Shown: positions 1 through 64,000 of the stretch, piece by piece
Layout of the letters: every line of letters begins with the position of its first letter
Position numbering within the stretch: position 1 is the first letter of the stretch
Virus record (IMG/VR): IMGVR_UViG_3300049846_002130
Location: 96,001 to 160,000 of that record
Length of the DNA stretch: 64,000 nucleotides
Source of the DNA: a virus
Reading direction: 5' to 3' (one strand)
The notes under the pieces: model-generated
Database searches by the model: none
What the model was told of the DNA's origin: nothing
What the model saw: only the letters and a program-made list of their open reading frames with translations
Position numbers and translations under genes: made by a program

Positions 1-1356
1 ACTGACACTAGCAGGATCCTGCTCAGCTTGTGCTTTATACTTATCTATTGAATTTAGGATACGCTCACGCTGCTGCTCATAAGATTGATTACGTATACGC
101 TCAACATCTGAAATAATTGCAGCTTCACTGATACCTGTTAACTTAGAAAGCTGAAGTACTTGTTTTTCTCTCATCATAGCTACGGGTGTGCTTGCTATTA
201 TTGGAATTATCTTGGCATTGATATCATCAATAGACTTAAGGTTTGTATTTGAACAAATGTAAGTAAACGAGTCTACTACTTTAAGCTCTCCTAGAGCTGG
301 ACCTATCTTCTCATCCTCTAACTTAGAGAGATATTCATCTAAGTCTTTATATGTATTAGTAGAATCTAGAACTATATATATATTAAATCCAACAATCTTT
401 TTAGATTGAATTGTTTTCAATACACGTTCAATGCCTTGTTGACCTGCAGTGTCCCAATCTAGACACAAATATAAATTTCTAATTCCAAGATCTTTTAGTA
501 TATAAAGATGTTGGTCAGTAATTGCTGTGCCAACACAGGCAACGACGTTTGTTTTCCCACCTCTAAGAAGTTGGTTTCTCTCTCCGATTCCCTCGACAAT
601 CCATAATCCGCTCTGTTTTGCACTCTTGCTCGCAAGATCGATACCTAATAAAGATTGGCTTTTATTAAAAATAAGTGATTCGGTAGAGTGCACATATTTT
701 GGCTCTCCATCGTCTAGTCTTCTAGATACAAAGGCTATTGGACGTCTACGGACATCTTTAATAACGGTTGTTACGTAAGACTTGCCGATAAATGGATAGA
801 ACCCGCTAACGTTTTGTTTTCCGATTAGTCCAGTGCGCTCGATAAAATCTAAATCCCAGCCTTTTGTAGCCAGGAATTTAAGTAACTCGTCTGTATTTAC
901 GGAATAACAAGACTCATATTCATTTAGCCATTTTCGCTGTGTAATATAGTTCTTTGCTTCGTTGGCAGGGTGGACAATAAAGGCTTCGATATCTCCCGCT
1001 AACTTATAATATTCAGTCTTTAGCCTTGCTGTTGGAGATGGCTCTCCAATAGAAACACTAATTCCAAGTTGGGCTGCTAGAGCAGGAATAGTTTCTGTTA
1101 TCCACTCTCGCCCTTCTGTTGGTAGGTTCTCAATAATGTGGGCAGCGGAAAATATATCTAAGTTGGCACCACACCCAAAACAATGTGCGGTTTGTAGTTC
1201 TGTCTTAGGATTAATATGCATTGAGGGGCTGCGCTCTTCATGCACAAGACATTTAAATTTCTTTTTCCCTGGTTCTAGTTTGTTGTGAAGTATTAAATAG
1301 TCTTCTAATTTACTTTTTAATAAAGTTACAACATCTTCTAGTTCTGTTAAGTACAA
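1..1356 (-). CDS. dnaG: DNA primase (DnaG-type), 3' end runs off the window
   Basis: Absent from the ORF track. TTG at 1356, frame open to position 1. Translation shows a CHC2 zinc finger (CLVHEERSPSMH...HCFGC) and TOPRIM motifs (IVEG, LCLDWD). Confidence 0.9.
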   Translation of the reverse strand, partial: MYLTELEDVVTLLKSKLEDYLILHNKLEPGKKKFKCLVHEERSPSMHINPKTELQTAHCFGCGANLDIFSAAHIIENLPTEGREWITETIPALAAQLGISVSIGEPSPTARLKTEYYKLAGDIEAFIVHPANEAKNYITQRKWLNEYESCYSVNTDELLKFLATKGWDLDFIERTGLIGKQNVSGFYPFIGKSYVTTVIKDVRRRPIAFVSRRLDDGEPKYVHSTESLIFNKSQSLLGIDLASKSAKQSGLWIVEGIGERNQLLRGGKTNVVACVGTAITDQHLYILKDLGIRNLYLCLDWDTAGQQGIERVLKTIQSKKIVGFNIYIVLDSTNTYKDLDEYLSKLEDEKIGPALGELKVVDSFTYICSNTNLKSIDDINAKIIPIIASTPVAMMREKQVLQLSKLTGISEAAIISDVERIRNQSYEQQRERILNSIDKYKAQAEQDPASVS

Positions 1357-1357
1357 T

Positions 1358-2230
1358 CTATCTCCATTTAGTAATTGGAATCATTAGACTTGGTATTGCT
1401 GTGTAGTTTGTCTGTACTACTTCTAAACAATTAAGTACTGCAAATTGTATTGCGTCACAGATTGTTAAGTAGTCAATTTCTTTTACTTTAGATTGTGTTA
1501 GGTATGTAGCAATTGCTGCAGTAAAACAATCTCCCGCCCCTGTGGCATCTACTACTTTTACTGCAGGTACATGAGTAATTACAACAGTGTTTTGACTTGC
1601 ATCTAGAAGACGTATTGCTTCTGGTCCATTTGTATGGATAGTCCAGTCGAATTTTCTACCGTAATTTTCATCATATTCTTGACCTGTAGCATGCCATATG
1701 GTTGTGTCTGCAATAGCCAAGAGTTTATCGGGTACAGAACGATATCTGGAGTCTACTATGGTAGCAGTTATTTTCTTTTTAGAAATAAGATTAGTCCAGT
1801 GTGGGTTGCTAACTAATCTTTCTAGTGCACCTTTATTGTAATCGGATATAGCCAGAACTACTTCGTCTGTTGGTGAGAATGTCTGAATAGCTGAACAAAG
1901 ATTATTATGGTATTGGTCTATATAAGTTTCCCAATCCGACAGTCTTTCTAGAATTGAGAACTTATAATCCCATGGACTATATCGGATTCTCTTAAGCATC
2001 AAGCTTGCATTTCTAGCATCTGATAAAAACATCTGACTGAGGTAGTCAACATTAAGTGAGTTTTCAAATCCATTGAATCCTTCTAGCTTAGATACATACC
2101 TTAGAGTGGCGGTAGCCCCGCCGTCAAATGACTTAGAATCTACTAGCTCATAATGTTTTTTTAATTCTCTATATTCTTGGTGCATATCAATCAAGAAATC
2201 ACCAAGCACACCTACTACTTTGTTTTGCAT
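1358..2230 (-). CDS. PfkB-family sugar kinase, HldE/RfaE domain I-like
   Basis: VLGDFLID, DGGA, ISDYNKGAL and VDATGAGD match HldE kinase-domain motifs. Confidence 0.75.
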   Translation of the reverse strand: MQNKVVGVLGDFLIDMHQEYRELKKHYELVDSKSFDGGATATLRYVSKLEGFNGFENSLNVDYLSQMFLSDARNASLMLKRIRYSPWDYKFSILERLSDWETYIDQYHNNLCSAIQTFSPTDEVVLAISDYNKGALERLVSNPHWTNLISKKKITATIVDSRYRSVPDKLLAIADTTIWHATGQEYDENYGRKFDWTIHTNGPEAIRLLDASQNTVVITHVPAVKVVDATGAGDCFTAAIATYLTQSKVKEIDYLTICDAIQFAVLNCLEVVQTNYTAIPSLMIPITKWR

Positions 2231-3321
2231 TAAAGCCTCGTTGTTAATCCGTGTGGTTGAGCCTCTATAGCTCCATTAGCTGTAATTTTAATCCATTTTG
2301 TATTTTTATATATTTTTCTAGAGTCTTTAATATTCAAATAGGTGCAGGCTGATCTTAATCCGCCCTCAAACTTTTCAACTATTGATCTTACAGTTGTTCC
2401 ATCCCACATCGTTTCTGGATGTGAAACTCCTTCTGGACATGAGTTAATTTTTGAGTATTGGTCTTGTTGAAACTCAGCAGATGCCTGACCCCTATAAGAT
2501 TTGTAAAGCTTCCCGTCTCTTGGCATCCAGCCAGCAGCCTCTCTTGCCTTAGAAAAAACACTACCAAGCATAGCCCCGTCCGCGCCCAAGGCAAGGTACT
2601 TGACAACATCACCTGGATAACGAATACCACCATCAGCTATTAAGATAATATCCGAGGCAGACGCACTATCTAGAAAGCTTCTAATTTGAAATACAGCATA
2701 GGCATTGGGAACACCAACCCCAGTCATAAGTCTAGTTGTACACCCCGCCCCAGGACCAACTCCTACACGCAGATGTGTTGCACCTGCATTGACACAAGAC
2801 CTTGCTTGCTCGGCAGTACAAATAGAACCTGACATTATGTTCTTGAAGCCAAAGCGCTTCCATTTCTCAATAGCTTTTAATGCTTGGGTTGTAGTTCCGT
2901 TAGCAACATCAATTGCTATCCCAAACTTTTCTAGATCAATATTGGTAACCTTATGAAGGGGTAACGAGAACTTACCATCTAGTCCGGTGGCAAAGAAGAC
3001 TGGCTCTGATGCTGTGCCAATCTCATTAGCTAGTTTTACTGTCTTAATAATTTCTTCTCTAGGTATAAACCTACTAACAACAGGGTTGTGTCCGTACTTT
3101 ATAAGCACAGCTGTCATTGAAGAGCCTGTTACTGTATCCATAGGAGCCGACCACAAGAAATTATGGGTTCTAACATCTTGTCTGCTGTTGACATTACTAG
3201 GAACTGGAATCAAAGTAATATCGTCAACTGTAAATGCTGGTCCACTTGTATATGTTGAAATCATCTGTAAACCTCTGTCGCTCTTTTCTTTAAAATCTTT
3301 AAGCCATTGTCCATATAGCAT
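2230..3321 (-). CDS. IMP dehydrogenase / GMP reductase family protein, no CBS domains
   Basis: SAPMDTVT, IDVANG, GVGPGAGCTT (catalytic Cys), ADGGIRYPGDVVK, MLGS, EGV. Confidence 0.9.
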   Translation of the reverse strand: MLYGQWLKDFKEKSDRGLQMISTYTSGPAFTVDDITLIPVPSNVNSRQDVRTHNFLWSAPMDTVTGSSMTAVLIKYGHNPVVSRFIPREEIIKTVKLANEIGTASEPVFFATGLDGKFSLPLHKVTNIDLEKFGIAIDVANGTTTQALKAIEKWKRFGFKNIMSGSICTAEQARSCVNAGATHLRVGVGPGAGCTTRLMTGVGVPNAYAVFQIRSFLDSASASDIILIADGGIRYPGDVVKYLALGADGAMLGSVFSKAREAAGWMPRDGKLYKSYRGQASAEFQQDQYSKINSCPEGVSHPETMWDGTTVRSIVEKFEGGLRSACTYLNIKDSRKIYKNTKWIKITANGAIEAQPHGLTTRL

Positions 3322-3530
3322 TCGTAGACATAGCCAATTTTAATATGGTCGATCTCATGTCCACTCAAGCCAAGTATTAGTTGTGGGAAGTCCATCAATA
3401 TTTCTGATGCATCTTCTAGGTTTAAATATGGACCAGCAGACAAAATTGAAGCTCCATTCGGAGCTTCAATTTCTAACTTAATTATAAAAAAGGTGTCTAA
3501 AGAATTTGTTTCTTGTTCTCGTCGTAGCAA
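3261..3530 (-). CDS. hypothetical protein
   Basis: ORF track entry; start moved to TTG at 3530, which has GGAG 6 nt upstream. Confidence 0.55.
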   Translation of the reverse strand: MLRREQETNSLDTFFIIKLEIEAPNGASILSAGPYLNLEDASEILMDFPQLILGLSGHEIDHIKIGYVYECYMDNGLKILKKRATEVYR

Positions 3531-4543
3531 ACATTTCTCCACGAACAATTGGCACATCTCCAATCGCCCAGTTCAAGTTCTTTCAATTCCTTTTTGGTTT
3601 TCTTACCACTAGAGGCTAACTCTATGTTTTCTTGCTTACGGTCTTCTATCTTTTCAAAAGCTTCTTTATTAGTTTTTGAAAGCTCACCAGCCTCATTGAG
3701 GCGCTGAATATAATCAGAACTATATTGGAGTTGATAATCTGCAGCAGGAATAACAAATTCATTAAAGGCATTCTGAACATAGGCATATTGATCAAGAATA
3801 TTTTCTATCGTTATTGGGGACCTTTCAATAGCTGTTACTATTGGTGATATACCTTTAAAGTATATTTTATGTTCTGAACCTTCAAGTTTGGTTTCAACTA
3901 AGTACTCGGAGAATACACCGGTATCTCTAGCTCCATAAAATAGTCTTTGCTTAAAGTCTTTAATAGACTTCTTTAGGTGCCATTCATAAAGAGCGGCCTG
4001 CATTAGATTACTATCGCGAGGCTTACCTAACTTACCAGTTTTCTTACTGGTTGTTGAACCCAAGACATCTTTTGCTTGGTGGCCATAAACACTTTTAATT
4101 TCTATACCATTAAGGGTTTCATTATTGGGGTCAATAACAATTAAGTCTAGTTTACCAACAAGATTGACTGATGGAATAATTACTTGTGTTTGGGCCTCAA
4201 TAAAGACACCAGACTCTTTTGCTTGCTCAACAATAAAGTCTTCGAATAGGTTACCAGCTGCCCAAATCCACTGCATATATCTATCTGTCGGGAGCTTACT
4301 AACGTTAAGTTTTTCTACTAGGGATTTATATGCGCTATTCTTTTTAGGATCGTAAGTGTAGTTTGTTATTGCAAATCTAAAGAATGTAGCTCGTCTACAA
4401 GCTCCAGTTACACTTGGTTCATTTAAGACAGAGTTAACAACTGCAGACGCTTCGCTTGGCCACAAGGCTGGGGGACGAATATCTCCTAGTCTTGGCCTTT
4501 CAAAGTGTGAGCTTATATGGCTTGCTAGGCTCCAATTACTCAT
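3497..4543 (-). CDS. Cas4-like / RecB-family PD-(D/E)XK exonuclease
   Basis: GKLDLI...EIKS...QAALY nuclease motifs; one N-terminal Cys (GACRR) plus C-terminal CANCSWRNVC, the Fe-S staple pattern. Confidence 0.75.
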   Translation of the reverse strand: MSNWSLASHISSHFERPRLGDIRPPALWPSEASAVVNSVLNEPSVTGACRRATFFRFAITNYTYDPKKNSAYKSLVEKLNVSKLPTDRYMQWIWAAGNLFEDFIVEQAKESGVFIEAQTQVIIPSVNLVGKLDLIVIDPNNETLNGIEIKSVYGHQAKDVLGSTTSKKTGKLGKPRDSNLMQAALYEWHLKKSIKDFKQRLFYGARDTGVFSEYLVETKLEGSEHKIYFKGISPIVTAIERSPITIENILDQYAYVQNAFNEFVIPAADYQLQYSSDYIQRLNEAGELSKTNKEAFEKIEDRKQENIELASSGKKTKKELKELELGDWRCANCSWRNVCYDENKKQIL

Positions 4544-4832
4544 CTAGTTTTACTTCAGATTCAGCACCAGAAGTCATCTTTTCGAGACTTTCTTTCTTCA
4601 GTCTCTCTACTTCGTCAAGAATCTCTTTCTGGCGACTAGTAGCGTATTCCTCAAACTTATCCAAATCAATTTGGATTAGTGGGTTGCCGCTAGCATCTTT
4701 AGCCATAACAATATGATCTAGCATGAATTCAATAAGCATTGAGGCTGTAAACATTTGCTCACCAAGTCTCTGTAGCTTTAGCTCATGAGCTTGGAGTACC
4801 CGCATTAGGGTTTCATCAATTTCGGGTTTCAT
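4536..4832 (-). CDS. hypothetical protein
   Basis: ORF coupled to its neighbours. Confidence 0.65.
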   Translation of the reverse strand: MKPEIDETLMRVLQAHELKLQRLGEQMFTASMLIEFMLDHIVMAKDASGNPLIQIDLDKFEEYATSRQKEILDEVERLKKESLEKMTSGAESEVKLDE

Positions 4833-5017
4833 TAGTTCTCCTTATAGTAAACAATAGTTTTAATAACACTTGACGAGTATGCAGATGTAACCTGACCAAG
4901 AATATTAATTCTATCTTTATTTTGTTCTAGCCATTTATCCATACGGTAATTTTCGTTACTATTGGGCTTATGATAAAAAGTTTTTGATAGGGTTTCGCTA
5001 GTCATTTTCCACCTCAA
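4832..5017 (-). CDS. hypothetical protein
   Basis: Short ORF coupled to its neighbours. Confidence 0.55.
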   Translation of the reverse strand: MRWKMTSETLSKTFYHKPNSNENYRMDKWLEQNKDRINILGQVTSAYSSSVIKTIVYYKEN

Positions 5018-6107
5018 AATCTAATTTGTTAGCTGGTAGCAGCTGACCACAGTATACAAAGTTTGACCTATTAAAGTCAGTATTACCTTCTTTGTCTTGA
5101 TAAATAACAGCATAGCCATTAATTGAATTGCCATTAATTATTTCTCTTGGCTGCCATGCGTAAGACATATAGTCTGCCATACAACCTTGTTCGATTAGTA
5201 AAAGAGAGTAGGCTATATGTTTACTAACTTTATGAGTATGGCCGCATACGATGGAATCAAAACTTCCTCTAGGAAGTCTTTCTAGAAACTTCTTTGCCCA
5301 GACATCTACTGTGAATCCGGGTTTGGAGCTTCCACGGTTATGAGGATGAACAAAGAGTGTTTTGCCTATTTTAATCCACCAAGACTCATGTTCTTGATAG
5401 TGAACATTTTTAAAGTTTAGTTTTTCGACTAGTTGGCCTTGTCTATTAAGACGCTCACCATTTGCGATTCTAGCAATAAGATCTGTTTCAAAGACAGTGA
5501 GAGCAGCTTGATTTATAGGCGCTTTCTTTAATAAGGAAGAGGTTCTGACATCGTGGTTACCACTAATCAGTATAACCTTAGGAAAGGTTTTTGAACAGTG
5601 CTCTATAAAATCAAATGCAGCCATATATTCTTCTATCGCTGCAATATCTTTATCCTTTTCAAATCTTGATGCTGCATAGCCATCTAAGATATCTCCATTT
5701 AAAACAATGATATCTGCATCTGCATGCTCCTTTAAGGCATGTCTTAGATGATCTTCTCTTGCTAAGGGAAAGTGGATATCAGATAAAGAAAGTATTTTTC
5801 TGCTAGAGGAGTTAACTAAGCCAACATCTGAGAATGAACTTTTATCTCCATGACGTTCTCTAGCTTTTTTTAGCTTGTCCCATGGACTAGCTGAGTTGTT
5901 GGTTGGTAGCTTTTGTTCTTTTCGTTTGTCGATACGTCTTAGTTTTCTTTCAATAGCTTCTGGGCTTCGAAGACTAATATTTGGTTTAGGAGTTGTATTA
6001 AGCTTTTTTTGAAAATAGCTAGCAACTTCTAAATAGCTTAGCCCTTCAGCTATTAGCTCTAATAAGAGCTGCTCTTCTGTATCTGACCACTTATTGGGAT
6101 TCGTCAT
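4998..6107 (-). CDS. calcineurin-like metallophosphoesterase with N-terminal HTH
   Basis: DIH, GDILD, GNHD and GHTH motifs; N-terminal WSDTEEQLL...RSPEAIERK Myb/HTH-like segment. Confidence 0.85.
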   Translation of the reverse strand: MTNPNKWSDTEEQLLLELIAEGLSYLEVASYFQKKLNTTPKPNISLRSPEAIERKLRRIDKRKEQKLPTNNSASPWDKLKKARERHGDKSSFSDVGLVNSSSRKILSLSDIHFPLAREDHLRHALKEHADADIIVLNGDILDGYAASRFEKDKDIAAIEEYMAAFDFIEHCSKTFPKVILISGNHDVRTSSLLKKAPINQAALTVFETDLIARIANGERLNRQGQLVEKLNFKNVHYQEHESWWIKIGKTLFVHPHNRGSSKPGFTVDVWAKKFLERLPRGSFDSIVCGHTHKVSKHIAYSLLLIEQGCMADYMSYAWQPREIINGNSINGYAVIYQDKEGNTDFNRSNFVYCGQLLPANKLDFEVEND

Positions 6108-8538
6108 TAAAATCTCCGTATAGGGAGTATACCTTAAATACTTTAACTTGTTTTGCTATTGGATTGTCATCTTCATCATAGACTTCCTCTGCAGTAGCTA
6201 GGACTCTTGCACTAACAACTTTATATTTATAGTTATCAGCAGTTTTATTGTTGTTGGTTATTGGAAGCTCTGTATTGTCGGTACCATCTGTAATATTTAA
6301 ATAATGCCTAAAGGATCCATCTTTATTCTTATATGTTTTTGTTTTGTCAACAACTCCACAAACTTCATAAGTACCCTTTTCACTAATTTCTTCTAAAGGT
6401 GTGGTATCGGGATACATCAGTCTTGCTGGGTTGTTAATAAAGCATCCGATTATAGCTCCCTGATCAAGCATTTCTTGAAAGCTAATAGTTAGCTTTTTGC
6501 TTCTTATTAGTTCGGGTAAGGTAGGAAGCTCAGGAACAACTAGTGGTTTTTTCTCTCTAATGCCTTTGTAGGTTTCTAGAAAAGATTGTTCTTCATCTGT
6601 AAGATCTCTAGTTTTTGAAAGTTTTTTAAGTCTTTCTAGTTCTAGTTTGATTTCTATTATACTTTTATTTTCTTTTTCTCGTTGTTCATTTTCAACAAGA
6701 CGCTCTTCAATGATCTTTTGGGTTTCTAGATAAAGTTGCAAACTATCGATTGAATCGAGTATTTGTTGTCTTTTATAACCCATTGAATCAAATGTACCAG
6801 CTATAGTTAAACATTCAAGTATCTTTTTGTTTACCTTGGTTTTTGAGATAAACTCCAAAATATCTTTGAACTTATCTTTTCTTTTATTTAATATTTTTGT
6901 AGCTGCTGTAAAGCCTAGACCCTTAATAGCAGTCAGTCCAAAGTAAATACCATTTCCAGCAATCTCAAAGTCAATGCCTGATCTATTGATGTCTGGTGGC
7001 AAGATTCCGACGTTCATTGCTTCAGCTTCTAAAATTATTTTAGAAACCTTGGCACTCCATTTCTTTGCATCACTTGTAGTTTTGCTGCGGACAGACATAA
7101 GGGCAGCAAAGAACTCTATTAAGTAATAGGTCTTTAACCATGCACACTGGTAAGTAATTAGTGCATAAGAGATCGCATGCGACTTATTAAATGCATACTC
7201 AGCATAGCCAAGGATAATATCGTCCCAATAGTGGATAGCATATGCTTCTGTAATCCCAGCTTTTATAAAGCCTTGTATAAATTGGTCTCTGTATGGCTTA
7301 AGGTATTTGACATTTTTCTTTCCCATAGCCCTGCGCACATCGTCAGCTTCTTTTAAACTAAAGCCAGCAATGTTAGACATGATTTGCATCATCTGTTCTT
7401 GGTAACAAAGAACATAATGTGTGTTTTCTAATACGGTAGCTATTTGATCTGGCAATCCAGAAGGTCGACCCTTATATTTGTTTTCTTGATATTGCTCTAC
7501 GAAGCCAGCTTCAAGTGGACCTGGACGGATTAATGCACTCAGGTCTGCAAGCTCTGATAGGTTTTTTGGCTGTAGCTTTTGAACCGATTGTTTCATCAGT
7601 TCACTTGTTTCCATTTGAAAGATTCCAGCTAGTTTGCCACTATTAATTAGTTCATAAACTTTAGGGTCATCTTCTGGCAAAGAGTCTGGGTCTATAGCTA
7701 TACCATGACGCTGTTTAACTAATTTACATGTCTCTTTAATTATAGATAGGTTTTCTATTTTTAAAAAGTCATACTTAATCAAACCCAAGCTAGCTATCTC
7801 ATTCATATCAAACTGAGTGATCCAGCGATCTGTCTCAACTTTTGTATCTGGATCTTTCATCTTTCGAAACCATAATGGAACAACATTACTTACTGGGTTT
7901 TCGCTGATAACGATGCCAGATGCGTGAGAACTATATGACTTAATCATATTCTCTAACTTTTGAGCTACATTATACCAAGGTCTGTACTTGCCTTCCTTTA
8001 ATTCTGGGTGCGCTATATAACCTTTTTTAGAACTTCCATTAATTGTTTCCTCAAGGGTTGCCTCTTTGCCGAAGAGTGTCTTGGGAATCTTTTCAAGGAT
8101 TTCTGATTGAATCTTCATATGCTCTTTAAATTCTCTAGACTCTCTATCTTTGGGTGCGGTGGCCATAAAATATGAGCGTACAGTTGATTTTGGTTTAAAC
8201 TTTTGAAGAGCAATAATGTTAGCTATGTTTTCTCTGCCCCAGTAATCTATAAGCCAGTCAACTATACGCTGGTAATTAAGTGGGTCAAAGTCTACGTCAA
8301 TATCTGGAGCTGCTCCATCAATAGTATCTGCCCTATTTTTTTCAAAACAAAATTCATTTGTTTTGCCAGTAATATATAGTAATATAGAGTTATGAGGATT
8401 TGGTACAGAACTTGGCTTGAGAGCTAAGATTAGTTTAATATCATCTTCAGATATTAGTTCTTCTTCAAATTCAAGGAAGTCTGGATCTACTTCTGCAAGC
8501 CTTGAATCTATATAAAGCTTTTTTAGATTTTCTATCAT
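6091..8538 (-). CDS. dnaE: DNA polymerase III alpha subunit, C-terminal part (palm, fingers, HhH, OB)
   Basis: PDIDVDF, HASGIVIS, GLIKYDFL, GIFQME, RPGPL, YQEQMM, YAFNKSHA, PPDINRS. AAGGA SD before the ATG. Confidence 0.93.
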   Translation of the reverse strand: MIENLKKLYIDSRLAEVDPDFLEFEEELISEDDIKLILALKPSSVPNPHNSILLYITGKTNEFCFEKNRADTIDGAAPDIDVDFDPLNYQRIVDWLIDYWGRENIANIIALQKFKPKSTVRSYFMATAPKDRESREFKEHMKIQSEILEKIPKTLFGKEATLEETINGSSKKGYIAHPELKEGKYRPWYNVAQKLENMIKSYSSHASGIVISENPVSNVVPLWFRKMKDPDTKVETDRWITQFDMNEIASLGLIKYDFLKIENLSIIKETCKLVKQRHGIAIDPDSLPEDDPKVYELINSGKLAGIFQMETSELMKQSVQKLQPKNLSELADLSALIRPGPLEAGFVEQYQENKYKGRPSGLPDQIATVLENTHYVLCYQEQMMQIMSNIAGFSLKEADDVRRAMGKKNVKYLKPYRDQFIQGFIKAGITEAYAIHYWDDIILGYAEYAFNKSHAISYALITYQCAWLKTYYLIEFFAALMSVRSKTTSDAKKWSAKVSKIILEAEAMNVGILPPDINRSGIDFEIAGNGIYFGLTAIKGLGFTAATKILNKRKDKFKDILEFISKTKVNKKILECLTIAGTFDSMGYKRQQILDSIDSLQLYLETQKIIEERLVENEQREKENKSIIEIKLELERLKKLSKTRDLTDEEQSFLETYKGIREKKPLVVPELPTLPELIRSKKLTISFQEMLDQGAIIGCFINNPARLMYPDTTPLEEISEKGTYEVCGVVDKTKTYKNKDGSFRHYLNITDGTDNTELPITNNNKTADNYKYKVVSARVLATAEEVYDEDDNPIAKQVKVFKVYSLYGDFNDESQ

Positions 8539-8558
8539 ATTGTTCCTTGGAGTAAATA

Positions 8559-8966
8559 ATGGCCATTAGTTACAAGAAGTCTAGCAAGAATGTTCCTCGG
8601 GGACAAAGAGTTGCTCATGTTACAAATATTGGTGCTAGTGACTCAGTAGACATTGTTGAGATTTTAGGGTTTCCAGCTAGGGTCGTAAAAATAGTTACGC
8701 CTGATTCTGGAGATATTTTAGAAATAAAGATTAACAATCGCTATACTTTAGCAGATGTTTATAACATGCCAGCTCATGGAGAACATGGTAGTGTAGATCC
8801 CAGGTCAGCAGTTAGAGTTGTGTCTGAGGGGGCGCAGCATCCAACACATACGCTTACAGGCTCTACTGTGTATTACTCAGAGGATGGATTAGAGATTGCT
8901 TGGCTAGAGCTATCAGATATGACTCCCGCTACAGCGACAGATGTTATTGAGTTAATGGCCTGGTAA
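8559..8966 (+). CDS. hypothetical protein, possibly virion-associated
   Basis: Plus-strand ORF with GGAG SD; beta-rich; no recognised motif. Confidence 0.65.
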   Translation: MAISYKKSSKNVPRGQRVAHVTNIGASDSVDIVEILGFPARVVKIVTPDSGDILEIKINNRYTLADVYNMPAHGEHGSVDPRSAVRVVSEGAQHPTHTLTGSTVYYSEDGLEIAWLELSDMTPATATDVIELMAW

Positions 8967-8970
8967 TGCT

Positions 8971-9534
8971 ATGAACACTGGGCTTAGATGGTTTTCAAAA
9001 GCACTTTTTTCATATAAAGGTTGTGTTAATATTTGGAAGCCTGGTCTATTCTTTTATATAGTAATTTCTTTAGCTATATTACTTTTGGAGCGGAATACTG
9101 TTTACATTGGTGATGTAATCCGAAACAGACAGATTGATCACATACAAACTGTTGCTGTTCTGGATACTGTTTTAGAAGTACCCACAAGAGAGGCAATCGA
9201 GTGGACCTCTGAGCGAGGTTGCTACTTTAAATACGTTGATGATCCTAATATAGCTGAGATCTTTATTCGGCTAGAGGATGAAATTAACTGTGGTGGACTT
9301 TACTCAGCTGGATGCGCTTCTGTTGGTAAAGCAATTAAGGAAATTAGAGTTACAATGCCAGAAGAAATTATTCTTGCTCATGAATTACTTCATGAGCATA
9401 ATCTGACTCATCCTCTAAACCCGCCTAATAAACATATATTAAGTCCTACTTTTGAACATCTAAGCTACAATGATCGTGGAGTTCGGCAGGCGTGTGCTCG
9501 GACTCGAGCCTATCCAATTCCTGTTGCGCAATAG
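8971..9534 (+). CDS. zincin/matrixin-like metallopeptidase with N-terminal hydrophobic anchor
   Basis: [11 protein letters not shown] (HExxHxxxxxH) and a hydrophobic stretch at residues 23-39. Confidence 0.65.
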
Positions 9535-10726
9535 CTTTTGTTGCTTGATCAAAAATTAACGGTAGTGCAGCTCGACCAGGATTAAGCATTCGTTCAAACA
9601 GTAGGTTATATTTAATAGGATCTACTTTTGTAATACCTAAGGCATAGGCAACTAGAGAACCTCCAGCACTGCCACGACCAGGACCGATTGCTATGTCTAG
9701 CTCACGGGCCTTATTAACGTACTGAGCAACAATTAAAAAGTAATCGCTAAAGCCTAGTTTCTTAATAACACCAAGTTCATAAAATAATCTTTCAGTATAA
9801 ACAAATGGCATGGTTGTAAATCTTTTTTGAAGACCACTAATTGCTTCTGCTTCAAGCACTTGCCATGAATGTATACCTGGTGGGCATTCTTTATATTTGG
9901 TGAACCGATTCTTTCTATCAGAGAAATAATCGTTGGTTACCATGTTGGCAATATGTGTAGTATTAGTGAGCGCTTCTAAGGGTACGCTTGCTTGCTTAGC
10001 TAAGTCTTGCATCTCTTGTGGCGAACCAAGAAATACTTCTATGTCTCCAAATGAGAAGCCATCACCAGAACCTTCAGTTGCCATTTTAAGTGTAGTCTCG
10101 TGAAATTGTTTATCATGCTTATGTGTGTAGTGGGCATCAGCTGTCATAATAATTGGCAAGCTATTTCTATTTGCTAGCTCAATAAGAATGCTGTTGACAA
10201 CTTGCTGGTCTCCAGCATGAGCTTGTAGCTCTACGAAGAATCTATCTTTATAGATATCAGCATGCTCTAGCAATTGTTTTTCTGCTTGTTTATAGTCACC
10301 TCTTAAAATTAATTGAGAGAATAGCGATCCTAAACATGCAGTAGTGGCAGCAATACCTTCTGAATAGTCAGCCATAATCTGTTTTGCAATTCTTGGCTTA
10401 TAGTAAAGATTCTCTGTGTATGCTCGAGAGCTTAGTGTCCATAAGTTATGAAGACCTTTATTATTTAGAGCCAGCATGACCATATGATAGTAAGCTCGTT
10501 CTCGCTCATCGGGTTCGCGCACACCATTCGGTAGAACTGATATATATGCTTCTAAACCAAGGATAGGTTTAATACCAACCTTATTACAGTTCTGCCAGAA
10601 TTGGTAATGGCCGACACAATTACCGTGATCGGTTAAAGCGCAGCTGGACATTCCCTTATTTTTAATATGTTGAGGAGTGCTGTCTAGACGATTTACCCCA
10701 TCTAGTGTTGATGCTTCAAACTTCAA
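9446..10726 (-). CDS. dnaE: DNA polymerase III alpha subunit, N-terminal part (PHP domain to GRGS motif); true 5' end is anomalous
   Basis: [49 protein letters not shown]. Confidence 0.92.
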
Positions 10727-10788
10727 GAGTGTACATGAAGGTGAACAAATCCACCTTTAGTACACTCTTGCCCTCCTTTATCATTCAT
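10723..10788 (-). CDS. 21-aa mini-[24 protein letters not shown] carrying the first PHP motif of DnaE
   Basis: ATG overlaps the upstream stop; ends [11 protein letters not shown], out of frame with 9446..10726. Confidence 0.6.
10724..10770. promoter_or_regulatory. 47-nt hairpin over the dnaE-N start region
   Basis: caagagtgtac (10724-34) pairs with gtacactcttg (10760-70); aaggtg pairs with cacctt inside. Confidence 0.8.
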
Positions 10789-10972
10789 GACAATTACATC
10801 CTGGGTTACACTGACAGACATCCTCTTCTGCTAATATTTCTTTCTCACACTTATAGCAATATTCGAGATGATCAATAAGTTCTCTAATAAAGTTTAATCT
10901 TTCTAGTGTAGTAGATTCTTGATTACAACTATCTATTAGTTGCCATATCTCTATTTCAAGTTCAGGAGTCAT
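10781..10972 (-). CDS. hypothetical protein with Cys-rich C-terminus
   Basis: ORF ending [11 protein letters not shown]. Confidence 0.6.
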   Translation of the reverse strand: MTPELEIEIWQLIDSCNQESTTLERLNFIRELIDHLEYCYKCEKEILAEEDVCQCNPGCNCHE

Positions 10973-11237
10973 TGCTTACCTCCATGGTTTGATAAGCAAG
11001 GTAGCCAGAATGGTTATTTGTTGGTATACCTATTATCTTTGCGGTAGAATTTGGATTTTGAACTTCGAATATATTGCAAAATGTATTATCTAGTATCTTT
11101 TGTGTCTGCCATTTATTATTTGGTGGATCGTCTAGAGTAGCGACTTTATCATATGCTTCAGAAGTGCTATTGGCCTCTATGTAAACAATAGTTTCTTGCA
11201 TAACTCTTCTATATAAAAAAGCTTTATATGTCTTCAC
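10962..11237 (-). CDS. hypothetical protein
   Basis: Coupled ORF. Confidence 0.6.
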   Translation of the reverse strand: MKTYKAFLYRRVMQETIVYIEANSTSEAYDKVATLDDPPNNKWQTQKILDNTFCNIFEVQNPNSTAKIIGIPTNNHSGYLAYQTMEVSNDS

Positions 11238-11854
11238 TCAAACACCATGGTATTAGCTATCTCCCCATTAGTTAACGCTAGTGGGGCAGCAGTTGGAGTT
11301 TTAGTTGTATCAAATAGAGTATACGAAACAGTTGTTCCGTGACCATGAGATTCTTGTTGTTTTACCAACTCAAGTATTTCGGTTAGGTGTTCTGGGAAGC
11401 GCCACACTTGGCAGCCAGCAGAGTTACGGCCGACATACTTGGAACCATAACCGTGATGGCCATTAACGGCATTACCGGTTCCGGTAATCCATTGAGTCTC
11501 ATCAACTTGTGCGTCTTTGTTATTATCACGCCAATAGGTAAGGGTACCCACTTGCTGTAGTGCAGGATAGCCAGTATGAGTGCCTAGCTTCCATAAAGAC
11601 TTTTGGTGAGTGGGGGCTACTACAAGGCAGCCCATCGAAGTTAATGGGTTTTCTAGGTAGTGAACACCGGGTGTGGTAGTGCCAATCCAGCGCTTTAGAA
11701 CCCAGCGCTTGCCGTCAAAAAACGCACAGCCAAGAGCATCATCCCAACTGTCAGCATGGCCAGAGACTCGGATGCCAAAGACATTGAGATCGTAAGGCCC
11801 AGTATAAAAAGGCCAAGCTTTGTCAGAATATAATTTTCTAAGTGTCGATAGCAT
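11234..11854 (-). CDS. L,D-transpeptidase (YkuD)-like cell-wall enzyme
   Basis: NGHH...RNSAGCQV matches the His / SxGC catalytic signature. Confidence 0.65.
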   Translation of the reverse strand: MLSTLRKLYSDKAWPFYTGPYDLNVFGIRVSGHADSWDDALGCAFFDGKRWVLKRWIGTTTPGVHYLENPLTSMGCLVVAPTHQKSLWKLGTHTGYPALQQVGTLTYWRDNNKDAQVDETQWITGTGNAVNGHHGYGSKYVGRNSAGCQVWRFPEHLTEILELVKQQESHGHGTTVSYTLFDTTKTPTAAPLALTNGEIANTMVFE

Positions 11855-12041
11855 TAGTATCTCCTAATAAAATGGGTCTTGATACGAATGTAAGCTCGTT
11901 TTCAGAAATTAAAGACCATTCGTCGTCTACTTTAATATCTGTAATATATGCTTCGGTAAAGTGCCAGGTTTGTCCATTACTTAACTGGGTAATTAAGTCT
12001 GGTCCATCCCAGTATATCTCAGTGCATTTCTCTGTTTGCAT
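11838..12041 (-). CDS. hypothetical protein
   Basis: Coupled ORF. Confidence 0.55.
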   Translation of the reverse strand: MQTEKCTEIYWDGPDLITQLSNGQTWHFTEAYITDIKVDDEWSLISENELTFVSRPILLGDTNAIDT

Positions 12042-12279
12042 ATTCTTTAATCCCCCAATATGGTAATGGTGCCCACCATTCTGGACCGGTTTGTGTATCG
12101 AATCTATAAGGAGAGTAGGGGTCGTGCTTTAGCCACCAGCCTTTACCAGCATAAGTAAATATCTCATATAGGCCACCACTATAACCAAGCACTCGTTCAT
12201 TGACTTGAGGTTCTTTCTGAGTAAATTCTAAATTTAGATAATAGGTCTTAACCATTAGGTAAACCCCATATAATCGCAC
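12019..12279 (-). CDS. hypothetical protein
   Basis: Coupled ORF. Confidence 0.55.
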   Translation of the reverse strand: MRLYGVYLMVKTYYLNLEFTQKEPQVNERVLGYSGGLYEIFTYAGKGWWLKHDPYSPYRFDTQTGPEWWAPLPYWGIKEYANREMH

Positions 12280-12464
12280 TCATCCTCATCTAGAGGGTGG
12301 CCCTCATCCCATTCGTTTTCTTCAGTAGCTATATTTTCAAGATGATGTAGCAACTCATCCTCTAAACCATTTTCCATAATGAAGTCCATTAGTAATACAA
12401 CCAATGTACTTTCAGACCAACATTGTTGCTCTGTTAGTTCAATTAAATGTCGTTCTGTATTCAT
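12255..12464 (-). CDS. small, very acidic hypothetical protein
   Basis: About 20 D/E and one R in 69 aa. Confidence 0.6.
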   Translation of the reverse strand: MNTERHLIELTEQQCWSESTLVVLLMDFIMENGLEDELLHHLENIATEENEWDEGHPLDEDECDYMGFT

Positions 12465-12492
12465 AAAAAAATAAGGGGGGCAATTAGCCCCC
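12465..12492 (-). terminator. intrinsic terminator
   Basis: GGGGGC-TAATT-GCCCCC followed by a T-tract on the minus strand. Confidence 0.8.
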
Positions 12493-12496
12493 TCCT

Positions 12497-12721
12497 TTAC
12501 TGTGGTCTACGTAGTTGACGCCACTTGCTAACAGTTACATCCTTTGGATTTGCTTGAGCATAACGCTCGGTAACAAACCGGCCACTGCTATCGCGGAATT
12601 GTGTATGCGTCGCGTAGCGTGGGGCGAACTTACCAGTTGTGTCCCGAAGTGAAGTCTGTGAGGTCGTGTTCTGTACTGATGTGCGAGATTGAGTATTTTG
12701 GTTTCTTTGTGTTCTTGTCAT
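12497..12721 (-). CDS. small basic, disordered protein with two RDxxG(K/R)F motifs
   Basis: ATG at 12721 with GGAG SD; RDTTGKF and RDSSGRF. Confidence 0.65.
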   Translation of the reverse strand: MTRTQRNQNTQSRTSVQNTTSQTSLRDTTGKFAPRYATHTQFRDSSGRFVTERYAQANPKDVTVSKWRQLRRPQ

Positions 12722-13037
12722 TATTGTCTCCTTGTGTATTAATTTCAATTTTTGCCAAATAGCATAGTTGAAATGGTAGTTGGACTATAAGCTGTCCATA
12801 GCCTTTGTCTATTACTTTGGTCCATTGCCAAAAGTCAGAATCTAAAAAGTAGAGATTGCCATCATCTAATTCTAGCTGTATGGGAAATTTAAAGGATTCT
12901 CTCATTACTAGTAAGCGAAGAGATTCGGTTAATTCTGTAGCTAAATTAGTTATTAGTCTAGGTGTAGCTGAGTGGCCTTGGTATTTTGCTGCTGTGTTGT
13001 TGATGCAGTCTTTAATTAATTTTAACTCGTTATTCAT
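12630..13037 (-). CDS. hypothetical protein
   Basis: ORF track entry. Confidence 0.55.
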   Translation of the reverse strand: MNNELKLIKDCINNTAAKYQGHSATPRLITNLATELTESLRLLVMRESFKFPIQLELDDGNLYFLDSDFWQWTKVIDKGYGQLIVQLPFQLCYLAKIEINTQGDNNDKNTKKPKYSISHISTEHDLTDFTSGHNW

Positions 13038-13186
13038 CTAAGCAGTCCATTAATTTTTTCTTCTAGGTGTAGGGCAATACTTGGTGGCACATCGGGGCCT
13101 AACATGTGTATTAATAGCAAGATGTCGTTTAATTCATCTTTATTAAATTGTCTTACAACTAGTCTAGTCTTCAGATATATCCACAA
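13034..13186 (-). CDS. 50-aa hypothetical protein filling the gap after recA
   Basis: TTG...TGA, MWIYLKTRLVVRQF...GLLR; stop overlaps the next ATG. Confidence 0.4.
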   Translation of the reverse strand: MWIYLKTRLVVRQFNKDELNDILLLIHMLGPDVPPSIALHLEEKINGLLR

Positions 13187-14258
13187 TAGAATCAGAATCA
13201 TCATCATCAATTGTTCCCGCTAATTCTTTATCTGCGCTATAACACATTGTTTCTAATTTTTGCATCATATCTGGATTAGTTCTTAGGGCTTCTACGAAGC
13301 CTGCTTTGCCACCTGTTGACCAAAGGGTTTCCCAGTCGCTATCTCCTGTACCAGTTCTTATTAATGTACTTTGACCAGCATGCCTTATTATACCAAGAGT
13401 TTTTGCATTAAGCATTAGGTCACTTGGCTTATCAACGCCTCTGGCGTAAACGAAATGATAGTTTATTTCGGCAGCAATTGGCGGACTACATTTGTTCTTA
13501 ACAATTTTTAGTCTACCCATAAACGCATTAGCAACTTCCGTAGAAGGCTTTTGAGGTAAAGTCTTGAGTCTTACAGAAGAGTAAAATTTAAGAGCTGTAC
13601 CGCCAGAGGTGGTCTCTGGATTACCCATACGAGCGCCGGGGTTATATTTTAATTGATTTAAAAAGATAGAAGTAATATCATTTTCTGCAGCTATTTTAGA
13701 ATACTCTCTAAAGAATCTGCTTGTATCCTTAGATATACCACCAACATCTACTTCACTTACATCTCGCTGTAACTGCCTTTGATTTTGTAACGCATCAATA
13801 GAATCTAGTAAAACAAAGCCAACCTGTCCAGTCTTGCCTAAGTCTAGTAAGGTTTGGAATGCTTCCTCGGCAGTATCAACCCGACAGTACAAGACTCGGT
13901 CCATGTCCACACCCATGCTCTTAAAGAAAGAGCCAACCATGGTGTGCTCAGCATCAATGACAAGAGCTACACGTCCACCGTGTAGCTCACGGCCCTCAGT
14001 AGTTTGGTCTTGCCAGTCTTGGTAAGCTTTAATAGATGCTAAGGCCAGGCTTGTTTTGCCGCTAGATTCAGGACCATAAATTTCTACGATACGTCCGCGG
14101 GGCCAGCCCCCAATACCCAAAGCTAAGTCTAGAGAGAATACACCAGACGGGACAGGTTCAATCTTTTGTTTAGTGGTTCCAAAAGTAATGAAATCTTTTT
14201 TAGAGAACTTCTTTTCAAGTTGCTCAATTGTCTTTTTTAATAATAGGTTTCCTTTCAC
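13164..14258 (-). CDS. recA: recombinase A
   Basis: GGWPRGRIVEIYGPESSGKT, IDAEH, DSI, NQL, GGTALKFYSSVR, KNK. Confidence 0.97.
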   Translation of the reverse strand: MKGNLLLKKTIEQLEKKFSKKDFITFGTTKQKIEPVPSGVFSLDLALGIGGWPRGRIVEIYGPESSGKTSLALASIKAYQDWQDQTTEGRELHGGRVALVIDAEHTMVGSFFKSMGVDMDRVLYCRVDTAEEAFQTLLDLGKTGQVGFVLLDSIDALQNQRQLQRDVSEVDVGGISKDTSRFFREYSKIAAENDITSIFLNQLKYNPGARMGNPETTSGGTALKFYSSVRLKTLPQKPSTEVANAFMGRLKIVKNKCSPPIAAEINYHFVYARGVDKPSDLMLNAKTLGIIRHAGQSTLIRTGTGDSDWETLWSTGGKAGFVEALRTNPDMMQKLETMCYSADKELAGTIDDDDSDSIVDISED

Positions 14259-14944
14259 ACTGTCTCCAACTGAGAACTGAGTTCTAGTTTAGCCTTGGCA
14301 ATACTGCTAGATAAATAATTAGTTACATATGTTTTATGCTGTAGCTTTGTTTTGGGAAGGTGACCGCTCCCAGAATAATATGTATCTAAAATATTCTTTC
14401 CAGCTCTAATTAACTTTGTGTTAAGGTCTTTTAGCTCCAACCAATTGGACTTAACTTTCTTGTTAACTCTAGCTGCAGCAGGATGATGGTGGTATGCCAT
14501 CTCAATAACCAACGCAAGCTGATCAATATATTTAATTAGCTGGTCGTTTCTATAGTCTAATGGTAAACCAATAGATTTATGAACATGAATCTCAGCTTTG
14601 TGTTCGATCTTAATATAGTCTGGTAAATAAGGTTTAAGGCCCGAAGGAATATCAACAACTAAATATTCATGTAAGTCGTGAGCAACAGCATAGCCTCGCT
14701 GGACGACTAAATTATTAACAAAGTTATTTTGAGTTGTAAAGATATCTGGTAAGACCTTGAGAGCATCTACTAATTTTCCACACAGATATAAATGCTCTGC
14801 TAACGTAACGTCAATTGCTCCTAGATAGCGCCTCATATTAAAAATATGCTTAAAGATATCACTTAGCTGTACATTCGTTGTTTCTAATGCATCAAAATAA
14901 ACTAGGTTACCTTCAGCAGTTGTCATATCAGGATATCTGTTCAT
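14255..14944 (-). CDS. HD-domain 5'-deoxynucleotidase (YfbR-like)
   Basis: RRY...TLAEH...AHDLHEYLVVDIPSGLK. Confidence 0.75.
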   Translation of the reverse strand: MNRYPDMTTAEGNLVYFDALETTNVQLSDIFKHIFNMRRYLGAIDVTLAEHLYLCGKLVDALKVLPDIFTTQNNFVNNLVVQRGYAVAHDLHEYLVVDIPSGLKPYLPDYIKIEHKAEIHVHKSIGLPLDYRNDQLIKYIDQLALVIEMAYHHHPAAARVNKKVKSNWLELKDLNTKLIRAGKNILDTYYSGSGHLPKTKLQHKTYVTNYLSSSIAKAKLELSSQLETV

Positions 14945-15449
14945 CGGACTCCTTAGGTTCCTTGTCTGGATTTAGGGTAAGAAATTTAACTCTATTCTCC
15001 TTAACAGCTTCTTTGATTGCTTTTTGAACTTTACTAAGTCTAGATTTACTAGTCTTTACTTCTATAAAAAGTATCTCGTTTACAGTTGGCTCAGTATCGC
15101 GGCTATTATGAACACCTGAAAATACGATGTAGTCTATAGGATCTCCCAGATGTCTAAAGTCACGGGGATTCAGATTACCAATTGCAAACGGTATAAAGGT
15201 CTCAGCTATATTGCCTCTAGTTACTGCTTTACTTTTTACTATTGCTTCTGCCCTAGCAGTGGTTAGGGATTGCTGATGGTTCAAATTTTGATCTAGTAGT
15301 TCTTTTTCTAAGGTTTCTATTTTTAACTTAGTGACTTTTCTTTCTTCTGCCAGCTGAGTTTTAGTAAACTGATTAAGGCTTATAGTAAAGATTAGCATGA
15401 CAGATAAAAGAATACATGCAACAGTTAATAAAATTAAGGATGTGTCCAT
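14928..15449 (-). CDS. Holliday-junction-resolvase-like endonuclease with N-terminal membrane anchor
   Basis: FRHLGDPIDYIVF...FIEVKT...LSKVQ; TM helix then coiled coil. Confidence 0.8.
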   Translation of the reverse strand: MDTSLILLTVACILLSVMLIFTISLNQFTKTQLAEERKVTKLKIETLEKELLDQNLNHQQSLTTARAEAIVKSKAVTRGNIAETFIPFAIGNLNPRDFRHLGDPIDYIVFSGVHNSRDTEPTVNEILFIEVKTSKSRLSKVQKAIKEAVKENRVKFLTLNPDKEPKESDEQIS

Positions 15450-15843
15450 GGAACCTCATAATGTGCAAGTACTTTGCTCTGGGTATTTTAATCTATTACA
15501 TGCTGGCCATGTTGAGCTGTTAGCTTTTGCTTCTAAGTATGGGAAAGTAACAGTAGCTATTAATGATGATGAGCATTGTCAAAGAAAATATGGAACAAAA
15601 GCTATGTTGGCTTCCCATCGGTTGTATTGCTTAAATGCTTGTAAGTATGTAGAAAGTACTTGTGTCTTTGGCGAAGACACGCCCTCTGAATTAATACTAA
15701 GACTAAAGCCCAAGTATTATATACGAGGCTATGACTATGCTAATAAAGCACTTCCAGAAGAAGCTGCTCTAGAGCTTGTTAAAGCACAAACCATTATATT
15801 CAAGAGTAAGCAAATTAAGATTCATACTTCTGACTTTCTTTGA
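15448..15843 (+). CDS. cytidylyltransferase-like protein, HldE/RfaE domain II-like
   Basis: GYFNLLHAGH (HxGH), VAINDD, FGEDTP, RGYDY. ATG at 15448 has AAGGA SD; the track start is 15397. Confidence 0.8.
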   Translation: MEPHNVQVLCSGYFNLLHAGHVELLAFASKYGKVTVAINDDEHCQRKYGTKAMLASHRLYCLNACKYVESTCVFGEDTPSELILRLKPKYYIRGYDYANKALPEEAALELVKAQTIIFKSKQIKIHTSDFL

Positions 15844-16453
15844 TTACAGCAGTAAAACAATTATTCATCTTTAGCAAAAGATGAAAATACTTTGCTAGTT
15901 CTTTAAGTTCAATATTGGTCATACCAACATCAAGTTCTAAACATAGGGCAACAAAAACTGCTTCAAGTAACTGAACTTCAGCACGTTTGCCATCCTTATT
16001 GATACGGATAATTTTTTCTTCTGTGTCTACAGGAGGCAAAGAATTGTCTGTAAACTTTACATCTTCATGAAGAACTTCATAAACCTTACCGCAGATATTA
16101 ATACTCTCCGGAATATGATCAAAGATTTGCATGTCTTTCTCGGTCCAGTACTGAATTGTTTCTTTAATGGCATACTCTTTCATTTGTTCTAGATTAACTT
16201 TCTCACTTTCTAGAATCTCTTTTACCATGGCTTCTACGCTCATGGTGTTGTTATAGCCATCAAATACATTAGCTAGTTCATAGTCATTATCAAATAAAAA
16301 GGCAATGGCGGTTAAGTATGCTTCTTGCAGATACTTTTTTCTTCTTGTAATTGGATGTTGTAGTTTTATGTAATCATCAATTGCCTGGCGTAAGATGCCA
16401 AGAAGCAAGTTACGCCAGTCAACATGATCCATATAGTCAATGTCTTTATTCAA
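15815..16453 (-). CDS. hypothetical protein
   Basis: Long ORF; N-terminal LLGILRQAIDDY helix. Confidence 0.7.
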   Translation of the reverse strand: MNKDIDYMDHVDWRNLLLGILRQAIDDYIKLQHPITRRKKYLQEAYLTAIAFLFDNDYELANVFDGYNNTMSVEAMVKEILESEKVNLEQMKEYAIKETIQYWTEKDMQIFDHIPESINICGKVYEVLHEDVKFTDNSLPPVDTEEKIIRINKDGKRAEVQLLEAVFVALCLELDVGMTNIELKELAKYFHLLLKMNNCFTAVIKESQKYES

Positions 16454-16465
16454 TATTTTGTCCGA

Positions 16466-16816
16466 CTAGACTTCTTCTACTGGATCTTCAGGAACTTCAA
16501 ATCCAGTAGTTTCGTCAAATTGGATACCTATAAAGTCATCAACGCTACTTTCTATATCTTCTAGATTCTCTGTAGCTATGTCCCAGAGTTCATGTAAATA
16601 ATCAGGCACATCTGCTGGTTTGATTCCAAGAAGGAATGCTAGTAGATCTACTGGAGTTTCTTTAAGCAATGGCCAAAAGTCAGCAGCATCTACACGATCT
16701 TCTAAAGCATCGTCTATATCGTTACCTAATAGTTCAAAAAGAAGTATTTGATGTTCTAGCTTTGCATCTTCCGATGCCTTTATAAGTTCATCAAGGTGTG
16801 TCATTAAGTCTCCCAT
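16466..16816 (-). CDS. very acidic hypothetical protein
   Basis: About 33 D/E versus 5 K/R in 116 aa. Confidence 0.7.
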   Translation of the reverse strand: MGDLMTHLDELIKASEDAKLEHQILLFELLGNDIDDALEDRVDAADFWPLLKETPVDLLAFLLGIKPADVPDYLHELWDIATENLEDIESSVDDFIGIQFDETTGFEVPEDPVEEV

Positions 16817-17042
16817 ATATCATTGTAGCGATATTTGCTAATAAGCCTGCAGTAATTGCAGCAATAACAGCTACTAATGATTGGCTAATGCTTGTTACTG
16901 TTATATAAACAGATAGGGTAAACATTAGTTCACTAATTATAAAATGTTTAATACTGAAATTTTTAAGCCACTGTGGCAAGTGCATCCAAGTAAAGACTGT
17001 ACTTGCAAAGATAAGACATCCAAAAACAATACCATCAATCAT
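16791..17042 (-). CDS. small membrane protein
   Basis: Three hydrophobic segments. Confidence 0.65.
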   Translation of the reverse strand: MIDGIVFGCLIFASTVFTWMHLPQWLKNFSIKHFIISELMFTLSVYITVTSISQSLVAVIAAITAGLLANIATMIYGRLNDTP

Positions 17043-17608
17043 TATGACTCTAGGTGTCTCATTTCTACAGCTTGAGAAATAGCAATAGAGTTTAAAGACT
17101 TCTCAACTTTATCTAACATATCAAGTTTTTCTCTCCAGTAATGTTTAAACATTGCTGAGGTCATAGATATATTATTAAGTTTCTGTAGAATAAGGTTTAC
17201 CATTTTTTCAAGTTGTGCTTGAGAGGGCGCTCTTATATTTTTCGAACTATATTCTAATAATAAGGAATTTATAACATCTGTCTTCTTAACAGATAAACTG
17301 TTCTTTAATGCAGTAGCACCAAGAGTACATATACTGTAATAATGACTAGCTATTTGAATGTTATTAGCAATTACTATATGTAGTTCTCTAATCATATCTG
17401 GAGATAGTTGTTTTGTAGAGGGGAAGGCTATAGCAAAACTTTCCTCCCACTCGTCAATGCTTTTACCAAAGAATTTAATTTGTGAAGAAAATATTTTGAT
17501 AAAAGCTTCTGCGTCTATCACATCCTCAAGTGCATCATCTAAGACTTTTTGAGAATCAACAACTGTAGCTTTAAGTTCTTTAGTTACTTCTTGTTCTATC
17601 AGGTCCAA
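17042..17608 (-). CDS. helical hypothetical protein
   Basis: Coupled ORF. Confidence 0.7.
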   Translation of the reverse strand: MDLIEQEVTKELKATVVDSQKVLDDALEDVIDAEAFIKIFSSQIKFFGKSIDEWEESFAIAFPSTKQLSPDMIRELHIVIANNIQIASHYYSICTLGATALKNSLSVKKTDVINSLLLEYSSKNIRAPSQAQLEKMVNLILQKLNNISMTSAMFKHYWREKLDMLDKVEKSLNSIAISQAVEMRHLES

Positions 17609-17988
17609 GGATTGCTTCTTTTAGCTGTTGTTTTTGCTGTAGGACGCGATGTGGTTTCTGGAGCTGCAGGAGCAGAAGTAGGCGCAGTACTAGAACCTAG
17701 GTACTCTTTAACGATAGCGTTAAGAATTTCTGCTTCCATGGTTGTTTGCTTAGCATCTTCAAACTCTTTGGGGTCTATAAAGTAAACAGTTGGCCACCAT
17801 ACCTTTTGTCCATTATCATCTACTTTACTACTAAGTTGAGATGGAGGCTTTGCAAATGGCTCACCAGCCTTACTTAAAAAGATTTTAAAGTCTTTAATTA
17901 CCAATGTGTCGTCAATAACTAGGTCACAAAAACCTGCAAGACTACCCATTGGACTTTGAAGCTTACGAAGTTTTAGAGAATAATTCAT
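17599..17988 (-). CDS. SpoVG-family nucleic-acid-binding protein with flexible tail
   Basis: LAGFCDLVIDDTLVIKDFKIF...FAKPPS...ILNAIVKEY. Confidence 0.75.
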   Translation of the reverse strand: MNYSLKLRKLQSPMGSLAGFCDLVIDDTLVIKDFKIFLSKAGEPFAKPPSQLSSKVDDNGQKVWWPTVYFIDPKEFEDAKQTTMEAEILNAIVKEYLGSSTAPTSAPAAPETTSRPTAKTTAKRSNPWT

Positions 17989-18154
17989 TTTGAGCTGTCT
18001 CCTTTTCTAATCTATGTAAATGAGTTGCAATATAAAATGCAAATTTGTCTAGAATCGAGTCATACATATTTGTAGCTTGACCGAGTAAGCCCAAACTAGC
18101 TGCTAACTGAGCTGAATTCGGTGTCTTGGGCTGAGTTGGATTCGAACGTGACAT
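17963..18154 (-). CDS. hypothetical protein
   Basis: Coupled ORF. Confidence 0.5.
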   Translation of the reverse strand: MSRSNPTQPKTPNSAQLAASLGLLGQATNMYDSILDKFAFYIATHLHRLEKETAQNELFSKTS

Positions 18155-18389
18155 CGTTTTTCTCCATAAAAATTCTATATATATAGCCTAATCTAAAGGC
18201 TGTTGTGAACAGAACGCGAAAAGTCGAGTCTGAAAGATGCTGAGATAGAGCTTCTAAAGCTTTGTTAATAAATAGCTGTTGGTCTTCTTTCTCTGGATTA
18301 GCCATTAGTTTATTAAACAATAAGTCTACTAATTCTTTATTCGTGTATTTAGAAGTACCTGCTGAGGTTTTAACAGACCACATCACCAA
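18096..18389 (-). CDS. hypothetical protein
   Basis: Coupled ORF. Confidence 0.6.
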   Translation of the reverse strand: MVMWSVKTSAGTSKYTNKELVDLLFNKLMANPEKEDQQLFINKALEALSQHLSDSTFRVLFTTAFRLGYIYRIFMEKNDVTFESNSAQDTEFSSVSS

Positions 18390-18829
18390 CCTAACATCTT
18401 GGGTAAGGCTGTTCGTATAAGTATACCTAGGGCAGAGAACTCTCCCCCTGAGAGCGAAACTGTTATCATACGAGAGGTTCTATCAGCATCTGTTTGTCTG
18501 ATAGACATTAACCAAGTCCCAGCATACCGCTCATCTGTACTTTCCTTAAAAGAGATGGATTTAGTTGTTCCTTGGTACTCGTGAACAATCTTTGTTGTTT
18601 CTGGGTTTTCTAGTAAATGACAAAGATCTGCAGTACCTAATGCAATTGAAATTTTACCATCTTTCCAGTCGTATAGTTTATTTTCTCCATCTGTTCCAAC
18701 TACTTTTGCTGCTTCAACAAGAATTGCTCCTGCTTTATCCATCCAATCATTGTCTTTAGCTCTGGGAGCAAGAAATGAGAATTTGGCTGCAGCCGAGCCT
18801 TTAAAAATATCAAATGAGCCTGGCTTCAT
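18383..18829 (-). CDS. Whirly-domain ssDNA-binding protein
   Basis: IFKGSAA, YDW...I.L, GEFSAL and terminal LPKMLGW align colinearly with plant Whirly motifs (IYKGKAA, YDW, AEFAVL, LPYLIGW). Confidence 0.8.
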   Translation of the reverse strand: MKPGSFDIFKGSAAAKFSFLAPRAKDNDWMDKAGAILVEAAKVVGTDGENKLYDWKDGKISIALGTADLCHLLENPETTKIVHEYQGTTKSISFKESTDERYAGTWLMSIRQTDADRTSRMITVSLSGGEFSALGILIRTALPKMLGW

Positions 18830-19091
18830 TATTGGTCCCCTTGTTTGAATACCATGTTTGCATTAAAAGACCTTGTGCAATTAATGCGTTCTCTGGTGTT
18901 TCACCATATGTTTTTCTATGCTGATGCAAATAGTCTACTAGCTCTTGATAGCTGATAGATTCTGCCCCAGTCTTACTTAATCCAATATTAATGAGAACGT
19001 CGGCAAATATACCGATGATCTCCTTTGTTGTCAAAGTTGTACTATTAAGCAGATTAATAATTTGATCTGCTATATCTTCTTCTAGTTTCAT
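18810..19091 (-). CDS. hypothetical protein
   Basis: Coupled ORF. Confidence 0.65.
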   Translation of the reverse strand: MKLEEDIADQIINLLNSTTLTTKEIIGIFADVLINIGLSKTGAESISYQELVDYLHQHRKTYGETPENALIAQGLLMQTWYSNKGTNNEARLI

Positions 19092-19103
19092 TTTTTAAAA
19101 ATT

Positions 19104-19134
19104 AAAGTGGTCGGAGATTAACTCCGACCACTTT
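19104..19134 (-). terminator. 13-bp hairpin terminator closing the Ubl operon
   Basis: aaagtggtcggag / ctccgaccacttt, followed by a T-rich run on the minus strand. Confidence 0.75.
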
Positions 19135-19291
19135 CTACCTGTATGTTCCAAGCTTTTAATCCTCTATAAACTTCATACATTTTTATATCAGGATTTTGTT
19201 TACATCTTTCGATGAAGCCAGGAACATTGGCTTTGATTTGAGATAAGGCTTCTTTACATTGCTTAGGGGAATATACTTCCGTCCCAAACAT
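19118..19291 (-). CDS. 57-aa hypothetical protein coupled to the Ubl gene
   Basis: ATG overlaps the Ubl stop (TAATG). Confidence 0.55.
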   Translation of the reverse strand: MFGTEVYSPKQCKEALSQIKANVPGFIERCKQNPDIKMYEVYRGLKAWNIQVESGRS

Positions 19292-19512
19292 TAGAAAGCG
19301 CCTTTGGATCCCTGGACTGCCCAAATCTCTTCTACGCCATCTACACAGGTAGTAGAGAACTCACTAGGAGCTACCTCAGTTTCGCCACCAAGAAGAATCT
19401 TATAGGTGCTATCGATCTGTAGGTGAGACACTACATCTTGAACGGTAGTGCCCTGGGTAACTTGGACTGTCTTGGTGTTCCCCGCGGGAACAAATAGTAC
19501 ATGAATTGTCAT
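19291..19512 (-). CDS. ubiquitin-like (beta-grasp, ThiS/MoaD-like) protein
   Basis: 73 aa with beta-beta-alpha-beta pattern, ending GSKGAF; directly after the E1 gene (ATGA overlap). Confidence 0.7.
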   Translation of the reverse strand: MTIHVLFVPAGNTKTVQVTQGTTVQDVVSHLQIDSTYKILLGGETEVAPSEFSTTCVDGVEEIWAVQGSKGAF

Positions 19513-20222
19513 TCTATCTCCTTTAAGTTGTATTGCTTTACAAATAGTTTACTATCTTTCATAACTGTAATTGTTCCATATGGATATTTAAAGGCACTAG
19601 TTGTTGCTTTAGCAACCAGTAGCGTACAAATATATTGTACCATATAGGCAGATATCGTAGTTACAAGAGTGGAACATAGACGCTGATTACAAGGGCCTTC
19701 TGGAATGAGGCTATCATCCATAAAGCTATCTGTCCACTGTCTATATAGTTCAGAGTTTAAAGGATTTATTACATGTATTTCTCCATGTTCAAATCCAAGG
19801 CGTGCTTCAATAGCTAACAGTATATTTGTGTTATACAAGATACCTTGTGATATATCTTTTCGACTCTTCATAGAGTCGGTAGCTATTATTAAAAAGCCCT
19901 CCACATGCGCAGCATCAGCTGCGCTAGTATAAAACCTATTATATGTTTTTACTTCTATGTCTGGATTAAATTCACGAAGCAACTCTGACAATGCTTCTAC
20001 TTTAGATTTTCCTATATGTTTGGGAAAGAACTGCTGATTTGCTAGATTATAGTCTTCAACAACATCTGCATCATAAAGAACAAACTTTTTAAATCCCATA
20101 CGGGCCGCGATCATAGCAACATTAGAGCCAACACCCCCACATCCAACAATAACTATTGGATGTGTTATCATATTTGGATGTAGCCATCCAGAATGTCTTA
20201 GAAATGATGGCTTATTCTCCAT
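19509..20222 (-). CDS. ThiF/E1-like adenylyltransferase
   Basis: GCGGVGS, YDADVVEDYNLANQ, KSKVEAL, ATDSMKSR, EARLG; candidate thioester Cys in GPCNQ. Confidence 0.9.
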   Translation of the reverse strand: MENKPSFLRHSGWLHPNMITHPIVIVGCGGVGSNVAMIAARMGFKKFVLYDADVVEDYNLANQQFFPKHIGKSKVEALSELLREFNPDIEVKTYNRFYTSAADAAHVEGFLIIATDSMKSRKDISQGILYNTNILLAIEARLGFEHGEIHVINPLNSELYRQWTDSFMDDSLIPEGPCNQRLCSTLVTTISAYMVQYICTLLVAKATTSAFKYPYGTITVMKDSKLFVKQYNLKEIE

Positions 20223-20580
20223 ACTCGATTCCTTTAAAGAGCATTAATAGTTCTTTTAATACTTTTACTTTTTCTGTAGAGCTAGATTCTTTAAATACGG
20301 AGTTATCAACAAGATATAATGTTGTAGCTAAAAGTAAAACTAATACATTTGCATCAACAGCAGTTGTAGAAAACATCTTAGTTATTTCTGATAAGCTTAC
20401 TGGCTCAAATATATCTTTTATTGGTACTTTCTTTTCTTTAGCCGAAGTAACTATACGATGAAGCCTTATTGTAATACCTAGCCATCGTAATGCTTTATTT
20501 CTATCAAGTCCCCAACCTTTCAATAACAAAAGGAATCTATCTAAATGAGTCTGGATAGATGAAGGAGTCATTGCTTCCAC
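20212..20580 (-). CDS. hypothetical protein, or -1 frameshift extension of the JAB protein
   Basis: Frame stays open upstream past 20739, overlapping the JAB stop region. Confidence 0.65.
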   Translation of the reverse strand: MEAMTPSSIQTHLDRFLLLLKGWGLDRNKALRWLGITIRLHRIVTSAKEKKVPIKDIFEPVSLSEITKMFSTTAVDANVLVLLLATTLYLVDNSVFKESSSTEKVKVLKELLMLFKGIEYGE

Positions 20581-20726
20581 TAAGGATTCACCTGCTTCGA
20601 GTAGGTAGCTAAGTTTATATGGCTCGAAATCTGGTGACTCAATAATTTTAGTAATGAATTGATTTTTATTTATAAAGTCTATCTGTTGTTTATCAAATAG
20701 ATTTATAAATTTATAGTTACTTCGGC

Positions 20727-21467
20727 CTAGTGTTTTCCCATATAGTGAAACACAAAATCAGTTTGATCAGTAGTCGTTGTAGTGTCTTTCGAGGTCGTCG
20801 TACCAGCATACACGCTCTGAGCTAAAGGGGCGGGTGGACTTCCTCCAGAAGTTACTGTAACTACAGAACTCTTTTTACTAACCAAAGAGCTGATAGCACT
20901 ATCTATTTTCTTATAGTTATAGCTGTTTTCAACAGCTATTGGAGGCTGCTCGATTATAATCCCATCTAGACTTGGATCAAAGACTCTGCAATAAATATCA
21001 CGTTTCTGATTAAAGATTAGCATTGCTTTTGGTGTAGTAGCATCTTTAATTAGAGCTGTCCAGTTTTCTTGATCAGTACCAGTAGGCTTTGCTTCCATAT
21101 TAACATGGGAATGGCACCAAGCTCCTGCCTCAGACATCAAAGTCTTAAGCTCCGTAGCAGTAAGATTACGGTCTTTCTTAAGTTGTTGCCACATCTCAGC
21201 TAAGTCTGCTGGCTCACTATCAACTGTTATTGTGGTAACAGTTTGCTTTGGTATAAAGATATCACTAATTCGATAAAATATCTTACCGTTTTGACGCTCT
21301 GAATAATCTGGTATTATTCTAGAGTACCACTGACCCTCAAACGTCTTAAGTTCATCTACAAAGTATTCGCTTAACTCTAAACATTCTTGATCAAAAACCA
21401 CATAATATTTATAAGCAGTAGTAAGAGTTGGAGTCCTTTCTGCTATTAGTTTCTTAGATAGTGTCAT
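20727..21467 (-). CDS. JAB/MPN+ metallo-isopeptidase (deubiquitinase-like)
   Basis: FEGQW...WCHSHVNMEAKPTGTD fits E...HxHx7(S/T)xxD. Confidence 0.8.
   Translation of the reverse strand: MTLSKKLIAERTPTLTTAYKYYVVFDQECLELSEYFVDELKTFEGQWYSRIIPDYSERQNGKIFYRISDIFIPKQTVTTITVDSEPADLAEMWQQLKKDRNLTATELKTLMSEAGAWCHSHVNMEAKPTGTDQENWTALIKDATTPKAMLIFNQKRDIYCRVFDPSLDGIIIEQPPIAVENSYNYKKIDSAISSLVSKKSSVVTVTSGGSPPAPLAQSVYAGTTTSKDTTTTTDQTDFVFHYMGKH
20733..20739 (-). promoter_or_regulatory. candidate -1 ribosomal frameshift heptamer G-GGA-AAA
   Basis: X-XXY-YYZ in the JAB frame (ATG GGA AAA CAC TAG); the -1 frame is open to 20212. Confidence 0.6.
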
Positions 21468-21474
21468 CTATTTT

Positions 21475-23175
21475 TTAACCTTCTTCGTAAAGTGGAAACC
21501 ATGTATACTCTGCTCCCCACTGGTCCTTACTGTTAACCGATGTAACCCATGAATCAACTGCGTAAAACAACTGACCCAAATCTCCCTCAGAGATTGCCCT
21601 TTTAATATTTGCTTCTGCTTCTCCGAAACAAATTTTAGTTGGTTTATTATAAGCTGATTTTATGCTTTTGACATCTTTTCTATTCATAGCTGTTGCAGCT
21701 GAGTGTGGATGAGCCTTGATATTTACAATATCTCCTATAGCTGGAGAGATACCTATAATAGAACTTAAATCTAGAGGATATATTTTTCCAATTAGATCTC
21801 CTCTATAAGAATAACCAATACTTATTCTGTAGGGTCCTGCTACAACTAAAGTTGTATTAGTTCCTTTTTCTGCTTTATCAACATATAGAATTGAAGGCTT
21901 TATAGTCTGCAGCTCAATATTTAAACTTTGAATTCTATCTTTTTCTTCTATAAGCTCTTTTAAAAAGATACTGTATTTATCTTCTGTATTTAAATCTAAC
22001 TCTGTATAAGAATTATACATGGTCTCTATAGTAATAGCTTGTAAGCTATAATTAGATAAAAGTCCAAGGCCCAAAAATTTACAGAATGTTTTTGTATTTT
22101 TAAGTGTATTAAGATATATTTCTGCAGCTAAGTTACTATTGGTTTTCGCTATAGTTAAACTTTCTTTAATCTTTTGATGGGTTTCTAGATAACCTTTAAG
22201 CTTTAATTCAAGATCTTTAATAAGATTTTGATTACTTTCTACATTTTTTGTAACTGAAAGATCCTCAGAAAGAAGGGTATTTAAAAGATTAGTTTTAGTT
22301 TGAAATTCTTTTGCTCTTTCTTTTAATAAGATATATTCTTGTGATGGTCTTGGAATAAAGAGAGGCTCAGCTTTAAAGTCTTTGTCTACTTGTAGCTCAG
22401 TATCAATCTTATTTGCATCTTCTGGTGTAAGTAGCTCTGCTAAAACATTCCAGTTTTTAGTTAAGCTATTAAGATTAGTTAGGTCAATAGGCTTATTGAA
22501 AGCTGCGGCCCCACTATTAAGATACTTAATCATAAACTCGTGAATAGTTTTACCATAGGTGGCATATAGCTTTGCACTACATTTTGGTAAAACCATTACA
22601 TTGTGATTAACTATAGTATTATTAGCTTTTATAAATGGTAGGTTTAAGAAGAATACTTTTGGTGTCCTTGGATTCAAGGGCAAGTCTTCAACAACCACAT
22701 CCTTTAGAGAATTGGTCACGATATCGAAAACTGTAATACTATCTTTTGGTAATTGAGTTTTTAATATATTTAATAATGAATTATTAGAAAAGATAAAGGT
22801 TGAGTAGTCTCCAACATGACCATTAACTTTAGAACACCAACTTAATGCTTCTGTATACTTTATTGAATGCCAATCTTTGTCTAGTAGACTAGTTAAGCTT
22901 TCTAACTGTTTATAACTTAAATTAGGTAAGCTTGGTATTTTAAAATTAGGTAGTGTTGGATGTATGAATAGCAATATCTTAGGAATAAGATTGCTATAGT
23001 ATAATTCTCTTCCTCCTGGAAGTGTTTGGGGCTCAAAGGTGGAGGAAAGTGAAATTTTTGATTCTACGTAAACGTTATTTTCTTTTCTTCTATACATAAC
23101 TAACTGTTTAGTAGCAGACTGTGCTTCTAAAAAGTGGTTGCCTATTAATGCGTCAGTTGATAAAACAATACTCAT
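21475..23175 (-). CDS. prokaryotic E2/UBC-like domain on a long N-terminal and coiled-coil region
   Basis: C-terminal GPYRISI...HPH...ICFG...helix...VNSKDQWG pattern; located next to JAB, E1 and Ubl genes. Confidence 0.6.
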   Translation of the reverse strand: MSIVLSTDALIGNHFLEAQSATKQLVMYRRKENNVYVESKISLSSTFEPQTLPGGRELYYSNLIPKILLFIHPTLPNFKIPSLPNLSYKQLESLTSLLDKDWHSIKYTEALSWCSKVNGHVGDYSTFIFSNNSLLNILKTQLPKDSITVFDIVTNSLKDVVVEDLPLNPRTPKVFFLNLPFIKANNTIVNHNVMVLPKCSAKLYATYGKTIHEFMIKYLNSGAAAFNKPIDLTNLNSLTKNWNVLAELLTPEDANKIDTELQVDKDFKAEPLFIPRPSQEYILLKERAKEFQTKTNLLNTLLSEDLSVTKNVESNQNLIKDLELKLKGYLETHQKIKESLTIAKTNSNLAAEIYLNTLKNTKTFCKFLGLGLLSNYSLQAITIETMYNSYTELDLNTEDKYSIFLKELIEEKDRIQSLNIELQTIKPSILYVDKAEKGTNTTLVVAGPYRISIGYSYRGDLIGKIYPLDLSSIIGISPAIGDIVNIKAHPHSAATAMNRKDVKSIKSAYNKPTKICFGEAEANIKRAISEGDLGQLFYAVDSWVTSVNSKDQWGAEYTWFPLYEEG

Positions 23176-23178
23176 TTG

Positions 23179-23589
23179 TTACCCATTGTTAATAAAAGCT
23201 TTTGCTAAGTTTTCAATAAAATAATTAAGCACAAGGTTTCTTGATTTAGTATCATCAAGAATTTTAGGCCCTAAGAGAGAGATACCTAATTTAGTGGCTG
23301 AATTATTTTTTCTGTTATCCAGTCCAAAGTCTTCTAAGATCAGATCTACTTTTTTAGTATCAAGATAAATAAACTCTTTATTTAAGATTGTTTTAATTAT
23401 TCCTGCAGGCATGGGGAATAAGGTTGCTGCACCACGCGCAAAACAAGCACTTGACTGAAAATCAAAATATGGAGAAAGAATGTTTATTACTTCAGTATCC
23501 AACAAGCAGCCTTCTCTCATATAATAACCTAACAAAGCTTTCTGTAGGTTTGAGTAAACAAATGGGTTATTTAAATCCCATTTGTTCAT
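23179..23589 (-). CDS. hypothetical protein
   Basis: ATG at 23589 with GGAG SD. Confidence 0.65.
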   Translation of the reverse strand: MNKWDLNNPFVYSNLQKALLGYYMREGCLLDTEVINILSPYFDFQSSACFARGAATLFPMPAGIIKTILNKEFIYLDTKKVDLILEDFGLDNRKNNSATKLGISLLGPKILDDTKSRNLVLNYFIENLAKAFINNG

Positions 23590-23833
23590 ATATATACTCC
23601 AACACATCTGCCCCATCAGGGGCATTGATAAGCTCATCTATATCTATAGATATACCTATCGAATAGCAGATAGGACAAATATTACTTATATCGTCTCTAG
23701 TTGCTTTATAGCCACATTCTAATTCTGAACATATAAAGTACTTAGAAGCCAATTCCTGGTTTTCTGCTAGGGGTGGCTTTAGATTTTCTACTAATGACAA
23801 ATTCTTCATCCTTAGCAATATGTTTCTGTACAA
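23567..23833 (-). CDS. small zinc-ribbon protein, start uncertain
   Basis: CSELEC...CPIC. Confidence 0.55.
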   Translation of the reverse strand: MYRNILLRMKNLSLVENLKPPLAENQELASKYFICSELECGYKATRDDISNICPICYSIGISIDIDELINAPDGADVLEYIYEQMGFK

Positions 23834-25046
23834 GAAGTAGTTTTAAGTTTTTTTCTATTGTTCTTATACTGTCGTGAGTTAGTAGATTACTAATATCTAA
23901 GTCATTAGTAATAGTGTCTGAAATAGATAATTCTTTAGAAATCTTTGGAATAAGTTTGTTTTTTATAAGTTCCTTAAGCTCTTCAGTAGAATAGTTTCTG
24001 AAATGAACTTCGGTTAATCGATCTCTAAACGGCTTAGATAGTTTAGTATTGTCATTACTTGTAAATATAAAGGTAATGTTAGAAACATCAATAGGTTGAT
24101 TTATATAAGCATCTACCCAATTGGTATTCTGGCTTGGATCTAATAAACTTAAAAAGCTATTTTGTACTTCCGTGGAGCTTTTATCTATCTCGTCACATAC
24201 AAGAATTGGGTTTAAGCATTTGGTATTAATTAGTTCTTGAACTATAATTCCTGGAGAACTATTTGTATACGTTCTTAGGAAGCCAGAAACATAATTTTTA
24301 TCAGTCTTATCTCCGAGACTAAACACTCTCATTGGAGTTTCTAGTAGCTTTGCTAAATCATATGCAAACGTAGTTTTACCTACACCAGGAGGCCCACTAA
24401 ATAATAATGGTGGAAGGCCAGGCTTATCTAAGAAATAAGAGTAGCGTATGGTTAAGTACAACATAAGCTGATCTTCTTTTGATAAAGGTAAGACTTCTAT
24501 AAGATTTTTTATCTCTCCAATAGCATATTTTAAAGGTAGAGTTGTTTTAGGGATTTGGTCTAGGTACTGAATATAATTATTTAGATTATTATATTCAGTA
24601 GATCCAGGAACGAGTTTAGATAAACTGGACTTTAAAGAAAGCAACTTATTTGTTTTTTCTAAAAGAAACATAAGTGCTTCTTGAGAAGATAGCTCAAGAT
24701 ATTTTGCTCTTTCCTCTAAAGATGTCAGTATTAGTTCTGCTTTGCTATCTAATTCTTCAGTTGAAAAGCAATTAAGTGCATTAGCTTCTAGGGGCTCTGC
24801 AGAAATTGGTTCATATATATTACTTGTATAGTCTCTACAGAATATTTTAGATGTTGGTACAAATCTAATATTAGAGTCTTCAGGAAAAGCAGAGCCTATA
24901 TAACCTATAGTAAGTAGTTTGTCTTTATATGTAATTAGAACTACTGCTTCATATGGTTCTTGCGAATAGGGCTCAATATTAATTAATTTAAAACTTTGTA
25001 AGTATATAGGAATATGTACTTGTAATGGGACTATATGTATTCTCAT
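23742..25046 (-). CDS. Lon-type AAA+ ATPase without protease domain
   Basis: GPPGVGKT, RTYTNSSPG, CDEIDK, LLDPSQN, DVSNITFIFTSN; ends RKPGIGF. Confidence 0.85.
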   Translation of the reverse strand: MRIHIVPLQVHIPIYLQSFKLINIEPYSQEPYEAVVLITYKDKLLTIGYIGSAFPEDSNIRFVPTSKIFCRDYTSNIYEPISAEPLEANALNCFSTEELDSKAELILTSLEERAKYLELSSQEALMFLLEKTNKLLSLKSSLSKLVPGSTEYNNLNNYIQYLDQIPKTTLPLKYAIGEIKNLIEVLPLSKEDQLMLYLTIRYSYFLDKPGLPPLLFSGPPGVGKTTFAYDLAKLLETPMRVFSLGDKTDKNYVSGFLRTYTNSSPGIIVQELINTKCLNPILVCDEIDKSSTEVQNSFLSLLDPSQNTNWVDAYINQPIDVSNITFIFTSNDNTKLSKPFRDRLTEVHFRNYSTEELKELIKNKLIPKISKELSISDTITNDLDISNLLTHDSIRTIEKNLKLLLVQKHIAKDEEFVISRKSKATPSRKPGIGF

Positions 25047-25050
25047 TTAG

Positions 25051-25320
25051 TTATGATTTAACTAGACGAGTTACGAAAGCTTGAACAAGATCTTGTATTT
25101 CTTTTCTTAATAAATCACTGTCTTGTTTAGCTAACCTTCGCTCTTCCTTCTCCTCTTTTAAAAGACTATTCAGAAACTGAACTTCTTTTTGTGTATTTGT
25201 TGGAAACCATTTGGCTCTTATATAATGATATAAGAGTATGCCTACTGTGCTTTGACCAATAAAAGAAAATAATACTGTGACTGTAAACCAAAAGGTTACA
25301 AAGCTATCACTCAATATCAT
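25051..25320 (-). CDS. membrane-anchored coiled-coil protein
   Basis: N-terminal TM helix followed by a charged helix. Confidence 0.6.
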   Translation of the reverse strand: MILSDSFVTFWFTVTVLFSFIGQSTVGILLYHYIRAKWFPTNTQKEVQFLNSLLKEEKEERRLAKQDSDLLRKEIQDLVQAFVTRLVKS

Positions 25321-25513
25321 CTTTTTTCTTTAGTTGACGTTTGGCTGGTTGAGGCTCTAACTTCGATTCTGACTTTGGTTCAGGAGTTGGTTTGCTATCA
25401 ACACTAATCAATGCTTCTAGCCTTTTAACGCTTTGCTCCAAAACTTCAATTCGGCTTCTTAAAAGCTTAATTTGTTTTGCCTGATGTATTGCTGTCATCA
25501 GCTCTTGACTCAT
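25307..25513 (-). CDS. hypothetical coiled-coil protein
   Basis: ATG at 25513 with GGAG SD. Confidence 0.6.
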   Translation of the reverse strand: MSQELMTAIHQAKQIKLLRSRIEVLEQSVKRLEALISVDSKPTPEPKSESKLEPQPAKRQLKKKDDIE

Positions 25514-26112
25514 AGCTCCTCCACGATACTTATTGCCCACGCAATGTCTTCTACCAGAGTACTTCTCTTACTAGGATTTCTAAGAATATAGCTTGGATGA
25601 TATGTAGTCAAGACCAATATATCTTGTATAGTAAATCTTTGACTAGCAAAGGCTCCAAATCGATCTATTCTTGCTAGGCGACATAATGTATCAGCTGCCA
25701 CACGGCCCAGTCCAAGTATGAACTTAGGTTTAACCAACTGTATTTGTTTTACAAGAAAAGGCTGACAAGCTAGTTGTTCTTCAAGCAAAGGGGTTCTGTT
25801 ATAAGGTGGCCGATGTTTAACTACATTGGTAACAAATGTCTTATGTCTTTTGTTATCCCACCCAGCTTCAGTCAAGACTTGCTGAAGTAGCTGACCGGCG
25901 GGCCCGACAAGGGGCACGCCGAAGCCGTCATCATAAAGCTCTGGATTACTTTCTACCTCACCAGGAGCCTCAGCACAGATAAATAGCTCAGCAGAGCTAT
26001 GGCCCTCTCCAGGCACCGGAAGCCATGGGCTAGAGTGATCGGTATTTAATATACAGCCTGTGCACTGCTTAATTTGGGTTCGAAGACTCTGTAGTGAGTA
26101 AGGCTCTGACAT
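25510..26112 (-). CDS. uracil-DNA glycosylase, family 4
   Basis: CTGC, EAPG, LVGPAG, TNVVKHRP, LGRVA, TYHPS. Confidence 0.92.
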   Translation of the reverse strand: MSEPYSLQSLRTQIKQCTGCILNTDHSSPWLPVPGEGHSSAELFICAEAPGEVESNPELYDDGFGVPLVGPAGQLLQQVLTEAGWDNKRHKTFVTNVVKHRPPYNRTPLLEEQLACQPFLVKQIQLVKPKFILGLGRVAADTLCRLARIDRFGAFASQRFTIQDILVLTTYHPSYILRNPSKRSTLVEDIAWAISIVEEL

Positions 26113-26932
26113 GGTTAGGAACCTCTAACGAATAACGATTAGCATATTTAAGTATGCGTTGAGAGACTATATCTAGATGACGAGATATTATCTTATGTCT
26201 TGGTAAGGAGAACATATCTAGTTGTTCTTGAGTTAAGGAAAGCTTACTATCAATAATATCTAAAATAGTTGCATCAGAGACTATTACTGTTTTTAGAATA
26301 GAGTCGTTAAATACAATAGCTACTTGAGCATGAGTAATATCAAAAGAAGCTAGATATCTAATTACATCTTTATAAAAACATTCAGCATCTAAATCTAGTA
26401 CATATTGAGCCGAGAGGGGAATCTGATTGACAACTTTACTAAGTGAGTAAGTGGCCAACCTTTCTATTACATACCCTCGATGTTTAGTAAATCTTGTATA
26501 GGATCTTAATAGGTTGCTTAAGATTACAGCTGCAGGGTTACAATTAACTATTTGTATACCATTTATATATATATTAGGTAAGGTTGGTTGAAAGTTAAAA
26601 TCTATAACCGGAACTTTTGTATACGAGGGAAATGGATTATTAACGACGGAATGCTCTTTTCGAAACTCTTCATAAGCTGGTGAGGCTCTATCTAAATAAA
26701 TATCTAGATCCTGAGTATAAGTATAAGTAGGGCCTAGGCCTAAGCTTAATAAAAGATATGTTAATGCTGCGCCACCACAAATTGCCCACTGTCCAGATTG
26801 ATATTTAGATTTCTGTAGGGTCTCAAATACATTAGAACCTAATATAGCTAATTCTGATTTAATGTTTTCAGGAACCGGATTACAAGAAAATGTTTGCACA
26901 TATTTCTCAATGTCTCCTATTGAGTATTTCAT
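26069..26932 (-). CDS. nucleotidyltransferase, possibly CCA-adding/poly(A) polymerase head domain
   Basis: ICGGA...DLDIY and FDITHAQVAI. Confidence 0.5.
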   Translation of the reverse strand: MKYSIGDIEKYVQTFSCNPVPENIKSELAILGSNVFETLQKSKYQSGQWAICGGAALTYLLLSLGLGPTYTYTQDLDIYLDRASPAYEEFRKEHSVVNNPFPSYTKVPVIDFNFQPTLPNIYINGIQIVNCNPAAVILSNLLRSYTRFTKHRGYVIERLATYSLSKVVNQIPLSAQYVLDLDAECFYKDVIRYLASFDITHAQVAIVFNDSILKTVIVSDATILDIIDSKLSLTQEQLDMFSLPRHKIISRHLDIVSQRILKYANRYSLEVPNHVRALLTTESSNPN

Positions 26933-27126
26933 GAATCCATCTCCTTTCTTCTAGAGTCTAGATAGCCTTGTATGCCTAACCAGAGCATAGTAATCATCAT
27001 CCAGCTATTAGCATCTATATAACGAGTAAAGAGTGCAATAGTAGCAATAGTCCAAGCTATAAATTTCCTACTATTTGCCTTATTAACAAAATTTTCTATG
27101 TGTTGGCAAAGTTTATCAAGTGTCAT
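26929..27126 (-). CDS. small two-TM protein (holin-like)
   Basis: SRKF, then two hydrophobic helices and a basic tail. Confidence 0.45.
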   Translation of the reverse strand: MTLDKLCQHIENFVNKANSRKFIAWTIATIALFTRYIDANSWMMITMLWLGIQGYLDSRRKEMDS

Positions 27127-27143
27127 AAATAATATGAGAGCGC

Positions 27144-27614
27144 CTATTCAGCGCTCTCATCCTCCCATAAAGATGGAATCTGCTGTAAAGCTAGATCCCT
27201 AATTGTACGAATATATTCCTGTATAGCAAGAATATCTTTAACCACATAAATCTTTTCTAAGAAGTCTCGTCCAGATACAGTAGGTATTTGGGAAATCCTC
27301 ATTGCCTTTTTAGTAATGAAGTCATCTTCATCTAAACTCAAGAAGTAATTAAATTCGTTGAGTGTATGATGGGCTTCATATGGACTAACTTCATGTAGCT
27401 TGTTATAGAGTTTAGCTACAAGGGTTGCCATCGGTCCGCAAGGTAAAAGTTTAGTAGTAAGAGTAAAACTACCAATAGCTATTCTTCTAAACAAATCAGC
27501 ATAGGGTAATAGAATTGCAAATAAAGCATCGTCAACATTCTGACTAGTAGCATTATCTAAATCTTTGTTCTCTAGGTTTGGATTATAGGCAATAGCCTCT
27601 GGTTTCAGTTTCAT
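27144..27614 (-). CDS. hypothetical protein
   Basis: ATG with GGAGG SD. Confidence 0.7.
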   Translation of the reverse strand: MKLKPEAIAYNPNLENKDLDNATSQNVDDALFAILLPYADLFRRIAIGSFTLTTKLLPCGPMATLVAKLYNKLHEVSPYEAHHTLNEFNYFLSLDEDDFITKKAMRISQIPTVSGRDFLEKIYVVKDILAIQEYIRTIRDLALQQIPSLWEDESAE

Positions 27615-27703
27615 TATCAGCCTCCAATAAGAATGAGTCTAACAAATTAGGTTAGCTTAGAAAAGACAAACTTTATAGTGCCTGCCACAGGATACTGTCT
27701 AAC

Positions 27704-27776
27704 CCAGTATTGATAGAGTTGAACTATCCACTTATACGTACAAGGTATTAAATGTAATCTTTTCTACATTTAAACT
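27704..27776 (-). pseudogene. degenerate tRNA-Thr(UGU)-like element B
   Basis: ATAC-CTTGTAC-GTAT anticodon arm; GATAG-TTCAACT-CTATC T arm; acceptor only about 4/7 paired. Confidence 0.5.
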
Positions 27777-27791
27777 CAAACTTATTATAGG

Positions 27792-27865
27792 TGGGTAAGG
27801 CATCGAGTTCAACGATGCTTTCTACTAGCTACAAGCTAATCTGGATTGTCTTCTTACACATACCC
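27792..27865 (-). pseudogene. degenerate tRNA-Thr(UGU)-like element A
   Basis: GGGTATG/CTTACCC acceptor; ATTAG-CTTGTAG-CTAGT anticodon arm; GCATCG-TTGAACT-CGATGC T arm; no D stem. Confidence 0.6.
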
Positions 27866-27871
27866 AAGTAA

Positions 27872-27953
27872 TTGGAGAGACTAGATTTGAACTAGTGAAC
27901 CTTTTGGGAACGGTTTTACAGACCGCATGCTTTAGCCTCTTGCATACTCTCCA
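27872..27953 (-). tRNA. tRNA-Tyr(GUA), U1-A72, no encoded CCA
   Basis: Full cloverleaf; GCGGT-CTGTAAA-ACCGT; 13-nt variable arm. Confidence 0.9.
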
Positions 27954-27959
27954 AAAAAA

Positions 27960-28094
27960 CTAGTGTAGATAGATGCTCGGCTCAGCGAATAAACACCTTA
28001 AGTGATCAGACAAAAAGTTAATCATTCTTTTCAGCTTTGCTACAGGATGATCTTCCCAGCTGTAATTTCTTCTACCAACAGCTTTTTACACTAG
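27960..28094 (-). ncRNA. candidate structured RNA of about 135 nt between two tRNAs
   Basis: Ends pair (CTAGTGTA/TACACTAG); internal AGCTGT/ACAGCT and ATCAT/ATGAT stems; no ORF in the track. Confidence 0.4.
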
Positions 28095-28115
28095 AGCCCG
28101 GTACCAGGCTTTTAA

Positions 28116-28189
28116 TGGCCAAGGTAGGAGTCGAACCTACGACGCATAGCTCTTCGGGCTATCGCTCATACCAACTGAGCTACTCGGCC
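28116..28189 (-). tRNA. tRNA-Phe(GAA), C at position 33, no encoded CCA
   Basis: Full 74-nt cloverleaf; ATAGC-CCGAAGA-GCTAT. Confidence 0.9.
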
Positions 28190-28286
28190 TAAGGTGTAGA
28201 TAACAATTTAAACAACTTATTAGTTTAATTCCAATTATAAATGTAAAGTTGTTAGCATTTATCTACAAGATAGATTTATCTAGAAA

Positions 28287-28469
28287 CTAAAAGACTTTTT
28301 TGGCTTTAGTATAAGCAAAACCCTTTTTGCCTATACGAGTAGTAACTTGGCCTTTAGAGTTTAGACCTACTCTCGCACCAGGGATACCAATACTAGTGGA
28401 TATACCTGTTTTACTAATTGTAATGTTTATTGGACCTACTTTGAAGGTCTTAGATGCAGAGAGTTTCAT
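28287..28469 (-). CDS. DUF4236-like small basic protein
   Basis: KTFKVGPINITISKTGISTSIGIPGAR. Confidence 0.7.
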   Translation of the reverse strand: MKLSASKTFKVGPINITISKTGISTSIGIPGARVGLNSKGQVTTRIGKKGFAYTKAKKVF

Positions 28470-28485
28470 TACTCCTCCAATAGTA

Positions 28486-29109
28486 CTAGATTAATCTAGA
28501 GCCTACCTTATTTTCAACTGCAGCAGAACGATCAGCATCTGTAAAGAAGTTGTCGCCACTAACCTTATCTTCAGCCCAGCCATCGATAATATTTAGCAGC
28601 GAATTCAATGCTGCTTCAAAGTTATGAGCTGTGTTGCTCATCTGCAATGTTTTGCCTGGTTTGATACCTAGCTTAGTAGAATATTCGATAGCTTTCTTAT
28701 CTGTACCCATAAAAAGCCAATCCCACCGCAGCGCAGTTTCCATTGTTCGAATACGCTCGCAAATGTTTTTGGCTGTACCAGAATCATAGTGACCATCTTG
28801 TCCATCAGTGAATACGATGGAAAGTACTTTATCTGTAGGCTGAAATCCTGTTGAAGTATTTAAACTATCTAAAAATTTAGATAGTGATCCACAAATATCA
28901 GTATCACTACCGTTTGCTGAATAGCTTCTACGAAGGTCAGCAACAGAAACATATTCGTTTCCAATATAGCCGGAGAAAGTTCTGGCATATAACTGGACAT
29001 CCTTCTTATCTAGTAAAAGCTGTAGCCTATCTAGAAAAGAGCGTAGTGTATGTTTATGGCTTGCCATCGAGCCTGAATCATCTAATAATAATGCTAATTT
29101 CTTTTGCAT
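28486..29109 (-). CDS. von Willebrand factor A domain protein
   Basis: LLDDSGSM (MIDAS), FTDG, WLFMG. Confidence 0.85.
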   Translation of the reverse strand: MQKKLALLLDDSGSMASHKHTLRSFLDRLQLLLDKKDVQLYARTFSGYIGNEYVSVADLRRSYSANGSDTDICGSLSKFLDSLNTSTGFQPTDKVLSIVFTDGQDGHYDSGTAKNICERIRTMETALRWDWLFMGTDKKAIEYSTKLGIKPGKTLQMSNTAHNFEAALNSLLNIIDGWAEDKVSGDNFFTDADRSAAVENKVGSRLI

Positions 29110-29268
29110 GTAAGTCTCCTATGCAATGCCTTCGTTAGAAGGCTTATATTTTAGTACAAAGCCTAGCCAAGGCGACCATTAGGTCGCCTCCCAGCCCCAG
29201 GGTTAGGGACTATATAAACTTATTCATAATTTATCAGGCTGACTATTTTTTTAATATAATTTTTAAAA

Positions 29269-30264
29269 TTACCAGCCCCAATCGCCCATTAAATTACCAA
29301 CACTGTAATCGCTCACCCTCCCCTCAAAGAAATTTTTCAAACTATCTCCACTCATAATCCAGTCTAACCAGGGTAGTGGATTTGTTTCTATTTCATAGTT
29401 TGCTTTAAGGCCAAGCATTTGAAGCCTACGATCAGCAATATATCTTATATATACTTTCATTTCTTCTGGTGTTAGGCCTTCAATTGGTCCCATAGCAAAA
29501 GCTTTATCTATAATAATATCTTCAACTTCTACAGCTTGACGGTACATACTGTAGATATATTTTTTAAATTCATTACTAATAATTTGGGGGTGCTCTTCGC
29601 AGAACTTTTTAAATAGCCAGCTCATGCCTTGTAGATGTAGTGTTTCGTCCCTAATAGACCATTCAACTACAGTGCACATGCCCTTCATCTTACCAAAGCG
29701 TTGGTAGTTCATTAACATGGCAAAGGCACTAAAGAGGCTCATGCCTTCATTGCATACTGTATGAGCTAGCTGATAAGCCATAGTCTTTATTTCTGCTTCT
29801 CTTATAGACGCTTCATTAGGAAAGGCTCCTACAGAATGATAATCAGACATAAGATCTACTTTGTGTTTCATATCTTTATCAGATAAAAAAGCACCGTACT
29901 CAGATTCATCCATACCTAATGTATCGTTTAACAACGCATATGCTCGCTGATGAATTGCTTCGCGAGAAGCGAAGCTCATGAGCATTTGTCGTATCTCATG
30001 ACTTCTAAAGAACGGAATGAATCTGTCACAGTAGTTAGAGGCGACCTGCACATCAGTCTGAGTAAACAGCCGCAGAATTTCCGTTATATGGTTCTTCTCT
30101 GCAGGGGTTAGGATTCCAGTTTTCCATTGTTTAATATCTTCTTGAAGTTCTGCTTCCCATTCACCCCACGCAGCGCGATCTGACTGAATGGCAAAGTCAA
30201 TTGCTTCTGGATATTTAAATGGCTTATATGTTTGGCTATAATGTTCTAAGCTCATAGTTAACAC
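29269..30264 (-). CDS. nrdB: ribonucleotide reductase class Ia, beta subunit
   Basis: REAIH, EGMSLFSAF, RDETLH diiron ligands. Confidence 0.95.
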   Translation of the reverse strand: MLTMSLEHYSQTYKPFKYPEAIDFAIQSDRAAWGEWEAELQEDIKQWKTGILTPAEKNHITEILRLFTQTDVQVASNYCDRFIPFFRSHEIRQMLMSFASREAIHQRAYALLNDTLGMDESEYGAFLSDKDMKHKVDLMSDYHSVGAFPNEASIREAEIKTMAYQLAHTVCNEGMSLFSAFAMLMNYQRFGKMKGMCTVVEWSIRDETLHLQGMSWLFKKFCEEHPQIISNEFKKYIYSMYRQAVEVEDIIIDKAFAMGPIEGLTPEEMKVYIRYIADRRLQMLGLKANYEIETNPLPWLDWIMSGDSLKNFFEGRVSDYSVGNLMGDWGW

Positions 30265-30497
30265 AGTCCACTAACAAGAATAGGCTTGTAACCAACACTT
30301 GTATGAAAAGTACGCAATTCTCCAGAAGGTGCTTTTGCTAACAAACAGAAAGAACCATCTCTTGGATCTATTGATAGACCAACTAATGTCCATGATTGAT
30401 CATATATTTTAAATGTAGTACCTAGTTGCAAGCTTGTTACAAAATTTTGTGTAATTATTTTTTCCATAATTTTTCCTACGCATGGCAAGCCATGCAT
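30258..30497 (-). CDS. hypothetical protein
   Basis: Between nrdA and nrdB; real start probably MEKII. Confidence 0.55.
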   Translation of the reverse strand: MHGLPCVGKIMEKIITQNFVTSLQLGTTFKIYDQSWTLVGLSIDPRDGSFCLLAKAPSGELRTFHTSVGYKPILVSGLC

Positions 30498-32245
30498 TCG
30501 TCTTCATCTTTAGCCATATAATCTTTAAGAGCTACTCGCTGTATTTTATTAGCTACTTTATCAGCCTGAACAGTAGAACTAGTTCTGTAGTAGTACAAGC
30601 CTTTAACCCCAGATTTCCAGGCTTTAAGATGGACCTTATTAACATAAGCCCTATCTACATTTGCTGGAAAGAATAGATTAACTGACTGACCCTGACATAT
30701 ATAATGTTGTCTGTCAGCAGCATGTTGAACTACCCATTCTTGGTTTAGCTCAAAAGCTGTTTTATATATGTGTTTTTCATGCTCATCTAATTCTTGTAAA
30801 TGTTGTACTGACCCATTACTAAGAATAATGGAATTCCATATTTCATCTAATTTGCTACTACTATAACCTTTAGAGATAAGTAGAGCTTCTAGATGCTTGT
30901 TCTTAACTAGCCAACTACCCACACGGGTTCTATGTGTGTAGGCATTAGACTTATTAGGTTCAATACTGGGGCTGGTATTGGCAATGATAGATGTATTGGC
31001 GTTAGGCGCTATAGCTAATAGATGTGCATTACGTCTGCCTGTACCTATTCCACCTGGATACTCTCCACGTTCTAAAGCTAATTGCTTAGTAGATTTAATA
31101 GCTTCCTGTTGAATATGAGAACTCATATTATGATTAACTATAGAAGCTATTGCAGACTCCCATGGAATACCATTCTTTTGTAAATAAGAATGAAATCCCA
31201 TCAGACCTAAGCCTAACGAACGTTCATTTATAGCTGCTTTAATAGCAGAGCTTAGCTCTACAGGGGCATGGCTAATAAAGATATCTATTACATTATCTAG
31301 TAATCTAATAGCATCTTGAACAATTAATGTATCTTTCCAATCATCATAGTGTTCCGCAACTAATGAGCTTAAACAACAGACAGCTGTATAATTGTTGTCT
31401 GTTGGAAGCTCAATCTCAATGCACAGATTTGAACCTCTGATTTTTAGGCCTTGGTCTTTAAGTGTTTGTGGCAATGCTTTATTAGCTGTATCAATAAAGT
31501 GTAAATAAGGCTCTCCAGTTCTAGCTCTGGTTTCTAATATCTTATGCCAAAGCTGACGAGCATTAATTTGTTCTTTAACTTCATTGTTGTGTGGATCAAT
31601 TAAATTAAACAAGGAATCGTTTTGAACACAATGCATAAACTCATCTGTAATATTAATAGCATTGTGTAGATTAAAACACTTTCTGTTTTCGTCACCACCA
31701 GTTGGAACTCTTATATTTAAGAACTCAACAATATCTGGGTGTGATATATCTAGATATGCAGCATAAGAGCCGCGCCGGCTGCCTTTCTGATGGTAGGCAG
31801 TCATATCGGCATCAACTGTTTTTAAGAATGGAATGGGCCCTGGCGACTTCTTGCTAACAGCACGAATGTCAGACCAATGGCCTCCGACACCGCCACCCTT
31901 AACAGAAAGCCAACGTAGCTCAGAGCTATGGCTAATTAAAGAATGGAGATTATCGTCCACATAGGTTAAGTAACAACTAATTGGTAAGCCCTGCCAAGGC
32001 TCACCAGGAGCGGGGGCATTACTAAGAACGGGAGTAGAGAACATAAGCCAGTTCTTGCTTACATAATCATAAATACGTTGTGCAAATTGTAGATCGCCAG
32101 CACAATAGGCAACTGCTGCCCTGGCATACGCTTCTTGTGGAGAAGACTCTGTTGGTAGTAAATAATGTTCTTTTAGGAGAGACATACCAAAATCTGTGAT
32201 AAGACCATCTCTCGATAGATCAATCTCTATCCCGTAAACTTTCAT
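30476..32245 (-). CDS. nrdA: ribonucleotide reductase class Ia, alpha subunit (no ATP cone)
   Basis: STPVL, ISCY, SNLCIE, CCLSS, IAPNA, KGLYY, terminal CMACHA. Confidence 0.95.
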   Translation of the reverse strand: MKVYGIEIDLSRDGLITDFGMSLLKEHYLLPTESSPQEAYARAAVAYCAGDLQFAQRIYDYVSKNWLMFSTPVLSNAPAPGEPWQGLPISCYLTYVDDNLHSLISHSSELRWLSVKGGGVGGHWSDIRAVSKKSPGPIPFLKTVDADMTAYHQKGSRRGSYAAYLDISHPDIVEFLNIRVPTGGDENRKCFNLHNAINITDEFMHCVQNDSLFNLIDPHNNEVKEQINARQLWHKILETRARTGEPYLHFIDTANKALPQTLKDQGLKIRGSNLCIEIELPTDNNYTAVCCLSSLVAEHYDDWKDTLIVQDAIRLLDNVIDIFISHAPVELSSAIKAAINERSLGLGLMGFHSYLQKNGIPWESAIASIVNHNMSSHIQQEAIKSTKQLALERGEYPGGIGTGRRNAHLLAIAPNANTSIIANTSPSIEPNKSNAYTHRTRVGSWLVKNKHLEALLISKGYSSSKLDEIWNSIILSNGSVQHLQELDEHEKHIYKTAFELNQEWVVQHAADRQHYICQGQSVNLFFPANVDRAYVNKVHLKAWKSGVKGLYYYRTSSTVQADKVANKIQRVALKDYMAKDEDECMACHA

Positions 32246-32418
32246 AACTAACTCCTAAAGTTCCTTTTGTGGGACCCATTGCCCAAGGAATGTAGAAGTC
32301 AGTTTATCTAACGGAATAGAGGGAATGTAAGTATTGAAATTATTATATAGTATTTTAAATAAAGGTAGATTATTACATAGCAATTTTACTTTGGTTTATA
32401 GCTTACAGTAAGCTAGAA

Positions 32419-32928
32419 CTAGTTAGATGAACCAAGACAAGCCTCACCCCTTAGAGAATCTTTTGTAAGGGCTTGATATTCAGAGTCACTAACTAATTGT
32501 AGTGGGAGAGTAGGTGTACAGACTAACTGAAAGCAGGTCTTCTCACCAGCTGCAAAAGGATAAGGTCTATCGGAGAGATTAATACAGTTAATAAAGAGTT
32601 CACCTTTATAACCTGGATCTACTACTCCTGCACGAACCTTAAGTGGAGTCTTACGAATAGAACCTCGCTCAAGGATTAGACCCTGGCTATTAGGTGGCAA
32701 AGCTATTTTAATACCAGTTGGTATTAGGGTTCGAGTAGTTTCGAACTCCCATTGGTCACGGAAGACCTCCCTATAAGCCTCTGTTGTTAGTAATGGTGGA
32801 ACAACAAGATCTTTTATACAGTAAAGATCTAACCCAATAGATGTACCTTCATATGCAGGCTGATAGTCTTTAAGATCTATTTTTACTTTTTCTTTAAATT
32901 CTTGTGTAACTGTAAATTTAACTAACAA
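32419..32928 (-). CDS. dut: trimeric dUTPase
   Basis: GLDL, RGS, GVVDPGYKGE, RG...GSS. Confidence 0.88.
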   Translation of the reverse strand: MLVKFTVTQEFKEKVKIDLKDYQPAYEGTSIGLDLYCIKDLVVPPLLTTEAYREVFRDQWEFETTRTLIPTGIKIALPPNSQGLILERGSIRKTPLKVRAGVVDPGYKGELFINCINLSDRPYPFAAGEKTCFQLVCTPTLPLQLVSDSEYQALTKDSLRGEACLGSSN

Positions 32929-33355
32929 TATCTACCTCTATTAAATCAGCTTGTTGTTGATAATAAGCTTTCATATGAGCCTTCCATTTTATTAAATCTT
33001 GCTCATACTTAACTAAGCGCTTATTATACTTGAGTAATTTCTCACTATAAGCTTCTTTATCTTTAACATATTGAATCATCTGTTGATCATAGTTTGGATT
33101 AGAAACTTCTTCTGACTCTATTTTAACGCACCATCGGTTATAATAGTCTTTTGTAATTTTATAACCATGTTCTTTAGCTATATCTTTAAGGTGTTCTAAA
33201 AATTTATCATAACTTCTTCTGATTTCTAAATTAAGAGAACGATAATGAAGGGTAAATAATTCTTCGTTTCTTAGTGTAACAGTTGCTAGTGGTTCAACTG
33301 GAACACTAGGAAGTCTGGGCTTGGTAGGCTTAGGTTTGGGTTCGAACTCTTTCAT
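32918..33355 (-). CDS. hypothetical coiled-coil protein
   Basis: ATG with GGAG SD. Confidence 0.65.
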   Translation of the reverse strand: MKEFEPKPKPTKPRLPSVPVEPLATVTLRNEELFTLHYRSLNLEIRRSYDKFLEHLKDIAKEHGYKITKDYYNRWCVKIESEEVSNPNYDQQMIQYVKDKEAYSEKLLKYNKRLVKYEQDLIKWKAHMKAYYQQQADLIEVDIVS

Positions 33356-33365
33356 TTAATCTCCC

Positions 33366-33407
33366 AAAACATAAAGATACGCCGTTTCTAGCGTATCTTT
33401 ATGTTTT
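33366..33407. terminator. perfect 17-bp hairpin at the 3' end of the TROVE gene
   Basis: aaaacataaagatacgc / gcgtatctttatgtttt. Confidence 0.7.
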
Positions 33408-34785
33408 TAATTGTATCTACTAGAGATGTGCTATCAGAGGCAAATCTAATAACAGCATTAATTAGCTGTGTATTAAGTCCCGACATGTTTAAGGTATTGT
33501 CATCTGAGACGGGGACACAAGGTTTAAATTCTAGATCCCAGAATACAACTTTACCTTTAATTTTACCTTGCTCTCTTAAGTCAGCATATACTTCTTTAAC
33601 AGAGGTACTAGTTTGATTTTCTACCCAGGTTTCATTGTCAGATAAAATAATTGTTAAATCTGTTTCTGGTTGAATAGCTTCCAAAGCAGCAGTTACTCGA
33701 GTGCTACCACCAACAGAGAATAAGGTTCTAATTGAAGTTGAGAATAGTTGCTCTTTAGTTATTGTCTCTTCAATCTCAGTATTAAAGGTAGTTATAGTTG
33801 TTTTATCTGTAGCCATATATCTAGCCAACCACAAAGCTTTGTCAATGTATTGATGCCTATACATACTTGTAGAAACATCAATAAAGATTTGTATATTTAA
33901 ATCTGATGATAAAGCAGGAGTGTACTTTATTGACTCATTAAGAGCTTGCTCAAATACTGGGCTATAATTAATATTGCGCCAAGTAATTACTAAAGATTCA
34001 AGATCTTTACGAAGTGTAGTTGCATCGACATCTAGTAATTTACTATCTGTTAGCTCTTTATTATGACTACTAAACTGATTATAGAATTTTCTAATTTGTG
34101 TCCAAGTGCTTCGTGTAATTAGATCATCCTTTTGCTTATCACTCATTTTGTTCCAATGATTGAGAAGCAAAATGCCCGGAGCATATCTTGGTAGTCTATC
34201 TGTTAACTCACCAGATAAGAACATTTTATATTCATTTAGAAACAATGGATATTCTTTTGTTCTTTTAAATAACCATGAAAAATAATCAACGTGTGTCGAA
34301 GGCGGATTGGGATGTGTAAGAGAAATTAAGTCTTTTAATGTTGGAGTTCCATAATCTTGCGCAAATAAAACTTCTGGTTCTGTCTGTACTAAAAATTCTT
34401 TAATATAGTTTTTAGCTGCAGATCCAAGAGATCTAATACCAATTTCTCCACCTCTAACTAGTTGAACAAACTTTTTAATCATTCCAAGATTGTCTAGTAT
34501 ATATGGGACTGTTTCATTGAATAGCTCTGGCTCTTTTCTTACTAATAGTAAGATAAGAAGAACAATTGGTGTATCCTTCATCCCAGCTTGAGTTCTTGCA
34601 TAGATAGCTGTCTGTGCAATATATTCTGAATCGCATCTATTTGCTGTATCTAATAGCTGCTGTAAATTAGCAGTAGAACGAGTCTTGGAAGTTAAAATAG
34701 CTGTTGTTGCAATTTTTGCTAATAATTCTTCTGGAGTCATTATATCCATAATTCCACCAGCAGAATTTCTTATATGTCCGTCCAT
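33388..34785 (-). CDS. TROVE-domain (Ro60/Rsr-like) RNA-binding protein with C-terminal vWA
   Basis: NSAGG, AIYARTQAGMKDTP, KKFVQLVR.G...SLG, IDVSTSM, GGST, SDNETW. Confidence 0.85.
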   Translation of the reverse strand: MDGHIRNSAGGIMDIMTPEELLAKIATTAILTSKTRSTANLQQLLDTANRCDSEYIAQTAIYARTQAGMKDTPIVLLILLLVRKEPELFNETVPYILDNLGMIKKFVQLVRGGEIGIRSLGSAAKNYIKEFLVQTEPEVLFAQDYGTPTLKDLISLTHPNPPSTHVDYFSWLFKRTKEYPLFLNEYKMFLSGELTDRLPRYAPGILLLNHWNKMSDKQKDDLITRSTWTQIRKFYNQFSSHNKELTDSKLLDVDATTLRKDLESLVITWRNINYSPVFEQALNESIKYTPALSSDLNIQIFIDVSTSMYRHQYIDKALWLARYMATDKTTITTFNTEIEETITKEQLFSTSIRTLFSVGGSTRVTAALEAIQPETDLTIILSDNETWVENQTSTSVKEVYADLREQGKIKGKVVFWDLEFKPCVPVSDDNTLNMSGLNTQLINAVIRFASDSTSLVDTIKNIKIR

Positions 34786-34934
34786 TTGTCCTCCGCTTGC
34801 ATTTGATTAATCAATTAAGTAATATCTTTTTGCTGACTAAATCAACCATGGGGTTGCATTATTAAAGAATGTGGGGTCAGGTCGAAATCATAACAAAGGC
34901 GTCATAAGACGCCTAAATTCGATTGGGAGTTTAA

Positions 34935-36341
34935 ATGACTGGATGGATAAAAAGAGAGTTCGCTGCCGATGATTTTGGTCCCGGTATAAGAACTAAAGTT
35001 ACCGCAAGTGCTCAAGTAGAGCCTAATCGGGTTGTATTGGTATCTTCTACTAATACTGCAGCCCATGCCTCTGTTTACGCACATGAATTTGGTGAGTGTA
35101 CTGGCGTTTGTGTAGCTAAAAGTACAGTTAATCCTTCTGAGGCTTTCTATGTAGCTACATCTGGCGATGTAGATATAGATGCTATTGATGAGATATCTGC
35201 TGGCTCTCCTGTAAAAGTTTACAGTGCTGGTAAGGTCGGGCCCGCTCTTAGAAAGAGTGATGTTCTGGCTACAAGAGGTTCCTCTTTTGGAGCCGGGTTT
35301 ACAAATCAGCCAGCTAACGATGGTATTGAAGTAGTTAGCTCTAGTGCTCTTGATGTTCAATATCTAGATCTTTATGGAACTACTCATGGCACTACTACTC
35401 TAGTACGCGAGAGAATACATCTTACTGGTACTTCTGTTGTAAGCACAGTTAAAACTAACTGGGGCAGACTACTTGGTGCTTTAATACCTCGTGGGCTAGG
35501 AAGAAATGCTGTGGGCACTATTACTATTCGAGAAGCATCTGGTAATGCCACTATTACTACAATTGTCCCAACTGCTCGTAGCAGTGGCATAGTCTTAGTT
35601 AGCTCTGCTAACAGACCAATGTTTGGTTTGCCAGGTGTCGTTGTGGGTTCAGAACCCAGCACAAGAATAGTTGGTCTTATTGGTACAGCTCTTGATAACT
35701 CTACTGCTGTTCTAGAAGCAGTAGCTTTAGCTGGAACAGATCTTGTTTCTTTAACGGAGTCACTGGCTAGTATCACAGCTTTATTAATTGGTGATATTGA
35801 TGATACTACTGTTGTAGATATCAAGCTTCATCCACATTATGATATCTCTACTATAGTAGGAGTAGCTTTAGCTGATGCTGAACCAGCAACTAAAGTTCCT
35901 GTTAATTTAATCCATAGAGAGCGTAATCGTGAACTTGAAGGTGCTGAAGCAGCACGGACTTACTCTGTAACTGTTACTGGTGGAGTTATAGCTGACAGCT
36001 ATACAACTCCAGTATCAATACTACCACCACCTCCTAGTGGTAAGTCTTACCTTGTTGAAAGAGTAAAGGCTTCTTGGGAATATGGTTCAGCTCCTATGGT
36101 TTCTGGTAGCTTTACAGATATTGGGTTTGCTTTTACTAGCTCTGGAACACTAGTAAGTTCTTTAGTTCCATTAGCAGTACTTGAGGGTACAAGTGATTAC
36201 ACTAAAGTACATACTCTCGGTACTAGTGTTTTAGTGAACGAAGGTCTAGAGCTTGTTGCTGCTGGTGATGATGCTACCGATGGTGGAACAGATAATAGTT
36301 TAACACTTACAATTGTCTATAGAATTGTTTCTATAATGTAA
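34935..36341 (+). CDS. probable virion (head decoration/cement-like) protein
   Basis: Gly/Ala/Thr/Val-rich; N-terminal segment resembles capsid cement modules (GVCVA...V.TSG.V...AGSPV). Confidence 0.45.
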   Translation: MTGWIKREFAADDFGPGIRTKVTASAQVEPNRVVLVSSTNTAAHASVYAHEFGECTGVCVAKSTVNPSEAFYVATSGDVDIDAIDEISAGSPVKVYSAGKVGPALRKSDVLATRGSSFGAGFTNQPANDGIEVVSSSALDVQYLDLYGTTHGTTTLVRERIHLTGTSVVSTVKTNWGRLLGALIPRGLGRNAVGTITIREASGNATITTIVPTARSSGIVLVSSANRPMFGLPGVVVGSEPSTRIVGLIGTALDNSTAVLEAVALAGTDLVSLTESLASITALLIGDIDDTTVVDIKLHPHYDISTIVGVALADAEPATKVPVNLIHRERNRELEGAEAARTYSVTVTGGVIADSYTTPVSILPPPPSGKSYLVERVKASWEYGSAPMVSGSFTDIGFAFTSSGTLVSSLVPLAVLEGTSDYTKVHTLGTSVLVNEGLELVAAGDDATDGGTDNSLTLTIVYRIVSIM

Positions 36342-36360
36342 GACTAAACTTAGTAATAGA

Positions 36361-36394
36361 TATAAAAAGAGGGCCTTATGGCCCTCTTTTTATA
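36361..36394. terminator. bidirectional terminator between convergent genes
   Basis: tataaaaagagggcc-ttat-ggccctctttttata, 15-bp stem. Confidence 0.85.
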
Positions 36395-37389
36395 TACTTA
36401 AATTGAGCTGTTCCAGTAGTTTGATAACTTAAAAATTCAGAATAGATACTATTAGTCACAACATCATAAATCCAATCGTTAACTATTATCGTCACATTAT
36501 CTATTAGATAGTAAACCTCAATAGTATCTGCTACTGGGAAATAAGATAAGTAATAATTATCGTCTTCCAGATAGGTAAAGTTCTCAGCAATATCATCTAA
36601 GGTTGGGGTCCAGTCTGGAGAGTTGATATCTATTATTTTACTACTTTGTCCATAGGCTTCAGATAGCTCAATATAGGCTTCTCCTATAAGATTCTCTGGA
36701 TCTCCATATGGTGCACTAGTTGTAACAATAGAATGAATATCTAAGCTCATTCTGGAGTCTCGCTCGTCGTCCATTAGGTTTCTAACAATGTTAGGTGGAA
36801 CAGATGTATGATCATCTTCATCTGAAATTATGATTAATTCTAATGGAACTAGTGGTCTATAATATTGTTGTGTGGCTGACAGTTCCATAGTTAAGGCAAT
36901 ACCCTGTTCGTTTCCTGAGCCTGTAGTCCCTACTAATAGTAGGTCCCTTAGTAGGATATCTGCTTCTTCAACCAGTGGTGTTAATATTGTATAACCCTGA
37001 CTCATTTCTAGTTGATATTTAGGAGTAAAACTAAACACACCAACTCTAAAATCTATATCACTTCCTATTAAGGGATCTATTATAGACACACTATTAACAG
37101 AAATTAATTTTTGATTATCATTCATAGAACAAGAGTCGTCTACTAAAAAGAATAAATCCATTTTTTTAGTTTTATTGACGACTATGTTCTCGACTATATA
37201 TTCTGTAAAGTCTATCGTCTGAACACTAGTTGGCAGTACAGGCTCTGATACTCTAGAAATATTATTTTCAATACAGCCTACAGGCGAACTAGTTACTAAA
37301 AGAAACAGTAAGAATATTATGAAGTTCTTCTTCAGTAAACTCTGAAGGAGATAATTCGTTAATGTCTTCGACTCTGAAAGCTGCTGCAT
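36376..37389 (-). CDS. vWA-domain putative lipoprotein, start uncertain
   Basis: KKNFIIFLLFLLVTSSPVGC signal-like segment; DLFFLVDDSCSM, GSGNEQG, IISDEDD. Confidence 0.7.
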   Translation of the reverse strand: MQQLSESKTLTNYLLQSLLKKNFIIFLLFLLVTSSPVGCIENNISRVSEPVLPTSVQTIDFTEYIVENIVVNKTKKMDLFFLVDDSCSMNDNQKLISVNSVSIIDPLIGSDIDFRVGVFSFTPKYQLEMSQGYTILTPLVEEADILLRDLLLVGTTGSGNEQGIALTMELSATQQYYRPLVPLELIIISDEDDHTSVPPNIVRNLMDDERDSRMSLDIHSIVTTSAPYGDPENLIGEAYIELSEAYGQSSKIIDINSPDWTPTLDDIAENFTYLEDDNYYLSYFPVADTIEVYYLIDNVTIIVNDWIYDVVTNSIYSEFLSYQTTGTAQFKYIKRGP

Positions 37390-38368
37390 TTTTATGGCCT
37401 CCACCACCATATAGTTTAGCAAGTTCAGATACGTCGAGGCCACCATCTTTTGATGAACGTAAAGATATATTCCACCCTTTCCCAGTACAGTAATAAATAG
37501 CAGCTGTCTTAAGCTTATTAGCTTCTGCTAAATTACTACCTAATTCCGACTGATAAAAATTACAGTTAATAGCAGGTATAACATAGTTGCTTATTAATAG
37601 TTTATGTACCTTGTTAGGAGATCCAAGTATACCTATTACTTTGTTGTGGTAGCGAAGATAAGATTTACCTTCAGCTACACATTCATCATAATGATCAGTA
37701 AGCCTTGCTGATATTTTATCCCACTCAGGAAAGGTACGCCTATACATCTCTATAACTAATAAGAGTTCTTTTGCATTTGGAACTTTCCATTTCCAAATAT
37801 CTCGATCTTCAATAAGATCAATAAGTAACGGGCGACCTACACCAAGCTCATCTTTACAAAACCAGTCCCAAACAATACCTGCTCCGGATCTGTTCATATC
37901 AAAATATGTATATGGCAGATCTCCACATTCCTTTTGTGCAGAGATATGATGATCGAGTACAAGTACTTCATCAAAATGATCGGCACATGTAATCAACATA
38001 TCTCTGTGTGGACAAATATCTGCAAAGAGAATCTTTTGAGCACCAGATTCTTTTAGAAGTTTTTTGGTTGCTTCAAATTTGTGATCTTCTCTGATAAAAC
38101 GAATTTTAGTATCTAGTAAACTACATTCTAAATATTCTAAATCACCATCTGCATCTAACATGCTAGCTATATTTTTAGCACCAAGCTTCTTTATATAGTG
38201 ATAGTAACCCCATGCTGCTCCAAATCCATCAGGACACGGGGCGTGGAATACAATAACGTCATAAAAAAGTAAATCAAGCTTTGCAATAGCTATAGCTAAT
38301 TTTTGAGCTTTAGGTAATAAATTACTAGGTATAAAATTTTTACTTTCTATCATGTGGATCAATTCCAA
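37289..38368 (-). CDS. DHH/DHHA1 phosphoesterase
   Basis: HAPCPDG, VLDHH, SGAG, GGGGHKNAAAF. Confidence 0.9.
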   Translation of the reverse strand: MELIHMIESKNFIPSNLLPKAQKLAIAIAKLDLLFYDVIVFHAPCPDGFGAAWGYYHYIKKLGAKNIASMLDADGDLEYLECSLLDTKIRFIREDHKFEATKKLLKESGAQKILFADICPHRDMLITCADHFDEVLVLDHHISAQKECGDLPYTYFDMNRSGAGIVWDWFCKDELGVGRPLLIDLIEDRDIWKWKVPNAKELLLVIEMYRRTFPEWDKISARLTDHYDECVAEGKSYLRYHNKVIGILGSPNKVHKLLISNYVIPAINCNFYQSELGSNLAEANKLKTAAIYYCTGKGWNISLRSSKDGGLDVSELAKLYGGGGHKNAAAFRVEDINELSPSEFTEEELHNILTVSFSN

Positions 38369-38570
38369 AAGCTATAGCAAATATTACTAGTACCGAGCTT
38401 ATTACTTCAAAACCAATAGGAAGCAAAGCTAAAACAAGTACAGTATAATGTCTAGCTGTTAATGTTTGTGGCTTAGAATAGAGCCAAGCTCCTAGAACAG
38501 CCAATCTAGATACACAAAACCAAGTTATGTAGGCTATAGCTACATAGATTAACCATGTAAGTCCTATCAT
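38340..38570 (-). CDS. small membrane protein
   Basis: Two hydrophobic helices. Confidence 0.6.
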   Translation of the reverse strand: MIGLTWLIYVAIAYITWFCVSRLAVLGAWLYSKPQTLTARHYTVLVLALLPIGFEVISSVLVIFAIAFGIDPHDRK

Positions 38571-38577
38571 TTAACTC

Positions 38578-38928
38578 TTATTCCTTTGTAATAGCAACCA
38601 GCTTTTTACCATCTCTGATGATTACATTATCTTTAACAGGAGATAAGCTAGCTTTTACTATTTTTCGCATATACTCAGCTCGAAACTCACTAATAGCTTT
38701 TGCTATATGGTTTGGCACAGGTTCATCTGTTGTCTTATACCACCAAGTAATTCCCTCACCATAAACTCGATAAGTATCGCCGAACCTATCAGTAATGCTA
38801 GCTTCATATGAATTGCCATTAACATGAAAATCATTAACAACAATTGTTGCTTGCTTTCGTCGATTCCATAAGAACGCTGTTAATCCAGAGCCAAGAGCTA
38901 ACACGCCAGTAGCTATATATTTAGTCAT
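38578..38928 (-). CDS. membrane-anchored hypothetical protein
   Basis: N-terminal TM segment. Confidence 0.65.
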   Translation of the reverse strand: MTKYIATGVLALGSGLTAFLWNRRKQATIVVNDFHVNGNSYEASITDRFGDTYRVYGEGITWWYKTTDEPVPNHIAKAISEFRAEYMRKIVKASLSPVKDNVIIRDGKKLVAITKE

Positions 38929-39225
38929 TTATACTCCTGGTATACTCCTAATAATTTTAGAGTCTTTAATTAGGCCCCATCTATAACCAACCTTGTCTGG
39001 TATAGCCCAGGTTATTTCTGCTCCTTGTCGGGCTTCTTGTGCATATACACTAGTTTTTGTTTGATCTTTATTCTGTTCTATAAACTTAATGTTACCAAAC
39101 TGTATAAATCTACAGCCAGTATTAGGAGCTGTCTGAACATTATAAATTTTAGAATTAATTTTTATACCAGAATGTTTTGAATGCAGTACTTTATGAATTG
39201 TTAAAATTTGATGTTCTGTTAGCAT
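38929..39225 (-). CDS. hypothetical protein
   Basis: Coupled ORF. Confidence 0.65.
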   Translation of the reverse strand: MLTEHQILTIHKVLHSKHSGIKINSKIYNVQTAPNTGCRFIQFGNIKFIEQNKDQTKTSVYAQEARQGAEITWAIPDKVGYRWGLIKDSKIIRSIPGV

Positions 39226-39908
39226 TAAAGTTTAATTATAATTGCTGTTTGATTATCAGTAGATAAAGAGTCAAGTTGGTCTAAGTTTTCCTTAGTAAAA
39301 GGAAGTAGACTTAGTTCTTCTGGGCCAAACCCATCAAGTCCATCAGAATATATAGCTAGATAGTCGTAGTTATTTTGATCAAGCTTAATAGTTTTTACTT
39401 CAGTAAGGATATCATTATATCCATTAGAACCTAAACAATTAATTAGCCGACCATCTGGAAGCTCATGGGGGTTTGTTTGATATTTAGTATCACCATATAT
39501 AGATAGATATGAATCTCCAATATGAAGATAGGTAACTTTATCGTCACTAACTAGAGCTAAAATTAGTGTAGCTCCTCTAAAATCACCATGACTATTAACT
39601 ACATAATGAATTACTTTTGCTAAGTCTTTTAAGTAGCTTTCTAAAGCTTTATCATCGACATAGTTAAAGCTATCAGTAGCCATATCAACTACTTGAATTA
39701 CTTCTTGAGAAGCTTTATCTCCATTTGGATGACCGCCCATTCCGTCAGAGACAGCAATTAAGAGTTTATCGTCCAGTTCTTTAACTAAATAACTATCTTC
39801 TTGATAATCTCTCATATGTTGGCGATAGCAAATGTCTATTTGTTTGTTTTTTAACTTTAAAGATTCTATATGATCATTTTTATTAAAGCTAGTTAACTTC
39901 ATAGCCAT
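39225..39908 (-). CDS. PP2C-family Ser/Thr phosphatase
   Basis: RDYQED, VSDGMGG, HIGDS, YSDGL, DNQT. Confidence 0.88.
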   Translation of the reverse strand: MAMKLTSFNKNDHIESLKLKNKQIDICYRQHMRDYQEDSYLVKELDDKLLIAVSDGMGGHPNGDKASQEVIQVVDMATDSFNYVDDKALESYLKDLAKVIHYVVNSHGDFRGATLILALVSDDKVTYLHIGDSYLSIYGDTKYQTNPHELPDGRLINCLGSNGYNDILTEVKTIKLDQNNYDYLAIYSDGLDGFGPEELSLLPFTKENLDQLDSLSTDNQTAIIIKL

Positions 39909-40080
39909 ATAAGTCCTATGTCTGTTGTCTTGTCAAATAGAGACACTGATACTTGTAAGCCAGTAAGTTCCTGAGCTGCATTATAGACAACAAAAAACTG
40001 AAGTCCCACACCCCATAGGTCAAGCATTTGATGTCGATCTATCTTTATAGATGGAATAAATCCCATAAGTTCTCCAATAA

Positions 40081-40103
40081 TTAGGGGGCTAAGTGCCCCC
40101 TAA
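40081..40103 (-). terminator. GC hairpin, probable terminator
   Basis: ttagggggc-taagt-gccccctaa, directly after the 40105 stop. Confidence 0.6.
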
Positions 40104-40104
40104 A

Positions 40105-40305
40105 TTACTTCAATCCTTCAAAGTCTTCATCGGTTTTAGTACTAGGTTCTGTCTTAGAGGTTCGTCTCCTCTTCATTTTTTCTGCAGCAGCAGCAAAGCC
40201 TTTTTCTAGTCCCCGTTCAAGGCCCTTGGCAGCTCCAGCCGCCACTAGATGTACAGCTGTAGCTTCTACAGCCTTAATTAAAAACTTTCCTATTGCATTA
40301 CTCAT
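40105..40305 (-). CDS. small amphipathic hypothetical protein
   Basis: ATG with GGAG SD. Confidence 0.6.
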   Translation of the reverse strand: MSNAIGKFLIKAVEATAVHLVAAGAAKGLERGLEKGFAAAAEKMKRRRTSKTEPSTKTDEDFEGLK

Positions 40306-40441
40306 TATTTTTCTCCTGAAGCTGTTTTAAAGATACCTGTCTTTTCACTAACCTTTCTCATAGCTAAAGCACCCGCTGTAAAACAAAATCCGGTAAGTGC
40401 TGCTCCGGTTATTTCTAAAGCAACAAGCATAAGTAGTTTTT

Positions 40442-40807
40442 TCATGCAACTCCTCCGTTAATAACAGACGGAAGAAACTGTAAAGAATAGGTTTTCCATT
40501 TCTTTGCTTCTTCTATCTGTCCATCTTCTTCGTATAAATAAATCTGATAATTAATATACCTAATAGGATCTACAACTAAACCAGTCACTCTCATTTTTAT
40601 TTTAAGTTTATCTTCTTTGGCATGCAGAATGGTTCCTGGTTGAACTATTTGAAACTTATGAGTAAATACGGGAAGCTTTTTCTTTGGAGCTATAAGTCCT
40701 TCTACTATTACTTCCCAACTATTAGTTAGTATAGGTTTAACTAACCTAACACAGTAGGTAATTTGTTCATACTCATATGTAAGCATCATACTGGGTATAT
40801 ATTTCAT
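40442..40807 (-). CDS. hypothetical protein
   Basis: ORF track entry. Confidence 0.65.
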   Translation of the reverse strand: MKYIPSMMLTYEYEQITYCVRLVKPILTNSWEVIVEGLIAPKKKLPVFTHKFQIVQPGTILHAKEDKLKIKMRVTGLVVDPIRYINYQIYLYEEDGQIEEAKKWKTYSLQFLPSVINGGVA

Positions 40808-40808
40808 A

Positions 40809-41051
40809 TTAACTTAATTCTACTTTACTAACAACTATAGTCTGCTTGTTGGTTCCACCGACGGTGGCGACTCCCCCAATCTTTTGTCCATAAACTCGCA
40901 CCTGTGCTTCTTTGTTAGTCAAAACTACTTGATCTAATATAGTTTTTACTGTTGGGTCAGCAGCAAGGTTATAGGTAAGAGTGGGGGTCACAAGCTCATA
41001 CTTACCAGGACCAATATCCTGGTAAGTGAGTGTACCTAATATGCTAATCAT
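40809..41051 (-). CDS. small OB-like hypothetical protein
   Basis: GTLTYQDIGPGKYEL; coupled to the protease gene. Confidence 0.55.
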   Translation of the reverse strand: MISILGTLTYQDIGPGKYELVTPTLTYNLAADPTVKTILDQVVLTNKEAQVRVYGQKIGGVATVGGTNKQTIVVSKVELS

Positions 41052-42739
41052 TATACTTCTCCATTCTTGTTTTGGAACTCAGCCACTACTACCATAAGTA
41101 GCGCTGTACAAATGGCGCTTATAGCAATCCAGGCTCTAGAACCAATACTGTCTAGAAACCAGACAGGATTGAACTGAAGTAAGGCATCAGCTGCCAAATA
41201 AGTTGTCATACCTGCAAGTAGACCTAATACAGCGGTTCTAGTTCTACGAAATGGAGTCAATGTAAAGACAGCTGGAAGAGCAATAAGCGGACTTAACCAA
41301 AGTGGAAAACCACTAGCACCAGGACCGAACATTAGGTCTGGTAAGTCAAATATATGGAACGTGCCTGGAACAGCACCTGTCCACTTAAGTGGTAGAAGAT
41401 TAAGTGGTGCAAGAGCACCTGCCCAAAGGCCAGTCCACAAACTAGTTTGAACAGAAAACTTATTAGAAAACGAGTATGTCTTTGAGACCAATCCTACCAG
41501 TAGAACACTAAGTAAAGCAATAAGTGTTGTTTGCTTAATTGGAGGAGAACTTACTGGAAGGTCTGCAATAGCGGACTTACCACCTCGATGCTTAAGTACA
41601 GCGTCCTTAAGGTTGATAATACCAGCACCTACCTCAACTGACTTTGGACCATGAGCTGTACTTGTAAGTAATGGAGTGACCTCTTTTGGAGCAATACCTT
41701 CACTTAGTAAAACTGCTACAGCACCTGCAACATGTGGGGTAGCCATAGAGGTACCCTGCCACTCTAGGAACTGTTCAGTTCTATTACCAGGATTTGTTAG
41801 CTGCCAGACACCTCCACCTGGAAAATTCTTATTTCCACCAGGCGCAGCCAAGACTAGGTCCGCACCATAGCTCGAGTAATACGAACGCTTATGGTCAGGG
41901 CCAGTCGCACCGACGCTAATAACGTCGGGGTATAGGGCTGGGTAGCCCATACAGCCTTCGCAGCCATCATTACCAGCGGCAGCAACAACTACAACATTAT
42001 GGTCTACAGCATACTTTACTGCATCACGTATAACCTTGCTGGGTGTCGGGCCACCAAGACTCATGCTGATAACACCAGCACCCTGATCTGTTGCCCAACG
42101 AATACCACCAGCAATCCAGTCATTATATCCAAATCCAGCATCAGAAAGTACCTTTACTGGCAATACTTTGACATGACGAGCAACGCCAACACCACTAATA
42201 CCATTATCTACAACCTCACCAATAGTGGAGGCACAATGAGTACCATGACCATGCATATCGGTTAGCTTTTCGCCAGTAAAAGACTTGCCCTTTAGAATAC
42301 GCTCTGGATCCATATCACTAGTCTTAGTGAATCCAGTATCTAGTACAGCAACAATGATACCTTCTCCACCTTTGGTATTGGTCCAAGCCCAAGGAGCATC
42401 AATCTCACCCATATGCCATTGCTTATTAAACTCTGGATCATTTGGCTTTAAGTCTGGCTCATCGGTAGCTACCAACATTCCAGTAATTACATACTGAATT
42501 CTTGGCTCAACAGATGTAACATTGGCCTGGCTTTCAAAGAAAGCTAAGCCTTCTGAAAGATTGCTAACTTCAACAATAGCAATAGACTCATCTACAAGAG
42601 ACTCGTCTGCCCAATCTGCAGAAATAATGTTTGAGCCAACAAGATTGTGTAGTTCAGTTGTTGAAGTATTGTCTACAAAGTCGACAACAAGAGTACTTGC
42701 ATTAGCTACTGTTAACAAACTAAGTAATACTGGTATCAT
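41051..42739 (-). CDS. secreted subtilisin-like (S8) serine protease with C-terminal membrane domain
   Basis: Signal peptide; VLDTG, HGHGTHCA, AAAGN, GTSMATPHVAG; several C-terminal TM helices. Confidence 0.92.
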   Translation of the reverse strand: MIPVLLSLLTVANASTLVVDFVDNTSTTELHNLVGSNIISADWADESLVDESIAIVEVSNLSEGLAFFESQANVTSVEPRIQYVITGMLVATDEPDLKPNDPEFNKQWHMGEIDAPWAWTNTKGGEGIIVAVLDTGFTKTSDMDPERILKGKSFTGEKLTDMHGHGTHCASTIGEVVDNGISGVGVARHVKVLPVKVLSDAGFGYNDWIAGGIRWATDQGAGVISMSLGGPTPSKVIRDAVKYAVDHNVVVVAAAGNDGCEGCMGYPALYPDVISVGATGPDHKRSYYSSYGADLVLAAPGGNKNFPGGGVWQLTNPGNRTEQFLEWQGTSMATPHVAGAVAVLLSEGIAPKEVTPLLTSTAHGPKSVEVGAGIINLKDAVLKHRGGKSAIADLPVSSPPIKQTTLIALLSVLLVGLVSKTYSFSNKFSVQTSLWTGLWAGALAPLNLLPLKWTGAVPGTFHIFDLPDLMFGPGASGFPLWLSPLIALPAVFTLTPFRRTRTAVLGLLAGMTTYLAADALLQFNPVWFLDSIGSRAWIAISAICTALLMVVVAEFQNKNGEV

Positions 42740-42789
42740 TCTTTCTCCTGGTTACCTATCCATAGCTGCCGTCAGGCAGCACCTACTTC

Positions 42790-42818
42790 TTGACTACTTT
42801 CAAATACAACTATATAAT
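42790..42818 (+). promoter_or_regulatory. sigma70-type promoter
   Basis: TTGACT-17 bp-TATAAT, 14 nt before the ATG at 42833. Confidence 0.75.
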
Positions 42819-42832
42819 TAACTTAATTTAAA

Positions 42833-44017
42833 ATGCAGACTACGAAACAAATTATTACTTATAATCTTTCTTCTACTTTTGAAGAGCAGGAGCTGATCAA
42901 ACTAGCTTCACCTCTTCGATTGGTTAATATATCTGCTGAAATTACTGATGGCTCTGGTACCTTTAGTATAGAGATTAGAGAACGATCTGGTACGGTAAAT
43001 CCGACATATATACCAGTTTCGTATACTGCTATATCGGAACTTAATGAATATCCCGATGTAGATATATTCCCTTTTAGTTCTAATAATAGAAATATTATTT
43101 GGATTGCTCTTAAAAAAGATTCTGGAACTATTAATACTCTTAGAGTTAATCTTCGGTTTAATTATGGTCCAGAAACTGATGTGCTAGATGTTTCTAGAGG
43201 TGGTACGGGGCAAAGTAATGTTGTTGATGCTTTAAATGCTTTATTACCCTCACAGACTGGTAACGCAGGCTTTTATTTATCAACAGATGGTATTAATGCT
43301 TTATGGGCTCCCGTAGCCGGGGGTGGGGGTCCTGGTATCTCTGATGGTGACAAAGGAGATATAACTGTTAGTGGCAGCGGATTAGTTTGGACTATAGATA
43401 ATAGTACTATTACAAACTCAAAGTTAGCTGATATGTCGGCCAGTACTTTAAAGGGCAATAATACTGGTAGTTCTGGGGCACCATTAGATTTAACCACCAC
43501 ACAAGTAAAATCAATGTTGGCTATTACTGAAAGTGATGTAGCTAATCTTACTTCTGATCTTGCAGCAAAAGCTCCTTTAGCTAGTCCGACATTTACAGGA
43601 ACAGTTGTTTTACCAACAAATACATCTATTGGTAGTGTAAGCTCTACAGAAATTAGCTATATAGATGGTGTAACTAGCAGTATTCAAACACAACTAGATA
43701 GTAAATCTAGTATAGGTCATACACATGTTGTTGCAAACATTACTGATTATACTAGTAGTACAAACTCATTAATTTCTACAGCTATAACAGCACATGCAGG
43801 AGCAGCCGATCCACATACTGGATATCAACTAGAATCTGAAAAAAATGCTACTAGTGGTTATGCTGGACTTGATAGTTCAACCTTAGTTCCAGTAGCCTTA
43901 TTGGGTACCGGAACAGCTAATTCGTCTAAGTTTTTACGTGGTGATCGTGTTTGGGCCACGCCAGCAGGTGGTGGTGGCGGAACAATAAATTCATATTTCC
44001 CCTCAGGCTGGGGATAG
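42833..44017 (+). CDS. tail-fibre-like structural protein
   Basis: Fibre-type modules LPSQTGNAGFYLSTDG, DGDKGDITVS, KAPLASPTFTG, FLRGD..W. Confidence 0.65.
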   Translation: MQTTKQIITYNLSSTFEEQELIKLASPLRLVNISAEITDGSGTFSIEIRERSGTVNPTYIPVSYTAISELNEYPDVDIFPFSSNNRNIIWIALKKDSGTINTLRVNLRFNYGPETDVLDVSRGGTGQSNVVDALNALLPSQTGNAGFYLSTDGINALWAPVAGGGGPGISDGDKGDITVSGSGLVWTIDNSTITNSKLADMSASTLKGNNTGSSGAPLDLTTTQVKSMLAITESDVANLTSDLAAKAPLASPTFTGTVVLPTNTSIGSVSSTEISYIDGVTSSIQTQLDSKSSIGHTHVVANITDYTSSTNSLISTAITAHAGAADPHTGYQLESEKNATSGYAGLDSSTLVPVALLGTGTANSSKFLRGDRVWATPAGGGGGTINSYFPSGWG

Positions 44018-44025
44018 GAGCTTAA

Positions 44026-44457
44026 ATGGCTAAGACAACTACTTTTTCAAACGACTTAGTTGCATTAATTTTTAATGCAACAGCAATAGCTAACATTGCA
44101 GACAATGCTGCGTCGTCTCCAATAACCATATTGTATGTTAGTCTACATACCTCCAGTCCTGGAGTTGGTGGAAACCAAACAACTAATGAGACTGCATATA
44201 CTAACTATGCTAGGGTTGCTGTAAACAGAAACTCTGGAGGTTGGACAGTTGCTAGCGGCAGCGCAGCAAACACTGCGCTAATTCAGTTTCCAACTTGTGG
44301 TGCTTCTGGTAGTACAGTCACTCATGTTGGTATTGGAACCGCATCATCTGGTACCGGAAAGCTTTTGTATTCTGGAGCACTCTCAGCAAGCTTAGGTGTC
44401 TCTACAAACATACAGCCACAGTTTAGTGCAAGTGCTCTAACTACTACGGAATCATAA
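44026..44457 (+). CDS. virion structural protein (tail-associated)
   Basis: LYVSLHT..PG...ET.YT.YARV motif typical of phage tail-region proteins. Confidence 0.6.
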   Translation: MAKTTTFSNDLVALIFNATAIANIADNAASSPITILYVSLHTSSPGVGGNQTTNETAYTNYARVAVNRNSGGWTVASGSAANTALIQFPTCGASGSTVTHVGIGTASSGTGKLLYSGALSASLGVSTNIQPQFSASALTTTES

Positions 44458-44588
44458 TGCTAATCTGTGGAGATTGTAAGCAACCTGTAGTAATTAAGGA
44501 TAATGTAATTGTTAGAAGTTGTAATCATACAGGTTCAATAATTGCTAACTTAACTGCAAAAGTAAAAGCACATGGCAATCTTAAATGA
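44457..44588 (+). CDS. 43-aa CxxC...CxH protein
   Basis: MLICGDCKQPV...SCNH; start and stop overlap both neighbours. Confidence 0.55.
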   Translation: MLICGDCKQPVVIKDNVIVRSCNHTGSIIANLTAKVKAHGNLK

Positions 44589-45436
44589 GTTTTAGAAGTT
44601 ATAGAGATATTTATCTAGCAATAGAAGCTGGACAATATAATGTAAATACTTTTGCTAAAACTCAGTCACAAGTTAATACAGCTGCTATTGGTGTTGATTT
44701 ATCTATGGCACCTGGTAATCCAAAGGCCAATTATTATATTGGTGATCCCCTAACTGCAACAACATTAACAGCTGGGGGTTTGACTCCAGCTAATGCTGTA
44801 TCTCCATATAAAAAATATTTATATAGGCTTGGCATAGCAATGCCAACTAACGCAAACGGTAACTTAACAACATTTTATCTTTGTGACTACTTACTATTTT
44901 ATTCGTTTATAGATATGAGTGATACATCTGAACAGGTGTTGGATAACACTATTAGTCTTCCTCGCTATACAACAGGTGAGGGAGTCCAGATGGCAGCTGT
45001 ATTATTACAAACTCAAACCGGTGGAGTAACCTTTTCTGTAAAGTATGTTAATTCTGATGGAACTACTAATAGAACTACACCAACTATTACCTGTAACACT
45101 TCAACAGCAGCTACCTGTATACTTAACAGTAATACTACTGGGACAACACCTGGTTTGTTTATGCCATTACAAATAGGAGATAAAGGTGTAAGAAGTATTA
45201 CTTCTATAACATTTGATACAGCAGATATAGGAGTAATGGCTTTAATTTTAGTTAAGCCAATAGCGACTTTAAATTACCATAGTAACGCAGCCTATGCAGA
45301 GACAGAATATCTTAGAGCTGGAAGCTCTTTGCCTGAAATTAAAGACGGAGCTTATCTAAACTTAATAGCTTGGGGTGGAGCCGGAAGCTGGGTAGGGTCT
45401 CCATTCACAGGAATGATCGAAACTATTTGGGGTTAA
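44585..45436 (+). CDS. virion structural protein, paralogue of the next gene
   Basis: Shares L.D.L.FY and FMPLQ.GD.GV motifs with 45438..46592. Confidence 0.55.
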   Translation: MSFRSYRDIYLAIEAGQYNVNTFAKTQSQVNTAAIGVDLSMAPGNPKANYYIGDPLTATTLTAGGLTPANAVSPYKKYLYRLGIAMPTNANGNLTTFYLCDYLLFYSFIDMSDTSEQVLDNTISLPRYTTGEGVQMAAVLLQTQTGGVTFSVKYVNSDGTTNRTTPTITCNTSTAATCILNSNTTGTTPGLFMPLQIGDKGVRSITSITFDTADIGVMALILVKPIATLNYHSNAAYAETEYLRAGSSLPEIKDGAYLNLIAWGGAGSWVGSPFTGMIETIWG

Positions 45437-45437
45437 A

Positions 45438-46592
45438 ATGCCAGGATTTACATCACAAGATGATATGATTAGTGAGATCTCTACTTTTGGTAAGACTTAT
45501 AGAAATGATTGGAATAAATCTTTCTTACCAACAACAGCAGCAGTAGCTGGTGAATGGCACTGTTTGGCAAGATCGCAGGGAAGTCCAACTGCTGATGCCC
45601 TTTATAATACTGGAACTAACTTGGCTTTTCAACCAGTTACAGATGCAACAGCTAATAATAGTTCATTTGTTCATGGTGGAGATGTAACTACTGATTATAA
45701 ACACTTGTTAAGTGCTTCTGCTGTAGCTGCTACTGGTACAATTGTGCCATTTTATTTAATGTTAGTTGATCTAATTGGGTTTTATCGGGTAACTTCTGTT
45801 ACTACGACAACACCACAATCTTTAACAAATACATTAAGTGTTACTAATAACTTTACTGCAGATGCTTCTACAGATGTATGTACACATACATTTTATAATT
45901 TATTAGCTTATACAAGAGTAAGATTAACTACAACAGTTACTCTTCCTGCTGGTTTAGCAACAGCTACAGACTACTATGTAATTAAGCTAACAGACACTAC
46001 TTGTAAGTTGGCTTCATCATATGCCAATGCTGTTGCTGGTACAGCAATAAATATTACTGATGCGGGTACAGGAACCCATACAATCAATACTTTGCTTCCT
46101 CGTTATACTAACGGAGCTAGAGTCCGCCCCTTTATGTGGAACACAAATGCTACCCCAATGGGAGCAGCAACACCCAACTTAAGTATTGGGTATACTAATG
46201 CTGCTCAGACAGGTAGCCGTGCCACACCAACAACCTTACCTATTGGAAAGACTGCTGCTGCTAATGGGCTCGTATTATATTCTGGAAACGGTTCTGGTAA
46301 ATATGGACCCTTTATGCCTTTACAGGCGGGTGATACTGGTGTTGCCCAAGTAGATACGGTAACAATATCTGTTTCTTATGTATCTGGAGAGTTTTCTATA
46401 GGTTTAGCAGTACCACTTATGGCACTACCTGCAACTACTTTAGGTGTAGCAACTGAAAGAGAATTTGTTAATCAATTTCCGTCATTACCTCGTATTTATG
46501 ATGGTGCAAATCTACAGTTATTAATGTATTCAGGTGCTAACACAGCTACGAGTACCCCAATGATGGGTCATCTTGAGTTTGCCTGGGGATAA
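45438..46592 (+). CDS. virion structural protein
   Basis: Thr/Ala-rich; internal YYVIKL...KLASS.ANA..GTAINIT module. Confidence 0.55.
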   Translation: MPGFTSQDDMISEISTFGKTYRNDWNKSFLPTTAAVAGEWHCLARSQGSPTADALYNTGTNLAFQPVTDATANNSSFVHGGDVTTDYKHLLSASAVAATGTIVPFYLMLVDLIGFYRVTSVTTTTPQSLTNTLSVTNNFTADASTDVCTHTFYNLLAYTRVRLTTTVTLPAGLATATDYYVIKLTDTTCKLASSYANAVAGTAINITDAGTGTHTINTLLPRYTNGARVRPFMWNTNATPMGAATPNLSIGYTNAAQTGSRATPTTLPIGKTAAANGLVLYSGNGSGKYGPFMPLQAGDTGVAQVDTVTISVSYVSGEFSIGLAVPLMALPATTLGVATEREFVNQFPSLPRIYDGANLQLLMYSGANTATSTPMMGHLEFAWG

Positions 46593-46595
46593 TAA

Positions 46596-47489
46596 TTGCT
46601 TTTAAAGAATAAGAACACATTAGCTGGTCAGCCAGTTAGATATATAACTGGTAGCTTAGGTCACTTTCCAGAAAGCTTCTGGTCTGGTCCGACAAGAAGT
46701 CGGACAGCAATGAGTTCTATTTCTGCTGTACCTAATGGATACAACGATTCTCTTGCCTTAATCTTACCTCGTAGTACTAATGGTATAAGTTCCTATAATC
46801 AAATAATTGGGGACTCTGCTATTAGTGCTACACTAATAGCAGGGGCTCCTATAGTTGCTGCTGTTACTGGTAATGGAGATATTACTACAGCTGTAATTAG
46901 TTATATTACTGAGGGCGAAATAGCAGCTACTCTTACCGGTAGCGGAGATATAGTTGGAACTCTTTCCTATATTACTCATTCAGATCTTGTAGCGGCCCTT
47001 ACTGGAGACTCTAGTATTGTTGCAACTTTAACTGAAGGCAGAGTATTAGAAGCTGTACTTACAGGCGATAATACAATAACTGCAACTTTAATTGGTACAT
47101 ATCCAATTAGTTCTTCTATTGTAGGAAATGGAGATATAGTAAGTGATCTACTCGGAATAGGCTATATGATTGTTACCATACCTGGTAGTAGTAGCACATC
47201 AGTAGGAGCTACTGATGTGCCAGCCTATATAGGTGCCACAATAACTGCAGCTGGAGAGACACTAACAACAACAAATGTTGCTTCTGCCGTATGGAGTGCT
47301 GTAGTCGAAGCTGGGTTCACTTACGAACAAGCTATAGAAATACTACTTGCTGTAGCTGCCGGCAAAACAACAATAGTCGATCTAGGTGGAGGTGATGCTA
47401 CTGTCACCTTTAGAGACCTAGATGATGTTGTTGATAGGGTAGTAGCAGATATGTCTGGTAGTGAGCGAACTAATGTAACTATTAGTTAG
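46596..47489 (+). CDS. virion structural protein with repeated (A/L)TG.(G/S).I motifs
   Basis: Tandem beta-repeats of about 21-22 aa. Confidence 0.55.
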   Translation: MLLKNKNTLAGQPVRYITGSLGHFPESFWSGPTRSRTAMSSISAVPNGYNDSLALILPRSTNGISSYNQIIGDSAISATLIAGAPIVAAVTGNGDITTAVISYITEGEIAATLTGSGDIVGTLSYITHSDLVAALTGDSSIVATLTEGRVLEAVLTGDNTITATLIGTYPISSSIVGNGDIVSDLLGIGYMIVTIPGSSSTSVGATDVPAYIGATITAAGETLTTTNVASAVWSAVVEAGFTYEQAIEILLAVAAGKTTIVDLGGGDATVTFRDLDDVVDRVVADMSGSERTNVTIS

Positions 47490-47710
47490 AATAAGAAATT
47501 ATCTAACTTATTTGCAGATAAAGTCTTAATTTGATTCAAGATCTTATCTAGTTCTTCAATAGATTGAAATGATTTGGACCCTAAATAGGCTCTATGTCTT
47601 GCCCAAGATGGAAATCCCCATACATATATTCTATTAGATTCTATCCGTATTGCTAGATTTTTAGCTTCAATTATAGAGTATAAATCAGCTAAACCAATCA
47701 TCTGATCCAA
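47486..47710 (-). CDS. hypothetical protein
   Basis: Coupled to mnmA. Confidence 0.55.
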   Translation of the reverse strand: MDQMIGLADLYSIIEAKNLAIRIESNRIYVWGFPSWARHRAYLGSKSFQSIEELDKILNQIKTLSANKLDNFLF

Positions 47711-48753
47711 CCTCCGCCAATTACTTGGCCTTGTCTATAAACAACTGCTGCCTGTCCAGGTGTAACTACTGTTGGCGTTTCTATATGTATTGTTTTAGAA
47801 CCATATACATCGTCTAAAGATATGGTTTTAACTGGAATACTATTCTTCCTATAGCGAATAACAACTTCAATATCGTTGGTTGGAGTGGGCTCTTCCCAAC
47901 TAATCCAACCATCTACTCTAAAGCTAGTAACAGCATTAGCATCTCTAATGTCAGATACATATACTGTACTTGTATCCTTATCTATACGAGTAACAAACAA
48001 CGGATTATTGCTTTGTGTAATATTTAATCCACGACGTTGGCCAATAGTAAAGTTATGAAGACCATTATGCTTTCCTAAAGTGTTTCCATTCTCATGCTTA
48101 ATTAAACCACTAGTACCAGAAAGATAAGTTACTATCTGCTTTTCTAAAAATTCTTTATGGGTACCATTAGGAGCAAAGCATAAATTTTGACTTTCTTGCT
48201 TATCTGCAATTGGTAAATCAAGCTCCTTAGCTAAAGCTCTTACATTTTCCTTAGTTAAAGTAGCTAGTGGAAAAAGAATTTTAGATCTAAACAATGGATC
48301 TATTGGGAATAGAAAATAAGATTGATCCTTATTACTATCAAAAGCTTTATAAAGCTTATTGTCAATTAGCTGAGCATAGTGTCCAGTCGCGACATAATCA
48401 TATCCAAGCGTCTGTGCCAACTCAATAAGCAAATTGAACTTAAGAATGCCATTGCAATGAGTACACGGAATAGGAGTGCGGCCATTAAAGTATTCCTCCA
48501 CAAAATTCTGAAGTACAAACTTCTTAAAGTGTGCTCGGTAATCTGTTACGAAGTATGGTATGTTAAGCTCACTACAAACTATATTGGCATCAATAGCATC
48601 TTGTTGTCCACAACAAGACTTTGATATAACTTCTTTAACTTCGTCATGGAGCTTCATATGAACTCCAAGTACATCATGGCCATCTCTCTTGAGTAAAGCA
48701 GCAGCAACACTGCTGTCAACACCGCCTGACATTGCTACTAAAACTTTAGACAT
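47698..48753 (-). CDS. mnmA: tRNA U34 2-thiouridylase
   Basis: AMSGGVDS, PCTHCN, ATGHYA, KDQSYFL, ESQNLCF, TIGQRRGL, TPGQAAV. Confidence 0.95.
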   Translation of the reverse strand: MSKVLVAMSGGVDSSVAAALLKRDGHDVLGVHMKLHDEVKEVISKSCCGQQDAIDANIVCSELNIPYFVTDYRAHFKKFVLQNFVEEYFNGRTPIPCTHCNGILKFNLLIELAQTLGYDYVATGHYAQLIDNKLYKAFDSNKDQSYFLFPIDPLFRSKILFPLATLTKENVRALAKELDLPIADKQESQNLCFAPNGTHKEFLEKQIVTYLSGTSGLIKHENGNTLGKHNGLHNFTIGQRRGLNITQSNNPLFVTRIDKDTSTVYVSDIRDANAVTSFRVDGWISWEEPTPTNDIEVVIRYRKNSIPVKTISLDDVYGSKTIHIETPTVVTPGQAAVVYRQGQVIGGGWIR

Positions 48754-48777
48754 AAAGATTCTCCTAGAGGTTAATTA

Positions 48778-50472
48778 ATGACTGGTGCTTTTAAACCTGG
48801 GGCTACATCCGGAACAACAGTAAGTGTCGAAGAACTTCCAGATACCTTAGGCCAGAGTACAATGGCTGGTAGCCTATCAGTTGTTATTGCAAGTGATCAA
48901 ACTCCAATACCAATCTCTGGAAGTATTACAGCTACCAATCCTAGTGTGGGTCTTACGGGTGATCCAGTTCCCACTTCCGCTACTTTTATTGGTGGAGAGA
49001 ATGAATTTGGAGATCTATACGGTCCTAGAGTTTTTGATTTAGACTATTTAGGACCTGCTGAGTGGAACTTAGGTGTCAACCTTAGATTTGGTGCAGACGG
49101 AGGAAGTGTCGAAGCTGGTACAGCTCTAGATCCTATTCGTATTGACCCTACCGGAACCACTGCTCAACCTATTACTGATAATGGGGGAAGCCTTACTATA
49201 GATAGCTCTCAACTGCCCCCGGTCTTAGGATCAACAACTTCAGCTAATAGTTTGTCTGTTGTTCTTGCTAGCGATCATGGATTTGTTTTTGTTCATGATG
49301 GGGGCGGGTCTTTATCTGTAGATGATGGTGGGGGCTCCCTAACTGTAGACGGTACAGTTACAGCTAATATAGGTACTGCAGGTGGACTAGCTCTTAATAC
49401 AACTCTTACTAATGGAACTCAAAAATCTATTGTTCGTAGTGGAGATAAAGGTTCATCTGTTTCTGCAGATATAACATCAACCCCTCAAAGTGTTGATCAT
49501 GAGGCTCTTGATATTCAATTATATCATTCTGGAACAGCTATAGATCCCACACAAATCAGAGCACTAACAGCTTCAGATATAGTAACTGCAGAGGTTAGTA
49601 GCTGGCTTGGAAGTACAGCTCCTACTGTTGGTCAAAAGTCTATGGCCAATTCAGTTCCAGTTGTTCTAGCTAGTGATCAAAGTACAATTGTAGTTTCTGG
49701 AACCGTTACTGCAAGTAACCCAAGTGTTGGTACTAATAATACTGCTGCCCCAGGTTCCTCTACACAGATAGGTGGGACTGATGGAACTAATCTTCAATCT
49801 GCTAGAGTTTTTGATTTGGATTCAGGTGGCGGAACCCAATATGTTATTGGGGTTGGATTACGCAAAGCAGCTTCAGGTGGTTCTGTTGAAGCAGGAACCT
49901 CAACAGATCCTTTAAGGACAGATCCTACTGGAACAACTGCTCAACCCGTAACAGATAATGGTAGTTCTATTACTGTAGATGCACCTGTAGGAACCCCTGT
50001 AGCTGTTCGTCTTTCTGATGGAGCTGCTTTCTATGATGGAACGAAGACTGGTCAACTACCAACAGCTCTTGTTGGAGGGCGACTCGACACTAATATCGGA
50101 GCTTGGCTAGGCTCTACAACGCCCACAGTCGGTCAGAAGACTATGACAGATAGTCTTCCTGTTGTATTAGCTAGCAACCAATCTTCTCTTCAGGTAAACT
50201 TTCAGTCTTCAAGTAGTAGTGTAAGTAGTGTTGCTGCTAGTGCAACTAGTGTCACACTACTTGCCTCTAATTCCTCTAGGAAAGGAGCCAGCATTTATAA
50301 CGATAGTACTAAGAATCTTTACATTAAGCTAGGATCTACAGCTTCTAGTACAAGCTTTAGTATATTACTTAATAATGGTGGTTATTATGAAGTACCCTTT
50401 GGATATACTGGAGTTATAGATGGTATTTGGAATATTGCATCAGGTAATGCTAGAATTACGGAGTTAACATAA
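48778..50472 (+). CDS. repeat-rich virion surface/fibre protein
   Basis: Internal duplication of about 90 aa; four V(V)LAS(D/N)(Q/H)-type motifs. Confidence 0.6.
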   Translation: MTGAFKPGATSGTTVSVEELPDTLGQSTMAGSLSVVIASDQTPIPISGSITATNPSVGLTGDPVPTSATFIGGENEFGDLYGPRVFDLDYLGPAEWNLGVNLRFGADGGSVEAGTALDPIRIDPTGTTAQPITDNGGSLTIDSSQLPPVLGSTTSANSLSVVLASDHGFVFVHDGGGSLSVDDGGGSLTVDGTVTANIGTAGGLALNTTLTNGTQKSIVRSGDKGSSVSADITSTPQSVDHEALDIQLYHSGTAIDPTQIRALTASDIVTAEVSSWLGSTAPTVGQKSMANSVPVVLASDQSTIVVSGTVTASNPSVGTNNTAAPGSSTQIGGTDGTNLQSARVFDLDSGGGTQYVIGVGLRKAASGGSVEAGTSTDPLRTDPTGTTAQPVTDNGSSITVDAPVGTPVAVRLSDGAAFYDGTKTGQLPTALVGGRLDTNIGAWLGSTTPTVGQKTMTDSLPVVLASNQSSLQVNFQSSSSSVSSVAASATSVTLLASNSSRKGASIYNDSTKNLYIKLGSTASSTSFSILLNNGGYYEVPFGYTGVIDGIWNIASGNARITELT

Positions 50473-50473
50473 G

Positions 50474-53400
50474 ATGTCTAGCACTAATAAAGCAGTAATA
50501 TTATTAGATAGTACCGATGATATTCTTGTAGGCCAACGGGTATCTGCCGATAGCATTCCTGTTACAGTTGCATCTGATCAACCTGCTATTGCTGTTAGTA
50601 TGTCTACATCTCCTTTACCAACAGGAGCTGCAACTGAAGCTACACTTAGCTCTTTATTAACATCATCACAATTACTTGATGATGTTATTTATACGGCTGG
50701 AACAAGTACTTATACAGAAGCAGCTAGTAAAGGCTCTCTAATTCTAGGTATTAGAAGAGATGCTGATACTTCATTAGTAGACACTACTAATGAGATGGCT
50801 CCGTTACAAGTAGATGCAAATGGTAGACTAAAAGTTGAAGCTTTTTCTGGAGAGACATTACCAGTATCTCTTACATCTACAACTATAACTGGGACAGTAG
50901 CAGTAACCAAGTCTGGGACATGGACCTTAGATGCTAATTCTGGTGTAGATATTGGTGATGTTACAATTAATAATGCTTCTGGAGCTGGTGCTGTAAATAT
51001 ACAAGATGGTGGCAATTCAATTACTGTAGACGGAACAATTGCTGCTACTCAATCTGGAACATGGTCAACCAGAACACAAGATGGTTCTGGTAATAATATA
51101 ACTTCTGCATCTAGAGGTTCTGAAAGAGCTTTATCTGTTCAGATAGTTGACGGTTCTGGCACACAAATAACCTCATTTGGTGGAGGAACACAATATACAG
51201 AAGATATTGCTGCTGCTGCTGATCCTATTGGCAATATGCTACTTGTCGTACGAGCAGATTCTCTTGCATCAATAACAGATTCTGATGGCGATAATTTAGC
51301 ATTAAGAGCAACCAATAAAGGTGAGTTATACGTAAAGCAAACCGATGCTATTCCGGTAACTGATAATGCTGGTAGTTTAACTGTAGACAATGGAGGTACT
51401 TTTGCGGTTCAAGAAAGTGGAGCTGCACTAACTTCACTCCAACTTATAGATGATATTGTTGGTACAGCTGGCTCTGCTATTACAAGTAAAGCTGGTGTTG
51501 TAGCTGGTAGTGATGGAACAACTACAAGAATCATTTCTACAACAGCAACTGGAATAGTAAAAGTAGATTTGTCTGGAACCAATGCTAATAGTACGGCTGT
51601 TAAAGTAGATGGCTCTTCTTTTACTCAACCAGTTAGTGGTACGGTCACTGCTAATTTGGCTGCTGGAACTAACAATATTGGTGATGTTGATGTTTTAACA
51701 GTTCCTGCTCCTTTATCAACAACTGGTAATGGAACAGCAGCAACGGCTTTACGGGTTACTGTAGCTTCTGATTCTACAGGTGTTTTAGCTGTTACAGATA
51801 ATGGTGGAAGCCTCACTGTAGATGGTACTGTGGCTGCCACCCAGTCTGGGACATGGAATATTACCAATATTTCTGGAACGGTATCACTACCAACAGGAGC
51901 AGCTACACTATCTGAACAACAAACACAAACAACTTCTTTGCAATTACTTGATGATGTTGTTGTTGTTGATAATGCTGCTTTTACTGATGGGACAACAAAA
52001 CTTTCTATGGCTGGCTACATCTACGACGATGTAGCTGGAACAGCATTATCTGAAAACGATGCTGCTGCAGCTAGAATCAATAGTAATAGAGCATTAGTTA
52101 ATACTATTGAAGATGGTGCAACTAGAGGCAGATACGCGACAGTTACTGCTTCAAATGCTATCAAAGTAGATGGTTCGGCAGTAACACAGCCAATATCTGC
52201 TTCCTCTTTGCCATTGCCTACTGGTGCCGCAACCGAAACAACTCTAACTGGTGTATTAACAACATCGGCCTTTCAGGCAAGAGTAAATACTCTCGGCCAG
52301 AAGACTATGGCTAACTCAACACCAGTCGTCGTCGCTTCTGACCAGACTGCGATACCCTCATCGCAGTCTGGAGCTTGGACAGTCACTGCTAACGCAGGCA
52401 CCAATCTGAATACGTCTGCTCTAGCTTTAGAATCTGGTGGTAATCTAGCCTCGGTTGTTACAAATACAACTAACATTCCTAATGTTATAGGTACAGCTGC
52501 TTCAGCAATTCCATCTAAACTTATTCAAGTAGGCGGTAGCGATGGTACAAATGCTAGAGCAATTAGAACAAACACATCTGGTCAGCTAGATATTCGGCCG
52601 CTAACAAACGCTGATGTTGTTAAGTCTCAGCTTCAAGATAATGCTGGAAATGGTTTAACTAGTAACAGTACTACCTATACTGCAAAGTTTGCTTTAGATG
52701 AAAACTTGCTAGGTACTTTAGGCACTGCTTTTTCAACTCCTGGTAAGGTAGATATTAAGGGTGCTGACGGAGATGTCTTTGTCAGACAAGCAACAGCTTC
52801 AAACCTTAATGCAACAGTTGTTGGCACAGGAACTTTTGCCGTCCAAGCAGCTCAAAGCGGTACCTGGACAGTTCAGCCAGGTAATACAGCCAATACAACA
52901 GCATGGCTTGTTACTGGAACCGGCGGCACCTTCCCAGTAACTGATTCTGGTGGTTCTTTAACTGTAGATAATAATGGAACATTTGCAGTTCAAGCATCTA
53001 TTGCTGCTGGAGCTACAAGTATTGCAAAGGCCGAAGACGTTGCAAGTGCTAATGCAGATGTTGGTGTCCCTGCTATGGCAGTGCGTAAAGCTGTCCCAGC
53101 TAATACATCTGATACAGATGGCGACTATGAAATGCTACAACTTAACCGTGGACGTTTATGGACTACGGCTACAGTTGATGCTTTACCTGCTCATGCATAT
53201 GATATTTTTGGCAAAATAAGAATCTCTGAGCAATTTAATGATGTTGAGGTACAGTTCCATAGAGACTCACCGGCAAATCTTGTAACAATTACTGCTGCTG
53301 GTACGCCTAATGGAACAGCCGACAACACCACTGTACCTGGTTTAATGCAAATGGCAACAGGTACGGGAACAACTGGTGAAATTAAAGCAGTTACAAAAGA

Positions 53401-54907
53401 TTCGGTTATCTATCGTTCGGGTGCTGAAGTATTTTGTATGTTTACGGCTGCCTGGCTTGATGGAGGAGTAGCTACTTCCTTCCAAAGAATCGGACTATAT
53501 GATACAAGTAATGGATTCTTTATTGGCTATGAGAATACTACCTTTGGAGTAACTACTAGAACTGGTGCTGTAGACACACAGGTTGCTAAAGCATCATGGT
53601 CTGTTGACACTCTTACTGGAGCATCAACAAGTAAGTTCACACGTAATGGTACACCGGAAGCAATAGACTTAACAAAGCTAAATGTATTTCGTGTTAGATA
53701 TGGATGGCTTGGCTCGGCGCCCATTAGATGGGAAGTACTTTCTCCAGATGGAGAATGGGTTTTATTTCATCAAACTCTTCAGCCTAACCTCAGTGCTTCG
53801 CCCTCAGTACAATCTACTGATCTTCCGATAACAGCTCACTTAGCTAAGACAGCTGGCGCTACTTCTTTAAGATTAAATACTGCTTGCTGGGGAGCAGGAA
53901 TTAATTATTCAGATGTAGATTTTGCTGCCTCCGCTACACTTGCTACAGCTGCTAATAGTGCTGTTAACTTTAATACACTTGGAGTTGCTTCTCTTCGTAT
54001 CCGAATTGGAACAACAACAACTGGAACAATTGCTTTAGAGGCAACTGTTGATGGCACAAACTGGATAACACATCCAAACTGCTATCTAACAAATGCTGCT
54101 GGCTCTGGTGAAACACAGGTCACAAGTACCATTACCCCTACCTCAGGTAATGCTTATCGATTAGATGCTACTGGATTTCGTGGAGTTCGAGCTAGAACAG
54201 CAACAACATTAGGAGCAAGTGTTGTTATAGCATATCTACAAGATACCCATGTATCGATAGCTACGGTAATTGGTGACAAAGCTAATAACTCAGCTGCACC
54301 TGGTTCAACAAATGTTGGAGCTCTAGTAGCTGTAGCTAATGCTAGCGTACCAACTTTTACCGAAGGCAATATAGTTGCGTTATCGTCTAACCTTTCTGGA
54401 GCAGTAAGAACAGTACCCTTTGAAGTTGCAACATACTCAGCAACAAACGTTAATTATACTGTTGCTAGCTCAGCAACAGATATTTTTACTATTACTGGCT
54501 CTGGTTCTAAAACAGTTAGAGTCCGCAGAATGGGTATGTCTGGTATACAGACTACTGCTGGCCAGGGTACAGTAATATTGTTAAAGAGATCAACTGCAAA
54601 CACAGGTGGTACAGCCACAACTTGTACAAATGTGCCTTATGATTCTACTAGTGCTGCAGCTACAGCTGTTGTTAGAGCCTATACAGCTAATCCAACAACT
54701 GGAACATTAGTTGGTAACCTTTATGCAGACCGGTTATTTATAGGTACAGCTACCTCTAATAGCGATAGAGGTATTTGGGAATTTAATTGTTTAAAGGCTC
54801 AGCCCCTAGTTCTTAGAGGAACAGGTGAGGTATTATCTATCAACTTAAATGGTATTACCGCTAGTGGTAATGTCATTAATGCTTGGGTTGAGTGGACAGA
54901 AGAATGA
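50474..54907 (+). CDS. 1477-aa repeat-rich virion surface/fibre protein
   Basis: Thr/Ala/Gly/Ser-rich; recurring DNGGSLTVD, LPTGAAT and ASDQ motifs. Confidence 0.65.
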   Translation: MSSTNKAVILLDSTDDILVGQRVSADSIPVTVASDQPAIAVSMSTSPLPTGAATEATLSSLLTSSQLLDDVIYTAGTSTYTEAASKGSLILGIRRDADTSLVDTTNEMAPLQVDANGRLKVEAFSGETLPVSLTSTTITGTVAVTKSGTWTLDANSGVDIGDVTINNASGAGAVNIQDGGNSITVDGTIAATQSGTWSTRTQDGSGNNITSASRGSERALSVQIVDGSGTQITSFGGGTQYTEDIAAAADPIGNMLLVVRADSLASITDSDGDNLALRATNKGELYVKQTDAIPVTDNAGSLTVDNGGTFAVQESGAALTSLQLIDDIVGTAGSAITSKAGVVAGSDGTTTRIISTTATGIVKVDLSGTNANSTAVKVDGSSFTQPVSGTVTANLAAGTNNIGDVDVLTVPAPLSTTGNGTAATALRVTVASDSTGVLAVTDNGGSLTVDGTVAATQSGTWNITNISGTVSLPTGAATLSEQQTQTTSLQLLDDVVVVDNAAFTDGTTKLSMAGYIYDDVAGTALSENDAAAARINSNRALVNTIEDGATRGRYATVTASNAIKVDGSAVTQPISASSLPLPTGAATETTLTGVLTTSAFQARVNTLGQKTMANSTPVVVASDQTAIPSSQSGAWTVTANAGTNLNTSALALESGGNLASVVTNTTNIPNVIGTAASAIPSKLIQVGGSDGTNARAIRTNTSGQLDIRPLTNADVVKSQLQDNAGNGLTSNSTTYTAKFALDENLLGTLGTAFSTPGKVDIKGADGDVFVRQATASNLNATVVGTGTFAVQAAQSGTWTVQPGNTANTTAWLVTGTGGTFPVTDSGGSLTVDNNGTFAVQASIAAGATSIAKAEDVASANADVGVPAMAVRKAVPANTSDTDGDYEMLQLNRGRLWTTATVDALPAHAYDIFGKIRISEQFNDVEVQFHRDSPANLVTITAAGTPNGTADNTTVPGLMQMATGTGTTGEIKAVTKDSVIYRSGAEVFCMFTAAWLDGGVATSFQRIGLYDTSNGFFIGYENTTFGVTTRTGAVDTQVAKASWSVDTLTGASTSKFTRNGTPEAIDLTKLNVFRVRYGWLGSAPIRWEVLSPDGEWVLFHQTLQPNLSASPSVQSTDLPITAHLAKTAGATSLRLNTACWGAGINYSDVDFAASATLATAANSAVNFNTLGVASLRIRIGTTTTGTIALEATVDGTNWITHPNCYLTNAAGSGETQVTSTITPTSGNAYRLDATGFRGVRARTATTLGASVVIAYLQDTHVSIATVIGDKANNSAAPGSTNVGALVAVANASVPTFTEGNIVALSSNLSGAVRTVPFEVATYSATNVNYTVASSATDIFTITGSGSKTVRVRRMGMSGIQTTAGQGTVILLKRSTANTGGTATTCTNVPYDSTSAAATAVVRAYTANPTTGTLVGNLYADRLFIGTATSNSDRGIWEFNCLKAQPLVLRGTGEVLSINLNGITASGNVINAWVEWTEE

Positions 54908-55794
54908 GGAGTCATCGTATGCAACTTACTACTAAAACTTTGGTTCAAACTGATGGTGGACAATCAGTAACACGGACATGGTATGTACATGTACCTTCGC
55001 AAGGCTCTACGGGCCGTCCAGTAATTTTCTTCTTCCATGGCCATGGAGGTAGTGGCCTTGGAATGTCAGGTAACTCCAATATGGATTACTATGCTAACAA
55101 AGGTTATGTACTGGTTTACCCAGATGGACTACCTTTTGTAGATGGTAAGCTAGGTTGGAGAACCTTAGCAACTCCACAATATAACACTGGTCTTGATCAA
55201 AACTTTGTTGAGCTAATGATAGCTGAACTAACTTCATCGCCCTATAATTGTGATGCTAGTAAAATCTATTGTTCTGGATTCTCGAATGGAACAGATGTTT
55301 GTTGGCAAATGTACACACAAAGGTCAGATTTAATTCGAGGATTCTCTACATTTGGTAGAGGTATTGATCAAGAATTTGTTGGATTGACTCCAGCTATTCT
55401 TCGTCCCTGGTCAACTACAATTGGTCAGCAAGACGATTCTTGGGATGGTCATAAAGACCCACCGGAGAATAATGCTTGGGGTGCATTAGAGACTAGAGAC
55501 TACGTATGTGGGCTTAATAACCGCACTACAGTAGCTACACCGCCCGCAGGCACTGCAGCCGGTAGTCCTCCAAATCCATCTACTGGTACAAAACTTACTG
55601 TATTTAACTACAATACAGTAGCAACCTCTGGACAACCTTCTGCTCAGGTCTCAGCAGGTACTGTGTCTCAGGTTACACAACCAGCTCTGCATAGATGGTT
55701 CGCTAAGCTTCCTGCTTGGCCCGATAACTTCTATGCCACATCTTATACAATAACCTTCTTCAAGACATATGCTGGATTACCAGCAGAGCTATAG
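54892..55794 (+). CDS. alpha/beta-hydrolase, PHB-depolymerase/LpqC-like esterase
   Basis: FFHGHGGSG, VYPDG, GFSNG nucleophile elbow. Confidence 0.75.
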   Translation: MDRRMRSHRMQLTTKTLVQTDGGQSVTRTWYVHVPSQGSTGRPVIFFFHGHGGSGLGMSGNSNMDYYANKGYVLVYPDGLPFVDGKLGWRTLATPQYNTGLDQNFVELMIAELTSSPYNCDASKIYCSGFSNGTDVCWQMYTQRSDLIRGFSTFGRGIDQEFVGLTPAILRPWSTTIGQQDDSWDGHKDPPENNAWGALETRDYVCGLNNRTTVATPPAGTAAGSPPNPSTGTKLTVFNYNTVATSGQPSAQVSAGTVSQVTQPALHRWFAKLPAWPDNFYATSYTITFFKTYAGLPAEL

Positions 55795-55803
55795 GATTAA
55801 CAG

Positions 55804-56121
55804 ATGGGTGTTTCTGCTTTTAAACCATCATCTAATGATGGAGACTCTCTTGCAGTAGAGGAACAGTTCTCAAGAGCTTATATCTCTACTGGTGCTACTA
55901 CAACTATTAAGTCTGGTGCTGGACTACTTCATACAATAACTATTGGTGAAACAGCAGCAGGTGCTATTACAGTATATGATAATACTGCCGGAAGTGGAAC
56001 AATAATTGCTGTATTTAAAGCATCTATTGCAGAACAAACGTTTGTACTGGATGTATTGTTTACTACTGGTCTTACGATAGTAACAGCAGCTGGTTCTAAA
56101 CTAACTGTTAGCTATAGATAA
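55804..56121 (+). CDS. small beta-rich structural protein
   Basis: TIKSGAGLLHTITI...VYDNTAGSG; N-terminal AFKP shared with the 48778 gene. Confidence 0.5.
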   Translation: MGVSAFKPSSNDGDSLAVEEQFSRAYISTGATTTIKSGAGLLHTITIGETAAGAITVYDNTAGSGTIIAVFKASIAEQTFVLDVLFTTGLTIVTAAGSKLTVSYR

Positions 56122-56126
56122 TTCTT

Positions 56127-56624
56127 CTACCCGAAGATTAAAAAACGGTCTTCGGGTAGAATTCTATCTAGCACTTGCTTTACGTCTTCCCAATTAAGTC
56201 CACCATTACCGCAACCGGGCTTAGGCAAAGCCACTATTTTATTTTTAGTTGTGGTTCTTAACTGGGAAGCACTAAGAGCAATTCTCTCTAAGCTAGACTT
56301 GCCCATCCACCCAGGGAATGTACCCTGGGTGTTTTTGTTTTTATACCGAGGTAACAGCTCTTCATAAGGAGATATCTTATTTTTAGTAGGAAAGCTCCAT
56401 ATTTCAGTCCTGCCATCTTGAGCTATTTTACATGGTTGATTATTACCTTGTAACAATAACGTACCTAAAACCTGAGCACAATCCGGATAACGAGCTTTTG
56501 CTTCAGCTGCAATACCTCGCCCCATAATAGCTTCGCCTTTTGAATTAGTACAGAGATTGGTTGTGATACATAAAATATCAACACTGTCGATAGTATTCCA
56601 AATATCATCATGTTGGATTAGCAT
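56127..56624 (-). CDS. macrodomain ADP-ribosylhydrolase (DarG/TARG1-like)
   Basis: TTN...MGRGIA, SFPTK, LPKPGCGNGGLNW. Confidence 0.85.
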   Translation of the reverse strand: MLIQHDDIWNTIDSVDILCITTNLCTNSKGEAIMGRGIAAEAKARYPDCAQVLGTLLLQGNNQPCKIAQDGRTEIWSFPTKNKISPYEELLPRYKNKNTQGTFPGWMGKSSLERIALSASQLRTTTKNKIVALPKPGCGNGGLNWEDVKQVLDRILPEDRFLIFG

Positions 56625-57411
56625 TTAATTTCTCCATATACCAATCTCTAACGATAAGACTCAACAAATCTCTATATAATTCGGGTAACTCTAGTATAGC
56701 TAGATTGTTATAAACATAGTTATATACAGTGCTCTTAAGTTCAATAATGTTTGAAGTATCTAGATAATAATTAGCTTTGTTTAGACCAGTCTGGATAGCC
56801 ACTATATCTTTTAGTTCTGGTATGTCAGTAAAAACAAAAGTTTTAACTACTTTATTATCTTTAATAAAACTAATTGTATTATTGTCACACTTATTAATAA
56901 AAATGTTCTTAATAAGAAAATTAAATTCTTCAATCATCTTGATTAAGATTATTTGTTTGGTTTTGATTTTCTCATTTGTAAGTGTAATACCATGCTGATC
57001 GTAAAATCTTGATATACCATCTTCTGTTATGAGTTTATTAAGTTCACATGGATAGTTAACAGGAATTATTAAGAATGGATACTTCTTGTTAGGTCCAGCT
57101 TCTATATAAACACCAGGAAGTTTATTAGTATCAGAAGGTAGTCTAATACATATGTTATAAGAATCTTTACTAACCTGTAAGGTAAATTTTATCTCTCTAT
57201 TGTCTATATCTAACTTAAATCTAGAGGATAAACAATCTAGCCAATCTCTCTCTGTATCTTCTATAGTATTAGTTGGTTCAGAGCTTTCGTTATTTAATGT
57301 GCTTGCTAATAATAAGCTTAACAAACTAAGGCTACCAACTTTTAGAAGAGTGGAAGAGCCTGTCTTTGTTTTAAGATTGTTTTTAGTCTTAATCTTAGGT
57401 TTTGTTTTCAT
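56608..57411 (-). CDS. hypothetical protein with basic-then-hydrophobic leader
   Basis: MKTKPKIK... followed by LSLLSLLLA. Confidence 0.7.
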   Translation of the reverse strand: MKTKPKIKTKNNLKTKTGSSTLLKVGSLSLLSLLLASTLNNESSEPTNTIEDTERDWLDCLSSRFKLDIDNREIKFTLQVSKDSYNICIRLPSDTNKLPGVYIEAGPNKKYPFLIIPVNYPCELNKLITEDGISRFYDQHGITLTNEKIKTKQIILIKMIEEFNFLIKNIFINKCDNNTISFIKDNKVVKTFVFTDIPELKDIVAIQTGLNKANYYLDTSNIIELKSTVYNYVYNNLAILELPELYRDLLSLIVRDWYMEKLNANPT

Positions 57412-57424
57412 TATTAGCCGGTGG

Positions 57425-58156
57425 TTAAAATGGTATTAAGGGATCAATAGTAATAGATTTAAACTTCTCTAATATAATCCTTGCTGGTTCTTGGTTATGA
57501 GCAACGATACATTCTGAGAAGACAAACAGCCTTGTCAGCTCATCTATCGTAGGAAGGTTTTGACAATTAATTACTTTGTTTCCTATTACAATTTGAATGT
57601 TTTGCCCTTTACGAGAAATTGAGTAAGCTTTGTTATTAAGCTGTCCAGTTACTGATTTAAACGATTCATATTCTTTAACTGAAATAATAGTATGCTCATA
57701 CTTGGTTTCTGGTTGATCATATGGATCTATAGACTTTCCATAAGCTTGTAATTCTTTTATTATTGCTTCTACGTCTACTGGAAAATCAAAGCAAAGCCTA
57801 AAATCTTTTGCATCTAATGCAAGCCACCTATTATCTTCCCAGTCATTCCACAAGAAAAGAATCATTCCTGTTTCTTGATCAATAATTCTAATATCTATTT
57901 CAGACATAACTATATTAAACTTCTTACCATAAATATCAATTATTTTTACATAAGAAAAGGGATCTTCTGCTGAGCCTGTTTCATCAATCCAAAAGCCAGG
58001 TAATGGCTTAATAATACTAGGAGTTGGTAGTGAAAGAGTTATAAGACTAGCTAAACCTAATATAGACAAAAGAGCAAAAGAGTTTTTTGTACTATTAGTT
58101 TTAGTTAAAGACTTTGCTTTACTTTTTGGTTTAATCTTGTTTTTAGCTCTTTGCAT
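57425..58156 (-). CDS. hypothetical protein with basic-then-hydrophobic leader
   Basis: ATG at 58156 with GGAG SD; the track start lies inside a tRNA. Confidence 0.7.
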   Translation of the reverse strand: MQRAKNKIKPKSKAKSLTKTNSTKNSFALLSILGLASLITLSLPTPSIIKPLPGFWIDETGSAEDPFSYVKIIDIYGKKFNIVMSEIDIRIIDQETGMILFLWNDWEDNRWLALDAKDFRLCFDFPVDVEAIIKELQAYGKSIDPYDQPETKYEHTIISVKEYESFKSVTGQLNNKAYSISRKGQNIQIVIGNKVINCQNLPTIDELTRLFVFSECIVAHNQEPARIILEKFKSITIDPLIPF

Positions 58157-58173
58157 TATTTCTCCAATAAAAG

Positions 58174-58263
58174 CGGAAGGCTGAGGACTCGAACCCCATA
58201 CGGCTTTACCCGTACCCAAGCTTTCAAGGCTTGTCGCCGCCCATCGCAGCTGCTTAACCTTCC
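58174..58263 (-). tRNA. tRNA-Ser(UGA), long D arm, can fold 8/4
   Basis: GGAAGGT(T)/(A)GCCTTCC acceptor; CAAGC-CTTGAAA-GCTTG; long V arm; G73. Confidence 0.85.
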
Positions 58264-58268
58264 AATAT

Positions 58269-58354
58269 TAGACCTAATAGGACTCGAACCCCCGGAAGTT
58301 ATTAACTTCAGTGCTTTTCAAGAGCACCATCTTAAACCACTTGATCACAATCCC
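58269..58354 (-). pseudogene. tRNA-Ser(UGA)-like element with mismatched acceptor
   Basis: Intact D, anticodon (GTGCT-CTTGAAA-AGCAC) and V arms; acceptor GGGATTG versus TAGGTCT. Confidence 0.75.
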
Positions 58355-58359
58355 AGTTA

Positions 58360-58737
58360 TTAACAAATATTATCGGGTAATGAAATTATATTAGCATGCA
58401 ATTTCATGTGACAGTTTGCGCATAAGCAAATACACTTAGCCAATTCAGCTTTAAGCTTTAAAGCTGAATAGCTTCCCTTGGCATTACCGATATTAAAATC
58501 TTTTTCGTTTGGATCTAGATGATGAGCAACTAAACAAACGAATTCTTTTTCTGGACAGAGATTGCATCCGTTGGACTTAAAGTCATTAATTATAAGTTTG
58601 TTTCGAATAGCATATTTTTCTCTATTTTTGTTATTACGAATTTTCATTTTTTGATTATATATAGAATCAGTATGATATCTATTATTATAGTATTCTCTAT
58701 TATATTCTTTCCGCTTTTCTTTATCTTTACTAGGCAT
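58360..58737 (-). CDS. free-standing HNH endonuclease
   Basis: CNLC...AHHLDP...KCICLCANCHMKLH. Confidence 0.85.
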   Translation of the reverse strand: MPSKDKEKRKEYNREYYNNRYHTDSIYNQKMKIRNNKNREKYAIRNKLIINDFKSNGCNLCPEKEFVCLVAHHLDPNEKDFNIGNAKGSYSALKLKAELAKCICLCANCHMKLHANIISLPDNIC

Positions 58738-58754
58738 AAAAACTCCTAGTAAAG

Positions 58755-58783
58755 ATTGTATAGAAGACTTAATTTTAAGTCAA
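58755..58783 (-). promoter_or_regulatory. sigma70-type promoter for the HNH gene, with an internal palindrome
   Basis: TTGACT-17 bp-TACAAT; gacttaa-tt-ttaagtc at 58766-58781. Confidence 0.65.
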
Positions 58784-58806
58784 GAATATCAAACTATAAG
58801 TCTAAG

Positions 58807-58880
58807 TGAGAGAGCAGGGATTTGAACCTTGGACCACTTGCTTAACAGGCACAATGCTCTACCACCTGAGCTATAGGTCT
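58807..58880 (-). pseudogene. tRNA-Asn(GUU)-like element with mismatched acceptor
   Basis: Good D arm, CTGTTAA loop and T loop; acceptor AGACCTA versus CTCTCTC. Confidence 0.75.
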
Positions 58881-58883
58881 ATG

Positions 58884-58957
58884 CGGGCCCTCCTGGACTT
58901 GAACCAGGGTATCGCAGCTTAACAGGCTGCTGCCTTTACCGACTTGGCGAAGGGCCC
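58884..58957 (-). tRNA. tRNA-Asn(GUU), no encoded CCA
   Basis: Full 74-nt cloverleaf; GCAGC-CTGTTAA-GCTGC; G73. Confidence 0.92.
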
Positions 58958-61077
58958 TCTAGTTTAGTACTAAACTTTAATTTTTCTTGATCTCTAGTTA
59001 CATAGATTATGTCATTGGCTACATATATACCACCTATGACTTCATTAGATAGTGGATCAAGTAAGTAGTTATTAATTGCTCGCTTTAGTGGACGTCCACC
59101 AAAAGCAGGGTCATAACCTTTATCAACAAGTAGTTCCTTAGCTTCAGGAGTTATTATTAGCTTAAGTTCTTTATCTGCTAATTGTTTTTGTACTTTATGT
59201 AAGTGAATATCTAGTATCTTACTTATATCGGATTTAGTAAGTGGATCAAATATTACTTTACTATCGATTCTATTTAGAATCTCAGGCTTAATAGCTTTAA
59301 GTAATTCAGCTTCAACAGCAGCTGTAGCTTTTTCTCTGTTACCTGCAGCTTCAAATATTTTTACAGAGCCAATATTTGAAGTCATGATGATAACAGTATT
59401 CTTAAAGTCTACGCTCCGGCCACGACTATCAGTTAGCCTGCCTTCATCTAATAGTTGTAAGAAAACATTAAAGACATCTGGGTGCGCCTTCTCTATTTCA
59501 TCAAATAGAACCACAGAGTATGGTCTACGCAATACTGCCTCAGTTAGCTGGCCACCTTCATCATGACCAGCATAACCTGGAGGTGAACCTAGTAATCTAC
59601 TAACAGTATGCTTTTCCATATACTCTGACATATCGATACGAACAATGGCGTTCTCATCATCAAATAAGAACTCAGCCAAAGCCTTTGCTAGCTCAGTCTT
59701 GCCAACACCAGTCGGTCCTAAAAACAAGAAACTACCTGTCGGCCGGTTAGCATCTTGAAGGCCAGCACGGGCTCGTCGGACAGCCTTAGATAAGGCCACA
59801 ATGGCTTCGTGTTGCCCAATAACTCGTTTATGGAGATTATCTTCCATATGCAAAAGCTTCTGAGATTCGCTTTGCTTTAGTTTGTTAACCTTGATGCCTG
59901 TCCACTGACCAATAACCTTTGCTATGTCGTCATAGGAAAGAGCATCCGAAAGAAGTGGTTTCTCACCTTGAACATTAGCTAGATTATTGTTTAGATTCAA
60001 TAATGTTTGTTCAGCTTCAATCAGAGTACTATATCTAATCTTGCTGGCTTGTTCATAATCACCATTAGTTTCAGACTCTTCGGCAATAAGAAAAAGTTCT
60101 TCTATGAGTTCTTTTTGAGAAGCAATCTCATCCAAGATAGTTCTCTCTTGAGACCACTGAAGCTTTAGGTTTGCAAGATCATCTTCTTTTGTTCTAAGCA
60201 AGGCTTTAAGCTTATTGTAAGCAGTTACATTACGATCACTTCTTATAGCTACTTCATTAACCCTAAGAGATATAACTTCTCTTTCTAGTAAATCAATCTC
60301 ATGAGGCTTACTTTCAGATGTAGTCTTTAATAAGCTACAAGCTTCATCAAGTAAGTCAATAGCTTTATCTGGAAGATTTCGTTCAGTTAAGTACCTGTTG
60401 CTTAAAGTAGCTGCAGCTATTAAAGCAGAATCATTAATCTGAATACCATGATAGGTTTCGAACTTCTCTTTTAGGCCTCGTAGGATTTGCAGGGTTACAT
60501 CAACACTTGGAGCATTAATAAATACTGCCTGGAATCTACGATCTAATGTTTTATTCTTTTCGAAGGTCTTCTTATATTCATCAATACTAGTTGTACCAAT
60601 CACCCTAAGGTTGCTTCTAGATAGACTATCCTCAAGCATACTGCTTGCATCAACTCCACCCTCAGACTTACCAGCACCAACAATATTATGAATATTATCT
60701 AGAAAAAGAATTAAGTCATCGCTCCTAGATTCTAATTCTCTAAGAAGTTTAAGTAGTCGTTCTTCGAATTCACCTCTATAACTAGCCCCAGCTAGAAGAC
60801 TAGCTATATCTAGGGATAGAATTTTTTTATTCTTTAGATATTCTGGGACATCCTCAACTACAATTCTTTGAGCAAGGCCATAAACTATAGTGGTCTTACC
60901 TACACCAGAAGCTCCTATTAAAATAGGATTATTCTTAGATCTACGAGTAAGAATCTGAATAACTCTTCGAATCTCTTCATCTCTACCAATTGTGGGATCA
61001 AGTAAATCTTCTTCAGCTAAAGCTGTAATATTCTTACAGTAGCGAGCAACAATATCTTCCTTAGCTGACTTGGTCAT
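58936..61077 (-). CDS. clpB: ClpB-like disaggregase lacking the N-terminal domain
   Basis: Two NBDs (GASGVGKT, GPTGVGKT) with a middle coiled coil. ATG at 61077 has GGAG SD; the track start reads through a tRNA. Confidence 0.93.
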   Translation of the reverse strand: MTKSAKEDIVARYCKNITALAEEDLLDPTIGRDEEIRRVIQILTRRSKNNPILIGASGVGKTTIVYGLAQRIVVEDVPEYLKNKKILSLDIASLLAGASYRGEFEERLLKLLRELESRSDDLILFLDNIHNIVGAGKSEGGVDASSMLEDSLSRSNLRVIGTTSIDEYKKTFEKNKTLDRRFQAVFINAPSVDVTLQILRGLKEKFETYHGIQINDSALIAAATLSNRYLTERNLPDKAIDLLDEACSLLKTTSESKPHEIDLLEREVISLRVNEVAIRSDRNVTAYNKLKALLRTKEDDLANLKLQWSQERTILDEIASQKELIEELFLIAEESETNGDYEQASKIRYSTLIEAEQTLLNLNNNLANVQGEKPLLSDALSYDDIAKVIGQWTGIKVNKLKQSESQKLLHMEDNLHKRVIGQHEAIVALSKAVRRARAGLQDANRPTGSFLFLGPTGVGKTELAKALAEFLFDDENAIVRIDMSEYMEKHTVSRLLGSPPGYAGHDEGGQLTEAVLRRPYSVVLFDEIEKAHPDVFNVFLQLLDEGRLTDSRGRSVDFKNTVIIMTSNIGSVKIFEAAGNREKATAAVEAELLKAIKPEILNRIDSKVIFDPLTKSDISKILDIHLHKVQKQLADKELKLIITPEAKELLVDKGYDPAFGGRPLKRAINNYLLDPLSNEVIGGIYVANDIIYVTRDQEKLKFSTKLEGPSPSR

Positions 61078-61109
61078 ATGCACTCCAATCAATATAAGCT
61101 TATTATAAA

Positions 61110-61193
61110 CGGAGCCGGCAGGATTCGAACCTACGATAGTGTTACTATGGTTGTTTAGCAAACAACTGGTTTAAGCCACTCACCCACAGCTCC
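61110..61193 (-). tRNA. tRNA-Ser(GCU), no encoded CCA
   Basis: Full 84-nt cloverleaf; GTTGT-TTGCTAA-ACAAC; long V arm. Confidence 0.92.
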
Positions 61194-61200
61194 AATGAGA

Positions 61201-61650
61201 CTAGCTTTTCTTTGAATCTCTAATCTCCACATATATCCTGGCGACTACCTTTGCAGAAAGCCTGTCTACAGCATCTTTATATGCTACTGCTGTCCACTTA
61301 TCTTTAATATGAGTGGAAAGATCTTCTATTGATCCACTTTTATATACCTCGTTATCATCTATAACTACATGCTTAAAACTATTACTATCTCTATCATAAT
61401 AATAGTCTGTATAACTATACTGCTTAGGTAGTACCTGTAATCTATCTTCTAGAAATCCATAGTAAAATAGTTCATCAAAGAGTTTACGTTCTTTTTGTTC
61501 CTTAGTTTCTGCTAACTCTGTGTTAGCAGCCCACAATAAACCAACAAGGCTAGCAAAGCCCAAGATTTTAGTTGCAGAGTTTACTTTTTGTTCATTCTTA
61601 ACTAACAATTTGGTTTCTTGCTTAGCTTTAGGTTTTAAATTGTTACCCAA
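61201..61650 (-). CDS. hypothetical protein with basic-then-hydrophobic leader
   Basis: LKPKAK... followed by ILGFASLVGLLWA. Confidence 0.65.
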   Translation of the reverse strand: MGNNLKPKAKQETKLLVKNEQKVNSATKILGFASLVGLLWAANTELAETKEQKERKLFDELFYYGFLEDRLQVLPKQYSYTDYYYDRDSNSFKHVVIDDNEVYKSGSIEDLSTHIKDKWTAVAYKDAVDRLSAKVVARIYVEIRDSKKS

Positions 61651-62018
61651 TTATCACCATTAATCCATTTGTTTAGATACTCTTCTGGAAAAACAGAATT
61701 ATCAGAATTTAGCTCTACAAATGGGTCTGCTTTAGAACTTTGAGTTAATAGCTTATATTTACTTCCTGATGCAGTTGTTACGATACCGTCTTCATATGAA
61801 ACAATGGGGCCTGTAACTGTCCATCTTGCAGGAGGCCGACTTCCATCAGCTTCCTCCTCAACCCATCCAGTAAGACACCAGATCTTAAGATTTGGATCAG
61901 TATAGGCTTTCTTAGGAAGCAAAGACCACTGACTAAGTGTTCTTCTTCTAGGAGAGTCTTTCGTATCAAAATGTAAGGTTACATTTTGAGTAACTAGTGC
62001 AATTAAGTTAGGATCCAT
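61635..62018 (-). CDS. hypothetical protein
   Basis: TGPIV......TTASGSKYKL motif. Confidence 0.65.
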   Translation of the reverse strand: MDPNLIALVTQNVTLHFDTKDSPRRRTLSQWSLLPKKAYTDPNLKIWCLTGWVEEEADGSRPPARWTVTGPIVSYEDGIVTTASGSKYKLLTQSSKADPFVELNSDNSVFPEEYLNKWINGDNWVTI

Positions 62019-63316
62019 TAGCTAATCTCCTCTATATCTATTACATCCTGTTCTTTAGCAATACCTTCAAGGTGTTTAAAGACAAAGCCTTTGTGTTTAA
62101 ATATTGTACCGAACATATTTGGATGTTCGACTCTAATACAAACACCTTCAATAGGATGTCTATTATCAATAGGATCTGGTCCATCTGATAGCTGGTGACT
62201 AAGTTCCAATAAAGCTTCTTTAGTATCTAGCTTAAATCTTGTTAGCTCGGGGACATGTTTAAGTCCTAGTTCTTTACACCTAGCTTTAATCTGATCCCAA
62301 GATAGTTCTGTTATAGCTCCGTCAGTATCACAACTAGTAATTCTATAAACATAAAGTTCATATTGGCCTTCAGAAAGACCATATGAATAAGTAATTGTAG
62401 GTGGATAAATCCGGGCTAAAGCTTTTCTTATATCATCTTTATCTCTTATTAAAGAATGCTGAGCCATGATTGGTTTATTATGCATCCAACCAACTAATTC
62501 GTAATATAGAACTTCACCTTTATGAAGACTGAGTTTACTGCCTATTGCTTGTCGCCAAGCTCTGTCTCCAAAGTCGGTCTCAATAAGTTTTTCTCTTGGA
62601 TCAAAAGTAACATTACGACTACCAGTAACATGCTTCCAATCACTTTTGGTTTTAAGTACAAATGGAATCTTAAAGAAAGCTAATAACCAATTAATAGCAA
62701 GCTTCCAGAACCAAGGTTTTCTTTCAACCAAAACATGACCGGTTCTACCACTAGTTCCGTGTAGTTTTTGAGTAATAATTATATCTGCTTGATCTGGAAT
62801 AGTACTTAAATAATAGCTAAGTTGTTTAGTGTCATAATGCTTAGGAAGCATTATGATTTCTTTAAGCTTCGTTTTTACTTTGTTTGGCTTCTTTATCAAA
62901 GAGGTTGTAGCTTTAGAGAAATATTTATTACAAACAAGTTGATTGTTAATTATAGTAAAGGTTTGACCTTCTTTTAGTTCAGCTAAATTAGTACCCGTCC
63001 AGCTAAGTTTATCTAGCTCAAGCCAAATACCTTCTGATCTAACTCCTCGAATAGTAATACATTTTATTCTTCGATTAGCTTCGAAGTAACCGTTGGCTTC
63101 AGGGTCTTTGTTTTCACCTTTACCACGTCGGTAAAGATTATTGTGATAACACATCTCATGGCTAAGCTCCCCATCGGAGGGGAAATAAATACCAAGCTGA
63201 CCATCTTTAACTACATTAGAAACCACAACTTCATTACCTAAGCAAGAACCTATTAAAAGTCTACTTGCATTAGGATGTGGTTTTGTTTTTATTCTGGTAA
63301 TAATTGCTTCATACAT
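62018..63316 (-). CDS. RNA ligase (Rnl2-type) with N-terminal OB domain
   Basis: HPNASRL OB-like start, QKLHGT (motif I), YYELVG, LYVYRI, IEGVCIR, FKHK. Confidence 0.85.
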   Translation of the reverse strand: MYEAIITRIKTKPHPNASRLLIGSCLGNEVVVSNVVKDGQLGIYFPSDGELSHEMCYHNNLYRRGKGENKDPEANGYFEANRRIKCITIRGVRSEGIWLELDKLSWTGTNLAELKEGQTFTIINNQLVCNKYFSKATTSLIKKPNKVKTKLKEIIMLPKHYDTKQLSYYLSTIPDQADIIITQKLHGTSGRTGHVLVERKPWFWKLAINWLLAFFKIPFVLKTKSDWKHVTGSRNVTFDPREKLIETDFGDRAWRQAIGSKLSLHKGEVLYYELVGWMHNKPIMAQHSLIRDKDDIRKALARIYPPTITYSYGLSEGQYELYVYRITSCDTDGAITELSWDQIKARCKELGLKHVPELTRFKLDTKEALLELSHQLSDGPDPIDNRHPIEGVCIRVEHPNMFGTIFKHKGFVFKHLEGIAKEQDVIDIEEIS

Positions 63317-63323
63317 AGTGTTC

Positions 63324-64000
63324 TCAATTAATTAATTCAGAATTGAACCTGTGCGCCGGCGACCACCAGATCGAGGAAACTATTCGTGGAACCAGACTCT
63401 GAAACTTTTCTATTATTAACGTCATAGAATGTGTTTCTAATAGCTTAATAAGAAGCATGTTATCAGTTGTACGTAGAATTTTTAAGACTAGTTGTCTTAT
63501 AGCTTCTTTATCTCTTAGGCTATATTCTTGCTGCTGGTAACTAACAATAGTTCCTTTAAGTTCAAGATTGATTAAATACTCTTTACCAGACTTCCATCTA
63601 AGACCAAGCTGGTCTTTATCTGGCAGGCTATTAAGCTCTATGATTAAGTTGTCTTCTGTAGAAGGCTTAAACTTATCTTCCTTGGTTACAAGCGTGCTAA
63701 TTATATTAGCTACAGCTGTAGGACCGCCACATTTATCTCTAAGATCTACCCAAGTTTGATTGGTCCATCTAGATATTAAAGCTTCAAGCTTATCTGTATC
63801 AGTAGTATAAAAACTAGTAGCACCAGTGGCTTCTGAATGATTTCTTCTAAGTTTAATTTCATCTTTATAAACAACTAAGTCAAATTTACTATAAAACTTA
63901 TCAATAGTTTTAAAATCATGTATTAAATTTGGGTGAAGAATATTAATAAGTTCTGCTAGAATTTTTTCTACAATCTCTACAGTTCCTACAGTATCTCTTA
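63324..64000 (-). CDS. hypothetical protein, 5' end outside the window
   Basis: Frame open from 63998 to TGA at 63324 (RDTVGTVEIVEKILAEL...). Confidence 0.7.
   Translation of the reverse strand, partial: RDTVGTVEIVEKILAELINILHPNLIHDFKTIDKFYSKFDLVVYKDEIKLRRNHSEATGATSFYTTDTDKLEALISRWTNQTWVDLRDKCGGPTAVANIISTLVTKEDKFKPSTEDNLIIELNSLPDKDQLGLRWKSGKEYLINLELKGTIVSYQQQEYSLRDKEAIRQLVLKILRTTDNMLLIKLLETHSMTLIIEKFQSLVPRIVSSIWWSPAHRFNSELIN

What the first reader, a model, noticed from the sequence alone, without database searches (positions are those of the whole stretch)
10715..10788. Essential-looking PHP motif is out of frame: 8 extra nucleotides inside a 47-nt hairpin (possible recoding)
The minus strand reads ATG...TTT GTT CAC CTT CAT GTA CAC TCT [TGAAGTTT] GAA GCA TCA ACA CTA GAT GGG. 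Removing the 8 nt gives [15 protein letters not shown], which matches the canonical DnaE start (HLHVHSEYSLLDG) residue for residue. The motif and most of the stop codon lie in the 3' arm of an 11+6-bp hairpin. A strong AAGGAGG precedes a GTG-TAC-TAA mini-ORF in the 5' arm. Options: translational bypass (UCU take-off, stop, UUU landing; T4 gene 60 is the precedent), a -1 shift adding LKF, regulated TTG initiation of a PHP-truncated form, or an assembly artefact.
Basis: partly seen in the sequence, partly recalled or inferred. Interest (0 to 1): 0.75.

Follow-up and report, generated by a model that had tools for sequence, protein, structure and literature searches.

The report
Ribosome-hop gap in phage dnaE
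The DNA polymerase gene of this uncultured 183-kb freshwater phage is broken after 21 codons by 8 real bases that begin with a stop codon, and ribosomes most likely hop over them, helped by an RNA hairpin just behind; this way of reading a gene is very rare and has not been tested at the bench here.

Summary
On the minus strand, a 21-codon frame ends with FVHLHVHS and TGA. Eight bases later the main dnaE frame resumes with EASTLDG. A 47-nt hairpin (10770-10724) ends at the stop codon.

It is not an artefact. Contigs from three DNA runs in two studies carry the stretch without change. Seven other phage contigs, in five further lineages at 32-75% protein identity, show the same layout: a strong hairpin, the last sense codon, a stop, then a gap of 6, 8, 9 or 10 nt. 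The hairpin stems covary. None of 63 uninterrupted homologues has such a hairpin.

In every lineage, the codon just before translation resumes can still pair with the tRNA of the last sense codon through Watson-Crick or G.U pairs. In the window this is UCU to UUU. A 10-nt gap whose +1 frame is blocked by a second stop, and in-frame gaps of 6 and 9 nt, rule out simple frameshifting as the shared mechanism.

Best reading, about 65%: a programmed short translational bypass ("stop-hop"), driven by refolding of the hairpin on the exit side of the ribosome. That would make it a short-range, non-homologous counterpart of the T4 gene 60 bypass.

I found no paper describing this. Earlier AI notes from this scan report the same kind of dnaE gap in at least eight other phage genomes. 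There is no RNA or protein evidence.

The parts
10726..10788 (-). ORF1. 21 codons, [21 protein letters not shown], carrying PHP motif I (HxHxH). Its ATG overlaps the end of the upstream 63-aa ORF (ATGAATGA).
10724..10770 (-). 47-nt RNA hairpin. Outer stem 11 bp (10770-10760 with 10734-10724); inner stem 8 bp (10757-10750 with 10745-10738); 4-nt loop. The 3' arm covers the codons for V-H-S and the first two bases of the stop. [quoted passage not shown]
   Evidence: z = -4.4. Covariation in relatives. Absent from 63 continuous homologues.
10726..10728 (-). Proposed take-off codon TCT (Ser), the last sense codon of ORF1.
10723..10725 (-). Stop codon TGA of ORF1, placed in the A site at take-off. 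It overlaps TTG 10726-10724, the start the gene caller used for ORF2.
10718..10725 (-). The 8 untranslated bases (TGAAGTTT): the stop, then AG, then the landing codon.
   Evidence: The gap is poorly conserved among relatives (1-4 of 8 identical) against 58-78% in the flanks.
10718..10720 (-). Proposed landing codon TTT. It pairs with a tRNA-Ser anticodon (NGA) through U-A, U.G and a wobble position.
9446..10717 (-). ORF2, the N-terminal gene of the split DnaE. It resumes at GAA (10717-10715) with [10 protein letters not shown]. It holds the rest of the PHP domain and the first 102 positions of the palm domain, and ends at the stop at 9446.
   Evidence: PHP 1.2e-38; DNA_pol3_alpha 3.4e-34.
10757..10778 (-). 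AAGGAGG (10778-10772) plus the mini-ORF GTG TAC TAA (10765-10757) in the -1 frame, inside the 5' arm. Its role is unknown. L057 has the counterpart ATG CAC TGA; in L058 the GTG lies in frame 0.
6091..8538 (-). C-terminal gene of the split DnaE: palm positions 101-259, fingers and HhH. Context for the finding.
8559..9534 (+). Two antisense ORFs (135 and 187 aa) between the two dnaE genes. No Pfam or PHROG family matches. Context for the finding.

Best explanation
This is a programmed short translational bypass, a "stop-hop", at the start of the phage's dnaE gene.

Proposed sequence of events:
1. Ribosomes start at ATG 10788 and make [21 protein letters not shown].
2. They pause with peptidyl-tRNA-Ser on UCU in the P site and UGA in the A site.
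3. The tRNA lets go of UCU. The mRNA moves 8 nt through the ribosome. The tRNA re-pairs with UUU (10720-10718).
4. Decoding resumes at GAA. One protein results, reading ...HVHS-EASTLDG..., with the canonical spacing of PHP motif I.

The 47-nt hairpin is the proposed stimulator. When the ribosome sits on the take-off codon, the inner stem-loop has nearly left the ribosome and the outer 3' arm is still inside. Zipping up of the outer stem on the exit side would pull mRNA forward by about the length of the hop.

What is shown:
- the two frames, the stop and the hairpin;
- their conservation and covariation;
- that the hairpin occurs only in gapped genes;
- that the landing codon can pair with the take-off tRNA.

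What is inferred:
- that a hop happens at all, and how efficient it is;
- the driver role of the hairpin;
- any regulatory purpose. One possibility is a cheap gate that sets the amount of DnaE. Another is protection of a nuclease target site.
For: **1. The layout recurs in relatives.** Seven other contigs, in five further lineages, have it:
- L057 and L058, 75% identical to the window: 8-nt gaps TGAGGACC and TAGTGATC.
- L059, L060 and L061: 8 nt.
- L062: 10 nt.
- L069: 9 nt, in frame.
- L164: 6 nt, in frame, CTT TGA CTT.
- L197: 9 nt, in frame.

**2. The cut-off motif stays intact.** The out-of-frame or stop-separated ORF1 always keeps the HxHxH motif. A profile built from 106 continuous N-termini scores the hop product 6-8 bits above the frameshift or readthrough product in all eight sequences tested. 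It scores about 20 bits above ORF2 alone (L061 and L197 were not scored).

**3. The hairpin goes with the gap.**
- In every gapped sequence the 66 nt before the stop fold at -20.5 to -29.7 kcal/mol, apart from L164 (about -15 with its stop codon included). The 3' arm ends 0-4 nt before the stop.
- The 63 distinct continuous homologues average -8.7 (sd 3.9), and none has such a hairpin.

**4. The stem covaries.** Pairs in the 8-nt class switch A-T/T-A, G-C/A-T, T-A/C-G and C-G/G-C, and none is broken.

**5. The landing codons can still pair.**
- Take-off to landing pairs are UCU>UUU, ACU>ACC, ACU>AUC, ACU>GCA, UCC>UCU, CAU>UGC, CUU>CUU and UCC>UUU.
- Positions 1 and 2 are always identical, or changed so that the pair becomes G.U.
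- By my own arithmetic, the chance for six independent lineages is about 1.5e-5 with equal base frequencies.

**6. Simple frameshifting fails in some relatives.**
- In L062 the +1 frame is closed by a second TAG inside the gap.
- L069, L164 and L197 are in frame.

**7. The gap drifts.** The 8 nt are 1-4 of 8 identical between relatives, against 58-78% in the flanks.

**8. The gapped lineages are scattered.** In the DnaE-N tree, continuous sisters sit beside them. Well-supported branches require at least 4 gains or losses.

**9. The literature supports a forward push.**
- Pairing of mRNA leaving the ribosome is proposed to drive forward bypass in gene 60. [quoted passage not shown] The window's inner stem has the same spacing.
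- Refolding upstream hairpins attenuate -1 and stimulate +1 shifting on 70S ribosomes (PMC6321510).

**10. The sequence is real.** Contigs of three DNA runs carry it unchanged.
Against: - There is no RNA, ribosome-profiling or protein evidence.
- Take-off and landing codons are not identical in the window (UCU and UUU). Re-pairing needs a G.U pair at the middle position and a weak third position.
- ORF1 is short: 21 codons here and 12 in L059. A gene 60-type nascent-peptide signal therefore cannot operate, and nothing known would hold the peptidyl-tRNA in place.
- The window has no clear stem-loop beginning at the stop codon, unlike gene 60, L059 and L197.
- In the 8-nt lineages a TTG or GTG start overlaps the stop, so termination-reinitiation is possible by sequence.
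- The strong AAGGAGG-GTG mini-ORF in the 5' arm is unexplained.
- The landing-codon statistic rests on few lineages and a simple null model.
Confidence: 0.65

Rival explanations
1. Termination-reinitiation gives two polypeptides. Ribosomes end ORF1 at TGA and restart at the overlapping TTG (10726). This yields a 21-aa peptide and a DnaE-N without the HxHxH strand. That strand is then either dispensable or supplied in trans by the peptide.
For: - The stop and a possible start overlap in the 8-nt lineages: TTGA in the window, L057 and L059, and TAGTG in L058.
- Gene callers took these starts.
- This phage clade already builds DnaE from separate genes.
Against: - L062, L069 and L164 have no start codon at or near the gap.
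- This model does not need gap lengths that restore canonical spacing. It does not need landing codons that can pair, or a hairpin ending at the last sense codon.
- A 12-21 aa peptide supplying one strand and two metal ligands in trans has no precedent that I know of.
Confidence: 0.12
2. A -1 (or +2) ribosomal frameshift at TCT-TGA gives [14 protein letters not shown] (or HVHS-KF-EAS), a product with two or three extra residues.
For: - The downstream frame is the -1 frame and is open across the site.
- A stop in the A site is a known pause.
- In the window, tRNA-Ser could also pair at +2 with UUG.
Against: - There is no X XXY YYZ slippery site, and the -1 codon (CUC) cannot pair.
- +2 pairing fails in L057, where the tRNA-Thr would have to pair with UUG.
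- An upstream refolding hairpin attenuates -1 shifting (PMC6321510).
- The would-be inserted residues (LKF, LRT, LVI, LNA) are not conserved.
- The product scores 6-8 bits lower against the family profile.
- It cannot explain the 10-nt gap with a blocked +1 frame, or the in-frame gaps.
Confidence: 0.08
3. The 8 nt are removed from the RNA by an unknown cleavage-ligation or editing step that uses the hairpin as a handle. Translation is then ordinary.
For: - The hairpin abuts the gap.
- These phages carry many other intervening elements. L058 has a 1.1-kb LAGLIDADG-bearing insert, and a relative has Hint/intein hits.
Against: - No known mechanism removes 6-10 nt in bacteria or phages.
- No Rfam family matches.
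- The ability of landing codons to pair with the take-off tRNA would be unexplained.
Confidence: 0.05
4. The gene start is damaged, or this is a sequencing or assembly error. Any DnaE made lacks motif I by accident.
For: There is a single metagenomic record and no isolate.
Against: - The sequence is identical in contigs from two studies.
- The same architecture is kept across lineages at 32-75% identity, with covarying stems and an intact upstream motif.
Confidence: 0.02

Closest known systems
Phage T4 gene 60 translational bypass (50-nt gap; MobA cassette)
   Same: - One protein is read from two frames.
- The take-off codon is directly followed by a stop.
- The peptidyl-tRNA re-pairs at a downstream codon.
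- An mRNA stem-loop on the 5' side sits about 9 nt before the take-off codon and is proposed to push the ribosome forward.
- The host gene is a phage replication gene that is also split into pieces.
   Different: - No sequence or gene homology: this is dnaE, not the topoisomerase gene.
- The gap is 8 nt (6-10 in relatives), against 50 nt (20 in one clade).
- The codons are near-cognate rather than identical in the window.
- The 12-35 codon ORF1 leaves no room for the KKYK-type nascent-peptide signal.
- The window has no clear stem-loop at the stop.
- The hairpin is much stronger and its 3' arm includes the take-off codon.
- No recognisable homing endonuclease lies next to the window's site.
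Synthetic "stop-hops" in E. coli (Weiss, Dunn, Atkins and Gesteland 1987, as cited in PMC5009743)
   Same: A short hop over a stop codon between codons read by the same tRNA. L164 (CTT TGA CTT) has exactly this form.
   Different: - Those hops were low-level events in constructs without stimulators.
- The 2016 review states that no natural in-frame stop-hop was known.
- Here the sites are natural, conserved, mostly out of frame, and coupled to a dedicated hairpin.
Streptomyces phage phiHau3 terminase bypass (PMC10732093)
   Same: A phage gene in pieces that is read by bypass, confirmed there by a junction peptide.
   Different: That case depends on a rare UUA codon in the A site. It involves a different gene and host and has no abutting upstream hairpin.
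Mitochondrial "byps" of Magnusiomyces capitatus (Lang et al. 2014, as cited in PMC10732093 and PMC5009743)
   Same: Many short non-coding inserts are skipped during translation.
   Different: Those inserts are 27-55 nt, lie in a yeast mitochondrion, are mobile-element-like and occur at many sites. Here a single site recurs in one gene motif.
Refolding upstream hairpins that stimulate +1 and attenuate -1 frameshifting (PMC3639245, PMC6321510)
   Same: A hairpin re-forms at the mRNA exit next to the shift site and biases the ribosome forward. This was also shown on 70S ribosomes.
   Different: Those were engineered constructs giving single-base shifts, not natural 6-10 nt hops.

Membership tests
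Programmed translational bypassing (gene 60 type) | Two open frames that together encode one protein, separated by untranslated bases | tested here: met
   ORF1 ends HLHVHS and ORF2 begins EASTLDG. The joined product has canonical PHP motif I spacing and the best profile score.
Programmed translational bypassing (gene 60 type) | Take-off codon immediately followed by a stop codon | tested here: met
   TCT TGA in the window. A stop follows directly in all eight gapped relatives and lineage members examined.
Programmed translational bypassing (gene 60 type) | Landing codon matched to the take-off codon | tested here: inconclusive
   - Window: UCU and UUU are not identical but can pair through G.U.
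- The codon box (positions 1-2) is the same in L057 (ACU>ACC), L062 (UCC>UCU) and L164 (CUU>CUU).
- The other lineages are wobble-compatible.
Programmed translational bypassing (gene 60 type) | Nascent-peptide signal in the exit tunnel (KKYK...) | tested here: not met
   ORF1 has 21 codons (12 in L059). No such motif is conserved across lineages.
Programmed translational bypassing (gene 60 type) | Stem-loop that starts at the stop codon (A-site / take-off stem-loop) | tested here: not met
   The window's downstream 30 nt fold weakly (-2.5 kcal/mol), with nothing starting at the stop. L059 and L197 do have 7-bp hairpins starting at the stop.
Programmed translational bypassing (gene 60 type) | 5' stem-loop upstream of the take-off site | tested here: met
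   The 47-nt hairpin covaries and occurs only in gapped genes. [quoted passage not shown]
Programmed translational bypassing (gene 60 type) | Homology to the gene 60 / MobA cassette | tested here: not met
   The gene is different. The ORFs beside the site have no Pfam or PHROG nuclease family. Only the L059 lineage has an endonuclease-like gene upstream.
Programmed translational bypassing (gene 60 type) | A single fused polypeptide is made | not testable with these tools
   This needs mass spectrometry or a reporter assay.
-1 programmed ribosomal frameshifting | Slippery heptamer X XXY YYZ with a downstream stimulatory structure | tested here: not met
   The site reads C ACT CTT GAA. There is no slippery run, the structure is upstream rather than downstream, and the downstream fold is weak.
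prfB-type +1 frameshifting | CUU UGA C with an SD-like element 3 nt upstream, restoring the frame by +1 | tested here: not met
   The window needs +8 (equivalent to -1), not +1. L164 has CUU UGA C, but there a +1 shift would leave the LDG frame.
DNA polymerase III alpha (DnaE), PHP domain | Pfam PHP and DNA_pol3_alpha domains above the curated cut-offs | tested here: met
   PHP scores 133.5 bits against a cut-off of 26.4. The profile match starts at position 7, so the first strand is missing from ORF2. DNA_pol3_alpha scores 119 bits.

The most novel reading that the evidence does not exclude
Phage dnaE genes have repeatedly and independently evolved a minimal bypass device: a hairpin on the exit side, a stop codon and a landing codon that can still pair. 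The length of stem that zips up would set the hop distance (6-10 nt), without any nascent-peptide signal. The device would act as a cheap gate on synthesis of the replicase, placed 12-35 codons into the gene. Its efficiency could depend on ribosome spacing, release-factor level, or the phage's own tRNAs; this genome carries two tRNA-Ser(UGA) genes that read the take-off codon. If this holds, short natural hops are a general and overlooked way of reading genes.
Probability: 0.3. Interest if true: 0.9.

Novelty: new variant of a known kind. Interest (0 to 1): 0.8.

Why it matters
**How rare the known cases are.** Programmed bypassing was long known mainly from T4 gene 60. It is now also known from gene 60 homologues, yeast mitochondria and one Streptomyces phage terminase. 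The 2016 recoding review expected shorter natural counterparts and stated that no natural in-frame stop-hop was known.

**What this site would add.**
- A natural series of minimal bypass sites with 6, 8, 9 and 10-nt gaps, both in frame and out of frame.
- A simple stimulator that can be mutated.
- A direct test of the idea that pairing of mRNA leaving the ribosome drives forward movement.

**Practical point for annotation.** Gene callers start these dnaE genes at TTG or GTG and drop a catalytic-site motif. Polymerases in this large group of uncultured phages are therefore systematically mis-annotated.

Tried and rejected
- **Fixed-pattern scans.** Scans for the 8-nt layout found nothing in IMG/VR or the JGI metagenome contigs. 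A scan for the clade-specific [11 protein letters not shown] coding pattern also found nothing. L059 is a JGI contig that fits the pattern but was not returned, so the collection is incomplete.
- **RNA evidence.** No RNA holder is listed for the stretch, so expression and RNA-level removal could not be examined.
- **Genome-wide scan.** A scan of the phage genome for "hairpin, then stop, then a long downstream frame" returned 75 hits. Most are out-of-frame stops inside ordinary genes, so it was too unspecific and I dropped it.
- **Rfam.** No family matches around the site. None matches the L058 intron-like insert either.
- **Representative-library search.** This gave few new candidates. P0216 (L196) turned out continuous, a gene-caller start artefact. 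P0122 had no DNA available.
- **Nuclease cassette idea, from earlier scan notes.** The ORFs next to the window's site have no nuclease family, and the upstream genes of the window and L057 are unrelated. The idea is neither supported nor excluded for this window.
- **Expanded-anticodon tRNA as hopper.** All 11 phage tRNAs have 7-nt anticodon loops.
- **Alternative genetic code.** Rejected for the window. Reading TGA as a residue leaves frame 0 closed by TAG and TAA within nine codons.

Full report
**The observation**

The window comes from a 183,528-bp virus record with direct terminal repeats, rated complete. All coordinates here are on the minus strand.

- ATG 10788 opens a 21-codon frame, [21 protein letters not shown]. 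It ends with TCT (10728-10726) and TGA (10725-10723).
- The large dnaE frame (9446..10726 by the ORF listing, TTG start) is the -1 frame and reads [13 protein letters not shown].
- Pfam places PHP (133 bits) and the first 102 positions of the palm domain in this 426-aa product. The PHP match starts at profile position 7, so the first strand is missing.
- Skipping the 8 nt at 10725-10718 joins HVHS to EASTLDG.
- The hairpin spans 10770-10724. The 111-nt stretch folds at -33 kcal/mol with z = -4.4.
- Contigs from three DNA runs in two studies (a freshwater and a freshwater-sediment metagenome) carry 10500-11000 with no difference. One of these runs may be the source of the record.

**Relatives**

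The gene belongs to a large family of roughly 430-aa "DnaE-N" genes in uncultured phages of about 100-200 kb. Nearly all start M...FVHLHVHTEYSLLDG in one frame. A few called proteins start just after the motif, so I fetched their DNA. The gaps found are:

| Locus | Relation to window | Take-off / stop and gap / landing / resume | Gap |
|---|---|---|---|
| L057 | 75% identity | ACT / TGA GG / ACC / GAG | 8 nt |
| L058 | 75% identity | ACT / TAG TG / ATC / GAT | 8 nt |
| L059, L060, L061 | about 50% identity | ACT / TGA AT / GCA / GAG | 8 nt |
| L062 | 54% identity | TCC / TAG GTAG / TCT / ACA | 10 nt |
| L069 | 36% identity, IMG/VR | CAT / TAG GTT / TGC / TCA | 9 nt, in frame |
| L164 | 32% to P0035, IMG/VR | CTT / TGA / CTT / GAT | 6 nt, in frame |
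| L197 | about 53% identity | TCC / TGA GTA / TTT / GAA | 9 nt, in frame |

In every case the short upstream frame still encodes the HxHxH motif. Removing the gap restores the canonical spacing to LDG.

A profile built from 106 continuous N-termini was scored against eight of the gapped sequences (L061 and L197 were not scored). In all eight, the hop product scores 6-8 bits above the minimal frameshift or readthrough product. It scores about 20 bits above ORF2 alone.

In a quick maximum-likelihood tree the gapped lineages are scattered among continuous sisters: P0004, P0063, P0069 and L116. Well-supported branches force at least four gains or losses.

**The hairpin belongs to the gap**

- In every gapped sequence the 66 nt before the stop fold at -20.5 to -29.7 kcal/mol. 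The exception is L164, at about -15 when its stop codon is included.
- The hairpin's 3' arm ends 0-4 nt before the stop.
- Among 63 distinct continuous homologues the same stretch averages -8.7 (sd 3.9), and none has a strong hairpin ending there.
- Within the 8-nt class the 3' arms align codon by codon. The 5' arms follow them: A-T/T-A, G-C/A-T, T-A/C-G and C-G/G-C exchanges, with no broken pair.
- The 3' arm encodes a conserved motif, so it is the poorly conserved N-terminal extension that has been shaped to pair with it.

**Which mechanism**

A -1 shift would restore the frame in the 8-nt class, but several points count against it:
- There is no slippery site.
- The -1 codon cannot pair with the P-site tRNA.
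- The three residues it would add (LKF, LRT, LVI, LNA) are not conserved.
- Upstream refolding hairpins are reported to attenuate -1 shifting and favour forward movement, also on 70S ribosomes (PMC6321510).
- In L062 the +1 frame is closed by a second TAG within the gap, so only a jump of 10 nt or more restores the protein.
- L069, L164 and L197 are in frame, so a frameshift would do harm there.

Reinitiation is possible by sequence where TTG or GTG overlaps the stop, as in the window, L057, L058 and L059. L062, L069 and L164 have no start codon nearby.

The one reading that fits all lineages is a hop of the peptidyl-tRNA.

The codon just before translation resumes supports this. The pairs are UCU>UUU, ACU>ACC, ACU>AUC, ACU>GCA, UCC>UCU, CAU>UGC, CUU>CUU and UCC>UUU. 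At positions 1 and 2 each landing codon is either identical to the take-off codon or changed so that a Watson-Crick pair becomes G.U. With equal base frequencies, and counting six lineages once each, I estimate the chance at about 1.5e-5. This is my own arithmetic with a simple null model. The position of the landing codon was fixed by the protein alignment, not chosen to fit.

The gap itself drifts. It is 1-4 of 8 identical between relatives, against 58-78% in the flanks.

**How it may work (inference)**

With UCU in the P site, the outer 3' arm (10734-10724) lies inside the ribosome. [quoted passage not shown] That is the spacing given for the gene 60 5' stem-loop.

Wills, Parsawar and Atkins argue that pairing of mRNA as it exits drives unidirectional forward bypass (bioRxiv 10.1101/2024.12.09.627546). 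Here, zipping up of the 8-11 bp outer stem could pull about that many bases out of the ribosome. This is of the same order as the 6-10 nt hops.

The stop codon would provide the pause. ORF1 is too short for a gene 60-type nascent-peptide signal.

L059 and L197 have an additional 7-bp hairpin that starts at the stop codon, like the gene 60 A-site stem-loop. The window does not.

In L059 and L197 the 5' arm contains the start codon. A following ribosome would therefore prevent the hairpin from forming. That would tie hop efficiency to initiation rate, which is speculation.

**Origin**

Some N-terminal extensions hold a decayed, ungapped second copy of the motif:
- L057 has MDFTHLHVYTEA upstream of FVHLHVHT.
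- L062 has ...HTHTEVQEYSSG upstream of ...HTHDEYS.
- L069 has MSFVHHNS, compared with MSFIHLHTHS in its sister L116.

 This suggests that the device arose by local duplication or insertion. It recalls the gene 60 cassette, which brings its own copy of the flanking coding sequence.

A recognisable endonuclease gene lies directly upstream only in the L059 lineage. The window's neighbouring ORFs have no family.

**What is known**

I found no paper describing a bypass in dnaE. The 2016 review says that shorter counterparts of gene 60 were long expected and that no natural in-frame stop-hop was known.

Earlier AI notes from this scan report "ribosome-hop gaps in phage dnaE" in at least eight other genomes. 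They give gaps of 2-68 nt, often beside nuclease genes. These notes agree with my reading, but they are not independent evidence. I tested only what is cited here.

**Verdict**

This is a real, conserved recoding site. It is most likely a hairpin-assisted 8-nt translational hop (about 65%). That makes it a new variant of programmed bypassing rather than a member of the gene 60 family. It remains unproven without protein or RNA data.

Noticed in passing
window 58173-58263 and 58268-58355 (minus strand); also genome-wide: The phage carries 11 tRNA genes. These include two adjacent tRNA-Ser(UGA) genes, which read the take-off codon UCU, and also tRNA-Ser(GCU), tRNA-Thr(UGU) and tRNA-Phe(GAA). All have ordinary 7-nt anticodon loops. 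Whether one of them is the hopping tRNA is open.
   Followed up: partly
window 10757-10778 (minus strand): A strong AAGGAGG at ideal spacing from a two-codon mini-ORF (GTG TAC TAA), in the -1 frame and inside the 5' arm of the hairpin. L057 has ATG CAC TGA at the same place. In L058 the GTG is in frame 0 and could be the real ORF1 start. The role is unexplained.
   Followed up: partly
L057:2902-3003, L062:1375-1478, L069:1350-1480: The N-terminal extensions upstream of the hairpin contain a decayed, ungapped second copy of PHP motif I, for example MDFTHLHVYTEA in L057. This points to an origin by local duplication or cassette insertion.
   Followed up: partly
L058:2785-3875: A relative at 75% identity has an extra insert of about 1.1 kb after ITDHG. 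It holds a 277-aa ORF with a faint LAGLIDADG hit, and the exons resume at NCVGHYEFW. It looks like an intron, but no Rfam group I match was found.
   Followed up: partly
window 6091-10726: DnaE is split before the catalytic PDxDxD motif into two genes. Two antisense ORFs of no known family (8559-8966 and 8971-9534) lie between them. The split is shared by the whole family of roughly 430-aa N-terminal genes. In L057 the C-terminal part is split again, into 456 and 329 aa.
   Followed up: no
L164:535-552: The 6-nt case reads CTT TGA C, the same heptamer as the prfB +1 frameshift site. Here, however, only a +6 hop to the second CTT keeps the LDG frame.
   Followed up: partly
L059:560-577 and L197:281-298: A second 7-bp hairpin starts exactly at the stop codon and encloses the landing codon, like the gene 60 A-site stem-loop. 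It is absent or weak in the window and the other lineages.
   Followed up: partly
relatives of P0122: Another DnaE-N relative has Hint/intein hits on record. This polymerase family therefore collects inteins, an intron-like insert, intein-free splits and hop gaps.
   Followed up: no

What the first reader, a model, noticed from the sequence alone, without database searches (positions are those of the whole stretch)
19104..23175. Complete phage-encoded ubiquitin-like conjugation operon: E2 - JAB - E1 - Ubl
Seen: four tightly coupled genes, ending at a terminator, with E2-like (HPH...CFG), JAB (HSH...TxxD), E1 (GxGxxG, Cys) and beta-grasp signatures. Established: such gene sets perform protein conjugation in bacteria, including antiviral systems (CBASS Cap2/Cap3, Bil), and similar gene sets have been noted computationally in some large phages. 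Inference: this phage tags host defence proteins or its own proteins. Having an E2 and lacking ThiG/MoaE-type genes argues against sulfur transfer, although MnmA at 47.7 kb keeps that alternative open.
Basis: partly seen in the sequence, partly recalled or inferred. Interest (0 to 1): 0.9.

Follow-up and report, generated by a model that had tools for sequence, protein, structure and literature searches.

The report
Phage ubiquitin-like tagging gene cassette
An uncultured 183-kb phage, and a whole lineage of its relatives, carries its own ubiquitin-style kit: a small tag made as a precursor, a trimming protease, an activating enzyme and a probable carrier enzyme. Such kits have so far been studied in bacteria only as anti-phage defences, and what this one tags is unknown.

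Summary

**Components**
- **E1:** a firm ThiF-type enzyme (Pfam 5e-28).
- **Protease:** a JAMM/JAB peptidase. The E..HxHx7(S/T)xxD motif is invariant, and all six relatives scanned give sub-threshold Prok-JAB hits.
- **Tag:** ThiS/SAMP2-like. It always ends Lys-Gly plus 1-2 variable residues. One relative encodes a head-to-tail double tag, so it is made as a precursor.

**Other findings**
- The JAB gene ends in a conserved GGGAAAA slippery site, and the -1 frame reads into the next ORF. Distant relatives have the two fused.
- The gene order is kept in all six contexts with enough flank.
- The complete phage genome lacks ThiG, MoaE, rhodanese and cysteine desulfurase.

**Reading:** most likely a phage-encoded tag-conjugation system (about 0.6).

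**Prior record:** this scan has reported other phage Ubl cassettes on other DNA, but not this E2-like family. I found no paper describing one.

The parts
21475..23175 (-). 566-aa 'E2-like' protein: poorly modelled N-terminal region (1-172), long coiled-coil helix (279-360), conserved C-terminal domain
   Evidence: ORF. Only 3 close homologues, but 208 cluster representatives match in 1.8 billion. AlphaFold model.
21478..21933 (-). C-terminal UBC/RWD-like domain (residues 415-566). HPH is at nt 21703-21711 and the putative catalytic Cys516 at nt 21628-21630.
20727..21467 (-). JAMM/JAB metallopeptidase, 246 aa in the zero frame. The motif H119-S-H121-x7-T129-x2-D132 is at nt 21072-21113, and Glu44 is upstream.
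   Evidence: E44, W47, H119, S120, H121, P128 and D132 are invariant in 6 homologues. PADLOC JAB models E 0.003-0.018. Prok-JAB is the top Pfam hit in 6 of 6 relatives, E 6e-5 to 0.1.
20733..20739 (-). Slippery heptamer G_GGA_AAA, one codon before the JAB stop (TAG at 20727-20729)
   Evidence: The same nucleotides GGGAAAAC occur at the same place in L002, L003 and L004. L006 has A_AAA_AAA instead.
20212..20739 (-). -1-frame extension, the 'middle' helical ORF (175 codons from the heptamer). It is probably made as a JAB-long fusion of about 420 aa.
   Evidence: The -1 frame is open from the heptamer. Amino acids are conserved right after it (GKTL[GS]R..Y..) before any ATG, GTG or TTG in the window, L002 and L004. 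In L008, L009 and L010, JAB plus a C-terminal extension form one ORF of 363-412 aa.
19509..20222 (-). ThiF-type E1 adenylating enzyme, 237 aa. Invariant Cys178 is at nt 19689-19691.
   Evidence: Pfam ThiF 98.2 bits against a cut-off of 28.1. The best solved relatives are UBA5, ThiF and MccB. A 7-sequence alignment shows the invariant motifs and one invariant Cys.
19291..19512 (-). Ubl precursor, 73 aa, ThiS/SAMP2-like beta-grasp, ending K70-G71-A72-F73
   Evidence: Weak Pfam hits only to beta-grasp families. SAMP2 in 3 of 4 homologues (best E 4e-4) and ThiS 6e-4. K-G is invariant and followed by A, AF or N. A tandem double Ubl is at L008:12781-13287.
19118..19291 (-). Conserved 57-aa ORF. Its ATG shares one base with the Ubl stop. 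Function unknown.
   Evidence: Translation. Orthologues follow the Ubl in L002 (56 aa) and L006.
19104..19134 (-). Terminator-like hairpin that closes the gene run
   Evidence: 13-bp stem, 7 GC pairs, 5-nt loop, T-rich tail.
23179..23637 (-). Conserved upstream neighbour (listed ORF 152 aa; orthologues 142-151 aa start at MNKWDLNNPF), function unknown
   Evidence: Present directly upstream of the E2-like gene in L002, L005, L006 and L007. No family hit.

Best explanation
This is a phage-encoded ubiquitin-like protein-conjugation module, conserved across a large lineage of uncultured phages. The proposed steps are as follows.

1. The 73-aa beta-grasp tag is made as a precursor ending Lys-Gly-Ala-Phe. 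In relatives it ends Lys-Gly-Ala or Lys-Gly-Asn, or is a head-to-tail double tag.
2. The JAMM/JAB metallopeptidase trims it to expose the C-terminal Gly71. It probably also removes the tag from targets.
3. The peptidase is made in two forms: 246 aa, and about 420 aa through a -1 ribosomal frameshift at GGGAAAA.
4. The ThiF-type E1 adenylates that glycine with ATP and probably takes it as a thioester on the invariant Cys178.
5. The tag passes to the invariant Cys516, next to the invariant His-Pro-His, in the UBC-like C-terminal domain of the 566-aa protein.
6. The coiled coil and the variable N-terminal region of that protein would choose the target, acting as E2 and adaptor in one. The tag ends on a target lysine.

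**Shown here:** gene content, motif invariance, conserved order, the precursor form of the tag, E1 family membership, and absence of sulfur-pathway partners in the phage genome.

**Inferred:** every chemical step, the processing site, the role of Cys516 and Cys178, and the frameshift. The target is unknown. The cassette sits in the replication and nucleotide-metabolism block.
For: **E1**
- Pfam ThiF scores 98.2 bits.
- Its nearest solved relative is UBA5.
- One Cys is invariant in 7 phage E1s. It lines up with 'EGVC' of UBA5's second, non-significant stretch. From memory, that is UBA5's catalytic Cys250.

**JAB**
- E..HxHx7(S/T)xxD is invariant.
- PADLOC JAB hits.
- Prok-JAB is the top hit in 6 of 6 relatives.

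**Ubl**
- SAMP2 and ThiS hits.
- K-G is invariant and followed by 1-2 variable residues.
- L008 encodes a tandem double tag followed by a tail, which demands proteolytic maturation as for polyubiquitin.

**E2-like**
- G447, HPH, C516, G518 and D551 are invariant in 150 homologues drawn from 208 matching cluster representatives.
- The domain model is confident (pLDDT 90.5).
- The only named ESM-Atlas neighbour is Prok-E2_D.

**Linkage**
- The order E2-like, JAB, E1, Ubl is kept in the window, L002, L006, L008, L009 and L010. This holds although the E2-like proteins are only about 20% identical.
- The Ubl follows E1 directly except in L008, where it lies two genes further on.

**Against sulfur transfer**
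- The complete 183.5-kb genome has no ThiG above cut-off, and no MoaE, rhodanese or cysteine desulfurase.
Against: - Bacterial E2s (Cap2, BilB) do not appear among the top rows.
- His-Pro-His lies 24 residues before the Cys, against about 8-10 in classical E2s (my knowledge).
- The tag does not end in Gly as encoded.
- The window JAB has Thr where the motif has Ser.
- Prokaryotic Ubl conjugation can run without any E2 (SAMP, TtuB), so the 566-aa protein need not be a carrier.
- No target, no E3 and no biochemical evidence.
Confidence: 0.6

Rival explanations
1. E2-independent tagging, as in archaeal SAMP/UbaA or Thermus TtuB/TtuC. The E1 alone activates the tag and passes it to lysines, and JAB trims and removes it. 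The 566-aa HPH/Cys protein would then be a scaffold, a regulator or the main substrate, not a carrier enzyme.
For: - E1, JAB and Ubl are the well-supported parts.
- The E2 fold match is weak.
- The best Pfam hit of the tag family is SAMP2.
Against: - His-Pro-His and Cys are invariant in 150 homologues from 208 matching cluster representatives. That looks like an active site rather than a scaffold.
- The nearest structural neighbours are UBC/UEV/RWD.
- The gene lies directly upstream of JAB in all six contexts.
Confidence: 0.15
2. Sulfur-carrier pathway. The tag is adenylated and turned into a thiocarboxylate that donates sulfur to a nucleoside, cofactor or small molecule. JAB only unmasks the C-terminus, as Mec+ does for CysO or QbsD for QbsE.
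For: - The tag family resembles ThiS/SAMP2, and the E1 resembles ThiF, MoeB and MccB.
- JAB-trimmed sulfur carriers are known (my knowledge).
- A MnmA tRNA 2-thiouridylase is encoded at 47698-48753.
Against: - The complete phage genome has no ThiG above cut-off, and no MoaE, rhodanese or cysteine desulfurase.
- The E1 is only 237 aa and has no rhodanese domain.
- MnmA takes sulfur from persulfide relays, not from Ubl thiocarboxylates (my knowledge).
- The pathway gives no role to the always-linked HPH/Cys protein.
- A tandem double tag is typical of protein modifiers, not of sulfur carriers.
Confidence: 0.12
3. Counter-defence by interference. The phage enzymes do not build their own conjugates. 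They act on host Ubl-based immunity (type II CBASS, Bil). For example, JAB strips host conjugates, and the E1/E2-like proteins soak up or mis-route the host tag.
For: - The E1 scores against CBASS E1-E2 and 6A-MBL cap2_3 models.
- JAB scores weakly against CBASS Cap3-type JAB models.
- Anti-defence genes (Gad2-like, Tad2-like) lie nearby in relatives L006, L008 and L009.
Against: - The phages carry their own conserved tag gene with a family-specific C-terminus. Pure interference would not need one.
- The cassette is a stable core of the replication gene block across very divergent relatives, not a variable accessory island.
Confidence: 0.08

Closest known systems
Bil (BilABCD) bacterial ISG15-like anti-phage systems (10.1101/2023.09.04.556158; 10.1101/2023.09.26.559546)
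   Same: Separate genes for a Ubl, an E2, a JAB peptidase and a ThiF-type E1 in one operon. The papers describe a cysteine thioester cascade and peptidases that pre-process Ubls.
   Different: This cassette is encoded by a phage, not by a host defence island. Here the E2-like domain is the tail of a 566-1115-aa coiled-coil protein and matches no E2 model. The tag ends Lys-Gly-X rather than in an exposed Gly. JAB carries a frameshifted or fused helical extension. No defence-system model matched beyond partial E1 and weak JAB hits.
Type II CBASS Cap2 (E1-E2 fusion) and Cap3 (JAB) (PMC10097602)
   Same: ThiF-type E1 chemistry paired with a JAB peptidase. The phage E1 gives its best PADLOC scores against Cap2-type E1-E2 models, E 1e-17.
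   Different: E1 and E2 are not fused here. The locus has no CD-NTase and no effector. A dedicated beta-grasp tag is present, whereas CBASS conjugates the CD-NTase itself.
Archaeal SAMP/UbaA/HvJAMM1 and Thermus TtuB/TtuC systems (PMC4443979; PMC2948915)
   Same: A ThiS/MoaD-like tag, a single small E1 and a JAMM peptidase. The best Pfam hit of the tag family is SAMP2.
   Different: Those systems have no E2 and double as sulfur carriers. Here an HPH/Cys UBC-like protein is always linked, and the genome lacks sulfur-pathway partners.
Eukaryotic polyubiquitin precursors
   Same: Relative L008 encodes two head-to-tail tag repeats followed by a tail. The single-copy tags carry 1-2 extra C-terminal residues. 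Both must be cut to expose Gly.
   Different: The tag is ThiS/SAMP2-like, not ubiquitin. The terminus is Lys-Gly, not Gly-Gly. The likely processing enzyme is a JAMM metallopeptidase.
Phage lambda/T1 tail assembly proteins I (Ubl) and K (JAB + NlpC/P60) (PMC1779556)
   Same: A phage-encoded beta-grasp protein with a conserved C-terminal glycine next to a JAB peptidase.
   Different: That pair has no E1 and no E2 and sits among tail genes. This cassette has an E1 and an E2-like protein and sits among replication genes.
Bub (bacterial ubiquitination-like) operons (PMC11601596)
   Same: A diverged prokaryotic E1/E2/Ubl set whose Ubl is released from a precursor by an operon-encoded peptidase.
   Different: According to that paper, Bub works through oxyester intermediates and uses a serine protease. 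Here the candidate catalytic residues are invariant cysteines and the peptidase is JAMM.

Membership tests
E1-like ThiF/MoeB adenylyltransferase superfamily | Match to the family model above its curated cut-off | tested here: met
   Pfam PF00899: 98.2 bits against a cut-off of 28.1, E 5.2e-28, residues 23-208. Confirmed on the genome.
E1-like ThiF/MoeB adenylyltransferase superfamily | Nucleotide-binding GxGxxG and the acidic and Arg residues of the adenylation site | tested here: met
   GxGxxGS, DxDxVExxNLxNQ, HIGxxK and D....R are invariant in 7 phage E1s. Assignment of their roles is from my knowledge of MoeB and ThiF.
E1-like ThiF/MoeB adenylyltransferase superfamily | Catalytic cysteine for a thioester (needed for a conjugating E1, not for the family as such) | tested here: inconclusive
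   One Cys (C178, motif EGPC) is invariant in 7 sequences. It is also present in the FpV4 and cr128_1 E1s. It lines up with UBA5 'EGVC' only in a non-significant stretch.
JAMM/MPN+ (JAB) metallopeptidases | Active-site motif E ... HxHx7Sx2D | tested here: met
   E44, H119, H121 and D132 are invariant in 6 homologues. The Ser position is Thr in the window protein and in two close relatives, and Ser in the other three aligned and in L008-L010.
JAMM/MPN+ (JAB) metallopeptidases | Match to a family model above cut-off | tested here: inconclusive
   The window protein has no Pfam hit and PADLOC JAB E 0.003-0.018. Relatives give Prok-JAB as the top hit in 6 of 6, E 6e-5 to 0.1, all below the 25-bit cut-off. 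A profile search against PDB sequences found nothing.
UBC/E2 superfamily | UBC alpha/beta fold | tested here: inconclusive
UBC/E2 superfamily | Conserved His(-Pro-Asn) followed by the catalytic Cys | tested here: met
   H489-P490-H491 and C516 are invariant in 150 homologues. The spacing is 24 residues, longer than in classical E2s. Whether they superpose on HPN and Cys could not be checked, because no residue-level structural alignment is available.
UBC/E2 superfamily | Match to an E2 sequence model (UQ_con, Prok-E2_A-E) | tested here: not met
   No such hit at E <= 1 in the window protein or in 75 family members. There is only an ESM-Atlas feature neighbour, Prok-E2_D, at 0.86.
ThiS/MoaD/SAMP-type beta-grasp modifiers | Beta-grasp family membership | tested here: inconclusive
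   The window protein has five weak hits, all to beta-grasp families (E about 0.1). Relatives give SAMP2 in 3 of 4 (best 4e-4) and ThiS 6e-4, below cut-offs. Not folded.
ThiS/MoaD/SAMP-type beta-grasp modifiers | C-terminal Gly(-Gly) available for adenylation | tested here: not met
   As encoded, the tag ends K-G-A-F. Relatives end K-G-A or K-G-N. The invariant Gly would be exposed only after trimming.
Type II CBASS (Cap2/Cap3) | E1-E2 fusion protein with CD-NTase and effector genes in the operon | tested here: not met
   The E1 is a separate 237-aa protein. PADLOC hits cover only the E1 part of Cap2-type models, and no CD-NTase or effector model was hit in the cassette.
Thiamin/molybdopterin-type sulfur-carrier pathways | Partner enzymes that load or use the thiocarboxylate (ThiG, MoaE, rhodanese, cysteine desulfurase) | tested here: not met
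   None is present above cut-off in the complete 183,528-bp genome. The same searches found these families in 11-14 of 14 control genomes. Host enzymes cannot be excluded.

The most novel reading that the evidence does not exclude
A large, mostly uncultured phage lineage carries its own complete ubiquitin-like conjugation pathway as a core part of its replication gene block. The lineage may extend to crAss-like gut phages and Flavobacterium phages, which share the unknown-protein, long-JAB, ThiF gene trio. The pathway would include:
- a previously unrecognised E2 family (HPH...C-x-G) fused to coiled-coil adaptors,
- polyubiquitin-like tag precursors,
- a JAMM peptidase made in two forms by programmed frameshifting.

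If so, protein tagging would be a viral tool for controlling infection, not only a cellular defence.
Probability: 0.4. Interest if true: 0.85.

Novelty: new variant of a known kind. Interest (0 to 1): 0.74.

Why it matters
- Prokaryotic ubiquitin-like conjugation has been shown at the bench only in archaea and in bacterial anti-phage systems (CBASS, Bil, Bub).
- A phage-owned version kept across relatives only about 20% identical would mean viruses of bacteria also use covalent protein tagging. That mirrors the way eukaryotic viruses exploit ubiquitin.
- It would add a new E2-like family that current catalogues miss.
- It would give a second prokaryotic case of poly-tag precursors.
- The Lys-Gly terminus gives a practical handle. 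Trypsin would leave a single-Gly (+57 Da) remnant on modified lysines.
- If the crAss-like and FpV4 gene trios prove related, the system could be tested in cultured phage-host pairs.

Tried and rejected
- **DNA and tblastn searches of GenBank phages** with the region and the 566-aa protein: no match.
- **IMG/VR and GTDB genome scans** with E2-like alignments: no relatives, or the alignment was too divergent. These scans are pattern-based, so they are weak evidence of absence.
- **Whole-protein model:** fold searches were swamped by the coiled coil, so I re-folded the domain alone.
- **Foldseek and the second-look VIA search** on the domain gave nothing convincing.
- **Profile searches against PDB sequences:** the JAB profile gave no hits. 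The Ubl profile gave only repeat-protein noise plus weak SAMP2.
- **Pfam on 75 E2-like family members:** only coiled-coil noise, plus WGR in three.
- **hhalign, middle ORF against the C-terminal extension of fused JABs:** no similarity, so their equivalence is positional only.
- **hhalign, E2-like domain against the crAss-like/FpV4 420-435-aa proteins:** only a 10-residue GGPY match. HSH...C comes before GGPY there and after it here, so I do not claim homology.
- **Search for longer fused forms of the tag:** none found.
- **ESM Atlas on the N-terminal region:** nothing usable.
- **DnaE tblastn to place the phage:** uninformative.
- **MccB-like peptide-adenylate chemistry:** considered because some tags end in Asn. 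Rejected because the last residue varies (A, AF, N).
- **Stimulatory hairpin for the frameshift:** one folds well (z -3.8) but starts 22 nt after the heptamer, further than usual.

Full report
**Setting.** The window is bases 96001-160000 of a 183,528-bp virus record. The record has direct terminal repeats and is estimated 100% complete. The window carries a split DnaE, RecA, ribonucleotide reductase, a ClpB-like ATPase, MnmA and six tRNAs. All genes of the finding lie on the minus strand.

**What is in the stretch.** One search lists the following, from upstream to downstream:
- a 566-aa ORF (23175-21475);
- a 246-aa ORF (21467-20727);
- an ORF listed as 122 aa (20580-20212), whose frame is open up to 20745;
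- a 237-aa ORF (20222-19509);
- a 73-aa ORF (19512-19291);
- a small ORF whose likely ATG at 19291 gives 57 aa.

A strong terminator-like hairpin sits at 19134-19104.

**E1.** The 237-aa protein is a ThiF-family enzyme.
- Pfam scores 98.2 bits against a cut-off of 28.1.
- The nearest solved sequences are UBA5, an unnamed ThiF-type protein (9egc), ThiF and MccB.
- NCBIfam and PADLOC give partial hits to ThiF, MoeB, 6A-MBL cap2_3 and CBASS E1-E2 models, none above a curated cut-off.
- An alignment of seven phage orthologues keeps the nucleotide-binding and adenylation motifs and exactly one cysteine, C178 in 'EGPC'.
- That cysteine lines up with 'EGVC' of UBA5 in a stretch that is not significant on its own. 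From memory, this is UBA5's catalytic Cys250.

**JAB.** The 246-aa protein has no Pfam hit.
- Three PADLOC JAB models hit the HSH...D region, E 0.003-0.018.
- In six homologues E44, W47, H119, S120, H121, P128 and D132 are invariant. This is the JAMM signature E..HxHx7(S/T)xxD. The window protein has Thr at the Ser position, and more distant relatives have Ser.
- Prok-JAB is the top Pfam hit in six of six relatives scanned, E 6e-5 to 0.1, always below cut-off.

**The tag.** The 73-aa protein gives five weak Pfam hits, all to beta-grasp families.
- Among four orthologues, SAMP2 is hit in three (best E 4e-4) and ThiS in one (6e-4).
- The C-terminus is the informative part. It reads GSKGAF in the window, GSKGA in L002 and L004, AQKGA in L006, SVKGN in L009 and SVKGA in L010.
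- Lys-Gly is therefore invariant and is followed by one or two variable residues.
- In L008 the tag gene encodes two head-to-tail repeats, each ending GSVKGN, followed by a 27-residue Gly/Pro/Arg-rich tail.
- The tag is thus made as a precursor that must be cut. The adjacent JAMM peptidase is the obvious candidate (inference).

**The "E2".** The 566-aa protein has only two close homologues in 5.8 billion proteins.
- A profile search of 1.8 billion representatives found 208 matches, 94 of them below 1e-10. All match through the coiled coil plus the C-terminal 150 residues.
- In 150 of them G447, H489-P490-H491, C516, G518 and D551 are invariant. P448, W543, W553, G554 and F560 are nearly so.
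- None of ten, and then 75, members has any E2 Pfam hit. Three carry a WGR domain.
- The full-length model is poor at the N-terminus, has an 80-residue helix, and is confident at the C-terminus. Fold searches with it returned only coiled coils.
- The domain alone (residues 376-566) folds with pLDDT 90.5 and pTM 0.85.
- Foldseek finds nothing in the PDB.
- The order of secondary-structure elements is helix, beta-meander, HPH, Cys, three helices. That matches a UBC fold with insertions (the comparison is from my knowledge).
- The only named neighbour among 30 ESM-Atlas feature hits is a Prok-E2_D cluster, score 0.86, which is a lead only.
- I read this as a probable, highly diverged E2-like domain. 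The fold test is formally inconclusive.

**Linkage.** Six contexts have enough flank, and the gene order is the same in all of them:
- the window;
- L002 (34% identical E2-like protein);
- L006, from a 151-kb contig (about 22% identical);
- L008, L009 and L010.

In each, the order is E2-like, JAB, E1, tag. Only in L008 is the tag displaced, by two genes. The partial contigs agree. The surrounding block is also conserved: AAA+ ATPase, UDG, PhoH, Whirly and SpoVG. Synteny among close relatives therefore proves little. What carries weight is that the order persists at about 20% identity.

**Frameshift.** A first-stage note (e1-5816544) proposed a -1 frameshift at the end of JAB. I tested it comparatively.
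- In the window, L002, L003 and L004 the JAB gene ends ...Gly-Lys-(His/Arg)-stop, with the identical nucleotides GGGAAAAC.
- The -1 frame is open from that heptamer into the next ORF in all four. Where enough sequence is held (window, L002, L004), the amino acids just after the heptamer are conserved (GKTL[GS]R..Y..) before any ATG, GTG or TTG.
- L006 has A_AAA_AAA at the same place, and there too the downstream ORF is in the -1 frame.
- In L008, L009 and L010, JAB and a C-terminal helical extension form one ORF of 363-412 aa.
- The extension diverges too fast for hhalign to link the split and fused forms.
- I conclude that a short and a long JAB are probably made. This is not shown.

**Sulfur-transfer rival.** The complete genome has no MoaE, rhodanese or cysteine desulfurase, and only a 15-bit sub-threshold ThiG-like stretch. 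The same searches find these families in 11-14 of 14 control genomes. The E1 has no rhodanese domain. MnmA does not use Ubl thiocarboxylates (my knowledge). Host enzymes cannot be excluded.

**Wider leads.**
- tblastn with the E1 finds ThiF-like genes in 90 GenBank phage records, mostly Bacteroides crAss-like and Flavobacterium phages.
- In crAss-like cr128_1 and in Flavobacterium phage FpV4, the ThiF gene is preceded by a long JAB with a canonical motif (381-423 aa). Before that lies a 420-435-aa protein with HSH...C[LI]G...GGPY motifs.
- The cr128_1 protein is a weak BFVD Foldseek match of my domain model, E 0.064 and probability 0.90.
- hhalign does not support homology, and the motif order differs. 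This remains a lead.

**Literature.**
- Iyer et al. 2006 (PMC1779556) describe bacterial E1/E2/JAB/Ubl operons. For phages they describe only the lambda-type tail-assembly Ubl and JAB pair.
- The Bil and Bub papers I read or searched for phage terms do not mention phage-encoded systems. The CBASS paper came up in the searches but I did not read it.
- One 2026 preprint notes in passing a gut-phage protein family that resembles UBA5.
- I found no paper describing a complete phage cassette. The library is incomplete.

**Earlier scan notes.** This scan has reported phage-encoded Ubl cassettes on other genomes several times. The E2-like family here was not matched by sequence to any other noted genome.

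**Verdict.** The most likely reading is a phage-owned tag-conjugation system with a precursor tag, a two-form JAMM peptidase, a ThiF-type E1 and a new UBC-like carrier (about 0.6). The weakest link is the E2 assignment. The target and biological role are unknown.

Noticed in passing
window 20733-20739 (minus strand) and 20212-20739; L002, L003, L004, L006: A conserved slippery heptamer sits one codon before the JAB stop: GGGAAAA, or AAAAAAA in L006. The downstream ORF is in the -1 frame, and amino acids are conserved across the 'intergenic' gap. Distant relatives have one fused ORF. This is probably a programmed -1 frameshift giving two JAB forms.
   Followed up: yes
L008:12781-13287: A tandem double Ubl gene: two roughly 70-aa repeats, each ending GSVKGN, then a 27-aa Gly/Pro/Arg-rich tail. 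It is a polyubiquitin-like precursor in a phage.
   Followed up: partly
L011 (crAss-like phage cr128_1, MT774392) 2270-5654; L012 (Flavobacterium phage FpV4, KT876724) 1607-5618: Cultured or catalogued phages carry a similar trio: a 420-435-aa protein with HSH...C[LI]G...GGPY, a long JAB with a canonical motif, and ThiF. The FpV4 289-aa protein upstream starts with a beta-grasp-looking segment of about 82 aa ending VKSGG, followed by a long acidic tail. The cr128_1 ThiF has a 100-aa N-terminal extension.
   Followed up: partly
proteins of alignment A8 (E2-like family): Three of 75 family members carry a WGR domain (Pfam E 1.5e-14) ahead of the coiled coil. This hints that the variable N-terminal regions are target- or ligand-binding modules.
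   Followed up: no
window 23742-25046 (minus strand): A 434-aa AAA+ ATPase lies two genes upstream of the cassette (AAA, AAA_2, AAA_5; PHROG 15585). An AAA+ gene is also kept upstream in L006, L009 and L010. First-stage notes suggest a Lon-like unfoldase ending in IGF.
   Followed up: no
L008:5940-6806, L009:4950-5789, L006:1-241: Relatives carry genes with precomputed Pfam hits to the anti-defence families Gad2 and Tad2-like, a few genes upstream of the cassette.
   Followed up: no
window 18383-18829 and 17599-17988 (minus strand): Downstream neighbours correspond to genes that carry Whirly and SpoVG Pfam hits in relatives. They are part of the conserved block around the cassette.
   Followed up: no
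window 20660-20710 (minus strand): An AU-rich 17-bp hairpin lies 22 nt after the slippery site (MFE -13.5 kcal/mol, z -3.8). The spacing is longer than for usual frameshift stimulators.
   Followed up: partly

Follow-up and report, generated by a model that had tools for sequence, protein, structure and literature searches.

In bacteriophage lambda, and analogously in other tailed phages, a -1 ribosomal frameshift (in lambda at the heptamer G_GGA_AAG) near the end of the upstream ORF yields a short form of the tail assembly chaperone (G) and a C-terminally extended one (GT) in a fixed ratio. The position of this arrangement is conserved despite divergence of sequence, and a strong downstream structure is not needed. 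The dnaX gene gives two isoforms, tau and gamma, which have a common N-terminal enzyme module and differ in their C-terminal interaction domain; in E. coli the shift occurs at the heptamer A_AAA_AAG with the help of a Shine–Dalgarno-like element and a hairpin, in Thermus it occurs by slippage on a run of nine A, and the shift truncates the protein. In the insertion sequences IS3/IS911, a -1 shift at a heptamer fuses the overlapping ORFs orfA and orfB into orfAB, the downstream ORF having no efficient start of its own. Stimulators (a 3′ hairpin or pseudoknot, or a 5′ Shine–Dalgarno-like element) are common, though not universal, at -1 sites. On the side of the protein, the JAB/JAMM family includes Cap3 (of CBASS) and BilC (of Bil) from bacterial ubiquitin-like systems and the archaeal and eukaryotic MPN+ enzymes PfJAMM1, Rpn11 and BRCC36, which have an MPN fold and a metal-binding motif; in Rpn11 and BRCC36, C-terminal helical extensions serve assembly.

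The locus described here is in the genome of a large freshwater phage, in a window (the whole stretch of DNA analysed) of 64,000 nucleotides. Very probably, -1 ribosomal frameshifting lets this phage produce two forms of its JAB peptidase, one short and one long; the inference is purely comparative, as there are no transframe protein, RNA or ribosome data. The locus is like lambda G/GT in having a GGGAAAx site near the end of the upstream ORF, a predicted short and a C-terminally extended product, and an arrangement conserved in position, and differs from it in that the gene is a JAB peptidase of a ubiquitin-like operon and the last base of the heptamer is A, not G. It is like dnaX in that its two predicted isoforms have an N-terminal enzyme module in common and differ at the C-terminus, and in that both heptamer and poly-A solutions are found across lineages, four relatives (L007, L011, L018 and L020) resembling Thermus, and unlike dnaX in that the shift would extend the protein and that no stimulator has been found in the clade of the window. 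The overlapping ORFs joined by a -1 shift at a heptamer, and a downstream ORF with no efficient start, recall IS3/IS911, whereas the proteins are unrelated and the locus has no mobile element. The frameshift mechanism is already known, and the gene family is new for it. In a literature search of incomplete coverage, recoding was not reported for JAB, Cap3 or BilC genes, nor for phage operons encoding ubiquitin-like proteins (Ubl). SEA-PHAGES lists 2476 annotated frameshift genes, made up of 2397 tail chaperones and 79 hypotheticals (PMC10885494), so a frameshift in a JAB gene lies outside the usual phage class. A tail assembly chaperone like G/GT was considered for the locus itself and rejected, given the absence of any PHROG tail-chaperone match and of adjacent tail genes.

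The JAB gene and its downstream reading frame

The features of the locus are as follows; L003 and L002 are the two relatives most informative for the junction.

21475..23175, minus strand: upstream gene, an ORF of 566 aa, with a gene of 576–715 aa at the equal position in relatives
20727..21467, minus strand: JAB/MPN+ peptidase gene, zero frame, 246-aa short isoform
20754..20888, minus strand: Thr/Ser-rich linker, probably disordered, JAB residues ~194–238 (pLDDT <50, low complexity)
20733..20739, minus strand: slippery heptamer G_GGA_AAA, the proposed -1 site, by direct reading
20727..20729, minus strand: zero-frame TAG, one codon past the heptamer, with equal spacing in L003 (CAC TAG) and L002 (CGT TAA)
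20668..20710, minus strand: AU-rich hairpin 22 nt 3′ of the heptamer, in the window only
20212..20739, minus strand: whole -1-frame ORF (X), 175 sense codons plus TAA; all-helical domain, function unknown
20581..20739, minus strand: 53 -1-frame codons without a canonical start, between annotated genes, open in the -1 frame only
20578..20593, minus strand: alternative start specific to the window, GTG (20578–20580) with AGGTG (20589–20593), without equivalent in L003 and L002
19509..20222, minus strand: ThiF/E1 adenylyltransferase gene (Pfam ThiF, E 5e-28; PADLOC CBASS E1-E2, E 1.4e-17)
19291..19512, minus strand: 73-aa gene, putative ubiquitin-like protein, overlapping the E1 stop by 4 nt

The neighbours of JAB are a putatively E2-like gene, E1, the Ubl-sized gene, a Whirly gene and an AAA+ gene. 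No Pfam, PADLOC or NCBIfam match was found for the 566-aa upstream gene, and no Pfam family match for the 73-aa gene; a gene of 71–78 aa follows E1 in every relative. Adjacency to E1 and a small Ubl-sized gene is a point of likeness to the JAB enzymes of known Ubl systems.

The zero-frame protein carries the motif H119-S-H121-x7-T-x2-D132, invariant among four homologues (the Ser position being filled by Thr or Ser), and two invariant glutamates, E28 and E31, which are candidates for the upstream Glu of the metal site; it thus satisfies the JAMM motif (H-x-H-x7-S-x2-D plus an upstream Glu). AlphaFold2 models it with moderate confidence overall (mean pLDDT 58, core 70–83). A Foldseek search with the core of the model retrieved PfJAMM1-SAMP2, Rpn11, BRCC36 and Cap3 at E values from 1.5e-6 (PfJAMM1, the best entry) to 1e-4, with a TM score of 0.62 by target for Cap3, by which the protein qualifies as an MPN fold. 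Among curated models only PADLOC JAB matched, and weakly (E 0.0026); there was no match in Pfam or NCBIfam, and none by sequence in the PDB. The protein differs from known JAB/JAMM enzymes in being too divergent for Pfam JAB, in that its gene belongs to a phage and not to a defence island of a host, and in its long disordered linker and orphan helical domain. In the alignment of homologues, the linker is followed by a conserved C-terminal motif, [DE][FY][VI]FHYxGK.

It is just after this motif that the reading frames meet. An earlier note, made from the letters alone, had described a JAB frame ending ATG GGA AAA CAC TAG with G-GGA-AAA in frame, and direct reading agrees (...TTT CAC TAT ATG GGA AAA CAC TAG). 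G_GGA_AAA is in X_XXY_YYZ phase with the JAB zero frame and is, by this definition, a canonical heptamer. From the heptamer onward, the -1 frame reads GGG AAA ACA CTA GGC CGA... (GKTLGRSNYKFINLF...) and has no stop for 175 codons, until TAA at 20214–20212, whereas the zero frame has one codon left; in the other direction, the -1 frame extends just six codons upstream of the site before it closes. The same note had the -1 frame running through 53 unannotated codons into the downstream ORF, with products of 246 and about 418 aa, the latter ending on the E1 start. All of this holds: the long product is computed as 245 + 173 = 418 aa with the junction ...FHYMGK/TLGR..., and the stop of the -1 ORF overlaps the E1 ATG (20222–20220) by 11 nt, a junction that is tight in most relatives. 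The note had also asked for a one-base assembly error to be excluded. Contigs from a second study match 20599–21500 and 20673–20920 with 0 differences and 0 gaps; since these independent assemblies are identical there, the junction is not an assembly indel.

The ORFs of ≥150 aa in this genome (48,118 codons) contain 190 in-frame XXXYYYZ heptamers, or ~0.004 per codon, from which a heptamer in the 9-codon overlap window is expected by chance in ~3.5% of cases. Taken alone, the single heptamer in the window is therefore only suggestive. Its conservation, and the fact that relatives repeatedly have slippery sites at this junction, go far beyond what chance would give. Other heptamers of this genome with long -1 extensions were examined and rejected: they are either antisense noise or the usual kind of gene overlap, in which the second gene has a start of its own; one at genome positions 43699–43705 was dismissed on inspection.

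The 173 X residues that would form the C-terminal part of the long isoform belong to a well-modelled domain (AlphaFold2 pLDDT 88.6, pTM 0.86), in which residues 11–175 are one compact helical unit; the stretch 20581..20739, lacking a canonical start, is modelled as helices inside this unit (pLDDT 89–95). X has no family match in Pfam or PHROG. A word-index search for sequence relatives returned only the window's own protein, and an HMM of X run against 1.84 billion representatives returned only truncated gene calls of its own family. No usable fold match was obtained with Foldseek against the PDB (best E 0.27) or BFVD (best E 0.44), with VIA-align in its wide search (best Z 3.7) or with the ESM Atlas by shape (TM ≤0.41 by query).

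The junction in related phages

The clade that has the heptamer consists of only three readable loci, of shared ancestry: the window, L003 and L002, the JAB proteins of the latter two being 56% and 49% identical to that of the window. Whether homologues conserve the heptamer had been proposed as a check on the frameshift, and both clade relatives with readable DNA do: L003 and L002 have GGGAAAAC unchanged, with a different codon before it in each locus (ATG, TCG, TTG), and in all three a single codon separates the heptamer from the stop. As L003 and L002 keep the open -1 frame as well as the heptamer, both the site and the arrangement are conserved across the three readable loci. The -1 product can be aligned from its first residue (GKTL[GS]R..Y...F), and X includes changes that are synonymous or conservative (CGA/CGG, AAA/AAG, CTA/TTA); across the three lineages, identity in X falls to 43% and 24%. 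In the 53-codon stretch, the other two frames hold several stops in each locus. The first canonical start in the X frame is at codon 53 in the window (the GTG at 20580–20578, counted from the heptamer), at codon 122 in L003 and at codon 32 in L002, and these starts are not homologous. X is thus under coding constraint from the site onward, without a conserved initiation site. Because gene callers begin at these starts, they report X as fragments of 103, 54 and 139 aa, from profile positions 74, 123 and 33. No further members of the clade were found with a JAB profile in IMG/VR or JGI metagenome contigs, with a 29-nt degenerate pattern for the junction, or by blastn in GenBank phages.

The earlier note had seen no clear downstream stimulator, and this absence stands. 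The 100-nt fold in the window has an MFE of -13.5 kcal/mol and a z score of -3.55, but the hairpin is not conserved: z is +0.49 in L003 and +0.21 in L002, the consensus fold reaches only -4.3 kcal/mol, and no helix, hairpin or pseudoknot downstream of the site is conserved among the three. Nor was an upstream Shine–Dalgarno-like stimulator seen. With neither kind of element, the efficiency of frameshifting could be low. In E. coli, heptamers ending in AAG shift better than those ending in AAA; the host of the window phage is unknown.

Beyond this clade, ~22 of the 28 distinct close relatives have a single ORF in the slot, comprising JAB, linker and a C-terminal extension, so that the fused homologues suggested as a second check not only exist but are the majority. 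Measured from stop to stop, these one-frame ORFs are 351–506 aa long, with the JAB domain first and the end at or over the E1 start; as called genes they are 363–470 aa, e.g. P0027 at 470 aa. Their C-terminal extensions are taken as equivalent to X by position and architecture, homology not having been demonstrated: hhalign (probability ≤4%) and BLASTP of X against the extensions of other clades were negative, and a feature search of the Atlas turned up nothing useful, either with X or with the C-terminus of P0027. Wherever the gene is split (six of six surveyed split loci, and L002), the -1 frame is the one that encodes X, and the overlap window contains a slippery heptamer in frame. These overlap windows are 10–91 nt long, and the chance of a heptamer is 1.4–19% per window. 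The site is GGGAAAA in the clade of the window and a run of nine A in L007, L011, L018 and L020. On a tree of JAB plus E1, the split state requires five changes, at least three of them forced by well-supported branches.

Other explanations of the split

Possibly, X is a separate protein made from its own start, either the GTG at 20580 with its AGGTG, which the earlier note gave as the alternative, or a non-canonical start further upstream, the heptamer then being incidental. This is unlikely, but it survives best. The sequence elements are there: AGGTG is 8 nt upstream of the GTG and could give some truncated X in the window. Weak starts are tolerated, given that only 56% of the long ORFs of the genome have a Shine–Dalgarno-like motif, and in L007 there are ATG codons within the overlap in the X frame. 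What did not hold is the start as a property of the family, since it is peculiar to the window, the first starts of the relatives being elsewhere. Initiation at the GTG would yield a 122-aa product without the N-terminal part of the X domain, and initiation at codon 122 in L003 would produce only 54 aa of the 175-aa domain. Nor is there a conserved near-cognate codon, two loci having ATA and one TTA, whereas the 53 codons upstream of the GTG are conserved as protein, with one frame open. An independent start also leaves unexplained the constant -1 frame with its slippery site, and the one-frame relatives.

The runs of A raise a second explanation, in which a stuttering RNA polymerase inserts an extra base and some mRNAs thereby encode the fusion in frame. 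Runs of nine A support such slippage, as in Thermus dnaX; they lie exactly at the junction in four relatives, and runs of ≥8 A are 13.5-fold enriched in the linker zone, one-frame loci included. For L007, L011, L018 and L020, the homopolymer length needed for transcriptional slippage (~8–9 or more A or T) is reached. For the window it is not: its clade has no more than G3A4, and efficient slippage by the polymerase needs a longer run, there is no A9 or T9 run anywhere in the window's genome, and the exact X_XXY_YYZ phase is preserved in all three loci. For the window, a transcriptional shift is thus very unlikely.

Still less can be said for termination at the JAB stop followed by -1 reinitiation without a normal start codon, which would release free full-length X. 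The conserved -1 protein begins within one codon of the JAB stop, and the TAG of L011 and L020 is overlapped by an ATA codon; however, the stop-overlapping codons in the clade of the window (CTA, CTA and TTA) are not known initiators, and reinitiation gives no role to the strictly conserved heptamer and does not account for the one-frame relatives. That the split is mere damage, a recent frameshift mutation or assembly error in a one-frame JAB-X gene with X as a decaying remnant, has in its favour only that one-frame genes are the commonest state among relatives, and is the least probable of all, given that the junction is identical in independent assemblies, that the split is common to three lineages over which X has diverged to the identities given above, and that X is still open for ~175 codons in AT-rich DNA and has a high-confidence fold.

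Proposed short and long forms of the peptidase

Frameshifting at the heptamer thus remains the preferred reading, supported by the conserved site, the fused relatives, the exclusion of an indel and the lack of conservation of the GTG start. Under it, most ribosomes would stop at the TAG (20727–20729) and release the 246-aa protein, consisting of the JAB domain and linker. Some would slip back by one base with tRNA-Gly and tRNA-Lys on GGA AAA (20738–20733), re-pair on GGG AAA and continue in the -1 frame, adding the 173-residue helical X to give the 418-aa JAB-X. The frameshift would then fix the ratio of free JAB to JAB-X, and the long form would correspond to the single-ORF arrangement of most related phages. 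That slippage occurs at all, its efficiency and its purpose are inferred. As a working proposal for which there are no supporting data, X may serve in targeting or assembly, as a module linking the peptidase to some partner or substrate in the E1/Ubl pathway.

If the reading is correct, one domain boundary has found three solutions according to lineage: a one-frame gene, a heptamer and an A9 tract. The annotation would be corrected accordingly, the 53 “non-coding” codons and the shortened downstream ORFs called in each relative being parts of one 418-aa protein, JAB-X, whose gene family is systematically broken up by gene callers; and a helical domain without known kin would be defined, attached to a deubiquitinase-like enzyme. 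Heptamer mutants would offer a simple handle on the roles of free and tethered JAB in a phage Ubl system.

Perhaps, the production of a short and a long JAB is a selected property of all phage Ubl operons of this group, achieved by different recoding devices. This broader idea is tentative, and at present rather less probable than its opposite. It would bring together the heptamer in the clade of the window, slippage on A9 that extends the protein in at least two other lineages, and the in-frame A8–A10 tracts that many one-frame genes have in this linker, slippage on which would truncate it. If true, the ratio of isoforms would set the amounts of free and of X-tethered peptidase, and would thereby tune the maturation of the Ubl against its removal from targets during infection.

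The JAB operon and its probable frameshift junction

The source record is viral, 183.5 kb long with direct terminal repeats, and comes from freshwater sediment (the window being its bases 96001-160000). All genes of the JAB/E1 operon in the window lie on the minus strand.

Features of the operon and its surroundings
18383-18829, minus: Whirly-like 148-aa protein (full-length Pfam Whirly match, E 7.6e-6, above cut-off)
19291-19512, minus: 73-aa ORF
19509-20222, minus: ThiF/E1 gene (Pfam ThiF, E 5e-28)
20212-20580, minus: ORF of 122 aa as listed, starting at GTG (part of X, the -1-frame domain)
20727-21467, minus: 246-aa ORF (JAB; JAMM motif, AlphaFold2 core match)
21475-23175, minus: 566-aa ORF
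23742-25046, minus: AAA+ ATPase, 434 aa (Pfam AAA, E 6e-14; best PHROG 15585)
27871-28189 and 58173-61194, minus: six tRNA genes (Tyr-GTA, Phe-GAA, Ser-TGA twice, Asn-GTT, Ser-GCT)

The AAA+ ATPase gene is the second gene upstream of the putative E2-like gene (the 566-aa ORF), and the related locus L012 likewise has an AAA gene upstream. The Whirly gene is syntenic in all related phages, where a SpoVG-family gene comes next.

The 246-aa JAB protein has no Pfam match. Alignment of homologues reveals an invariant HSH-x7-T-x2-D motif, and the AlphaFold2 core resembles JAMM/MPN+ peptidases (PfJAMM1 with SAMP2, E 1.5e-6; Rpn11; BRCC36; Cap3). The three homologues (60, 56 and 49% identical; 243-252 aa) all have the C-terminus FHYxGK[HR].

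The JAB gene ends ATG GGA AAA CAC TAG, with G_GGA_AAA (20739-20733) in X_XXY_YYZ phase. There, the -1 frame is closed up to six codons before the heptamer and then open for 175 codons; its earliest ATG, GTG or TTG is codon 53, and its TAA overlaps the E1 ATG by 11 nt. Slippage is predicted to join 245 residues to 173, giving 418 aa. On direct reading, the heptamer, its phase, the open -1 frame and the product sizes are all as the earlier note described them. The one-base assembly error it had left possible is contradicted by independently assembled contigs from a second study, which have no differences or gaps at the junction. With about 0.004 in-frame heptamers per codon in the window's genome, the chance of one within the 9-codon overlap window is roughly 3.5%; taken alone, its presence is suggestive, not decisive.

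Conservation of the junction in the window clade

DNA was readable for two of the three JAB homologues, the related phage loci L003 (...CAT TAC TCG GGA AAA CAC TAG) and L002 (...CAC TAT TTG GGA AAA CGT TAA). The earlier note had asked whether homologues conserve the heptamer, and it is kept in both: GGGAAAAC is unchanged in all three phages, the preceding codon varies (ATG, TCG, TTG), and the stop follows one codon after the heptamer in each. Downstream, -1 is the sole open frame in all three, and its translation is alignable from residue 1 (GKTLGRSNYKFINLF / GKTLGRGSYKFIDLF / GKTLSRASYDLLDFF), with synonymous and conservative substitutions at the start of the product and conservation there equal to that of the remainder of the domain.

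The first canonical start of X is codon 53 in the window, 122 in L003 and 32 in L002; because these positions are unlike, gene callers produce unrelated fragments of 103, 54 and 139 aa, beginning at profile positions 74, 123 and 33. AlphaFold2 models X as a single compact helical unit (residues 11-175; pLDDT 88.6, pTM 0.86), the "unannotated" part scoring 89-95, and initiation at codon 122 in L003 would leave just 54 residues of it. Given such scattered starts and so small a remnant of a compact domain, X has no conserved independent start and the stretch between the annotated genes is coding. In this phage alone, AGGTG-GTG at 20593-20578 may add some X that is free and truncated. The contig of P0004, the closest JAB homologue (ENA ERZ27254861; 60% identical, ending FHYTGKH), has no called gene for 610 nt after the JAB stop; this is what a start-less -1 ORF would produce, although no DNA was read there.

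One-frame and split relatives

E1 homologues lie on large contigs with a shared order: an E2-like-sized gene, JAB, E1 and a Ubl-sized gene, with Whirly and SpoVG further on. A profile search of IMG/VR with E1 recovered 80 loci, of which 28 distinct ones with a JAB HMM score > 100 are the close relatives. The earlier note had considered fused homologues, and in 22 of these 28 a single ORF (351-506 aa stop to stop; called genes 363-470 aa) begins with the JAB domain, runs on through a low-complexity linker into a C-terminal extension, and terminates at or over the E1 start. Locus L033 has a 634-aa ORF containing JAB. In distant viral contigs (L037-L091, e.g. L039, L044, L056, L079), a JAB of ~240-250 aa is followed by a 70-250 nt gap and then E1, without an X-sized domain; thus, the C-terminal module is restricted to one subgroup. 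X could not be aligned with the one-frame extensions, and their equivalence is by position only. Among 1.84 billion representative proteins, relatives of X are confined to its own clade, and no structure matches it.

Seven loci are split (six in the survey, plus L002). In all seven, the downstream part is read in -1, and the short overlap window, open in both frames, holds an in-frame slippery heptamer; the chance of a heptamer in these overlap windows is 1.4-19% each.

Slippery sites at split junctions
Window and L003: GGGAAAA
L011: cttAAAAAAAAAtag (overlap window 10 nt)
L020: tctAAAAAAAAAtag (overlap window 10 nt)
L018: gctAAAAAAAAAcag
L007: tgcAAAAAAAAAggg

On the JAB+E1 tree, the split state requires five changes, at least three forced by well-supported branches; thus, the junction was re-formed on several occasions, each time in a slippage-compatible form. 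The 330 nt that follow the JAB domain are enriched 13.5 times in runs of at least eight A (13 runs in 8.9 kb versus 22 in 205 kb; binomial p 7e-10), a figure inflated by kinship of the loci and the Lys-rich linker; the enrichment is consistent with group-wide selection for two isoforms. A8-A10 tracts (KKK) also occur in the linker of one-frame loci (L004, L008, L012, L014, L017, L021, L022, L030), where slippage would truncate the product to short JAB, a hint that both isoforms are made there too, with the default reversed.

Probable mechanism and proposed role of the two forms

In the window clade, ribosomal -1 slippage at G_GGA_AAA is very probable. The P-site tRNA-Gly would move its pairing from GGA to GGG and the A-site tRNA-Lys would re-pair AAA to AAA; since none of the window's six tRNA genes reads GGA or AAA, both tRNA-Gly and tRNA-Lys would have to come from the host. 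In lineages with A9, slippage during transcription is just as possible; the window's genome has no A9 run, and G3A4 falls short of the length needed for efficient polymerase stuttering. The window, L003 and L002 gave no conserved stimulator (consensus fold -4.3 kcal/mol), and the AU-rich hairpin of the window (20668-20710; z -3.55) is absent from the other two, which is in line with the earlier impression of no clear stimulator. The lambda G/GT site, too, is not known to need a defined structure. Frameshift efficiency is not predictable here.

The window's slip site would work like that of lambda G/GT; its likeness to dnaX and IS3 orfAB is conceptual. Membership of the tail chaperone family was rejected for the window's proposed frameshift gene, there being no PHROG tail-chaperone match. 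In SEA-PHAGES, tail chaperones make up 2397 of 2476 annotated frameshift genes (PMC10885494). Literature searches, incomplete in coverage, found no report of recoding in JAB, Cap3 or BilC genes or phage Ubl operons. Thus, the proposed canonical -1 frameshift would be a known device in a gene family new for it; of added interest is that other lineages have converged on different slippery sites at this boundary.

The short form retains a disordered Thr/Ser linker and, just 5' of the slip site, a conserved aromatic motif, [DE][FY][VI]FHYxGK, which may be a docking motif retained in both isoforms. It lies at 20742-20771 (JAB residues 233-242) and is preceded by ~45 disordered residues. Aromatic patches (e.g. 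LDW, HYHWDW) also occur in the equivalent linker region of one-frame relatives. The function of the long form is unknown; as an untested working inference, X serves as a module for tethering or assembly, and the frameshift fixes how much peptidase is free relative to how much is tethered. In most relatives, X and E1 adjoin closely: the stop of X overlaps or abuts the E1 start (gaps from about -55 to +23 nt; at 20212-20222 in the window and 1640-1650 in L003), which suggests translational coupling. If the two are coupled, part of E1 translation in split phages could depend on frameshifted ribosomes.
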